Assembly (NCBI RefSeq): GCF_014280175.1
Contig: NZ_CP047931.1
Location: forward strand, 510,001 to 542,000
Direction: 5' to 3'
DNA length: 32,000 bases
Origin: Synechococcus sp. A15-28
GTDB lineage: Bacteria; Cyanobacteriota; Cyanobacteriia; PCC-6307; Cyanobiaceae
Shown here: piece after piece, positions 1-32,000 of the stretch
Layout of the letters: each line of letters opens with the position of its first letter
Position numbering within the stretch: position 1 is the stretch's first letter
Program-made: the position numbers and the translations under genes
The notes under the pieces: generated by a model
The model's database searches: none
Told to the model about the DNA's origin: nothing
Seen by the model: only the letters and a program-made list of their open reading frames with translations

Positions 1-383
1 TGCAGCGCCTTGAGCAGATGGCCTTTGCCCACCAGATCGCGGCTGCAGAGCCCTTGGCAGCCGGCGGCTGTGGCGGCTTCGATCGTGCTGCGCAGTGGCC
101 GCTGGATCAGCATCAAGCAGATCAGCTGCGGTTGCAGGGCTCGGGCCTGCTGCACCAGAGAGGAACCATCACCGCTCTCCAGCAGATCACTGCAGATCAA
201 CAGATCCGCTGGGGTGTGCTCCAGGCAGGAGAGGGCGTCGGCTTCGCTGGTGGTGACCCCGACCAGCGGACCGATGGTGTCGAACAGGGCCACGACGCTG
301 GTGATCAGCACCCGGTCGGCGCTGGCGATCAGGCAGCGCCGGCGTCTGAGCTCGGAACGGCTGCGCTGCAGCGTTTCACGCAT
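1..383 (-). CDS. Response-regulator receiver (CheY-like) domain protein; N-terminal part only, gene runs off the left edge
   Basis: Absent from the ORF track because there is no stop inside the window. Reverse-complement reading from ATG (383..381) gives MRETLQRSRSELRRRRCLIASADRVLITSVVALFDTIGPLVGVTTSEADALSCLEHTPADLLICSDLLESGDGSSLVQQARALQPQLICLMLIQRPL... The beta1 'LIASAD' and beta3 'LLICSDL..GDG' layout fits a receiver domain. An in-frame TAG 15 codons upstream bounds the start. Plus-strand ORFs 10..396 and 18..419 look like GC shadows. Confidence 0.55.
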   Translation of the reverse strand, partial: MRETLQRSRSELRRRRCLIASADRVLITSVVALFDTIGPLVGVTTSEADALSCLEHTPADLLICSDLLESGDGSSLVQQARALQPQLICLMLIQRPLRSTIEAATAAGCQGLCSRDLVGKGHLLKAL

Positions 384-518
384 GGCCGGCAGCTGAGCGG
401 TGAGGTTCAACGGTGGTGATGAACAGGCCTAAAGCAATGGTGGGCATTGGGTAAAACCGCACTGCCATCGAACACAGGAAGTCTGCAGAATTTCACTCAA
501 CAGACGACACGGGAGTGA

Positions 519-851
519 ATGGCATTTTTCGATTCCGACATCGTTCAGGACGAAGCCAAGCGCCTGTTCGGTGACTATCAGCAGCTGATGCAGCTGGGCA
601 GTGAATACGGCAAGTTCGACCGGGAGGGCAAGAAGAAGTTCATCGAGACGATGGAGGAGCTGATGGGTCGCTACCGGGTGTTCATGAAACGCTTCGAGCT
701 GTCGGAGGACTTCCAGGCCAAGCTCACCGTTGAGCAGCTGCGAACGCAGCTGGGGCAGTTCGGCATCACCCCGGAGCAGATGTTTGAGCAGATGAACGCC
801 ACCCTGGAGCGGATGAAGGCCCAGATCGAGCTGCCGCCTTCAGGCACCTGA
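519..851 (+). CDS. Small conserved cyanobacterial protein (DUF1825-like)
   Basis: ATG at 519 preceded by GGGAG (511..515). 110 aa, MAFFDSDIVQDEAKRLF...KFDREGKKKFIETMEELMGRYRVFMKRFELSEDF. Family name is recalled from picocyanobacterial homologues and not verified by search. Confidence 0.7.
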   Translation: MAFFDSDIVQDEAKRLFGDYQQLMQLGSEYGKFDREGKKKFIETMEELMGRYRVFMKRFELSEDFQAKLTVEQLRTQLGQFGITPEQMFEQMNATLERMKAQIELPPSGT

Positions 852-890
852 GTCACCCGTACGATCGCGGGCGCACGCCAACAGCGCCCC

Positions 891-2138
891 ATGCCGGAGT
901 CCACCCCGTCGTTGCCGGATTGGCTGTCCCGGGGCATGGCCGACCTGTTTCCGGCCGGGGATCCCAGCGATGCGGATCAGGCTCTGGCCGCACGCCTGGT
1001 GCAGGCAGAGAAAGAGGGCCGGCCGCTGCGGGTGAAGCTGGGCATCGACCCCACCGGCAGCAACATTCACCTGGGCCACAGCATCCTGTTCCGCAAGCTG
1101 CGAGCCTTTCAGGACGCGGGTCACACAGCGGTGCTGATCATCGGCGATTTCACCGCGCGGATCGGGGATCCCACCGGCAAGAGCGCCACGCGGGTGCAGC
1201 TGAGCAAGGAGGACGTGGCCGCCAACGCCTCCACTTACCTGCGTCAGCTGGGGCAAGACCAATCGAAAGAGACGGCGCTGCTGGATTTCGAAACCCCCGG
1301 CCGCCTTGAGGTGCGATACAACTCTGAGTGGCTGGAGGGGATGGACCTGCCGGCGGTGATCGGCCTGCTGGGCACCGGCACGGTGGGCCAGATGCTGGCC
1401 AAGGACGACTTCTCCAAGCGCTATGGAAGCGGCACCCCGATTGCCCTGCATGAATTCCTCTACCCGCTGCTGCAGGGCTACGACTCGGTGGCGGTGAACG
1501 CCGATGTGGAGCTGGGGGGCACCGATCAGAAGTTCAACGTGGCCATGGGCCGCGACCTGCAGCGCCATTTCGACAAGGGCACCCAGTTCGGCCTGCTGCT
1601 CCCGATCCTGGTGGGTCTGGATGGGGTGCAGAAGATGAGCAAGAGCCTCGGCAACGTGGTGGGGCTGGAGGAGGATCCGCTCTCGATGTACTCCAAGCTG
1701 GAGAAGGTCGGCGATGGGGCGATCAACGACTACGTCACGTTGCTGACGGATCTCGATCTGTCGGCGTTGCCGGAGAACCCTCGCGAAAAGCAGAAGGCGA
1801 TGGCCCTGGCGGTGACCGCCAGCCGCCATGGGATAGAGGCGGCCGAGAAGGCCCAGGCCGATGCCGCCAGCCTGGTGGGCGGTGCCGGTGATGCGGCGGC
1901 GGAGGTGCCGGAGGCGTCGCTGGCGGAGGTGAACTTCCCGGCCAAGGCCTTTTATCTGCTCAGTGCCGTGGGCATCTGCGCCAGCAGCAGCGAGGCCCGC
2001 CGCCAGATCAAGGGTGGTGCGGCGCGGCTGGAGGGAGAGAAGATCACCGATCCCAACCAGGAGTTCGCCTCGGCGGCGGAGCTGGAGGGCAAGGTGCTGC
2101 AGCTGGGCAAGAAGACCTTCCGGCGCTTGGTGGCCTGA
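891..2138 (+). CDS. tyrS: Tyrosine--tRNA ligase
   Basis: Class I signature [14 protein letters not shown] (HIGH-type), literal KMSKS, and a C-terminal S4-like [16 protein letters not shown]. 415 aa, ATG start. Confidence 0.95.
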
Positions 2139-2860
2139 TGGCCTGTTTCGATCCCGCCGATCGGATCATCGTGGCCCTCGATGGCATGGCGCCCGAGCAG
2201 GCGCTGAGGTTTGCGGCTCAGGTGGATGGACTGCGCTGGGTGAAGGTGGGTCTGGAGCTGTTCGTGCAGGCCGGCCCAGAGGTGGTGGCCCTGCTGCGGG
2301 AGCAGGGGTTGCGGGTGTTCCTGGATCTCAAATTTCACGACATCCCCGCCACCATGGCGGGGGCCTGCCGGCGGGCGGCGGCGTTGGGGGCGGAGCTGAT
2401 CACGGTGCATGCCTGCTCCGGCAGCGAAGCGCTGCAGGCGGCTCAGGCCGCGGCTGTTGAGGGAGCCCAAACAGCAGGTCTCGATGCCCCAACGCTGCTG
2501 GCGGTGACGGTGCTCACCAGTTGGCAGGAGCAGCGGCTGCAACGGGAACTCGCCATCACGCAGGGCATCGCCGAACGGGTGCCGGCGTTGGCGCAGTTGT
2601 CGGCGACCGCCGGCATCGGCGGTTGTGTTTGCTCACCCTTGGAAGCCTCGGCGCTGCGGGCCCAGCACCCCGAACCGTTTGCACTTGTTACGCCAGGCAT
2701 TCGCCCCAAAGGGACTGCGATTGGTGATCAGGCCCGGGTGATGGGGCCGGCGGAGGCGCTCGCAGCAGGAGCCAGCCAGCTGGTGATCGGCCGGCCGATC
2801 AGCAAGGCTGACGATCCAAGCGCCGCGTTTGCCGCCTGCTGCGCTGAGCTCATTGGCTGA
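2138..2860 (+). CDS. pyrF: Orotidine 5'-phosphate decarboxylase
   Basis: Motifs [14 protein letters not shown] and LVIGRPI. The ATG overlaps the tyrS TGA by 1 nt (TGATG at 2136..2140). Confidence 0.92.
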
Positions 2861-2879
2861 TCGCTGCAGGCGGCAGTGC

Positions 2880-3518
2880 TCAAGACTTCTGCCCGATCCT
2901 GGGTTCAGTCCCCGCAATCAACCGCTCGATGTTGCTGCGATGGCGCCAGAGCACCATCAGGCTGGCCACAAGCGACACCACCACATAGGCGCTGCTGCCG
3001 CCGGAGAGCAACATCAGCACAGGCAATCCGATGGCGGCCACCACGCTGGAGAGCGACACGATCCGGAAGATCGAGATCACGGCCATGAATAGGCCAAAGC
3101 AGGCCAGCCCCACCGGCCAGGCCAGTCCCAGGAACATGCCCAGGCCGGTGGCCACCGCTTTGCCGCCCTTCCAGCCCAGCCACACCGGCCAGATGTGACC
3201 GGCCAACGCCGCCAGGCCCGCCAGCACCTGAAGCCAGTCATTCAGTCCAAAACTTTTCGCCAGCAGCACCGCCAGGGCGCCTTTGCCCACATCCAGCAGA
3301 AACACCACCAGTGCAGGGCCTTTGCCCACATTGCGCAGCACGTTGGTGGCGCCGGTGCTGCCGGAGCCGCAGGTGCGCAGGTCGATGCCCTTGAGCCAGC
3401 GGCCGGCGAGATAGCCGCTGGGGGTCGACCCCAGCAGGTAGCCGATGGCCAGGAGCAGCAGGGCGGTGAGGATCACAAGAACGAGACAGGCTGCTGGATC
3501 GCGCAGGAATGGAAGCAC
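2880..3518 (-). CDS. plsY: Glycerol-3-phosphate acyltransferase PlsY
   Basis: Polytopic membrane protein with the PlsY signature GSGSTGATNVLRN. The start at 3518 is GTG. Confidence 0.9.
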   Translation of the reverse strand: MLPFLRDPAACLVLVILTALLLLAIGYLLGSTPSGYLAGRWLKGIDLRTCGSGSTGATNVLRNVGKGPALVVFLLDVGKGALAVLLAKSFGLNDWLQVLAGLAALAGHIWPVWLGWKGGKAVATGLGMFLGLAWPVGLACFGLFMAVISIFRIVSLSSVVAAIGLPVLMLLSGGSSAYVVVSLVASLMVLWRHRSNIERLIAGTEPRIGQKS

Positions 3519-3589
3519 AGCGCGGGGCGGTTTGCACGGAGCCTGGCTTGGCTTGGTCGACTAAGTTGGTTGAGGTGGATCAGGTTGTG

Positions 3590-3847
3590 ATGAAGCAGGT
3601 CAACATGCATGAGGCCAAAACCCATTTATCGCGCTTGGTGGATGAGGCGGCAGCCGGTCAGTCGTTTGTGATCTGCAAGGCCGGTAAGCCGATGGTGCGC
3701 GTCACACCACTGAACCAGTCCGACGAAGCGGCCCCTGTTCGTTCACGGTTGGGAATGTTGAGGGGGCAGTTGTCTGTGCCGGACGACTTCGATCGCATGG
3801 GCCAGGAGGAGATTGCCGATTTGTTTGAAGGGATCGGCGAGCGCTGA
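3590..3847 (+). CDS. Type II antitoxin, Phd/YefM (prevent-host-death) family
   Basis: MKQVNMHEAKTHLSRLVDEAAAGQSFVICKAGKPMVRVTPL... is the typical Phd/YefM N-terminus, with a ...PDDFD... tail. I chose the ATG at 3590, because the longer ORF start at 3509 would overlap plsY. The stop overlaps the PIN gene start by 1 nt. Confidence 0.8.
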   Translation: MKQVNMHEAKTHLSRLVDEAAAGQSFVICKAGKPMVRVTPLNQSDEAAPVRSRLGMLRGQLSVPDDFDRMGQEEIADLFEGIGER

Positions 3848-4236
3848 TGCAGTTGTTGTTGGACACCCACCTTCTTCTGTGGGCCGTGGATCAGCCTGAA
3901 CGCTTGGATGCAGCGCTGATTCAGATGCTTGAAGACCCGTTAAACACCCCGGTGTTCAGCGTGGTGAGCCTCTGGGAACTGGTGATCAAACGGGGCCTGG
4001 ATCGGCCTGACTTTCAGGTGGAGCCCTCTTTGATCCGCCATGCCCTATTGGAGGGTGGTTGGCGCGAGTTGCCTGTGGAGGCCCACCATGCATTTGCCGT
4101 GGGGCAGTTGCCGGCGCTGCATCGAGATCCCTTCGATCGCTTGTTGCTGGCCCAGGCACAAGCCGATGGCCTGTTGCTGATCACCGCGGATCAGCTGCTT
4201 GCGCAAAACCCAGGCCCTGTGCGCCGGATGGACTGA
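3847..4236 (+). CDS. vapC: Type II toxin, VapC family PIN-domain ribonuclease
   Basis: MQLLLDTHLLLW (first acidic residue), SLWELVIK, HRDPFDRLLLAQA and LITAD are PIN/VapC hallmarks. 129 aa. Confidence 0.85.
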   Translation: MQLLLDTHLLLWAVDQPERLDAALIQMLEDPLNTPVFSVVSLWELVIKRGLDRPDFQVEPSLIRHALLEGGWRELPVEAHHAFAVGQLPALHRDPFDRLLLAQAQADGLLLITADQLLAQNPGPVRRMD

Positions 4237-4240
4237 CGGT

Positions 4241-5197
4241 CTACAGCAGATCATCGTCGTCGAGGCGTTCGCCCGGACCAGCCGCGAAGGCCAGCCAGAG
4301 CGGGAACTGCAGCACGGGGATGTCGATGCTGCGCTCGGCGGCATCGATCAGGATCAGCGGCACTTCGCCCCGTTCCTCCAGCCGGTCGGCCCGTTCCACC
4401 AGGGCTTCTGGCCGTTCGAACAGCACGATGCCGCTGCTGGGGCCGAAGTCTTCCCGGCCCAGGCCCAGGGCATCCTGCAGGCCCCGTCGCCATTCGCCGA
4501 GCCGTTCCGGGCCGCCGGCCAGCACTAGGCACTGGAACTGATCGCCGTAGAGCTCGCCGATGATCGCGATCAGCGCCGCGCTGGCCAGGATGTTGCGGGG
4601 CCGGGTGCCGCGGCTGGGCTGGGCCCCACGGCCCCCTTGGTTGAAGAACCAGTCCTCCAATAGGGCGATGTCCTTGGCATCGACGCTACGACGCAGGTTC
4701 CAGGGGTCGGCGTAGACGTCCGGCTGTTGGAGGAAGCGCTGCAGCGAATCGCGGATCAGCGTTTCGTCGGGGCGGAAGGTGTCGGCCACCGCCGGTGCTG
4801 GGCTGCTCTCATCGGTGCTCGCCGGTGCCGCTGCGTTGCTGGCGGCCTGATCCAGCGGTGAGGGTTGCACCACCATCGGCTGCACCACCAGTTCCAGGCT
4901 TTCCACGCTCTGCACCAGGCCCTGCAGGGCGCCGCCCAGGTACTCCTGGAAGCCCTTTACCCGGCGGGCGATGGCATCGGATTGGCCGGCAAAGCTGGTT
5001 TTCAGTTCGGCCTCCAGCTGTTGCTTGCGGCTGGTCATCTCGGCGATCTCCGCCTCCAGGGCATCGCGGCGCTGCTGCAGATCCTTCAGCGCCAGCTCCA
5101 TCACCGGGTTGTCTGCGCTGGGTGACGGCTCGGTGTCGGATGCCTGCGGGGTCAGGGCGGTGTCGTCGGGCATTGCGTCAGCGGCCGTGCTCTCCAT
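4241..5197 (-). CDS. Conserved hypothetical protein, coiled-coil N-terminal half plus globular C-terminal half (possibly DUF3086 family)
   Basis: Long ORF with a heptad-like segment (LKDLQQRRDALEAEIAEMTSRKQQLEAELK). The ORF-track start at 5230 is GTG; I prefer the first ATG at 5197 (MESTAADAMPDD), with 5173 also possible. The family name is from memory only. Confidence 0.6.
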   Translation of the reverse strand: MESTAADAMPDDTALTPQASDTEPSPSADNPVMELALKDLQQRRDALEAEIAEMTSRKQQLEAELKTSFAGQSDAIARRVKGFQEYLGGALQGLVQSVESLELVVQPMVVQPSPLDQAASNAAAPASTDESSPAPAVADTFRPDETLIRDSLQRFLQQPDVYADPWNLRRSVDAKDIALLEDWFFNQGGRGAQPSRGTRPRNILASAALIAIIGELYGDQFQCLVLAGGPERLGEWRRGLQDALGLGREDFGPSSGIVLFERPEALVERADRLEERGEVPLILIDAAERSIDIPVLQFPLWLAFAAGPGERLDDDDLL

Positions 5198-5262
5198 CGC
5201 CCCATTCCAGCTGACCGGAGGCCCAGGCACCAGTTGCGCCCTGGATTGAAAGGTTTTGGTGT

Positions 5263-5301
5263 GATATTTTCACGATATAGGGTGTAAATTGTGAAAATAT
5301 C
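5263..5301. promoter_or_regulatory. A+T-rich inverted repeat in the intergenic gap between the HEPN gene stop and the start of the 4241..5197 gene
   Basis: GATATTTTCAC (5263..5273) and GTGAAAATATC (5291..5301) are perfect 11-nt reverse complements separated by 17 nt. They sit in the most A+T-rich stretch of this part of the window. No U-run follows the stem on the minus strand, so an operator or promoter element seems more likely than an intrinsic terminator. Confidence 0.35.
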
Positions 5302-5305
5302 GTGC

Positions 5306-5698
5306 TTAGGCTTTGATCGTGTTCTTGGCGAACGCCAGCACCTGCTCCGCAACGTTGCGCGCCTCGTTACTGTCCTGCTCATCGAAGCGATCGGCCGGTG
5401 CTTCGCTGTCGCTTGGGTAGCGGGTTTCGCTGTTCATTCGGCTGAGGGCTTTGAGCCGTATCTCACGCAGCGGTTGCACATCCAGCCCCGCTGATTCGAG
5501 GTTGTCGACCAGGCGATCCAGAGCATGGCTGTAGGGCGGCAGGGCGTCCAGGGAAATCAACAGGGCCTTCAGTGCCTTCTCCGCTGCCTGGCCGTAGTGG
5601 TAACAGGCCTGACTGTGAAAACCTTGTTGGGCGGTGAGTTCTGCGACGGCCCAATCGCTGTTGGCCTGCCGCATCCAGGCATCAATGCGTGGTGTCAT
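5306..5698 (-). CDS. HEPN domain protein (partner of the upstream nucleotidyltransferase)
   Basis: MTPRIDAWMRQANSDWAVAELTAQQGFHSQACYHYGQAAEKALKALL...NSETRYPS is a classical HEPN helical-bundle pattern. The ATG at 5698 overlaps the MNT stop (ATGA, 5695..5698). The 155-aa ORF-track version adds an Arg/Pro-rich extension that I reject. Confidence 0.8.
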   Translation of the reverse strand: MTPRIDAWMRQANSDWAVAELTAQQGFHSQACYHYGQAAEKALKALLISLDALPPYSHALDRLVDNLESAGLDVQPLREIRLKALSRMNSETRYPSDSEAPADRFDEQDSNEARNVAEQVLAFAKNTIKA

Positions 5699-6036
5699 GA
5701 CAGCCCCAGCCGCACGGCATCCAGGCCGATGGCGCGCCAGTAGGGGTCGTCGCCGTTGCGGCGCTCCTGCCATTCCAGCTCGGTCAGCGCCAGCACGTCG
5801 TCGGCCATTCCCAGATCCAGCACCGCATCCGCCAGCTCGCTGGCCTGGCTGCGGTTCGGGGCAACGGCCAGCACATCCACATCCGAAAAGGCATCCCAGT
5901 CGCCCCGGGCCCAGGAGCCGAACAGCCAGAGGCTGGCGCCGGGATGTTCAGCCAGCACGCTGCTGGCCTGCTGATGCAGTCCCTTGAGCCGCTCGGCCTG
6001 CTTGCGGCGGCGGATATCGGCAACCGTCATGCCCAT
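5695..6036 (-). CDS. Minimal nucleotidyltransferase (MNT) domain protein
   Basis: LFGSWARGDWDAFSDVDVLAV matches the GS-x(9-10)-DxD Pol-beta-type nucleotidyltransferase motif. 113 aa (or 111 aa from the second ATG at 6030). Confidence 0.85.
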   Translation of the reverse strand: MGMTVADIRRRKQAERLKGLHQQASSVLAEHPGASLWLFGSWARGDWDAFSDVDVLAVAPNRSQASELADAVLDLGMADDVLALTELEWQERRNGDDPYWRAIGLDAVRLGLS

Positions 6037-6075
6037 GCCTCGACGCTATGGGCAGATCGCCCGTGCTGCAAGCGC

Positions 6076-6477
6076 TCAATCAGCGTTGCTGGCCGGCACC
6101 TCCAGGGCTCCCACCCGCAGCTCCAGCTGCTCCCGCAGCTGCTTGGGGCTGAACAGGATCGGCAGGAAGTGAATGCTCTGGGTCTCGCGGAAATAGAGCA
6201 GCCCCGGTAGCCAGGGGGCGAACAGGCGCCAGGTGAGCCATTGGCCGTAGGGGAAGCGGCGCAGCTCACGGCTGTTCTGCCACACGATCAGGGCCTTCTC
6301 TTCGAATTCCAGCCGCAGGCTGGCCGTCTGGATCAGCAGAAACACACCGAACAGCACCACCACCACCGTCGGCCAGGGCGAGAGCGGCAGTGGCAACAAG
6401 GCCAGCCCGAAGGCCACCACCAGCAGCGGCAGCCGCACGTCAGGTTTCAGCGTGACGCTTTCAGGAGTTGAGCTCAT
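6076..6477 (-). CDS. Small membrane protein (DUF3119-like)
   Basis: 133 aa with two N-terminal TM helices (LPLLVVAFGLALLPLPL, VVVVLFGVFLLI) and then a soluble part. Its ATG overlaps the mlaE stop (ATGA, 6474..6477). The family name is from memory. Confidence 0.65.
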   Translation of the reverse strand: MSSTPESVTLKPDVRLPLLVVAFGLALLPLPLSPWPTVVVVLFGVFLLIQTASLRLEFEEKALIVWQNSRELRRFPYGQWLTWRLFAPWLPGLLYFRETQSIHFLPILFSPKQLREQLELRVGALEVPASNAD

Positions 6478-7223
6478 GCGCCGAACAGCACCTGGGTGAG
6501 AACGACGTCCATCATTGACACAAGAATCAGGATCATGACGACCGCTCCGGTGGTGCTGGTGCCCACCTCCTTGGGTCCGCCCTTGGTGGTGAGGCCCCAG
6601 CCGCAGGCCACCACCGCGATGATCAGCCCGAAGACCAGGGCTTTCACCAGCATGAAGGGCAGGTCCAAAGGATCCATCCAGGTGCGCACGGAGGTCCAGA
6701 ACACCGCCGGCGGAATGTTATAAAGCGCCGTGCTGGTGATCTGGCCACTCCACACCGCCATCAGGAAGAAGAAGAAGCACTGCACCGGCGCCATCACCAC
6801 CATCGCGATCACGCGCGGCACCACCAGGTACTCCACCGGATCGGTGCGCAGCATCGTGATCGCATCGATCTGTTCGGTCACCTTCATCGTGCCCAGCTGC
6901 GCGGCATAGGCAGTGGCTACCTTGCCCGCCAGCAGGCAGGAGGTGAGCAGCGGTGCGATCTCCCGGGCCAGGCCGACCGCCAGGATGCCGCCCACGGTGG
7001 AGCCCGCCCCCTGGCGGGTGAGTTCAGCGGCCACCTGGATGTTGAACACCGAGCCGGCGGCGATCGCGATGATCAGCACGATCAGAACGCTGGCCGGGCC
7101 GGCCTCCATCAACTGGTCCTGCAGGTCCACGGTGTTGATTCGGCCCCGCAGTGTGGCTGTCACGGTCTGGCCACCGATCAACAGGCTGGCGCCCAGTCGT
7201 TTCAGCCAGCGGGGAGAGGTCAT
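6474..7223 (-). CDS. mlaE: MlaE/TGD1-type lipid ABC transporter permease
   Basis: 249 aa polytopic protein with the MlaE-family layout (…EAGPASVLIVLIIAIAAGSVF…QLGTMKVTEQIDAI…). ATG at 7223 overlaps the upstream MFS stop (ATGA). Confidence 0.88.
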   Translation of the reverse strand: MTSPRWLKRLGASLLIGGQTVTATLRGRINTVDLQDQLMEAGPASVLIVLIIAIAAGSVFNIQVAAELTRQGAGSTVGGILAVGLAREIAPLLTSCLLAGKVATAYAAQLGTMKVTEQIDAITMLRTDPVEYLVVPRVIAMVVMAPVQCFFFFLMAVWSGQITSTALYNIPPAVFWTSVRTWMDPLDLPFMLVKALVFGLIIAVVACGWGLTTKGGPKEVGTSTTGAVVMILILVSMMDVVLTQVLFGA

Positions 7224-8590
7224 CCGGCGGAGGCCTGCAGATGGGCGCCACGGTCTGGCCAGCCTCGCATCACCACAAGGCCAATCAGCACAAGGATGGC
7301 AGGAATCAGACCCATGCAGAGCCGGATCGCCAGCAGGGCTGAATCCGGCTGTTCGATGAAACTCAGCGCCCCACTGCAGTCGCCCTGGCTGGAGATGTAG
7401 CCCGTGAGCGAGAGCAGGCTGCCGAACACCGACATGGTGAGACCGATGATCAGCTTCTGGCCGAAGATCATCCAGGCGGTGTAGAGCCCGGCAGGCTTGC
7501 CCGGATCAGCGTCGATCGCGTCGGGCAGCAGCGACCAGGGGATCAGATAGGCGGTGGCAGCGCCCACCCCCACCAGGGCAATCAGTCCGATCAAGGGCAG
7601 CAGTTGCAGCAGGCCGGGATCCGCCGCCAGAGGCGGGAACAGCATCGACAGCAGGCAGGCGCTGATCCATAGCCCCGCACCCCAGCGCAGGGTTCCCACG
7701 CGGCCGATGCGGTTGCTGAGGTTGCTCCACAGCTGAAGCCCCAGCAGGGCGGCGATCTGGAAGGGCAGCAGGATCCAGGTGGAGAGGTTGGCGGGCACAT
7801 GCACCACCTGCACCAGCCAGATCAAGGCCACCACCTGCATCAGTTGCAGGCCGAACCAGAGCAGCAGGTAGAGCCCCAGCACCTTGCGGAAGCGGGGGTT
7901 GGCCAGCACCCGTTTGAGCTGTTGCATCGGCGCTTCGTTGTTGGGCACCGGCCGTTGGGCCCGCTTGGCGTAGGGGGCCAGCCCCCAGCAGCAGAGCAGC
8001 GTGGTGGCGGCGGCGATGCTGCCGGTGATTCGGCCCATGGCCAGGTAGCCCCCGCCTCCATCGGTGAGCACCACCGAGGCCACGATCAGTCCGCTCAGGC
8101 CCGCCAGGATCGACCCGCTGAACCGCGCCGCATTCAGGCGAGTGCGAAGGGCGGTGTCCGGCGTGAGTTCGGTGCTGAGGGCGGCGTAGGGCAGGTTGAC
8201 GCTGGTGTAAGCGGTCATCAGCAAGACCGCCATCACGGCGTAGTACGTGGTGCGCTGCACCGTGTCGCCGGGGGGCACCCACCATATCGCCGCCAGACTG
8301 ATGCCCAGGGGCAGGGCGGCCGTGAGCATCCAGGGCAGCCGCGGGCCCCAGCGGCTGTTGGTGTGATCGCTGAGCCAGCCGATCAACGGGTCATTCAGCG
8401 CGTCCCAGACCTTGCTCACCGTGAGCAGGGAGCCGGCGATGAAGGCCGGCAGGCCTGCGGCGCAGATGAAAAAGGGGAAGAGATAGAACCCGAGCTGGGT
8501 GGCGGCAAGCCCGGTGCCGGCATCACCCAGGCCGTAGGCCAGCATCAATCGGCGTCGGGAAGCCCCGTCGATTGCGTCGGACGATGTCAC
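7220..8590 (-). CDS. MFS transporter, glycoside-pentoside-hexuronide (GPH) cation symporter-like
   Basis: About 12 TM helices. The N-terminal YGLGDAG...VWDALNDPLIGWLSDHTNSRWGPRLPW matches the GPH signature. The start is ambiguous: GTG 8647 (ORF track), GTG 8590 (chosen, gives MTSSDAIDG...) or ATG 8545. Confidence 0.78.
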   Translation of the reverse strand: MTSSDAIDGASRRRLMLAYGLGDAGTGLAATQLGFYLFPFFICAAGLPAFIAGSLLTVSKVWDALNDPLIGWLSDHTNSRWGPRLPWMLTAALPLGISLAAIWWVPPGDTVQRTTYYAVMAVLLMTAYTSVNLPYAALSTELTPDTALRTRLNAARFSGSILAGLSGLIVASVVLTDGGGGYLAMGRITGSIAAATTLLCCWGLAPYAKRAQRPVPNNEAPMQQLKRVLANPRFRKVLGLYLLLWFGLQLMQVVALIWLVQVVHVPANLSTWILLPFQIAALLGLQLWSNLSNRIGRVGTLRWGAGLWISACLLSMLFPPLAADPGLLQLLPLIGLIALVGVGAATAYLIPWSLLPDAIDADPGKPAGLYTAWMIFGQKLIIGLTMSVFGSLLSLTGYISSQGDCSGALSFIEQPDSALLAIRLCMGLIPAILVLIGLVVMRGWPDRGAHLQASAG

Positions 8591-8679
8591 GCTGAGGCAG
8601 GGGGCAGGCGGACCGCCATAATGCAGGTGTGCTGAAGCACTGACCACCCCATCAAGGGCTGTGGTTCAGATGTACCAGT

Positions 8680-8750
8680 GCGGGTGTTGTGTAATGGTAA
8701 GACCTCAGCCTTCCAAGCTGATGACACGGGTTCGATTCCCGTCACCCGCT
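8680..8750 (+). tRNA. tRNA-Gly(UCC): tRNA-Gly (anticodon UCC)
   Basis: Manual cloverleaf: acceptor GCGGGTG/CACCCGC, anticodon stem TCAGC/GCTGA with loop CTTCCAA, T-arm ACGGG-TTCGATT-CCCGT, discriminator T, and one G-G mismatch in the D stem. 71 nt, with no encoded CCA. Confidence 0.9.
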
Positions 8751-8753
8751 TCC

Positions 8754-10874
8754 TTAAAACGTCAGATCTGATGCAACGTCCCGGGCGAGCAGCAGCACCA
8801 GGCTGCGGCTCGCCAGCGGGATGTCCACACCGTCGACCGGCACCGCTTGTGCCGGCAGGTCCTCTCCGGCGGGCAGGGAGGTGTCGATCACCTGCATCCA
8901 GGGGGAGGCCGGCACCGGCAGTTCGAAATTGAGCGGTTCGTTGTAGGCGTTGAAGCCCATCCACAACAGGGCGCCGCGGCTGCCCATGTGCAGGCTGGTG
9001 GCCGTGGTGCGGCTCCAGGCCGCCCAGTCGGGTTTGCTCAGCTCCACGCCGTGCCATTGCCGCCACAGGCCGCTGGGGGGCTGCAGTTGCTTGCGGTTGG
9101 GCTCCACCGGTGGCACCAGGGGGTTGAACAGTTGCGGCAGGGCCTGACGCAATTTCAGCAAGCGCTGCAGGAAGCACTTCAGGTCCAGATCGCAGTGGTC
9201 GTCGTTCCACACCATCCAGCTGAGGGGGCTGTCCTGGCACCAGCTGTTGTTGTTGCCCCCCTGGCTGCGGCCCACCTCATCGCCCATCAGCAGCATTGGC
9301 ACGCCGCGAGCCAGCAGCAGGGTGCTCAGCAGATTGCGCTGCTGACGCCTGCGCAGGGCCAGCATCTGTGGATCGGTCGTCGGACCCTCCACGCCATGGT
9401 TCCAGCTGTTGTTGTGGTTTTCACCGTCGCGGTTGTCTTCGCCGTTGGCCAGGTTGTGTTTGCGGTTGTAGGCCACCAGGTCCGCCAGGGTGAAACCGTC
9501 GTGTGCGGTGATCAGGTTCACCGAGCGGCCCAGGTCCACCGGCTTGTCGTTGTACAGATCCGGACTGCCCTTGAACCGTTGGGCCAGGCTCCAGGTGCTG
9601 TGCTCGTCGCCCTTCCAGAAGCGGCGCAATCCATCGCGGAAGTGGCCGTTCCAGGTGCCGATCCGCTGGGCCGGAAAGTCTTCCAGCCGGTAGAGGCCGC
9701 CGCAATCCCAGGGCTCGCTCACCAGCTTGAGATCGCTGAGTTCCGGATCGGCTTCGATCGCTTGAAACAGTGGCGGATCATCCAGTGGCTTGAGCTGGTT
9801 GCCGCGGCTGAGGGCGATGCCGAGATCAAAGCGGAAGCCATCCACCCCCAGCTCCAGCGCCCAGCAGCGCATCGATTCCAGGATCAGCTGGGTGCTCAGC
9901 GGTTGGCTGGCGGCGATGGAGTTGCCGCAGCCACTCACATCCAGATAGTCGCCACTGCTGCTCTGGTGGTAGTAAGTGCGATCGGCGAAGCCACGCCAAC
10001 TCAGGGTCGGCCCCAGCCGGGTGCCCTCAGTGGTGTGGTTGTACACCACATCCAGCAACACCTCGATCTCGGCGTCATGGCAGGCCGCCACCAGCTGGCG
10101 CACCTGATGGCGCAGCTGCAGTGGATCGTCTCCACAGCCGTAACCATGGTGGGGCGTAAACCAGCTCAAAGGGCTGTAGCCCCAAACGTTGTCGCGGCCT
10201 AGTGGCGCATCGGCAGGGTCGAAGCAGAACACCGGCAGCAGTTCGATCGCCGTGATGCCGAGGTCCTTGAGGTAGGGCAGTTTGTCGATCAGCCCCAGGT
10301 AGGTGCCCCGCTGATCCGCGGCGACGCCGGAATCTTCGCGGCGGGTGAAGCCGCCCACGTGCATTTCGTAGATCACCGAGCGCTGCCAGCTGTGGCGGGG
10401 CCGGGGATGGTTCTGGAAATCGAAGCGATCCCGTTCGGTCACCACCGCCTTCAGGCAGGCGTGGGCGTTCGGGGTTGGGCCGGTGGCCAGCACCCGGTCG
10501 TAGACGTCCCAGCCGCTGATGGCACGGGCTGCCGGATCCAGCAGCACCTTGGCGGGCTGGAAGCCGTGCCCCCCCGACGCCAGAGGCCCGAACACCCGGT
10601 AGCCGTAGCAGCAGCCCTCGCCAACCCCCTCCAGCTCCACATGCCAGTAATCGCCGGAGCGGTGGCGGCGGGCATCCAGTTCAATCACCCGCTGAGGTGT
10701 CGGCGCCGTCGCCGTCTCGAAGATCAGCAGCTCGATCCGGTCCGCCGCCGGTGCCGCCACCGAGAAATTCACGCCCCGCGGAGTGATGCTGCTGCCGAGG
10801 GGCCAGGGCGTGCCCGGATGGATGCCGCTCAAGGCCTTGAGGCATGGCACGTTCAAACTAGTGGTTTGGTCCAA
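8754..10874 (-). CDS. glgX: Glycogen debranching enzyme GlgX (GH13 isoamylase type)
   Basis: GH13 conserved regions DVVYNHT, GFRFDLG, SEPWD and ITAHDGFTL. The 10874 start is TTG and there is no in-frame ATG near the N-terminus. GTG 10850 or TTG 10832 (MSGIHPGTPWPLG...) may be the true start. Confidence 0.92.
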   Translation of the reverse strand: MDQTTSLNVPCLKALSGIHPGTPWPLGSSITPRGVNFSVAAPAADRIELLIFETATAPTPQRVIELDARRHRSGDYWHVELEGVGEGCCYGYRVFGPLASGGHGFQPAKVLLDPAARAISGWDVYDRVLATGPTPNAHACLKAVVTERDRFDFQNHPRPRHSWQRSVIYEMHVGGFTRREDSGVAADQRGTYLGLIDKLPYLKDLGITAIELLPVFCFDPADAPLGRDNVWGYSPLSWFTPHHGYGCGDDPLQLRHQVRQLVAACHDAEIEVLLDVVYNHTTEGTRLGPTLSWRGFADRTYYHQSSSGDYLDVSGCGNSIAASQPLSTQLILESMRCWALELGVDGFRFDLGIALSRGNQLKPLDDPPLFQAIEADPELSDLKLVSEPWDCGGLYRLEDFPAQRIGTWNGHFRDGLRRFWKGDEHSTWSLAQRFKGSPDLYNDKPVDLGRSVNLITAHDGFTLADLVAYNRKHNLANGEDNRDGENHNNSWNHGVEGPTTDPQMLALRRRQQRNLLSTLLLARGVPMLLMGDEVGRSQGGNNNSWCQDSPLSWMVWNDDHCDLDLKCFLQRLLKLRQALPQLFNPLVPPVEPNRKQLQPPSGLWRQWHGVELSKPDWAAWSRTTATSLHMGSRGALLWMGFNAYNEPLNFELPVPASPWMQVIDTSLPAGEDLPAQAVPVDGVDIPLASRSLVLLLARDVASDLTF

Positions 10875-10885
10875 AGCTGAACGTC

Positions 10886-11530
10886 ATGACGATGACCACG
10901 GCCTTGGAGCCCGGTCGGCCTCCTCAGCAGCTGCGGAACGATCTCTGGCTGTTCCCCCCCAACCGCGACTGCCAGGGGGGCAGTGCCTGGTGGCTGGCGG
11001 CGGAGCCGGAGCCGGTGCTGATCGATTGCCCCCCACTCACCGAAGCAACCCTGACGGCCCTGCGTGACCTGGCGGGGGACCGCACTCCGCGCATCCTGCT
11101 CACCAGCCGGGAGGGGCATGGTCGCCTGCGGCGCGTCCAGGAACGTTTCGGCTGGCCGGTGCTGGTGCAGGAGCAGGAGGCTTATCTGCTGCCCAATGTG
11201 GAGCCCCTCGACACGTTCGCTGAGGAGCACGTCACCAGCAGTGGCCTTCGCTTGCTCTGGACCACCGGTCCAACTCCCGGCAGTTGTGTGGTGTACGCCC
11301 CCGTCGCCGATCTGTTGTTCTGCGGTCGTTTGCTGACGCCGTTAAGCCCAGGTCGCCTGGGACCGTTGCGCCATGGCCGCACATTTCACTGGCCACACCA
11401 ACTCGAAAGTCTGCGGCGGCTGCGCGACTGGCTTCCTTCAGAAGTCAGTCCCCAACTGGCATCTGGGGCAGGCCTCGGGGCACTGAGAGGGGAGCGGTTG
11501 GTGCCCTTCAGCGGCTGGTGTGAGGCTTAG
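10886..11530 (+). CDS. Metallo-beta-lactamase-fold protein with degenerate metal-binding motifs
   Basis: Overall MBL-fold pattern (LWLFPP..GGSAWWL...VLIDCPP...ILLTSREGHG...TTGPTPGSCVVY...LLFCGRLL). The canonical HxHxDH is replaced by SREGH and the later GD by GR. ATG at 10886. Confidence 0.6.
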   Translation: MTMTTALEPGRPPQQLRNDLWLFPPNRDCQGGSAWWLAAEPEPVLIDCPPLTEATLTALRDLAGDRTPRILLTSREGHGRLRRVQERFGWPVLVQEQEAYLLPNVEPLDTFAEEHVTSSGLRLLWTTGPTPGSCVVYAPVADLLFCGRLLTPLSPGRLGPLRHGRTFHWPHQLESLRRLRDWLPSEVSPQLASGAGLGALRGERLVPFSGWCEA

Positions 11531-11673
11531 TAACCCAGCTAAAGCATTGCGGCACGGGACTTGTCGCTTGCAGGCCCCGGTCAGCCTCCATACGATTGGC
11601 GCGCTTGGGGAAGGCAGCGGCGGGACCGAACGCCGTTTCAGCGCCGTCTCCGCCTCCCGACTCTCCCTCTCCA

Positions 11674-11949
11674 ATGAACAAAGCTGACCTGGTTAATCTG
11701 GTGGCTGCTCGCACCGAGCTCACCAAGACCGACGTCTCGATGGTTGTCGACGCCGCGATCGAAACCATCATCGATTCCGTTGTCGAAGGCAAAAAGGTGT
11801 CGATCCTCGGTTTCGGCTCCTTCGAGCCCCGCGAGCGTTCCGCCCGTCAGGGTCTGAACCCCAAGACCGGCGAAAAGATCGCCATCCCCGCCAAGCGCGT
11901 GCCCGCCTTCACCGCCGGCAAGATGTTCAAGGACCGCGTTCAGGGCTGA
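11674..11949 (+). CDS. hup: HU family DNA-binding protein
   Basis: MNKADLVNLVAARTELTKTDVSMVVDAAIETI...GFGSFEPRERSARQGLNPKTGEKIAIPAKRVPAFTAGKMFKD is an unmistakable HU/IHF fold. I chose the ATG at 11674; the ORF-track start at 11596 adds a non-homologous extension. Confidence 0.93.
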   Translation: MNKADLVNLVAARTELTKTDVSMVVDAAIETIIDSVVEGKKVSILGFGSFEPRERSARQGLNPKTGEKIAIPAKRVPAFTAGKMFKDRVQG

Positions 11950-11970
11950 TCCAACACGATTGTCTGATCG

Positions 11971-12000
11971 AATAGGCGGTCCAGGGGGCCGCCTATTTTG
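11971..12000 (+). terminator. Rho-independent terminator after hup
   Basis: AATAGGCGG (11971..11979) pairs with CCGCCTATT (11990..11998), and the stem runs into TTTTG. Confidence 0.6.
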
Positions 12001-12882
12001 ATGCCTGTTCCCGATCACCTGCTGATGGGTCTGGAGCAGGGCCAGCGCTGGCGGGCCGAAGGCCGATACCGCGGTCGCTACGCCCCCTCCCCTACCGGTG
12101 TGCTGCATCTCGGCAATCTGCAGACAGCCCTGTTGTCCTGGCTGCAGGCGCGCCAGGCCGGCGGACTCTGGCTGTTGCGCATCGATGACCTAGACACCCC
12201 CCGCAACCGGCCCGGTGCCGTTGAAGCGATCCAGGCCGACCTGCGCTGGCTCGGTCTCGACTGGGACGGGGAGCCGATGCTCCAGAGCTCCCGCCGCGGG
12301 CTGTACTCCTCCTGGCTCTCCTGGTTACGCCGCAGCGCTCTTCTGTTCCCCTGCCGTTGCTCACGGCGGGAGCTGGCCGGATTGGCCCGCTACCCCGGCA
12401 CCTGTCGCGAGGGCAGCGGCGGCTGGGGTTGGCGCGATCGCCGGCTGCCCAGCTGGCGGTTGCGGGTGCCCAGCGACGATCCGGACCGCAGCGGGGATGT
12501 GGTGGTGCGCCGGGCCGATGGGTTCATTGCCTATCAGCTGGCCACCGTGATCGATGAACTGGTCCTCGGCATCAGCGATGTGGTGCGCGGGGAAGACCTT
12601 CGAGAGGCTCTGCCCGCCCAGCGCAGCCTGTACAGGGCCCTGCAACAGCCGCCACCACGCTTTCACCACGGCCCCTTGCGTTGTGATGCCGCAGGACGAA
12701 AGCTGTCGAAACGTGAAGCCAGTGCGGGGTTGAACAGCCTGCGAGAGCAGGGGCTGGACGCCGCGGCTGTGATCGGTCTGCTGGCCTCCGATCTCGGGTC
12801 TGTCCCGTCGGGAACCCGCCTGTCAGCCCAGGAGCTGCTGGAGCACTTGACTCAGAAAGGGATCCATGTTAGTCATTCTTAA
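12001..12882 (+). CDS. gluQ: tRNA glutamyl-Q(34) synthetase (GluQRS)
   Basis: A truncated GluRS-like catalytic domain: RYAPSPTGVLHLGNLQTALLSW and LRIDDLD. A Zn-type Cys cluster is present (CRCSRRE...YPGTCR). There is no anticodon-binding domain. ATG at 12001; the TTG at 11998 is one codon upstream. Confidence 0.88.
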   Translation: MPVPDHLLMGLEQGQRWRAEGRYRGRYAPSPTGVLHLGNLQTALLSWLQARQAGGLWLLRIDDLDTPRNRPGAVEAIQADLRWLGLDWDGEPMLQSSRRGLYSSWLSWLRRSALLFPCRCSRRELAGLARYPGTCREGSGGWGWRDRRLPSWRLRVPSDDPDRSGDVVVRRADGFIAYQLATVIDELVLGISDVVRGEDLREALPAQRSLYRALQQPPPRFHHGPLRCDAAGRKLSKREASAGLNSLREQGLDAAAVIGLLASDLGSVPSGTRLSAQELLEHLTQKGIHVSHS

Positions 12883-12948
12883 GGAAGGCTTCGGGATCGA
12901 TTGGGCCGATTGGTAGCACACTGATTTCATCGATTCAGCGCACCGGTC

Positions 12949-13137
12949 ATGAGCACCTGCACCATCTGTGGAGGCAGCGGCATCCAACGCGTCTCCGGCC
13001 AGCATTACCGCACCTGCCTGACCTGCCTTGGGCAAGGCCAGCTCAGCGCCGCAATCCAAGCAGCACCCATGAATCAGTTGTCCACTTCGGATCTGACCGT
13101 GGCCCAGCTGAATGGCTTGATCCGTCAGCAGTCCTGA
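12949..13137 (+). CDS. Mini-protein with two DnaJ-type zinc-finger repeats (CxxCxGxG)
   Basis: MSTCTICGGSGIQ...RTCLTCLGQGQ contains CTICGGSG and CLTCLGQG. 62 aa, ATG start, reasonable codon usage. Confidence 0.5.
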   Translation: MSTCTICGGSGIQRVSGQHYRTCLTCLGQGQLSAAIQAAPMNQLSTSDLTVAQLNGLIRQQS

Positions 13138-13150
13138 TCAACGCCCCAGC

Positions 13151-13336
13151 TCAGCCCAGTGGAGCCTTTTCCTTGTTGCGCAGGACGAAAAGGGTGGCGG
13201 TGCCAACAACCACCAGCAATGGCACAGCGGTGAACAGCAGCAGAGCAATCGCGGTCCAGTCGGTGTACACGGCTGAGCTCGGGAACAAAGTTGAGTCATC
13301 ATCACAGCAAACCGTCTCCAGGTTTCGTGATGGCAC
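13151..13336 (-). CDS. Possible small single-pass membrane protein
   Basis: The C-terminal half WTAIALLLFTAVPLLVVVGTATLFVLRNKEK looks like a TM anchor with a positive-inside tail. The start is GTG, with TTG/GTG alternatives downstream. No homology recognised. Confidence 0.3.
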   Translation of the reverse strand: MPSRNLETVCCDDDSTLFPSSAVYTDWTAIALLLFTAVPLLVVVGTATLFVLRNKEKAPLG

Positions 13337-13644
13337 GACCCGTCACAGTCATGGCCCTTGTCCTGACCCTCAGCACTACTGAAGGTGCCCAGGCGGCTGG
13401 GTTGGCCGCTGTTCAAGGTGATGCTCGACTGTGCTTGCAGGCCGGATCTTCATCCGCCTGCGAGCGCGCTCTGGATCGGGCTGAACAGCTTCAGCGCCGG
13501 GCGGCGGACCTGGAGGCCTACCCCTGTCAGACCCTGCTGCTGGCCCTCCAGGCTGATGTGATCCTGCAACAGCTGGGCCAGGGGCGTGGTGAGCAAGCCC
13601 TGGCCGATCTCGATGCTGCCGTTCGTGGTTGTGCCGGGTTGTGA
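13330..13644 (+). CDS. Hypothetical secreted Cys-containing small protein
   Basis: From ATG 13330: MARPVTVMALVLTLSTTEGAQA is a signal-peptide-like N-terminus. The mature part has 4 Cys and is helical and Ala/Leu/Gln-rich. No family recognised. Confidence 0.45.
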   Translation: MARPVTVMALVLTLSTTEGAQAAGLAAVQGDARLCLQAGSSSACERALDRAEQLQRRAADLEAYPCQTLLLALQADVILQQLGQGRGEQALADLDAAVRGCAGL

Positions 13645-13662
13645 GCACATTGATCTTGATGC

Positions 13663-14391
13663 TCAGCCTCGTCGCTCCCGGTGCATCCAGCTGATCCAGT
13701 CCGCAGAGATCTCCTGTGGGCAGACCGCTTCGCATTCGAGGTTGCTGCTGCAGCTGCCGAAGCCTTCAGCCCGCATCTGATCCTGCATGGCCCGGGCCCT
13801 TGAGGCGCGCTCCGGCTGGCCCTGGGGCAGTTGACCGAGGTGCGCCAATTTGGCGGCGACAAACAAACTGGCAGAGGCATTCCTGCAGCTGGCCACGCAG
13901 GCACCGCAGCCGATGCAGGTGGCCGTGCTGAGGGCACTGGTGGCCTGGTCGCGGCCCACCGGCATGGCATTCCCATCCGGCGCTTGACCCGTGCCGGTGG
14001 AGCAATAGCCCCCCGCGGCGATCAGCCGGTCCAAGGCTGAGCGGTCCACCATCAGATCCTGGATGGCCGGAAAGGCCTTGGCGCGCCAGGGCTCCAGGGT
14101 CAATTCGGCGCCGTCCTCGAATTCCCGCAGATAGAGCTGACACACCGACGTGGCGGCTTTGGGGCCGTGGGCCTGGCCGTTCACCAGAAAGCCGCAGCTA
14201 CCGCAGATGCCTTCCCGGCAATCGTGCTCAAAACTCACCGGCCGCTCCCCCTCACTGATCAATTGCTCGTTCAGCTGATCGAGGGCCTCCAGCAGTGACA
14301 CATCCGGCGACACATCCGCCAGACCGTGGCGTTCGTAGCGGCCGGGTTGGTTTGCAGCGGGCTGACGCCAGATGCGCAGGGTGAGTTTCAT
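13663..14391 (-). CDS. sdhB: Succinate dehydrogenase/fumarate reductase iron-sulfur subunit
   Basis: Cys clusters [10 protein letters not shown] (2Fe-2S), [11 protein letters not shown] and CEAVCP (4Fe-4S/3Fe-4S). ATG overlaps the sdhA stop (ATGA, 14388..14391). Confidence 0.93.
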
Positions 14392-16304
14392 TTGTAACTC
14401 CTGGTGCTGGGTTGCAGCGAGGTGAACTGCAGCGCTTCGCTGTGGCGGATCGGCTCGGCACCATCCTGGTGTTCCCAGGCGGCGATGTGGGCGAAGTTGG
14501 CGTCATCACGGCGGGCTTCTCCCTCCGGGCTCTGGTGCTCCTCGCGGAAGTGGGCCCCGCAGGACTCCTCCCGCGCCAAGGCATCCCGCAGCATCAGCTG
14601 CGCCAACCCGAAGAAATCACCCACCCGCAGCGCCTTCTCCAGTTCGGCGTTGGGTCCCTGGCTCTCTCCGGGCACCCGCACCTCAGCCTGGAAGCGCTGT
14701 TCCAACGCGTTCACCTGGGCGATGCCCTCCCGCAGGCCATCGGCTTTGCGGCTGATGCCGCAGCGGTCGATCATCACCGCACCCAGTTCCCGGTGGAAGC
14801 TGTCCACAGGGGTTGTCCCGTCAATGGCCAACATGGCCTCGATGCGGAGGCGGGTGCTCTCCAGGGCATCGCGGCAGGCGGGGTGATCCGGCCTCACCTC
14901 CGGGGCAGGGTGGCCCGCCAGCCAGGCCGTGACCGTGGACGGCGCAATGAAGTAGCCATCGGCGAGGCCTTGCATCAGGGCGCTCGCCCCCAGGCGGTTG
15001 GCGCCGTGTTCGGAGTAGTTCGCCTCCCCCAGCACGAACAAGCCGGGGATGGAGCTCATCAACTGATAATCCACCCACAGGCCACCCATCGTGTAGTGGG
15101 GGGCGGGGTAGATCCGCATCGGTTTGCGGTAAGGATCATCACCGCTGATCCGCTCGTACATCGTCATCAAGTTGCCGTAGCGGGCAGCGATGGCGTCGCG
15201 GCCCTCAGCCTTGATCGCATCCGTCAGATCCAGATAGACCGATCGACCTCCGGGGCCTACGCCCCGACCCGCATTGCACAGTTCCCGCGCCCGGCGTGAG
15301 GCCACGTCCCGAGGGGCCATGTTGCCGTAACTGGGATAAAGCCGCTCCAGGAAATAGTCGCGTTCCTGCTCCGGGATCTCCTCGGCGGAGCGGGGGTCCC
15401 CCGCGTTCACCGGCAGCCAGATCCGGCCGTCGTTGCGCAGGCTTTCGCTCATCAGCGTCAGCTTGCTCTGGAAGGCATCACCACTGGGAATGCAGGTGGG
15501 GTGAATCTGGGTGAAGCAGGGGTTGGCGAACAGGGCGCCCTTGCGGTGGGCTCGCCAGATGGCGCTGGCGTTGGATTTCAGCGCGTTCGTCGAGAGGAAG
15601 TAGACATTGCTGTAACCCCCGCTGCAGAGCAGCACCGTGCGTGCCGTGTGCACCTCCAGCTCACCGCTGAGCAGGTGGCGGGCCACCACGCCCCGTGCCA
15701 CGCCATCGACGGTGATCAGCTCGAGCACATCACGGCGGGTGAGCAGTCGCACCCGGCCAAGCTCCACCTGGCGCATCAACGCCTGATAGGCGCCGTACAG
15801 CAACTGCTGACCGGTCTGGCCGCGGGCGTAGAAGGTGCGGCTCACCAGGGCGCCGCCGAAGCTGCGGGTGGCCAGGCTGCCGCCGTACTCCCGCGCGAAC
15901 GGCACCCCCTGGGCGACGCACTGGTCGATGATGGAGCTGCTGATCTCCGCCAGCCGCTGGCAGCCGCTCTCCCGAGCGCGGAAATCTCCCCCTTTCAGGG
16001 TGTCGGTGAACAGGCGACTGATGCTGTCGCCGTCCACGGCGACGGATCGTGCCGCATTGATCCCGCCCTGGGCCGCCACCGAATGGGCTCGGCGGGGGCT
16101 GTCGTGAAAGCTCAGCACCGTCACCCGGTAGCCCTGCTGCGCCAGGGTCGCTGCGGCGGAGGCCCCTGCCAGGCCGGTGCCCACCACAAGCACGTCGATC
16201 TGGCCCTTGCGCAGGGGGCTGATCAGGGGGAGTCCCTCCTTGGTGCGCTGCCAGGCATCGCTGATCGGACCGGCAGGAATCCTTGGGTCGGGCAGGCCGC
16301 TCAT
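14388..16304 (-). CDS. sdhA: Succinate dehydrogenase/fumarate reductase flavoprotein subunit
   Basis: The FAD fold is [14 protein letters not shown], the covalent-FAD His context is [15 protein letters not shown], and HYTMGG is present. True start taken as ATG 16304 ([12 protein letters not shown]...). The 796-aa ORF-track version runs back through sdhC and is rejected. Confidence 0.93.
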
Positions 16305-16981
16305 GCGACACCTCCCAGCGCCAGCACCAGGGTGACGGTCAGGAAGCCGCCGCCGACCAGGGCGGCCATAAGGCCCCCCCCCGTGCGCAGGGCGCCGCTG
16401 TTGTGCGGTGTCAACCAGCCCAGGCTGCGGTGGGCGGCCTCCGCGCCGTGGAGCAGATGGAGGGCCAGGGCCAAAGCTGCACCTGCGTAGAGGGCTGCGT
16501 TCCAGGGTTGTTGCAGCACCTGGATCAATGTGGCGGCTTCCTCTCCAGCTGCAGGGCGGGGCCAGCGCAATTGCTGCAGGTGCAGGATCAGAAATCCAAG
16601 GGTCACCAGACCGGCTGCTGTCGCGCTGCGGCTGGCCAGGGACGCCAGGGGGGATTGGCGACGACTGCGCAGCGTTGCGGTGTTGCCGGCTCTGCGGTTG
16701 GCCATGGCCTTGCTGAGGGTGAGGCTGATGTGAATCACGGCCAGCAGCAGCAGGCCGAACTCCACCAGCGGCAGCCATGGGCTGCTGTGCAGCGCTGTGG
16801 CATAGACCTCGAATTGCTCAGGCGCCAGCACCGCTGGCAGCAGGCCGATCAGATGCACCAGCACAAAAAGCACCAGCAGCAATCCCGTGAGGGCGGCACC
16901 CGAGCGAATCCACGCTGAAGGGATGGTGACCAAGGCAGCCTCAGCACGACAGCTGAAGTCCATGTTCCCTGATCGCAGCAT
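16301..16981 (-). CDS. sdhC: Succinate dehydrogenase cytochrome b subunit (b558-type, 5-TM anchor)
   Basis: Hydrophobic ~220-aa protein with conserved His in TM helices (VLVHLIG, AVIHISL, ILHLQQ, ALHLLHG). Stop overlaps the sdhA ATG (ATGA, 16301..16304). Start is ATG 16981 or ATG 16963; the ORF-track start at 17206 is rejected. Confidence 0.72.
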
Positions 16982-16986
16982 CCGTT

Positions 16987-18093
16987 GTGATCCAGGAAAG
17001 GAGTTGTCATGGTGGGTTGAGAGCCGATTCGCTGCAGCTCGTGCCCGTTGTGCCGCATCGCCTTCGTTGGTGGATCGCCCTCGTTGCTGCAGCGTTCGCT
17101 TTGACGCTGGCTCTGGGGTTGCAACGGCCATCGGTGCAGCCGCCGATGGCAGCACCTTCGGAGGCTTCCGAAGAGATTGATTGGGGCGCACCGAATGCAC
17201 AGCCATCCCTTGCTGAGGAGCAGCTGCTGCAGGTGGGGGCCTACATCACCAACATCAGCGAGATCGACCTGAGGGAAGACCAGTTCTCCATCGAACTGTT
17301 GCTCTGGACCCTCTGGCATGGGGATCCGGATCAGAACCCCAGTGATCAGTTGCGCGTCCTCAACGGCATCTACAACGGTGATATCCAGCGCTTCGAGCGG
17401 ATCCGCCGGGATCAGGCGGAGGCTCACAGCTGGAGCTTGTACAAGGTGCGTTCACCCGTGGTGAAGCGCTGGCGCCTGCAGCGCTATCCCTTCGACGACC
17501 AGCTCCTGCACGTTCAGATCGGTCTTGATGACCCCTTGCAGCCGGTGAACCTGGATGTGGTGCCGCAGGCCCCCTGCAGCGTGACCCCTAGCCTGTTGCT
17601 GCCGGGCTGGACCCTGAAGGACCCAAGCGGTTACGCCTCCAGCATCAGCCTGATGAATGATCTGGGCCGTCCTGTCTCCGATGGCATTGCGGTGCGCCGA
17701 CAACCCACCGTTTCGTTTGATCTGCCGATCCAAAGGCGCAGCTTGCTGTTCGTTGCCCCTGATTTCCTGGGTTACCTGCTGGCGGTCGGACTCTGTTGCA
17801 TGAGTCTGCTGATCACTCGCAGTCGGGACGATCTGATCCTTGCGGCGGTGGTGTCCGCCGGTGGCAACTATGTGTTCATTGCCGGCAATCTCCCTGTGAC
17901 GGCCATGACCGGTTTCATTGGCAATCTGCAACTGATCATTTTCCTGGGCATTCTTTATGTCGTTGCTGCAGACGAACTGATCGACAATCAGCTCAGTCTG
18001 ATCAATACACGGTTTGCTGAGGGGCTGCGGGTGCTGCTTCTGCCCAGTTACGTGGCGATGACGTTGCTGGGAATCTGGTGGATCATTCCATGA
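16987..18093 (+). CDS. Prokaryotic pentameric ligand-gated ion channel (pLGIC / Cys-loop receptor superfamily) homologue
   Basis: The extracellular domain begins VGAYITNISEIDLREDQFSIELLLWTLWHGD. The Cys-loop-equivalent motif is WRLQRYPFDDQLLHVQI (RYPFDDQ at 17482..17502; compare RYPFDSQTLH in GLIC as I recall it), followed by PGWTL. Four TM helices follow, including an M2-M3 junction ...FIAGNLPVT..., with a very short M3-M4 loop. The signal-anchor-like N-terminus is RLRWWIALVAAAFALTLALG. Start uncertain: GTG 16987, or TTG 17017 downstream of AAGGAG at 16998..17003. Confidence 0.85.
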   Translation: MIQERSCHGGLRADSLQLVPVVPHRLRWWIALVAAAFALTLALGLQRPSVQPPMAAPSEASEEIDWGAPNAQPSLAEEQLLQVGAYITNISEIDLREDQFSIELLLWTLWHGDPDQNPSDQLRVLNGIYNGDIQRFERIRRDQAEAHSWSLYKVRSPVVKRWRLQRYPFDDQLLHVQIGLDDPLQPVNLDVVPQAPCSVTPSLLLPGWTLKDPSGYASSISLMNDLGRPVSDGIAVRRQPTVSFDLPIQRRSLLFVAPDFLGYLLAVGLCCMSLLITRSRDDLILAAVVSAGGNYVFIAGNLPVTAMTGFIGNLQLIIFLGILYVVAADELIDNQLSLINTRFAEGLRVLLLPSYVAMTLLGIWWIIP

Positions 18094-19190
18094 CCAAACA
18101 TTCAGCGCGTCACCCCTCCGGCTACTGGACGTTGTTGACGTCCGGGCTCACCGTTGTGATCGCTCTGGTCGGCGCCTTGTTGATTCAGCCGCGTTTGAGT
18201 GAACGTCGGCTCGATATTGACGATCAATACATCCTCACCGCCACTGAAGTGCGGTCTCTTCCCGCGGGTACCCTCGCGGTGGTGCTGGATCGTTCCCCTG
18301 GCGAAGACCACAACGATTTCAAGTACCGCCTGCTGGAGCTGGTGCTCAAGCGCAGCGGTCGTCCCTTCGTCCTTGGACTCAGTGAAGTGGACGTCTCGCA
18401 AGATGAAGCCATTGCTGCTTTGGAACAAGGATTCGTCTTTGATTCGGCGGGCCTGCGAACCTTCACGCGCTTAGGCCGCAATCCCTTTGCCCTGAGCGTC
18501 GGTATCTATGGCGCTGGCGTGGATCTGAACCGGCGTCTGCGGGCCGTGCCCATTCCCGTCACTGGTGGCATCCTCGGACTCCGCAGCGGTTGGACCCATC
18601 GGAGTCAGATCAAGCGGCTGGCCACGATCCGCAACAAGCAGGACCTCCGCGACATCGTTCTGCTCCAAGGGGTGGGCTGGAGTGATGTGAACATCTTTGA
18701 TTCGGCGGGCCTGCGAACGTTCACTGCCCGATCGGAGAACCTATTTCGCCTGGTGGATCACCAACGGGTGCAGTTGTTCCCCAGAGGCATTGCGGAGTTG
18801 GAGCGGGAGGAACAGTTGATGGCGTCGTTTACATCCGGCACCACCCTGGATCCGAATCTGCTGCTGGCCTATCCCTACGCAGGGTTCTTTTACGTCAGTC
18901 CTGACAATCATGCACTGGCGTATGCGATTCAAAGGGGGTTTCAACGGGCGATCGCGGATGGGTCCTATCAGCAGTTGGTGGAAGAGCTGATCTTCACCCC
19001 ATGGTTGCGCCGCACGCTGTTGCTCAAGGATCGCCATGTGATTGTGTTACCCAATTCAGAGGCGGCGGATGTCCTGGAGGAGGTGGACAGCCGACATTGG
19101 ATTGTGCCCTGGCATGAACTGCTGAAAGGAGACATCCAAACCGGAAAACAGTTGTGTGCCGAGCCAAAGTTGAAGGCTCTCTGCTTTTGA
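18090..19190 (+). CDS. Membrane-anchored periplasmic solute-binding-like protein (family-3 SBP-like)
   Basis: ATG 18090 overlaps the pLGIC TGA (ATGA, 18090..18093). N-terminal TM anchor YWTLLTSGLTVVIALVGALLI. The body resembles uncharacterised family-3 SBP domains (...VPIPVTGGILGLR..., ...LFRLVDHQRVQLFPRGIAELEREE..., ...LLAYPYAGFFYVSP...). No adjacent ABC permease or ATPase. Confidence 0.7.
   Translation: MTKHSARHPSGYWTLLTSGLTVVIALVGALLIQPRLSERRLDIDDQYILTATEVRSLPAGTLAVVLDRSPGEDHNDFKYRLLELVLKRSGRPFVLGLSEVDVSQDEAIAALEQGFVFDSAGLRTFTRLGRNPFALSVGIYGAGVDLNRRLRAVPIPVTGGILGLRSGWTHRSQIKRLATIRNKQDLRDIVLLQGVGWSDVNIFDSAGLRTFTARSENLFRLVDHQRVQLFPRGIAELEREEQLMASFTSGTTLDPNLLLAYPYAGFFYVSPDNHALAYAIQRGFQRAIADGSYQQLVEELIFTPWLRRTLLLKDRHVIVLPNSEAADVLEEVDSRHWIVPWHELLKGDIQTGKQLCAEPKLKALCF
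18436..18466 (+). repeat. Copy 1 of a 31-nt intragenic direct repeat (encodes FDSAGLRTFT)
   Basis: TCTTTGATTCGGCGGGCCTGCGAAC-C-TTCAC. It is identical to copy 2 except for one synonymous position. Confidence 0.9.
18694..18724 (+). repeat. Copy 2 of the 31-nt intragenic direct repeat
   Basis: TCTTTGATTCGGCGGGCCTGCGAAC-G-TTCAC, located 258 nt (86 codons, in frame) downstream of copy 1. Confidence 0.9.
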
Positions 19191-19323
19191 TCCTTCCTGC
19201 AGCTGATGGGTAAAGGAATCAAGTTAAGGCGGCTGATTGCGGGCGAATATAGAAACCGTTTTTCCTGGAAATGACTCTGAGGTCGAACGAATTCAGGGCT
19301 GATTGATGCCCTGGATACTTAAA

Positions 19324-19396
19324 AGCCGATGACCTGACTTGAACAGGCGACCCACGCTTTACGAAAGCGTTGCTCTACCGGCTGAGCTACATCGGC
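19324..19396 (-). tRNA. tRNA-Thr(CGU): tRNA-Thr (anticodon CGU)
   Basis: The reverse complement GCCGATGTAGCTCAGCCGGTAGAGCAACGCTTTCGTAAAGCGTGGGTCGCCTGTTCAAGTCAGGTCATCGGCT folds as a cloverleaf. Acceptor GCCGATG/CATCGGC, D arm GCTC/GAGC, anticodon stem ACGCT/AGCGT with loop TTCGTAA, T arm GCCTG/CAGGT. Confidence 0.9.
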
Positions 19397-19415
19397 GGCA
19401 AATTCAATTTAACAT

Positions 19416-19727
19416 TTGAGACTGTGCCTGGCCTCCGTTTTGGACGACAACTCAACCTCAGGGAAAGGACTGGACCCGGCATTGAGGGAACGTCTGATCC
19501 GTGAGTCACGCACTCCCTGGCGGGAGCTCCGGCGTTTGCTCTGGTTCGCTTTGTTCGCCTCCGCTGGTCTTGGGCTCTTCACCATGCTCTTCCGTGCTTC
19601 TGCCGGCGACAGCGTCGACATCTCCGATTTCGGGATCCAGGGGGGTGCTCTCGTCCTCTTCGCCAGCCTCCTCTGGTTCGACCGCAACCGCAGTGTCGAT
19701 GTCGATCAGGATGGAGTCGACGGCTGA
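19416..19727 (+). CDS. Small two-TM membrane protein (DUF3493-like)
   Basis: ...LDPALRERLIRESRTPWRELRRLLWFALFASAGLGLFTMLF...GIQGGALVLFASLLWF matches my recollection of the DUF3493 layout. The 19416 start is TTG; the TTG at 19440 is equally plausible. Confidence 0.6.
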   Translation: MRLCLASVLDDNSTSGKGLDPALRERLIRESRTPWRELRRLLWFALFASAGLGLFTMLFRASAGDSVDISDFGIQGGALVLFASLLWFDRNRSVDVDQDGVDG

Positions 19728-20471
19728 GTCAGCTTCAACGATCTCTTCAGTGCTGGGTTCCGGTTCCGTTGAAGGTTCCGGAGTTGGTGATGGGGTGGGT
19801 TCCGGTTCCTGGATTGGTTCGGGTGTTGGTTCCGGTTCCGGGGTGGTTTCTGGAGTTGGTGAAGGGGTTGGTGCCGGAGGGTCAGGCCAGGTCAGGGCAT
19901 TCAACTGAAGGATCTGCAGCCCCAAGCTGGTGCGCTCCTGCTGCAATTGTTCAACGCTCCACGGCTCCGTGTCTGCGTTGGTTCCAGGTCCCCCCACCAG
20001 CAACAGCAGAGCCTGCACCAGTTGCTGGATTTGCCAGATCAGCAACGCCATCAGTGGCGCCGTTAACAGCAAAGTCACCAGTCGCGAGCTGTCCTGGAGG
20101 GGCGAAAATTCGTGGATCAGTCCCGCTGACGCATCCAGCCACCACAGCAGCGGCAACAACAGCGCTGCACCACCCACCAAGGCTGAGCGGCTCCCCCACT
20201 TGCCCTCTGAGGCGCTGAGCCTGAGCTGATCATTGCTGCGGGACCCCACAGGGCGACGGATCAGCAGCAGTGATCCCCAGTCGGCAGGTCGTTTCCAAAG
20301 CGCAACAGCCGGAGCCACAACGCCGACTCCCCAGATCAACAGGCGCTCAACGATCGGCACTGGGCCCGGATCCGCCCCTGCCAGGAGGAGGCGGATCAGC
20401 AGCAGTTCCAGGGGAATCACGCCGATGGCCAGGCATTGAAGCCAAAGCAGGGGTTCGCGACGGGACTGCAC
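19506..20471 (-). CDS. Membrane protein with Pro/Thr/Glu-rich low-complexity C-terminal tail
   Basis: GTG start 14 nt downstream of the infB stop. Four or five predicted TM helices in the first ~160 aa, then PDPPAPTPSPTPETTPEPEPTPEPIQEPEPTPSPTPEPSTEPEPS and an acidic tail. The last 73 codons are antisense to the DUF3493-like gene. Confidence 0.6.
   Translation of the reverse strand: MQSRREPLLWLQCLAIGVIPLELLLIRLLLAGADPGPVPIVERLLIWGVGVVAPAVALWKRPADWGSLLLIRRPVGSRSNDQLRLSASEGKWGSRSALVGGAALLLPLLWWLDASAGLIHEFSPLQDSSRLVTLLLTAPLMALLIWQIQQLVQALLLLVGGPGTNADTEPWSVEQLQQERTSLGLQILQLNALTWPDPPAPTPSPTPETTPEPEPTPEPIQEPEPTPSPTPEPSTEPEPSTEEIVEADSAVDSILIDIDTAVAVEPEEAGEEDESTPLDPEIGDVDAVAGRSTEEHGEEPKTSGGEQSEPEQTPELPPGSA
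19752..19886. repeat. Degenerate short tandem repeats (GGTTCCGGTTCC-like) encoding the PT/EP-rich linker
   Basis: Visible on the plus strand as repeated ggttccgg / ggtgttgg units. This corresponds to aa ~196-240 of the minus-strand protein. Confidence 0.7.
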
Positions 20472-20485
20472 GGCGGAACGGAGCC

Positions 20486-23400
20486 TCAGGTGGTGAGTTT
20501 GCGGCGTTGGGTGACCATCTTGAATGCTTCAATCCGGTCGCCGTCTTCCCAGTTCGCGAAGCGATCGGTGCCGACACCACATTCGAAGCCGGTGGCCACT
20601 TCCTTGACGTCGTCCTTGTTGCGACGCAGGGAGTCGAGGTCGCCACTGAACACCACCTGCTTGCCGCGGTGGACCCGCACCTTGCAGTTGCGGTGCAGTT
20701 TGCCGGTGGTGACGTAACAGCCGGCCACAGCGCTCTTGCCGATGGTGAACACGGCCCGCACTTCGGCTTCGCCGAGCGGCTCCTCCACCAATTCCGGCTC
20801 CAGCAGACCTTCCATCGCCAGCTGAATGTCCTCCAGCAGCTTGTAGATCACGTCGTAGTCGCGCACATCGACGCCGGTGGCGTCCGCTGCCTTCTTGGCA
20901 CCGGAGGCCATCGAGGTGTTGAAGCCCACGATGACGGCGCCGGAGGCTGCGGCCAGATCCACGTCCGTTTCGGTGATCTCACCCGGTGCCGAGAGCAGCA
21001 CCCGCACTTGGACCTCGTCCTTGGGCAATTGCTCCAGGGAGCCGAGAATCGCTTCAACGGAACCCTGCACATCGGCCTTGAGGATGAGGTTGAGCTCCTT
21101 GAGCTCGCCTTCATTGGCCTGACCGGACATCGCCGTGAGCGACACCCGGCGCGAGGCCATCTGCTGTGCCAGGCGGGTCGCCCTGGCGTCAGAGGCACGA
21201 TCGCCCACCACGGCCCTGGCGGACTTCTCATCCGGGTAAACCTCGAACTCATCACCGGCGGTGGGAACCTCGCTGAAGCCCAGGGCTTCAACGGCATAGG
21301 AAGGGCCTGCTTCCTTGAGGCGTTGGCGGTTGTCATCTACCATGGCGCGCACCTTGCCCAGCACGGGGCCGGCAGCGACAACGTCGCCGGTCTTAAGGGT
21401 GCCGTTCTGCACCAGCAGCGTGGCCACAGGACCCTTGGCCTTGTCCAGGTGCGCTTCGATCACGGTTCCGCGGGCCATGCGATCGGGGTTGGCCTGAAGG
21501 TCTTCCACCTCGGTCACGAGCAGCAGCATCTCCAGCAGCTTGTCGATGTTCTCTCCTTTGATGGCGCTCACAGGCACCATCACCACCTCACCGCCCCAGT
21601 CTTCGGCCAGAAGGTTCTGTTCGGACAGCTCCTGCTTCACCCGGTCGGGTGAAGCTCCTTCCTTATCGATCTTGTTGATCGCCACCACAATCGGCACTTC
21701 AGCGGCACGGGCGTGGCTGATCGCCTCGAGGGTCTGGGGACGCACGCCGTCATCGGCGGCGACCACCAGTACGGCCACGTCGGTCACCTTCGTGCCGCGG
21801 GCCCGCATGGCGGTGAACGCTTCGTGGCCAGGGGTGTCGAGGAAGGTGAGCTTTCGGGCTTCGTTGTTGTGGTCGATCTCGACCTGGTAAGCACCGATGT
21901 GCTGGGTGATGCCCCCGGCTTCGCCGGCGGCCACCCGCGCCTTGCGGATGGCGTCGAGAAGGCTGGTCTTGCCATGGTCGACGTGACCCATGACGGTGAC
22001 CACGGGCGGACGACGGATCAGGTGTTCCTTGTCTGTCTCCTCGATCATCTCGACGGTCTTCTTGGCCGCCTCCTCCACGTCGTCCTGAAGCACAGGGACG
22101 CCGAACTCCTCCGCCACCGTCTCGATGGTGGGCATGTCCAGGGTCTGGGTGACCGTGGCGATGATCCCCTTGAAGAACAGTGATTTGATGATCTCGGAGC
22201 TCTCGACGCTGAGCATGTCGGCCAGCTCCTGCACCGTGAGGTTGTCCTCCGGAACGACGATCATTTCTGGCCGCACCTGCTTGGCCTCGCGTGCGGCCCG
22301 CAGTTCCATCGCCCGGCGCCGTTGGCGCTGACGGGTGGTTTCCTTCTTGCGCTTGCGCATGGCGGCAACTGGCTTGGGTGCCTTGCGCTGCTGCGACTTC
22401 GGTTTGGCCGGTCGAGCCAGGCTCGCCGACAGCACCATGTTCTCCTGTTCGCCGGCGAAACCACCGGTCTGAGCGGCCAGGGAATCGTCGTTTTCCCCGA
22501 TGATGTGCACCTTTTGGCGCTGCTTCTGGGGGGAACGCCGCCGCAGGGCTTCCAGCTTGGCGCTGTCGTCCCAGTCGGGACGTCCAGGGCGGCGTTGGCC
22601 GCCAGGCGCACCTGGACGGAACCCAGGCCGACGTGGTGCCGTTGGAGCCGCAGGCCGTGCCACCGGAGGTGTGGCTGTCCCGGCACCTTCGCCCGGCTTG
22701 GTCGGGGCATCGGGCCGGCGTGGGGCAGGAGCCGTGGGGCGTCCCACAGGCTTCTGCAGTTGCATCAACTCGCCCGGTGCCACCGGTTTGCGCATGCCGC
22801 TGGGCATGCCGGGGCGTTGCGGGCCGCCTGCACCGGGTCGTGTCGGTGGAGCGGGACGACCGCCGCCTCCCGCGGAACTGCCGTCCCTGCGGATGGGCTT
22901 GCCCACCAGTTCCAGCGTGTTTCCGCCGCTGCGGGCGGGGGCCCCGGGACGTGTCGGCCGGCCGGGACTGCCGGGACGCTGAGGGACGCCGGTCCCGGGG
23001 CGTTGAGGTGACCCAGCACCACCACGGGAGGGCGCCCCCGGGGCTGGACGGCGTGGAACCGGCTTGCCCACCAGTTCAGGGCGGGGTGTCGGCCGCGTTG
23101 GCGCCCCAGCTTTGGCTGGAGCCCCAGGGCGTGCGGGAGCGGCGGGGCGGGAGGGCGCACCCGGACGGGGTGGTGATCCCGGTCGGGAGACGATCTGCGG
23201 CTTCTGCCCAGCACCTGACGTTGGGCGGCTCGGAGCTGCTGCAGGCCGCGGTGTGGGCTTGTCGGCTGTGGGGCGAGCAGGGGCCGGACGGGCCGGAGCC
23301 GGTTTGGCTGCGGCCGGTTTGGCTGCGGCTGGTTTGGCGGGTGCGGGTTTGGAGACCGTGGGACGCGCCGGTGGTGCCGATGGTTTTGACGGAGCCGCTG

Positions 23401-23962
23401 CTGCTGGTGTCGCCGGCTTGGGCTTGCTGACGACCTCCGGCTTGGCGGGCTGCGGACGCGGTGCTGGAGCGGCAGCGGGTCTTGGAACTGGTTTGGCAGG
23501 GGCTGATGGAGCTGCCGGTTTGCCAGCCGCTGGTTTGGCCGGTGTCGGTTTGGCCGGTGCAGCAGGGGCAGAGGCCTTGACGGGTGTGGGTCGGGCCGGT
23601 GCCGCCACCACCTGGGGTTTGGCCACAGGCTTCACTGGAGTTGCTGGCTTGGCTGCGGCTGCAGGCTTGGCCGGTGCTGCGGGTTTTGCCTGGGGCGGTG
23701 CCGGTTTGGCGGGCGCCGCCTTTTTCACCGACAGGATCGCCTTTCCAGGTGCCGGTTTGGCAGGTGCGGGGGCAGACGCCTTGCTGCCGTTGCCGTTGGA
23801 CTTCAGCAGGCTGCGGATCTGTCCGGCCTCGGCGTCACTGATCGAGCTGCTGTGGCTTTTGGCTGCGATCGACAGCTTCTCGGCCGCATCCAGCACGTCT
23901 TTGTTCTCGAGGCCCAGGTCCTTGGACAGCTCGTAAATTCTGACTTTGCCGCTGCTGGTCAT
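20486..23962 (-). CDS. infB: Translation initiation factor IF-2
   Basis: G domain [24 protein letters not shown] and NKIDK, with a conserved C-terminal half. An N-terminal ~400-aa Pro/Ala-rich linker brings the protein to 1158 aa. Confidence 0.97.
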
Positions 23963-24031
23963 TCAGGTCGGATCTCCGGTCGGGCCGGGCACGGTGTGCC
24001 GCGGTGGCCACACGCAATGTGGAGCCAATGT

Positions 24032-24310
24032 TCAGTTTGCCTCAGCGGTCACATCCGTGCTGTCACGGAGCCGCTGTTCCAACGCAGCGAGGATGTCGTC
24101 GGGCACCTGACAGCGCAGGGCTTTCTGAAGTCGTTTGCGGCGCCGGGCCTCCTCGAGGCATGCCTCGCGTCGACAGAGATAGGCCGATCGGCCCATGCCC
24201 CCATCAACGCGGACCCCATCCTGATGGTCTCGGATCACCCTCCAGAGGGAGCTGCGATCCAGAAGCTGGCGGCAGGCCACACAGCGACGCAGGATGGGGC
24301 GTTGATTCAC
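24032..24310 (-). CDS. ylxR: YlxR/RnpM family (DUF448) RNA-binding protein
   Basis: RRCVACRQLLDRSSLWRV...GRSAYLC is the DUF448 pattern, in the canonical position between nusA and infB. GTG start overlaps the nusA stop (GTGA, 24307..24310). Confidence 0.85.
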   Translation of the reverse strand: MNQRPILRRCVACRQLLDRSSLWRVIRDHQDGVRVDGGMGRSAYLCRREACLEEARRRKRLQKALRCQVPDDILAALEQRLRDSTDVTAEAN

Positions 24311-25743
24311 CGGGCAACCTCGCTCTCGTCCTCAGGCGCGGTGGTCTCTGACGGCTCGCCTTCGACCATCTCGCTGCTGGCTTCGTCGCCCTCGACGTAA
24401 TCCTCCTGCCCCTCGACATAGTCCTCCTGCCCCTCGAAATAGTCCTCCTCGTCCTCAGGTAGGGGGTAGAGCTCCCGCAGGCGGGCATCTTCCTCAGCCC
24501 GAGCCGCCTGTTCCGCGGCCAGCCGTTCTTCGGCTTCCATCTGCAGGGCCTCTTCCTCCTCCCGTTGGGAGATCAGTTCCGCGACCACAGCGTCTTCCGC
24601 CGTCTGGTCGTACTCCATTGAATTTTTGATGTCGATCTTCCAGCCGGTCAACCGGGCCGCCAGTCGCACGTTCTGGCCCTCGCGGCCGATGGCCAGGCTG
24701 AGTTGGTCGGGGGGAACCAGCACATGGGCATGCTGACCGACCGGGTCCACCAGCCGGACCATCTCCACCCGGGCTGGGCTGAGGGAGTTGGCGATGTACT
24801 GGCCGGGATCCTGGGACCAGCGGATCACATCGATTTTTTCCCCGCGCAGTTCATTCACCACCTGCTGAATGCGGGAGCCGCGGGCACCGATGCAGGCGCC
24901 TACGGGATCCACTTCCCGCTCGATGCTGTCCACCGCCACCTTGGTGCGGGGGCCAACGGAGCGCGAGGGTGGGTTCGCTTCCCGGGCCACCGCCACGATC
25001 CGGACGGATCCTTCCTGGATTTCAGGGACCTCGTTCTCGAAGAGGTAAACCACCAATCCGGCATTGGAGCGGCTGACGAACAGTTGCGGGCCGCGGCGTG
25101 GAACCTCGCTCACCTCTTTGAGGAACACCTTGAAGGTGGCGTTGGCGCGGTAGTTGTCGTTGGGAAGCTGGTCTCGACGGGGCAGTTCGGCCTCCACTTC
25201 AGGCCGCCCCAGGCCTGAACTCACGGCCATGATCACGGACTGGCGCTCGAAGCGGATCACCCGAGCGGTCAGCACCGGGTCCTCCAGATCGGCGAACTCC
25301 TCCTGGATCATGCGGCGCTGTTGATCCCGAAGCTTCTGAGCCAGAACCTGTTTTGTGGTGGCAGCTGCCATGCGGCCGAAGTCCTCCTTCTCCGGCGTCA
25401 CGTCAAGCACCACCGTGTCGCCTGCCTGGGCGTCGTCCGCCACCTGCATCACCTCCGCCAGGGCGATCTGGTGGTCTTCGCTCTCCACCTCCTCCACGAT
25501 GATCTTGCTGGCCAGAACCCGGTAGCCCTCTTCCTCCAGGTCCAGACCGACATCAAAATTGCTGAAATATTCCTCGTCGAAGGGGTCTTCACTGATCCCC
25601 AGATACATGGTGCGTCGGTAGCGCTCGTAGCCCTTCAGCAGGGCTTCCCGCAGGGCCGCTTCCACCACCTGCGGAGGCAACTTCTTCTCTTCGCTGATGT
25701 CATCGATGAGGTCGCTGAGGCCTGGAAGCAGAACGAGAGCCAT
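24307..25743 (-). CDS. nusA: Transcription termination/antitermination factor NusA
   Basis: NusA N-terminal, S1 and two KH domains (GACIGARGSRIQ, AIGREGQNVRLA). An acidic repetitive C-terminal tail is present. Confidence 0.96.
   Translation of the reverse strand: MALVLLPGLSDLIDDISEEKKLPPQVVEAALREALLKGYERYRRTMYLGISEDPFDEEYFSNFDVGLDLEEEGYRVLASKIIVEEVESEDHQIALAEVMQVADDAQAGDTVVLDVTPEKEDFGRMAAATTKQVLAQKLRDQQRRMIQEEFADLEDPVLTARVIRFERQSVIMAVSSGLGRPEVEAELPRRDQLPNDNYRANATFKVFLKEVSEVPRRGPQLFVSRSNAGLVVYLFENEVPEIQEGSVRIVAVAREANPPSRSVGPRTKVAVDSIEREVDPVGACIGARGSRIQQVVNELRGEKIDVIRWSQDPGQYIANSLSPARVEMVRLVDPVGQHAHVLVPPDQLSLAIGREGQNVRLAARLTGWKIDIKNSMEYDQTAEDAVVAELISQREEEEALQMEAEERLAAEQAARAEEDARLRELYPLPEDEEDYFEGQEDYVEGQEDYVEGDEASSEMVEGEPSETTAPEDESEVAR
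24390..24452. repeat. 3 x 21-nt tandem repeat inside the nusA 3' end
   Basis: cctcgacgtaatcctcctgcc / cctcgacatagtcctcctgcc / cctcgaaatagtcctcctcgt. On the minus strand these encode DYFEGQE-DYVEGQE-DYVEGDE. Confidence 0.85.
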
Positions 25744-25786
25744 GGAGTCGCAGTGTCAGGGGGTGTTGAGAGAGCTGTTCAGTTGG

Positions 25787-26287
25787 CTAGGAGCCAGGGG
25801 TCGTGAGGCGGACGCTGAGGACGTGATCGCGGGGAAGACGTTTGATCCGGCCGCGGATGTTGATCTGCAGCGTGTCTTCGTCCCGCTCAAGCAACAGCCC
25901 CTCCAGCCGCTGTTCGGTGCCCTCTTTGTCGCGATGCACCACGTCCACAGGGAAACCCCGGAAGGTCTGGAAGTCGCGATCACTGGACAGGGTCTCCCCG
26001 ATCCCAGGACTGCTGATTTCCAGAACATAGGCCTCGGAGAGCAGCTGGGCATTCTCGAGGGCGTCTCCAAGCGTTCCACTGAAGCCAGCGCAGTCATCAA
26101 GGCTGACGTCAGCACCATTGGAGCGGCGGATATGAACCTCGAGGGTTATCGGGGCCATATGCGTCAGCAGCTGGATTCCGCTGAGCTCAAATCCCTGCAT
26201 TCCGGCCACGGATGTGGCCAGAGTTTCGAGTTCAGGAAGCAGGGGATGCGGCAATGGAAACTGAGATCGGGCCTGCCCGACGTGCAT
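25787..26287 (-). CDS. rimP: Ribosome maturation factor RimP
   Basis: ...LEVHIRR..VSLDDCAGFSGTLGDALE...YVLEISSPGIGETL... is the RimP signature. It lies upstream of nusA, as in the conserved rimP-nusA-infB operon. Confidence 0.9.
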   Translation of the reverse strand: MHVGQARSQFPLPHPLLPELETLATSVAGMQGFELSGIQLLTHMAPITLEVHIRRSNGADVSLDDCAGFSGTLGDALENAQLLSEAYVLEISSPGIGETLSSDRDFQTFRGFPVDVVHRDKEGTEQRLEGLLLERDEDTLQINIRGRIKRLPRDHVLSVRLTTPGS

Positions 26288-26360
26288 TCAGTTGTGGCCG
26301 ATCTCCCTCAGGAGCTGCGCGTCGGACACGACTTCAATGTATCTGACGGCCCGCCGCGCG

Positions 26361-26636
26361 TCAGGTCTTGGGCAAGTCGATGGATGGTGCATCGGGGAAG
26401 GCATCGCCCTTCTGTTCAGCACCCCTGAGCTCAGGGTCCTGATTGATGCACTGGCGTTGTTGATCAGGCGTTTTGAGGTACTGGCAGACCCGGCTCCAGA
26501 GCTTGCTGCGGCTGCCCTTGGGGCCATTGCTGAACTGCACGGCGTCCAGCGCGCCGCCATTGGATTCAATCGAGACCTGGCACAGAGGGCAGCGAAGAAT
26601 CTCCGGGGTAGCGGTCACGGTTGGAAGACGGAACAC
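26361..26636 (-). CDS. Hypothetical small CxxC-containing (putative zinc-binding) protein
   Basis: ...EILRCPLCQVSIESNGGALDAVQFSNGPKGSRSKLWSRVCQYLKTPDQQRQCIN. It has four Cys, with GTG starts at 26636 or 26618. Third-position G+C is visibly higher in this frame than in the overlapping plus-strand ORF 26292..26693. Confidence 0.45.
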   Translation of the reverse strand: MFRLPTVTATPEILRCPLCQVSIESNGGALDAVQFSNGPKGSRSKLWSRVCQYLKTPDQQRQCINQDPELRGAEQKGDAFPDAPSIDLPKT

Positions 26637-26677
26637 GACGAGACACTAGTCAGTGCCCCGTCTGTGGCGCTGATGGA

Positions 26678-27145
26678 TCAGTTGCAACCTTGAACGGAAA
26701 TGCGGTAGCTGAAACCGGTGGCTTTCGGGTCTTTGTTGGCCCCCACCTTGAAGTTCACCTGGCTGATGCTTTTGCCCTGCACCTGTGAGAAAGGACCGAA
26801 CATGCGGCCGGTGCCGAGTGGGGGCTGCAACTGTTCATCAGCAACTTTGAGGTTGCTGCCGTCGCTGAATTTGATAAAGGCTTCGATCGGATAGCTGGTG
26901 GAGTCGCTGGAGTCGGCCGTGAAGAACAGCTTGAAACTGCTGTAGGGCTGGTCCACCACGAAATCGGTGTTCCAGTTGGTGCGCCCGATTGTGATTCCGA
27001 TCAGGCCCTTGGGGCGTTCCACCTTCTTTTTCACGATGGCTTCGCCACTGCCAACGGGCTTAAGAAATGTGCAGGCCGCCTCAGCGGTGACGGGGGCCAG
27101 CAGCAGCAGAGCAGTGCCGCTGAGCAGTGGGATCAAACGAGACAT
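26678..27145 (-). CDS. Unknown secreted protein, 155 aa, immediately downstream of the radical SAM gene
   Basis: ATG 27145 lies 8 nt after the rSAM stop. Signal peptide MSRLIPLLSGTALLLLAPVTAEA. The mature part is beta-strand-like, with Cys near both ends (ACTF...VQGCN). No family recognised. Confidence 0.6.
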   Translation of the reverse strand: MSRLIPLLSGTALLLLAPVTAEAACTFLKPVGSGEAIVKKKVERPKGLIGITIGRTNWNTDFVVDQPYSSFKLFFTADSSDSTSYPIEAFIKFSDGSNLKVADEQLQPPLGTGRMFGPFSQVQGKSISQVNFKVGANKDPKATGFSYRISVQGCN

Positions 27146-27153
27146 GGATCGAG

Positions 27154-28338
27154 TCAGTGGGTTGGTTGGGGGGTGAGCGGAGGTCCGGCTTCGAAGCGTT
27201 CCAACAGCACCTGAACAGGGATCTGGGTGCCGAAGCGGCAAGCGTTGGTCTCGCTGGAGGCGAGGCTGCCGTGTTCCCAGAATTTGTTGCTGCCGTTGCC
27301 GCCACCGCAGAGGCCGAAGTATTTACAGCCGTTGTGGCAGGTCTCCACACCGCGGCTCATGTCCGCGAAGAGGCGCTGGAAGTGATCGGTCTGGGTGGAC
27401 TCCACCAGAGACACGTCCTTCAGGTTTCCCAGGTTGAAGGTGCCGTAGCGATCGCTGGCTACCGAGAGGAGCTCAGGGTCGAAAGTGGAGAAGTTCCCCT
27501 GCCAGTCGACGCTGAGGATGGAGAAGGGGCGGTTCAGTTCGTTCTGGGTCATGCGTTGGTTCCCCTGGATCAGGCTGATCACCTGCTGGAACTCGCGCAG
27601 AACCACGGGGTAGCCGTCCTGTTCGCTGAGGTGCCAGAAAGCCCTCAGAAAATCGCGGTACTTGGCCTCCATGGCTGAGCCCTGCATGGAGGAGCTGGTG
27701 TGAATGCCCTCCTGCTCTTCCACGTTGAAGCCGACATCGTTGATGCCGTGATCGCGGAAGAAGCGGTACATCCGCTCCGGCTGCTCCATGGCATCGGCGG
27801 TGAGCACCGAGATGCAGTGGAAGGGCACATCGTTGCGATGCAGAGCTTCAATCCCCTTCATCGCCAGAGAGTGGGAACCGCGCCCGTTGCGGAAGCAGCG
27901 GTGGGCGTCGTGAATCTCTTCCGGACCATCCACGCTGATGCCCACCACGATGCGGTTGCGGTGGAAGCAATCGCACCAGGCGTCGTTGATCAGCGTGGCG
28001 TTGGTCTGCAGGTGCTGGGTGAACTCCAGCCCTTCGGCACCATGCTCAGCAAGGCTGCGCTGCAGGATCACCGTGGCCTGGTCGTACCAACTTGTGGGCA
28101 AGGTGAGGGGTTCGCCGGCGTGCCACACCAGCGAAAACTCGGGGCCGGCGTAGGGGCTCTCGAGGATGCGCTGCACCAGTAAGGGCAACAGCTCGAGATC
28201 GAAGACCCGTTTTTTCTGCCGATCGGGCAGGTAGCAGTAGGAGCAATCGAGATTGCACAGCGCGATGGACTGCACCACCACAAGGCCGATGGGCCCGAAC
28301 CGGTTGAGGTCGGGCCCAGTTTTCAATGAACTGATCAC
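27154..28338 (-). CDS. Radical SAM/SPASM-domain peptide-modifying enzyme (GRRM-system type)
   Basis: CNLDCSYC (CxxxCxxC) near the N-terminus, GEPL, and a C-terminal auxiliary Cys cluster CHNGCKYFGLCGGG...TNAC. The probable GTG start at 28338 overlaps the precursor TGA (GTGA, 28335..28338). The ORF-track TTG start at 28392 lies inside the upstream gene. Confidence 0.88.
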   Translation of the reverse strand: MISSLKTGPDLNRFGPIGLVVVQSIALCNLDCSYCYLPDRQKKRVFDLELLPLLVQRILESPYAGPEFSLVWHAGEPLTLPTSWYDQATVILQRSLAEHGAEGLEFTQHLQTNATLINDAWCDCFHRNRIVVGISVDGPEEIHDAHRCFRNGRGSHSLAMKGIEALHRNDVPFHCISVLTADAMEQPERMYRFFRDHGINDVGFNVEEQEGIHTSSSMQGSAMEAKYRDFLRAFWHLSEQDGYPVVLREFQQVISLIQGNQRMTQNELNRPFSILSVDWQGNFSTFDPELLSVASDRYGTFNLGNLKDVSLVESTQTDHFQRLFADMSRGVETCHNGCKYFGLCGGGNGSNKFWEHGSLASSETNACRFGTQIPVQVLLERFEAGPPLTPQPTH

Positions 28339-28721
28339 CAGTTGACGAAGCCTCCGCCGCCGTTGCCCCAGGCACCGCCGCCGTTGCGCCAACCACCGTG
28401 GTAACCGCCGTTACCCCAGGTGGGACGGCTGTTGCTCCACTTGTTGCCGCCTTTGCCGTTCTTCCATTTGCCACTCCCGTAGCTGTTGCCGAACTTGTGG
28501 CCGCCGCCATTGCCCCACTTGCTCTTGGCGACTAGCTCACCATCGTTGTCGATCGTCTTCAGCAGGGAGCTCCAGTCGCCGTTACGAACGGAATCGATGC
28601 GGGCCTCGATGCTGTTGGCAAGGGAATCAGGCGCCACGTAGGTGGAACCGGCCTCTGCGCTCTGGCAGAGAACGGCACTGGATGCGATGAGGGCCTGGAA
28701 GGCGATGAGGGAACGGTTCAT
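28335..28721 (-). CDS. rSAM-associated Gly-rich repeat protein (putative modified precursor)
   Basis: 128 aa. Signal peptide MNRSLIAFQALIASSAVLCQSAEA, a ~43-aa non-repetitive region, then KWGNGGGHKFGNSYGSGKWKNGKGGNKWSNSRPTWGNGGYHGGWRNGGGAWGNGGGGFVNW (nt 28338..28520). Confidence 0.85.
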   Translation of the reverse strand: MNRSLIAFQALIASSAVLCQSAEAGSTYVAPDSLANSIEARIDSVRNGDWSSLLKTIDNDGELVAKSKWGNGGGHKFGNSYGSGKWKNGKGGNKWSNSRPTWGNGGYHGGWRNGGGAWGNGGGGFVNW

Positions 28722-28767
28722 GGCGAATCAGTTGGCGGTTTGGAGACGTCATGTTTGAAAATCGTGG

Positions 28768-29658
28768 TCAGCTCCCCGGGGTGACCACGGTGGAGATTTC
28801 TGCAGTGATGCTCAGGATGAGCCCATACAGGGAACTGATTCCCGAACGGGTCAGGCCAACGCTGCTGCCAGGGCCGATCCAGCGATCCACCATCTCTCTG
28901 GTGCCAGCGTCACCATCCATGTAGGCCTGCATCATCTGGCCGATGGCGAGATTGGCCTGGGACAGAAGCTTGCCGTTGTTCTGGCTGACGATGCAGCCGA
29001 CGCCTGAACGTCCGTAGGGGCGGAACGGCAACAGGGCTGTTGTTTCGGGGCTGCTGTTGGCAGCCAGCCAGAGTGTTCCTCCTCCAAGGATGGGAACCTC
29101 GCCGCTGTTGTAAGCGCTCAGTGCTTCGGCGGGGGTGTCGAAAGCCTTGAACGTGGCGTCTGGAATCACACTCTCCAAAACCTTGGCTGAGGCACTGTCC
29201 TTAACGACACCAATGGTTTGCTCCTTGAGCGAGTCCGGTGTCCCATCGACGGTGGTGTCGCTGGAGGTCAACAACCGTGTTCCACTTACACCAAAGGGAA
29301 GGCTGTAGCTCAATTGGGTGGAACGGTCCCAGGTGAAGGCGACCCCACAGGCGATGTCCGCTTTACCGGTGATCACTGCGTCGATCCCGTCCTTGACCGT
29401 GGAAGCCACTTGATAGCTGACCTGGCCACGGCCGGATTGCATGCGGATCTGTTCGAGGACATCGACGCCGAATCCCTCGTAGCCGGAGTCGGTTTTGCTG
29501 TAGAGGGGCTTGACTTCCTCGAAGATCACAGCATTCAAGGTGCCAGCAGCAGGTGACTGTTCAGTTGTCTTGGTCGCTTCACGTTCCGCAGATGGTTGGC
29601 CTGAGCACGCTGAGAGCAGAGCTATGGCTGCAAGGGCTAAGGCGGCGCGTAGCTGCAT
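28768..29658 (-). CDS. Lipoprotein, family-3 periplasmic solute-binding protein (amino-acid-binding type), orphan
   Basis: Lipobox LLSAC after a signal peptide. Two-lobed SBP pattern (...GFGVDVLEQI..., ...GKADIACGVAFTWDRS..., ...IGVVKDSASA...). No adjacent permease or ATPase genes. Confidence 0.78.
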   Translation of the reverse strand: MQLRAALALAAIALLSACSGQPSAEREATKTTEQSPAAGTLNAVIFEEVKPLYSKTDSGYEGFGVDVLEQIRMQSGRGQVSYQVASTVKDGIDAVITGKADIACGVAFTWDRSTQLSYSLPFGVSGTRLLTSSDTTVDGTPDSLKEQTIGVVKDSASAKVLESVIPDATFKAFDTPAEALSAYNSGEVPILGGGTLWLAANSSPETTALLPFRPYGRSGVGCIVSQNNGKLLSQANLAIGQMMQAYMDGDAGTREMVDRWIGPGSSVGLTRSGISSLYGLILSITAEISTVVTPGS

Positions 29659-29689
29659 AAAACAATTGCTCCTCCAGTCGTTTAAGTGA

Positions 29690-30886
<1,197 letters not shown>

Positions 30887-30923
30887 AACCCTTGCTACGG
30901 TCGCGCCCAGCCAATCCGGTTTG

Positions 30924-31643
30924 ATGGCCGATCTCCAGAACCAGATGAAGCAGGCGGTGGCCGATGCCGCCGTTGAGCAGATCAAGGACGGCATGGTCCT
31001 GGGACTGGGGTCCGGATCCACGGCGGCCCTGATGATCAAGGCTCTCGGGGCGAAGCTGGCCAGTGGTGCGCTGAAAGACATCGTCGGTGTCACCACCTCC
31101 TTTCAGGGTGAGGTCCTCGCCACCGAGCTGAACATCCCTCTTCTCAGCCTCAATGCAGTGGATCGCATCGATCTGGCCATTGATGGCGCCGATGAGGTGG
31201 ACCCTGGTTTTCAGCTGATCAAAGGCGGCGGCGCCTGCCACGTTCAGGAGAAGCTGGTGGCGGCACGCGCCGAGCGGTTTGTGGTGGTGGTGGATTCCAC
31301 CAAATTGGTGGAGCGTCTGAACCTTGGATTTCTGCTGCCCGTGGAAGTGCTGCCCGGGGCCTGGCGTCAGGTTCACCAGCAGCTGTCTGCCCTTGGAGGC
31401 CAAGCCGAGCTGCGCATGGCGCAGCGCAAAGCCGGCCCGGTGGTCACCGATCAGGGCAACCTCGTCCTTGATGTGACGATGAACGGTGGCATCTCCGATC
31501 CCGCGGCTCTGGAATCAACGGTGAACAACATTCCCGGCGTTCTCGAGAACGGCCTGTTTGTTGATCTCGTCGATGAGGTGCTGGTTGGAGAGATCACCGA
31601 TGGCAAGGCTGGCGTCCGCAGCCTCGAGAAGCGGCTCAGCTGA
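30924..31643 (+). CDS. rpiA: Ribose-5-phosphate isomerase A
   Basis: [15 protein letters not shown] and IKGGGA motifs. ATG 30924; the TTG at 30921 is one codon upstream. Confidence 0.93.
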
Positions 31644-31650
31644 GCCGCTT
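31629..31650. repeat. 22-bp perfect palindrome spanning both convergent stop codons of rpiA and hisD
   Basis: AAGCGGCTCAGCTGAGCCGCTT equals its own reverse complement. Both genes end ...AAG CGG CTC AGC TGA (KRLS-stop) and overlap by 8 nt. Confidence 0.9.
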
Positions 31651-32000
31651 GCGAACGGATTCGGCATGGCTGTGAAGTCCTTCGCTTTCAGCCAGTTCAC
31701 ACACCGCTGAGGCCGTGGCCTCTAGGGCCGCGCGGTTGAACTGGATCATCGAGGAGTGGCGCATGAACGTTTCCACGCTGAGGGCACCGCTGAAGCGGGC
31801 TGCGGCACAGGTGGGCAATGTGTGGTTGGGGCCAGCCAGGTAGTCGCCGACCGCCTCCGGTGACCAGGGGCCCAGGAAGATGGCCCCGGCATGTTGGATC
31901 CGATCGGCCAGGGCTTCCGGACGCTCCACCAGCAGCTCCAGGTGCTCGGGGGCAAAGCTGTCACTGAGCTGGGCGCAGGTCTCGAGGTCGTCACAGACCA
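31636..32000 (-). CDS. hisD: Histidinol dehydrogenase, C-terminal part (gene continues beyond the right edge)
   Basis: Reading the minus frame to the window edge gives ...[49 protein letters not shown]...[12 protein letters not shown]..., which are classical HisD motifs. The M at 31929 in the ORF track is an internal GTG. Confidence 0.9.

What the first reader, a model, noticed from the sequence alone, without database searches (positions are those of the whole stretch)
16987..19190. Pentameric ligand-gated ion channel homologue coupled by an ATGA overlap to a membrane-anchored SBP-like protein
Seen in sequence: the 368-aa ORF has pLGIC hallmarks, namely a beta-sandwich N-domain (…ISEIDLREDQFSIELLLWTLW…) and the Cys-loop-equivalent RYPFDDQLLH. 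It also has PGW, four TM helices with an NLP M2-M3 junction, and a minimal M3-M4 loop. Acidic residues (RSRDD) sit at the cytoplasmic mouth of M2. Its TGA overlaps the ATG of a 366-aa protein with one N-terminal TM anchor and a family-3 solute-binding-like body (ATGA at 18090..18093). Established knowledge: bacterial pLGICs such as GLIC and ELIC exist, and some bacterial family members carry extra periplasmic-binding-type domains fused at the N-terminus. Inference: here the binding module is a separate, translationally coupled, membrane-tethered protein. That suggests a two-component chemoreceptor channel in which the SBP-like subunit presents or senses the ligand. I am not aware of such a split arrangement being characterised. 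Spot counts of 60-nt lines in the SBP-like gene give about 55% G+C, versus about 70% in glgX. The pair also lies on the 3' side of tRNA-Thr, which hints at horizontal acquisition.
Basis: partly seen in the sequence, partly recalled or inferred. Interest (0 to 1): 0.8.

Follow-up and report, generated by a model that had tools for sequence, protein, structure and literature searches.

The report
Bacterial Cys-loop-type channel with tethered binding protein
A marine Synechococcus-type cyanobacterium carries a two-gene operon for a bacterial relative of animal neurotransmitter-gated channels and a membrane-tethered solute-binding protein; this pairing was predicted by sequence analysis in 2005 but has never been tested, and it may offer a way to find what such bacterial channels sense.

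Summary
ORF1 (16987-18093) is a pentameric ligand-gated ion channel (pLGIC) homologue. It has a β-sandwich ectodomain with an invariant YPFD Pro-loop, a pre-M1 Arg, four TM helices and an LP M2-M3 motif. Its AF2 model matches GLIC over about 320 columns (Foldseek E 5e-16). ORF2 (18090-19190) overlaps it by ATGA. ORF2 has one N-terminal TM anchor and a two-lobed type-II solute-binding fold (Foldseek E 5e-10 to GlnPQ, ArgBP and NocT).

Neither protein reaches a Pfam or NCBIfam cut-off. The pair is adjacent in 24/24 picocyanobacterial genome loci and in three deeper lineages with unrelated flanks. The junction is always an overlap or a gap of at most 49 nt. The two proteins co-diverge (r = 0.96). 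No ABC transporter genes lie nearby.

The most likely function is a periplasmic SBP that senses a solute and gates or modulates the channel in trans. That step is inferred, not shown.

The novelty claim is overstated. Tasneem et al. 2005 already list the orthologue SYNW0593 as a prokaryotic LGIC and describe LGIC operons with stand-alone PBP-II genes.

The G+C dip is real but smaller than stated (0.58-0.59 against 0.655-0.67). The pair is accessory at this tRNA-Thr locus: 22 of 72 environmental contigs carry it and two keep only deletion remnants. I found no sign of recent transfer.

The parts
16987..18093 (+). ORF1: a pLGIC (Pro-loop receptor) homologue and orthologue of Synechococcus WH8102 SYNW0593. 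The true start may be at 17017, 17041 or 17050.
   Evidence: ORF listing. A family profile hits GLIC at E 3e-4. The AF2 model matches GLIC by Foldseek at E 5e-16 over about 320 columns. SYNW0593 appears in the alignment of Tasneem et al. 2005.
17056..17121 (+). ORF1 N-terminal hydrophobic helix (aa 24-45), probably a signal peptide with a possible ALG|LQ cleavage site
   Evidence: AF2 helix H24-45. The hydropathy peak covers aa 26-48. Cleavage is inferred.
17224..17736 (+). ORF1 extracellular β-sandwich domain (aa 80-250). It includes the Pro-loop YPFD (nt 17485-17496), PGW (aa 206-208), a long conserved loop C 'SLM.DLG' (aa 221-227) and the pre-M1 Arg250.
   Evidence: pLDDT is about 85-95 over the β-strands. 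Invariant columns are listed. The residue alignment to GLIC pairs Y119-P120-F121-D122, G159-W160 and R192 with these positions.
17755..18084 (+). ORF1 transmembrane domain: M1 aa 257-276, M2 aa 280-301 (nt 17824-17889), M3 aa 304-336 and M4 aa 341-366, with a very short M3-M4 loop
   Evidence: AF2 helices. M1 to M3 is the most conserved part of the family, with SRDDLILAAVVSA..N.VFIA..LPV.AM.GFIG.LQ nearly invariant even at 39-48% overall identity.
18090..18093 (+). ATGA stop/start overlap between ORF1 and ORF2
   Evidence: Sequence. The equivalent junction in 24 genome loci is ATGA, GTGA, TGATG or a gap of at most 13 nt. In the deeper lineages it is ATGA or a gap of 18-49 nt.
18090..19190 (+). 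ORF2: a membrane-anchored type-II (class F, SBP_bac_3-like) solute-binding-fold protein
   Evidence: AF2 pLDDT 86.5 and pTM 0.81. Foldseek matches GlnPQ SBD, ArgBP, NocT, SocA and the GluR0 LBD at E 5e-10 to 1e-8. Pfam SBP_bac_3 is only sub-threshold.
18120..18182 (+). ORF2 N-terminal TM anchor (aa 11-31), followed by a low-confidence linker (aa 32-48)
   Evidence: AF2 helix H11-31 with pLDDT below 50 at aa 32-39. The hydropathy peak covers aa 12-34. The feature is conserved in the family.
19155..19184 (+). Conserved C-terminal cysteine pair of ORF2 (C356 invariant, C365 nearly invariant). A probable disulfide, which argues for a periplasmic location.
   Evidence: Alignment columns. The pair is also present in the 28-38% identical relatives. 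The disulfide itself is inferred.
18436..18466 (+). 31-nt intragenic duplicate of 18694-18724 (97% identical). It creates a 10-aa insertion (FVFDSAGLRTFT) in a surface loop of ORF2.
   Evidence: Repeat D1. The insertion is seen only in the window, P0121 and P0122 when compared with 356-aa homologues. pLDDT is below 50 at aa 124-128.
19324..19396 (-). tRNA-Thr(CGU), whose 3' end faces the operon. It is context, not part of the module.
   Evidence: ARAGORN and Rfam at 65.5 bits.
16301..16963 (-). sdhC-like gene (Sdh_cyt), the first gene of a divergent sdhCAB operon. It is context only.
   Evidence: Pfam Sdh_cyt E 4e-9; sdhA and sdhB are confirmed by the same call.

Best explanation
The window holds a two-gene operon of a marine picocyanobacterium.

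Shown:
- ORF1 encodes a Pro-loop pentameric ligand-gated ion channel subunit of the SYNW0593 family.
- ORF2 is translationally coupled to ORF1 through an ATGA overlap. It encodes a type-II solute-binding-fold protein held on the membrane by one N-terminal TM helix and a flexible linker of about 20 residues.
- No ABC transporter genes lie nearby.

Inferred:
- Both ectodomains face the periplasm.
- The products are made in comparable amounts and associate.
- The clamshell protein binds a small periplasmic solute. In its liganded form it docks on, or hands the ligand to, the channel ectodomain and so opens or modulates a pore that is probably cation-selective. Selectivity is suggested by invariant Asp281 and Asp282 at M2 1'-2', with Arg280 at 0' and Val289 at the 9' gate.
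- The resulting ion flux or depolarisation would be the output signal. The ligand and the downstream response are unknown.
For: ORF1 belongs to the pLGIC fold:
- The family profile hits only GLIC in the PDB (E 3e-4), with YPFD, GW, the pre-M1 Arg and the M2-M3 LP aligned.
- The AF2 model has a β-sandwich plus four TM helices. Its 50 best listed Foldseek matches are all pLGIC chains, nearly all GLIC, led by E 5e-16.
- 18 of 20 family members weakly hit NCBIfam LGIC_1.
- The orthologue SYNW0593 was classified as a prokaryotic LGIC in PMC549065.

ORF2 has the SBP fold:
- The model has pLDDT 86.5. Foldseek matches amino-acid-type SBPs and the GluR0 LBD.
- The classical C-terminal SBP_bac_3 motif aligns with SocA.

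The two genes are linked:
- They are adjacent and co-directional in 24 of 24 genome loci, with a stop/start overlap or a gap of at most 13 nt.
- The same pairing occurs in three lineages where the channel is only 39-48% and the SBP only 28-38% identical, in unrelated genomic contexts.
- Pairwise identities of the two proteins correlate at r = 0.963. The correlation with the neighbouring sdhA is about 0.70.

ORF2 does not look like a transport SBP:
- No ABC permease or ATPase gene lies in the window around the pair or in the related loci inspected.
- Soluble distant relatives of ORF2 are orphans. One overlaps a HAMP-HisKA sensor kinase gene.

Precedent: PMC549065 proposed that stand-alone PBP-II proteins cooperate with operonic LGICs. 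SBPs are known to stimulate membrane receptors in trans (abstracts of PMC9602780 and PMC11113362).
Against: - There is no direct evidence of a physical complex, of ligand binding by ORF2 or of ion conduction by ORF1.
- Neither protein reaches a curated family threshold.
- The TMD of the monomer model has only moderate confidence (pLDDT 55-80). No multimer model could be made.
- The channel's own ectodomain has a strongly conserved loop C and other invariant positions, so it may bind a ligand by itself.
- The canonical α-amino-acid-binding residues of SBP_bac_3 could not be identified in ORF2. I made only a by-eye motif comparison, and no structure-based alignment was available.
- The -1'/-2' Glu that typifies cation-selective pLGICs is absent from the alignment (Ser279, Arg278), so ion selectivity is uncertain.
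Confidence: 0.55

Rival explanations
1. ORF2 is a ligand-independent auxiliary subunit. The SBP fold would serve only as a structural, assembly or gating-kinetics module of the channel, as the fused N-terminal domain of DeCLIC does. The channel's own ectodomain would bind the agonist.
For: The ORF1 ectodomain has its own invariant loop C and other conserved positions. ORF2 matches SBP_bac_3 only weakly by sequence, and I could not recognise the canonical amino-acid-binding residues. The DeCLIC NTD modulates gating (PMC12664993).
Against: ORF2 keeps a complete two-lobed clamshell with high model confidence. It also keeps motifs shared with about 2,600 soluble SBP-like relatives. That suggests a conserved binding function rather than a scaffold.
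Confidence: 0.15
2. The pair is an SBP-dependent conductive uptake system. ORF2 would capture an ionic nutrient and the pentameric pore would be the translocation path for that same species.
For: ORF2 has no ABC, TRAP or TTT partner genes nearby, so the only conserved membrane partner is the channel. An invariant acidic ring lies at the inner mouth of M2.
Against: I know of no pLGIC that acts as a nutrient importer fed by an SBP (my own knowledge). Distant relatives of ORF2 pair with a sensor kinase or stand alone, which points to signalling.
Confidence: 0.1
3. The two genes are merely co-transcribed neighbours with independent functions: a stand-alone channel, and an orphan binding protein serving a transporter or receptor encoded elsewhere.
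For: Operon membership alone does not prove interaction. Another SBP_bac_3 gene also stands alone in the window at 28768-29658.
Against: The pair is adjacent in 24 of 24 loci and in three deep lineages with unrelated flanks. The stop/start coupling is conserved and the two proteins co-diverge at r = 0.96, against about 0.70 with the adjacent sdhA. Where the locus decays, both genes are hit together (L017, L093 and L151; the L110 and L157 deletions).
Confidence: 0.1
4. The pair is cargo of a recently acquired genomic island integrated at tRNA-Thr.
For: G+C is 7-8 points below the flanks. The pair lies at the 3' end of tRNA-Thr. The slot is variable: only 22 of 72 environmental contigs carry the pair, and other contigs carry different cargo there, including an integrase-looking ORF. 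In L018 and L019 the pair is 10-15 G+C points below its flanks.
Against: The window has no integrase, no tRNA-derived direct repeat and no PADLOC hit. The pair's G+C follows the host's G+C across 23 loci. It occupies the same slot (gluQ or sdh ... pair ... tRNA-Thr-infB) in clades whose copies are only 55-77% identical. Deletion remnants show loss, not gain.
Confidence: 0.15

Closest known systems
SYNW0593 of Synechococcus sp. WH 8102, and the 'ART-LGIC + stand-alone PBP-II' predicted operons of Tasneem, Iyer, Jakobsson and Aravind 2005 (PMC549065)
   Same: SYNW0593 is the same protein family as ORF1. Its ectodomain in their supplementary alignment is nearly identical to ORF1. The paper states that some bacterial LGIC genes lie in conserved neighbourhoods with stand-alone PBP-II genes and proposes that they cooperate functionally.
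   Different: Figure 3 is not held, so I could not confirm that SYNW0593 itself is one of their operon examples. The paper does not describe the TM anchor of the binding protein, the conserved stop/start overlap, the co-divergence or the accessory distribution. I found no experimental work on the pair.
GLIC (Gloeobacter violaceus proton-gated pLGIC; e.g. PDB 3eam, 4npq)
   Same: The overall fold is shared, and the alignment covers about 320 columns. Also shared are the YPFD Pro-loop, the GW before β9, the pre-M1 Arg, the LP in the M2-M3 loop, the minimal M3-M4 loop and the lack of Cys-loop cysteines.
   Different: Identity is only 13-15%. ORF1 has a loop C about 10 residues longer. It carries Asp-Asp at M2 1'-2' in place of Glu at -2'. 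It also has a conserved operon partner.
DeCLIC (Desulfofustis pLGIC with a fused periplasmic N-terminal domain)
   Same: It is a prokaryotic pLGIC with an extra periplasmic module that modulates gating (PMC12664993).
   Different: In DeCLIC the module is fused to the channel. PMC12664993 relates its NTD lobes to Ca2+-binding regulatory domains of other prokaryotic proteins, not to the PBP clamshell fold found here. In this window the module is a separate, membrane-anchored type-II clamshell protein.
PBP-I-fused bacterial LGICs (e.g. Bradyrhizobium japonicum blr0080 and a Magnetospirillum magnetotacticum protein)
   Same: A periplasmic binding-protein module is combined with a pLGIC core (PMC549065).
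   Different: In those proteins the module is fused in cis and belongs to the type I superfamily. Here it acts in trans and belongs to type II, class F.
GluR0 and ionotropic glutamate receptors
   Same: An SBP_bac_3-type clamshell is the ligand sensor of an ion channel, and the family also occurs in cyanobacteria. The Nostoc GluR0 LBD (2pyy) is among the Foldseek matches of ORF2.
   Different: In iGluRs the clamshell is fused to a tetrameric K+-channel-type pore. Here the presumed partner is a pentameric Pro-loop channel encoded by a separate gene.
SBP-dependent chemoreceptors and sensor kinases (e.g. AgtS and AruS with adjacent SBP genes)
   Same: A binding protein encoded next to a membrane receptor activates it in trans (PMC11113362 and PMC9602780 abstracts). 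One distant ORF2 relative overlaps a HAMP-HisKA kinase gene (L038).
   Different: The output module here is an ion channel rather than a kinase or an MCP, and the SBP is membrane-tethered.

Membership tests
Pentameric ligand-gated ion channels (Pro-loop / Cys-loop receptor superfamily) | Extracellular β-sandwich domain of about 200 residues followed by four transmembrane helices | tested here: met
   The AF2 model has β-strands at aa 80-250 and helices at 257-276, 280-301, 304-336 and 341-366. Foldseek aligns about 320 columns to GLIC, GLIC chimeras and an insect RDL receptor at E 5e-16 to 3e-14, with 1,106 PDB chains at E <= 0.001.
Pentameric ligand-gated ion channels (Pro-loop / Cys-loop receptor superfamily) | Conserved proline at the tip of the β6-β7 loop (the YPFD-type motif). 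PMC4795631 describes it as the most conserved position of the superfamily. | tested here: met
   Y167-P168-F169-D170 is invariant in 48 family members and aligns with GLIC Y119-P120-F121-D122. The statement from PMC4795631 was read.
Pentameric ligand-gated ion channels (Pro-loop / Cys-loop receptor superfamily) | Conserved basic residue at the end of β10 (pre-M1) and conserved Pro in the M2-M3 loop | tested here: met
   Arg250 is invariant and aligns with GLIC R192. L302-P303 are invariant and align with GLIC L246-P247.
Pentameric ligand-gated ion channels (Pro-loop / Cys-loop receptor superfamily) | Significant match to curated sequence models (Pfam Neur_chan_LBD / Neur_chan_memb; NCBIfam LGIC_1) | tested here: not met
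   Pfam gives no hit at E <= 1. NCBIfam LGIC_1 scores 16.7 bits against a cut-off of 500. 18 of 20 relatives hit it weakly, with best E 1.1e-5. The family profile against the PDB reaches GLIC at E 3e-4. ORF1 is therefore a divergent member that profile and fold methods recognise but curated models do not.
Pentameric ligand-gated ion channels (Pro-loop / Cys-loop receptor superfamily) | Homopentameric assembly with M2 lining an ion-conducting, ligand-gated pore | not testable with these tools
   Only a monomer could be modelled. The M2 register is read from the HMMER alignment to GLIC: R280 at 0', D281/D282 at 1'/2', V289 at 9'. That is suggestive only.
Periplasmic solute-binding proteins, type II / class F (Pfam SBP_bac_3) | Two α/β lobes joined by a hinge (the Venus-flytrap fold) of the amino-acid-binding class | tested here: met
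   The AF2 model has pLDDT 86.5. Foldseek matches GlnPQ SBD1/2, ArgBP, NocT, SocA, YckB, STM4351 and the GluR0 LBD at E 5e-10 to 2e-8 over about 260 columns, with 902 chains at E <= 0.001.
Periplasmic solute-binding proteins, type II / class F (Pfam SBP_bac_3) | Score above the Pfam SBP_bac_3 gathering threshold | tested here: not met
   ORF2 scores 11.7 bits (E 0.22) against a cut-off of 26.4. Among the relatives scanned, only the doubled 577- and 585-aa proteins reach the cut-off. The profile search against PDB sequences finds only the C-terminal motif of SocA at E 1.7.
Periplasmic solute-binding proteins, type II / class F (Pfam SBP_bac_3) | Export to the periplasm by a signal peptide, lipobox or membrane anchor | tested here: inconclusive
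   A conserved hydrophobic helix covers aa 11-31, with net positive charge before it and net negative charge after it. A conserved C-terminal Cys pair is also present. The topology is inferred and was not tested with a dedicated predictor.
Periplasmic solute-binding proteins, type II / class F (Pfam SBP_bac_3) | Cognate ABC (or TRAP/TTT) membrane components encoded nearby | tested here: not met
   The large ORFs and the tested neighbours around the pair include no transporter permease or ATPase gene. None appears in L026-L033 either. The only conserved neighbour is the pLGIC gene.
Periplasmic solute-binding proteins, type II / class F (Pfam SBP_bac_3) | Conserved ligand-contact residues for an α-amino acid (Ser/Thr...Arg in lobe 1 and Asp in lobe 2) | tested here: inconclusive
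   Only a by-eye motif comparison was possible. Soluble relatives keep a 'GTS....ER' motif, whereas ORF2 has 'GAG....RR' at that position. Model coordinates and structure-based alignments were not available.
LGIC + stand-alone PBP-II operons (Tasneem et al. 2005) | [quoted passage not shown] | tested here: met
   24 of 24 genome loci and three deeper lineages meet it. The description is in PMC549065, and SYNW0593 is in that paper's alignment.

The most novel reading that the evidence does not exclude
The tethered clamshell protein is the primary ligand sensor of an obligate hetero-complex (for example 5 channel subunits plus up to 5 SBPs). That would make it a pentameric, in-trans counterpart of ionotropic glutamate receptors. 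It would also be the first prokaryotic pLGIC whose physiological agonist could be found through its partner. A more speculative extension is that it supplies chemical sensing in marine Synechococcus. From my own knowledge, these lack canonical chemotaxis genes, yet some strains are reported to swim towards nitrogen compounds. I did not verify that here. Most picocyanobacteria are non-motile (PMC7994388), so this could not be the general role.
Probability: 0.3. Interest if true: 0.8.

Novelty: new member of a known kind. Interest (0 to 1): 0.4.

Why it matters
The physiological roles and native ligands of prokaryotic pLGICs remain largely unknown (my own knowledge for GLIC, ELIC and sTeLIC). 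PMC12664993 calls DeCLIC's physiological context poorly characterised, and says little is known about the accessory periplasmic domains of prokaryotic pLGICs.

A strictly co-inherited, separately expressible binding protein gives an experimental handle. Its ligand can be screened in vitro and then tested on the channel. If the SBP gates the channel in trans, that would be a new way of coupling a Venus-flytrap sensor to a pentameric pore.

The pair is abundant in ocean metagenomes, with clusters of up to about 600 member sequences. It is polymorphic among picocyanobacteria, so it may mark an ecologically relevant sensing trait.

Tried and rejected
- Pfam and NCBIfam gave no family-level hit for either protein.
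- PDB sequence searches with ORF2 alone or with its profile gave nothing significant.
- The third word-indexed homologue search, run with the ORF1 alignment, returned only the same close family and no distant pLGICs.
- Promoter and terminator scans of 16700-19500 found nothing beyond chance.
- Rfam found only the tRNA.
- The repeat search found no tRNA-derived att-like repeat.
- PADLOC gave no defence-system hit.
- Literature searches for SYNW0593/SYNW0594 or for an experimentally studied pLGIC-SBP pair found nothing.
- I suspected that the ORF next to the tRNA in L146 and L114 is an integrase, but Pfam did not confirm it.
- I rejected 'independent neighbours' because of the conserved coupling and co-divergence.
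- I rejected 'recent island cargo' as the main reading because the pair's G+C tracks the host's and its position is conserved across clades.

Full report
**1. Observation**

The two ORFs exist as described. ORF1 runs 16987..18093 on the + strand and is 368 aa from its GTG. ORF2 runs 18090..19190 on the + strand and is 366 aa from its ATG. The ORF1 TGA overlaps the ORF2 ATG as ATGA at 18090-18093.

tRNA-Thr(CGU) lies at 19324-19396 on the minus strand, so its 3' end faces the pair.

Two corrections are needed. First, the ORF1 start is uncertain. GTG 16987 is only 23 nt from the start of the divergent sdhC gene at 16963. In-frame TTG 17017, GTG 17041 and GTG 17050 fit the N-termini of homologues better. 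Second, G+C is 0.593 for ORF1 and 0.579 for ORF2, against 0.655 for glgX and 0.655-0.673 for the other neighbours. The dip is real but amounts to 7-8 points, not 15.

**2. What ORF1 is**

Curated models fail. Pfam gives no hit. NCBIfam LGIC_1 scores 16.7 bits against a cut-off of 500, although 18 of 20 relatives touch it weakly.

Other sequence evidence is consistent. ORF1 alone hits only GLIC chains in the PDB (E 0.05-0.8). A 20-sequence family profile improves this to E 3e-4. That alignment pairs:
- Y167-P168-F169-D170 with the GLIC Pro-loop Y119-P120-F121-D122;
- G207-W208 with G159-W160;
- Arg250 with the pre-M1 R192;
- L302-P303 with the M2-M3 L246-P247.

All of these positions are invariant in 48 family members.

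An AlphaFold2 model built on that alignment has mean pLDDT 72, with the ectodomain at about 90 and the TMD at 55-80. It shows an N-terminal hydrophobic helix (aa 24-45), a disordered linker, a β-sandwich (aa 80-250) and four helices. Foldseek aligns about 320 columns to GLIC, GLIC chimeras and an insect RDL receptor at E 5e-16 to 3e-14.

ORF1 is therefore a divergent but genuine member of the pLGIC (Pro-loop receptor) superfamily.

Using the GLIC register, Arg280 falls at M2 0', the invariant Asp281 and Asp282 at 1'-2', and Val289 at the 9' gate. The usual Glu at -1'/-2' is missing. Cation selectivity is plausible, but it is an inference.

**3. What ORF2 is**

Pfam SBP_bac_3 is sub-threshold (E 0.22), and PDB sequence searches find nothing significant.

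The AF2 model is confident (pLDDT 86.5, pTM 0.81). It has a helix at aa 11-31, a low-confidence linker and then a two-lobed α/β body. Foldseek matches class-F amino-acid-type binding proteins at E 5e-10 to 2e-8 over about 260 columns. These include GlnPQ SBD1/2, ArgBP, NocT, SocA and STM4351, as well as the GluR0 ligand-binding core.

The following points argue for a periplasmic, membrane-tethered clamshell. This topology is inferred.
- The hydrophobic helix is conserved.
- The charge distribution around it fits an N-in orientation.
- A C-terminal cysteine pair is conserved (C356 and C365).

An exhaustive profile search finds about 2,600 relatives. Most are 280-310-aa soluble proteins of proteobacteria annotated as hypothetical or 'solute-binding family 3'.

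In the three contexts I inspected, these relatives have no ABC transporter and no pLGIC nearby. One overlaps a HAMP-HisKA sensor kinase gene. This clade therefore looks like signalling or orphan SBPs rather than transport SBPs.

**4. Linkage of the two genes**

A scan of one genome per species found 25 loci. All are Synechococcus, Parasynechococcus or Cyanobium, apart from one record titled as a Salipiger bermudensis MAG, which is probably mis-binned.

An ORF2 homologue follows ORF1 on the same strand in all 24 loci that extend far enough. The junction is ATGA, GTGA, TGATG or a gap of at most 13 nt.

Three SBP clusters are only 28-38% identical to ORF2 but keep the TM anchor and the Cys pair. 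Each has an ORF1-like gene (39-48% identical) directly upstream, with an ATGA overlap or an 18-49-nt gap. Their genomic contexts are unrelated and their G+C is 0.53-0.61.

Across 26 pairs, the pairwise identities of the two proteins correlate at r = 0.963. In the 12 loci that have sdhA, the correlation with that adjacent gene is only about 0.70.

No ABC permease or ATPase gene lies near the pair in the window. The gene order is glgX, an MBL-fold gene, gluQ, sdhB, sdhA, sdhC, ORF1, ORF2, tRNA-Thr, a Pro/Glu-rich membrane protein, infB and nusA.

The pair behaves as one inherited module.

**5. Origin and distribution**

Loci that at first looked non-syntenic carry glgX, MBL, gluQ and then the pair. 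That is the same slot without the sdh operon.

Across 23 loci the pair's G+C follows the host's (0.47-0.62) and is on average 3 points below the flanks. L018 and L019 are outliers at -10 and -15 points.

I scanned metagenomes with a 42-nt core of the tRNA. Of 72 contigs with at least 1.3 kb on the relevant side, 22 carry the pair and 48 lack it. Two keep only the 3' part of ORF2 abutting sdhB, which is a deletion scar.

The slot is variable. One contig has bestrophin-like and TMEM175-like channel genes there. Others have an integrase-looking ORF that Pfam does not confirm.

The window itself has no integrase, no att-like repeat and no defence or ncRNA signal.

My reading is that the pair is an old, accessory resident of a variable region, with repeated loss and perhaps occasional transfer. 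It is not a recent island.

**6. Mechanism**

Shown:
- a pLGIC-fold subunit and a tethered SBP-fold protein;
- translational coupling and strict co-inheritance;
- no transporter partner nearby.

Inferred:
- Both ectodomains are periplasmic and the products associate.
- The clamshell binds a solute and, when liganded, gates or modulates the channel, or hands it the ligand.
- The resulting flux, probably of cations, is the signal.

I put about 0.55 on this. The rivals are a ligand-independent auxiliary subunit (0.15), an SBP-fed conductive uptake path (0.1) and independent neighbours (0.1).

**7. Comparison with what is known**

Tasneem, Iyer, Jakobsson and Aravind (2005, PMC549065) already include SYNW0593 of Synechococcus WH8102 in their alignment of prokaryotic LGICs. 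Its ectodomain sequence is nearly identical to ORF1. They report three things:
- N-terminal PBP-I fusions in some bacterial LGICs;
- conserved neighbourhoods of LGIC genes with stand-alone PBP-II genes;
- a proposal that these binding proteins pre-concentrate or sense ligands for the channel, possibly in chemotaxis.

Their Figure 3 is not held, so I could not check whether SYNW0593 is one of their operon examples.

I found no experimental study of such a pair. According to the 2025 paper PMC12664993, the only prokaryotic pLGIC accessory N-terminal domain that has been partially characterised is the fused NTD of DeCLIC.

The finding is therefore a new member of a known, predicted kind. This analysis adds:
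- the membrane anchor of the binding protein;
- the conserved stop/start overlap;
- co-divergence down to about 30-45% identity;
- the non-ABC character of the SBP clade;
- the presence/absence polymorphism at the tRNA-Thr slot.

**8. Verdict**

Interest is 0.4. A specialist would not be surprised. Even so, the pair is a practical route to the long-open question of what prokaryotic pLGICs sense.

Noticed in passing
window 18436-18466 and 18694-18724: A 31-nt direct repeat (97% identical) lies inside ORF2. The upstream copy adds a 10-aa insertion (FVFDSAGLRTFT) that duplicates the conserved downstream motif IFDSAGLRTFT. The insertion occurs only in the window and its two closest relatives (P0121, P0122), and it falls in a low-confidence surface loop. 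It looks like a recent intragenic duplication or gene conversion.
   Followed up: partly
L110 (about -537..-55 relative to the tRNA pattern) and L157 (about -335..-63): Two environmental contigs keep only the C-terminal part of ORF2 directly next to sdhB. L110 keeps aa 206-365 and L157 keeps aa 276-366. These appear to be deletions that removed sdhA, sdhC, ORF1 and the 5' part of ORF2 together.
   Followed up: partly
L017 5917-8073; L066, L093, L151, L154: In one single-cell genome (Synechococcus AG-683-C23) and several metagenome contigs, ORF1 and/or ORF2 homologues are split into two or three frame-shifted pieces. This could be joint pseudogenisation or assembly error.
   Followed up: no
L136, between sdhA and tRNA-Thr (ORFs at 1455-2396 and 2504-3250 of the oriented contig): In one contig that lacks the pair, the same slot holds two other putative ion-channel genes: Bestrophin_2 (E 5e-37) and TMEM175 (E 1e-7).
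   Followed up: partly
L146 (392-aa ORF at -1336..-158 relative to the tRNA pattern) and L114: An ORF with a tyrosine-recombinase-like C-terminus lies directly next to tRNA-Thr. A 307-aa ORF of unknown function lies further upstream; its N-terminus looked primase-like to me by eye. Neither gets a Pfam hit. Together they may be an integrated element, which would make this tRNA an insertion hotspot.
   Followed up: partly
L038 5001-7386: A soluble distant relative of ORF2 (P0436, 295 aa) overlaps by 11 nt a downstream HAMP-HisKA-HATPase sensor kinase gene. Here an SBP of this clade is coupled to a different membrane signalling protein.
   Followed up: no
window 13663-16963 (minus strand), compared with L002-L006, L009 and L017: The sdhCAB operon between gluQ and the pair is itself variable. 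The window and about 14 loci have it. It is absent from loci where the pair directly follows glgX, MBL and gluQ.
   Followed up: partly
window 28768-29658 (minus strand): A second SBP_bac_3 protein, this one canonical (Pfam E 4e-10), has a lipoprotein-like N-terminus (..LLSACSG..). It sits next to a radical-SAM gene with no ABC transporter genes adjacent.
   Followed up: no
window 3509-4236 (+) and 5306-6036 (-): Two type II toxin-antitoxin-like pairs are present: Phd/YefM antitoxin with a PIN-domain toxin (genes abut at 3847), and a HEPN protein with a nucleotidyltransferase (overlapping genes).
   Followed up: partly
window 19506-20471 (minus strand): A 321-aa membrane protein with a Pro/Glu/Thr-rich repeat tail has no Pfam or PADLOC hit. 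It is conserved next to infB in nearly all related loci whether or not the pair is present, but it is very divergent (32-97% identity).
   Followed up: no
L015 (contig CAXQPR010000058.1): A contig binned as 'Salipiger bermudensis' (an alphaproteobacterium) carries the picocyanobacterial pair at 65% and 54% identity. The MAG is probably mis-binned.
   Followed up: no

Follow-up and report, generated by a model that had tools for sequence, protein, structure and literature searches.

By sequence comparison, a locus of the marine Synechococcus-type picocyanobacterium Synechococcus sp. A15-28 is a grrP-grrA-grrM cassette, a member of the catalogued Grr/Osc branch of triceptide RiPPs. The sequence studied comprises 32,000 nucleotides (assembly GCF_014280175.1, contig NZ_CP047931.1, positions 510,001-542,000 of the forward strand), hereafter the window, to which all coordinates below are relative. 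The account that best explains the locus as a whole, and that we regard as very probably correct, is that of a known Grr/Osc cassette in which the radical SAM enzyme GrrM would staple the Gly-rich precursor GrrA, Sec would export it, and GrrP is its likely partner. The three-gene system has already been described and no new category is needed; annotation of the genes as grrP-grrA-grrM is warranted with confidence, and several GrrA homologues are already labeled GrrA/OscA1 in NCBI naming. Knowledge of the chemistry is left unchanged by this locus.

A three-gene cassette at a fixed chromosomal site

The three genes lie on the reverse strand, grrP (28768..29658, 296 aa) being followed by grrA (28335..28721, 128 aa plus stop) and grrM (27154..28338, 394 aa). 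A sequence-only reading of this DNA had proposed a cyanobacterial 'GRRM' pair of Gly-rich repeat precursor and radical SAM enzyme, and profile searches confirmed both families: the precursor scores 76 bits against TIGR04260 (GrrA/OscA1, cut-off 31), with residues 2-128 on profile positions 3-118, and the enzyme scores 578.2 bits against TIGR04261 (GrrM/OscB, cut-off 310), with residues 22-383 on profile positions 1-362 of 363 and an additional match to PF04055 (Radical_SAM). The pair is, however, actually a triple. The upstream gene grrP had been overlooked; it encodes a solute-binding-protein-like 'orphan' exported protein that scores 321.5 bits against TIGR04262 (cut-off 190) and also matches PF00497 (SBP_bac_3).

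The proposed co-occurrence of precursor and enzyme genes holds in every picocyanobacterial locus examined, and in all 29 the two genes adjoin each other. The order P-A-M is found in all 29 wherever the contig extends far enough, grrP being directly upstream of grrA in 28/28 loci with enough flank. Precursor-enzyme adjacency recurs outside the cyanobacteria, in 19 loci; the precursors there are likewise rich in [WF]xN but otherwise unrelated. Marine and freshwater picocyanobacteria commonly carry the cassette, which either occupies one fixed chromosomal site or is missing from it; one locus (L084) has the same htrA / rimP-nusA-infB site without grrPAM. Its absence from this otherwise equivalent site indicates that the three genes are the unit.

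The same comparison disposed of two neighboring genes as cassette components. ORF155 (26678..27145, 155 aa), which lies 8 nt after grrM, was considered as a fourth cassette gene and rejected as a backbone gene because its homologue occupies the same site in L084, which has no grrPAM; it is more widespread than GrrA (747 matches versus 192 homologues) and matches no Pfam or NCBIfam family. The HtrA-like protease gene (29714..30886, forward strand), a candidate leader protease, was rejected on the same synteny. The cassette itself contains no transporter or protease gene.

The TGA of grrA overlaps a GTG, as had been read from the sequence (tggTGA, giving GTGA at 28335..28338, reverse strand), and this GTG, at 28338, opens the reading frame of the 394-aa grrM, an arrangement that suggests translational coupling. 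Of 18 picocyanobacterial loci, 17 have a GTG at −4 in frame with GrrM, and in three of them (L012, L017 and L019) no other start precedes the conserved GPIGL segment. Initiation of grrM at TTG 28392 instead (412 aa) was rejected, since an upstream TTG occurs in one other locus only. A promoter and terminator scan of 26000..30200 returned no promoter-like site and no terminator within the cassette, although such a scan is uninformative for a cyanobacterium.

The GrrA precursor and its repeated aromatic-x-Asn core

GrrA is divided into three parts. Residues 1-24 (28650..28721, reverse strand) form a predicted Sec-type signal peptide, and the earlier claim of such a signal is upheld: in the N-terminus (MNRSLIAFQALIASSAVLCQSAEA, followed by G), a basic n-region leads into a hydrophobic stretch of 16 residues and then an A-x-A site, with cleavage predicted after A-E-A24. 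This n/h/c layout is common to all GrrA family members. Hydrophobicity of the h-region is no more than moderate (mean Kyte-Doolittle ~1.7), and its conservation within the clade is unusually high; among 46 homologues, conservation is 90% or higher at R3, S4, L5, I6, F8, A10, L11, A13, S15, A16, C19, Q20 and A24. C19 was considered as a lipobox Cys and rejected, as the preceding A-V-L is off-pattern and the Cys is missing in other clades. A Gemmata homologue, itself above the TIGR04260 cut-off (33.2 versus 31 bits), carries a Tat signal at the equivalent position (TIGR01409, 18.2 bits, cut-off 16.7). The predicted export signal is thus a family-wide feature, Sec-like in cyanobacteria and Tat-type in the Gemmata homologue.

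Residues 25-67 (28521..28649, reverse strand) form an acidic segment of net charge −3 with a conserved motif, P31-D ... (I/V)-E-x-R41-(I/V)-x-x-x-R46, plus A65-K, in which P31, R41 and A65 are nearly invariant. The sequence-only reading had placed a folded N-domain here, and this part of it was not supported. AlphaFold2 run on a 46-sequence alignment gave a mean pLDDT of 55 and a disordered core; between this core and the signal helix it placed only a single short helix (38-46), and residues 25-67 therefore look like a leader segment. Across phyla, the conserved element of GrrA is this helix after the signal and not the hydrophobic stretch.

The Gly-rich core (residues 68-128; 28338..28520, reverse strand) carries a charge of +8, and the split between acidic leader and cationic core holds family-wide. 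Direct counting bore out its description as a Cys-free stretch of 61 residues (K68-W128), 23 of them Gly and 9 Asn. The eight [WF]xN triplets that had been claimed begin at residues 69, 77, 86, 95, 102, 111, 118 and 125, at spacings of 8, 9, 9, 7, 9, 7 and 7 residues. Every one of the eight non-terminal Trp or Phe residues has Asn at +2, and eight of the nine Asn lie at +2 from Trp or Phe. None of 200,000 shuffles of the core reached eight triplets (maximum 7, in one shuffle; mode 1). Eight is also the modal number among 120 homologues, seen in 79 of them. No variation, or almost none, is seen at W69, N71, W102, N104, N120, F125, N127 and W128, the C-terminal W128 being invariant.

GrrM and the chemistry expected of it

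Both Cys motifs noted from the sequence are present in the 394-aa GrrM: the radical SAM [4Fe-4S] motif CNLDCSYC (C28-x3-C32-x2-C35; 28234..28257, reverse strand) and the putative auxiliary Fe-S ligands CHNGCKYFGLC...C (C334-x3-C338-x5-C344...C367; 27238..27339, reverse strand), each invariant in 78 aligned homologues. Identity to other cyanobacterial family members is only 38-50%. Because the CX3CX2C motif starts already at residue 28, the sequence ahead of it is too short for an RRE/PqqD-like domain. The NCBIfam family name still says SPASM; the SPASM models themselves fall below cut-off (PF13186, 14.8 versus 21.5; TIGR04085, 18.3 versus 27), and where a canonical SPASM domain has seven Cys and two auxiliary clusters, GrrM has four invariant C-terminal Cys. 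Among solved structures the best relatives are anSME (4k36-4k39, E 5e-25) and ChlB, a triceptide synthase (9gm3, E 1e-17); both share with GrrM the radical SAM core and a C-terminal CX2-3CX5C segment but differ from it in substrate and reaction. The C-terminal Cys segment of GrrM aligns with the CX2CX5C of anSME, whereas GrrM has no counterpart of the three Aux-I cysteines that lie upstream in anSME, nor of the fourth Cys in CX2CX5CX3C, and probably holds a single auxiliary cluster rather than two.

The closest characterized system is OscA/OscB from Oscillatoriales (Nguyen et al., Nat Chem 2020; summarized in the review PMC11002830). By profile, the precursors and enzymes fall in the same HMM families, and the two systems share a Gly-rich core with repeated Trp/Phe-x-Asn and a precursor gene directly upstream of the enzyme gene. 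The picocyanobacterial branch differs in always carrying GrrP, in its fixed single-copy precursor with about eight sites, and in the grrA/grrM overlap at GTGA. OscB (IPR026357) links Trp-C7 to the C-beta of Asn or Asp, and Phe-C4 to the C-beta of Asn (PMC11002830), an account with which the bond from an aromatic ring to the C-beta at +2, invoked in the sequence-only reading, agrees. According to the title of a 2024 paper cited in PMC11851443, OscB accepts diverse Gly-rich precursors. By analogy with OscB, the radical SAM cluster of GrrM would, in the cytoplasm, abstract H from the C-beta of each +2 Asn, which would then be bonded to the ring of the position-0 Trp (C7) or Phe (C4). Each three-residue cyclophane formed in this way would lower the mass by 2 Da, and up to eight of them could form in the core.

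Other maturases stand further off. XyeA/XyeB (XncB) and FxsA/FxsB (MscB) are likewise systems of radical SAM three-residue cyclophane enzymes acting on an aromatic-X-X3 motif, but GrrM is far below the cut-offs for XyeB (TIGR04496, 64 versus 450 bits) and FxsB (TIGR04269, 108 versus 370), and XncB joins Trp-C6 to Arg or Asn and MscB Phe-C4 to Ser, ring positions and partner residues unlike those of the OscB type. AmcB (NF041718) is the second-best family match, nearly full length, yet its 279.6 bits do not reach the cut-off of 425 and GrrM is not a member. The YhhB (147 versus 445), DynA (142 versus 450) and DarE (92 versus 650) profiles and that for anaerobic sulfatase maturases (TIGR03942, 159.5 versus 349) are not reached either.

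Two other accounts of the enzyme have to be weighed against OscB-type stapling. GrrM might make a different modification, such as an ether or C-N link of the DarE/DynA type or a bond at a different ring position; related enzymes vary in this respect (XncB at Trp-C6, WprB from Trp-C5 to Arg C-gamma, ethers by DarE), and GrrM does score with the AmcB, YhhB, DynA and DarE models, albeit under their cut-offs. We consider this quite unlikely, as GrrM falls in the curated NCBIfam subfamily of OscB (578 versus 310 bits) with all remaining cyclophane and ether maturase models far under cut-off, and the W-x-N and F-x-N of GrrA are exactly the motifs reported for OscB. It is far less probable, to the point of being hardly credible, that GrrA is a structural Gly-rich protein, secreted without modification, whose adjacency to an enzyme with another substrate, such as that of anSME, is incidental. 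That anSME is the best solved relative, and that one source labels a homologue 'Anaerobic sulfatase-maturating enzyme', would fit such a view, but it is opposed by the low TIGR03942 score, by gene adjacency in 29 picocyanobacterial and 19 non-cyanobacterial loci, by the 4-nt gene overlap and by the absence of a sulfatase gene nearby.

Proposed export, GrrP and a possible role

With stapling by GrrM as the preferred reading, a route for the product can be proposed. Conservation suggests that the RRE-less GrrM may recognize the helix (I/V)ExR(I/V)xxxR in the acidic pre-core segment. The signal features of GrrA, together with the Tat-type signals of distant homologues, point to export of the stapled pre-protein by Sec, and signal peptidase I would cleave after Ala24, which would make a dedicated RiPP protease or transporter unnecessary. 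Cytoplasmic modification before export is plausible, and the Tat-type signals in distant homologues lend it support. The cationic stapled product would then have left the cytoplasm and would reside in the periplasm or, possibly, in the thylakoid lumen; the exported GrrP, here a predicted lipoprotein with a solute-binding fold, would be its likely partner.

The hydrophobic N-terminus might instead be a RiPP leader that docks GrrM and not an export signal, the product staying cytoplasmic or leaving by an unlinked route. Its conservation (at least 90% at the positions listed above, 46 homologues) is above that usual for signal peptides, its h-region is merely moderately hydrophobic, and with no RRE in GrrM the leader elements that the enzyme uses are undefined. 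We nevertheless think this unlikely. Between clades the N-terminal sequence diverges but retains its n/h/c layout and a site of A-x-A type, distant homologues have twin-arginine signals, one of them above the TIGR01409 cut-off, the partner GrrP is always exported, and the part conserved across phyla is the post-signal helix and not the hydrophobic stretch.

Retaining export as the preferred reading, we advance tentatively, and with more doubt than belief, a scheme in which GrrA is stapled in the cytoplasm, Sec (in other phyla Tat) takes the place of a dedicated protease or transporter, signal peptidase trims the precursor, and the product acts in the periplasm or thylakoid lumen as a cationic polypeptide with multiple staples, which GrrP would recognize as receptor to ligand or as chaperone. 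If true, such a GrrA-GrrP pairing would operate in some of the ocean's most abundant phototrophs. As for the product's role, we speculate, with low confidence, that it is a cationic peptide resistant to proteases and either secreted or associated with the envelope. The searchable literature contains no experimental data on the picocyanobacterial Grr branch and reports no function for its product; the Sec/Tat signals, leader helix, charge split and always-exported GrrP make some experiments better defined.

The N-terminus of GrrP (MQLRAALALAAIALLSAC) has a lipobox (LSAC), which is found in the GrrP of this window and of loci L011-L019, and all GrrP N-termini are signal-like. Among solved structures, those closest to GrrP are the Venus-flytrap domain of BvgS and amino-acid-binding proteins. 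The closest sequenced relatives have two in-frame stop codons in GrrP while GrrA and GrrM are intact, so GrrP is not indispensable. Most GrrP keep the Thr/Arg (carboxylate-binding) and Asp (alpha-ammonium-binding) positions of amino-acid-binding proteins. A general role in binding the free C-terminal carboxylate of Trp128 was considered and found unsupported, as most GrrP retain both; Gly at the Asp position is seen only in the clade of this window.

A curated family with a third gene

An NCBIfam profile search of three neighboring minus-strand gene products, read against the cut-off of each model, settles the identities of the predicted precursor, enzyme and upstream gene. The precursor GrrA (28335..28721) matches TIGR04260, the GrrA/OscA1 family cyclophane-containing rSAM-modified RiPP (76 bits, cut-off 31), the enzyme GrrM (27154..28338) matches TIGR04261, the cyclophane-forming radical SAM/SPASM peptide maturase GrrM/OscB (578 bits, cut-off 310), and the gene upstream of grrA (28768..29658) matches TIGR04262, the extracellular substrate binding-like orphan protein GrrP (321 bits, cut-off 190). 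Models for the anaerobic sulfatase-maturating enzyme (anSME), AmcB, YhhB, DynA, FxsB, DarE and XyeB all scored GrrM far under their cut-offs. The sequence-only reading had proposed a GRRM-type pair; both family assignments hold, but the two-gene unit does not, as it omitted grrP.

By scanning one genome per species we obtained 80 loci, 29 of them picocyanobacterial. The expected co-occurrence was borne out: a [WF]xN-rich precursor lies immediately upstream of the enzyme in all 29, and GrrP lies upstream of the precursor wherever the picocyanobacterial contig reaches that far. Judged by this gene order, the unit is three genes, grrPAM.

Database homologues of GrrA and GrrM come from Synechococcus, Prochlorococcaceae and Cyanobium, and several are already so named by NCBI. 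With 95% identity in the best matches, only the exact sequence is new, not the genes; the family, gene neighborhood and enzyme chemistry are already described and curated, and the system is thus a known one. Our search of the literature returned nothing on the function of its product in picocyanobacteria. What comparison adds are modest refinements concerning Sec/Tat signals, a leader helix, charge partition, a single auxiliary cluster and the boundaries of the cassette.

Precursor anatomy and probable maturase chemistry

GrrA is a 128-aa protein whose last 61 residues (nt 28338..28520) contain 23 Gly, 9 Asn and no Cys. As the first reading had it, a regular-expression count finds eight [W/F]-x-N triplets, starting at residues 69, 77, 86, 95, 102, 111, 118 and 125 at intervals of 7–9 residues. 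Every Trp or Phe of the core except the terminal one has Asn at +2, and eight of the nine Asn are so placed. When the core was shuffled 200,000 times at constant composition, eight triplets never appeared, so composition does not account for the pattern.

Alignments of 33 diverse and 46 close members divide GrrA into four parts. Residues 1–24 are built like a Sec signal peptide: the n-region is basic, 16 hydrophobic residues follow, and A-E-A precedes the predicted cleavage site. Residues 25–67 are acidic (net −3) and carry the motif PD...(I/V)ExR(I/V)xxxR...A(K/R), in which P31, R41 and A65 are nearly invariant. Residues 68–128 form the core, which has a net charge of +8 and holds the eight triplets; the fourth part is the very last residue, an invariant Trp. 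Across 116 homologues the mean charge is −2.3 for the leader and +9.0 for the core; an acidic leader with a cationic core is the general arrangement of the family. The middle segment had been taken for a folded N-domain, a view that the AlphaFold2 model (46-sequence alignment) does not favor: at low overall confidence (mean pLDDT 55, pTM 0.18) it contains a helix at 3–27, a short helix at 38–46 and nothing else confident. Because the short helix is all that is predicted within residues 25–67, we read them as a leader-like segment bearing one recognition helix.

The grrA stop codon lies within the string tggTGA, and with the overlapping GTG at 28338 begins a 394-aa frame that runs to 27154 and contains both motifs previously ascribed to the enzyme, CNLDCSYC near the N-terminus and CHNGCKYFGLC...C near the C-terminus. 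Of 18 picocyanobacterial loci, 17 keep this GTGA overlap with its GTG in frame with GrrM (the odd one out reads ATGGTAA), conservation that supports the proposed translational coupling. Several loci offer no start codon but this GTG upstream of a conserved GPIGL segment. A longer, 412-aa GrrM from TTG 28392 has no such start-codon conservation. Coupled translation would deliver GrrM where its substrate GrrA is made.

Seven GrrM cysteines (C28, C32, C35, C334, C338, C344 and C367) are invariant among 78 aligned homologues, and C122 is nearly so. Since the radical SAM motif starts at residue 28, there is no space for an N-terminal RRE domain. In pairwise alignment the C334–C344 segment falls on the CX2CX5C of anSME, but the Aux-I cysteines further upstream have no counterpart in GrrM, nor does the fourth Cys of that anSME motif. 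Generic SPASM models score its C-terminal region (27238..27339, minus strand) under their cut-offs. Given these absences and sub-threshold scores, GrrM probably binds one auxiliary Fe-S cluster, a nuance to the 'SPASM' label that leaves family membership uncontradicted.

For OscB (IPR026357), a characterised GrrM homologue from Oscillatoriales, a review reports E. coli co-expression with the cognate precursor followed by NMR, which revealed i to i+2 crosslinks: C7 of Trp was joined to the C-beta of either Asn or Asp, and C4 of Phe to that of Asn (PMC11002830). The title of a later paper, cited in PMC11851443, describes uniform topology and acceptance of diverse Gly-rich precursors. By homology, GrrM should crosslink GrrA in this way, at a maximum of eight sites. 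Beyond family membership, we infer the number of modified sites, and likewise that GrrA would be recognised through helix 38–46, would be exported by Sec and then cut after Ala24, and may interact with GrrP.

Probable export signals in distant relatives

Every GrrA-family member recovered has a signal-like N-terminus; this includes the 44 clusters that were the only family matches among 1.84 billion representative proteins scanned. GrrM-like enzymes of 38–43% identity occur in Hyphomicrobiales, Myxococcota, Gemmata, Chthoniobacterales and deltaproteobacterial MAGs, and in 19 such non-cyanobacterial loci the upstream precursor runs from signal to helix motif (for example DVQARAAELE or DQRVAKIREAL) to [WF]xN repeats. 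Several carry twin-arginine (Tat) motifs, such as SRRSLLRTLAGGA and DRRRFLKGVLG, which replace the Sec-like signal in six proteobacterial and planctomycete loci (L028, L030, L031, L032, L033 and L037; ORFs just upstream of locus position 5001). The Gemmata precursor exceeds two cut-offs at once, TIGR04260 (33.2 bits, cut-off 31) and the Tat-signal model TIGR01409 (18.2 bits, cut-off 16.7). Finding a Sec-type signal in one group and a Tat-type signal in the other, at one and the same position, would be puzzling if the precursor N-terminus were not an export signal. Tat substrates are completed in the cytoplasm before transport, and Tat-type signals on distant homologues thus fit stapling ahead of export. 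Cyanobacterial Sec and Tat signals can route proteins to either the periplasm or the thylakoid lumen. The cassette itself contains no protease or transporter gene.

The non-cyanobacterial loci (L028–L051) have no GrrP. In 12 of them a conserved gene of ~190–285 aa adjoins the enzyme gene (e.g. L029 6127..6960, L038 6135..6965, L051 4067..4903), and its product, which we take for an accessory protein of the wider family, matched no Pfam or NCBIfam family.

GrrP and the genomic setting

GrrP bears an export signal in every locus, with either a lipoprotein or a signal-peptidase-I site; the lipobox is LSAC in the window and LVAC in the homologous loci L011–L019. Its nearest solved relatives are the BvgS Venus-flytrap domain and reconstructed amino-acid-binding proteins. 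A (S/T)-W-x-R motif, kept in all homologues but that of L027, aligns with the carboxylate-binding Thr/Arg of the latter. The alpha-ammonium-binding Asp of the AncCDT-1 'TDSP' motif is Gly (GGGT) in the window and its closest relatives, L001, L002 and L004, and is absent too from L005 (AGPS); the other 21 aligned homologues retain Asp, or Glu in one. In the nearest sequenced lineage (L086 and L087, GrrM 95% identical), grrP (2672..3550 and 1689..2567, respectively) has two in-frame stop codons (LLT*NDT, MQA*MDG), with 21 further similar places. The same structure recurs in over 20 contigs, which makes a genuine pseudogene likelier than a fault of assembly. GrrM is intact there, as is GrrA, with nine triplets; at least one lineage can thus apparently do without GrrP, strongly tied though it is to the cassette.

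InfB, nusA and rimP lie downstream of the cassette and an HtrA-type protease gene and rpiA upstream, surroundings that place it in the core chromosome of a marine picocyanobacterium. A 155-aa gene (26678..27145, minus strand) starts 8 nt past grrM, on the syntenic backbone upstream of rimP-nusA-infB. We place it outside the system because a Synechococcus genome without grrPAM (L084) has a homologue at the same site, between htrA and rimP-nusA-ylxR-infB, and because its homologue clusters number 747 versus 192 for GrrA. As L084 keeps the backbone without grrPAM, the cassette is either there or missing at one fixed syntenic position, and other genomic contexts carry it as well (L005, L006, L008 and L016). 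The 155-aa product is a conserved hypothetical protein for which neither Pfam nor NCBIfam gave a family match; it has a signal peptide (…LLAPVTAEA, then ACTF), a Cys at the start of the mature protein and another close to its C-terminal end (…SVQGCN). Farther along, two adjacent ORFs of ~370 aa (16987..18093 and 18078..19190, plus strand) had no NCBIfam match at E <= 1e-10 and may not be genes. Just downstream of infB, an ORF unrelated to the cassette (19506..20471, minus strand) scores 206 bits against NF033183, 'low-complexity tail membrane protein', whose cut-off is 90.
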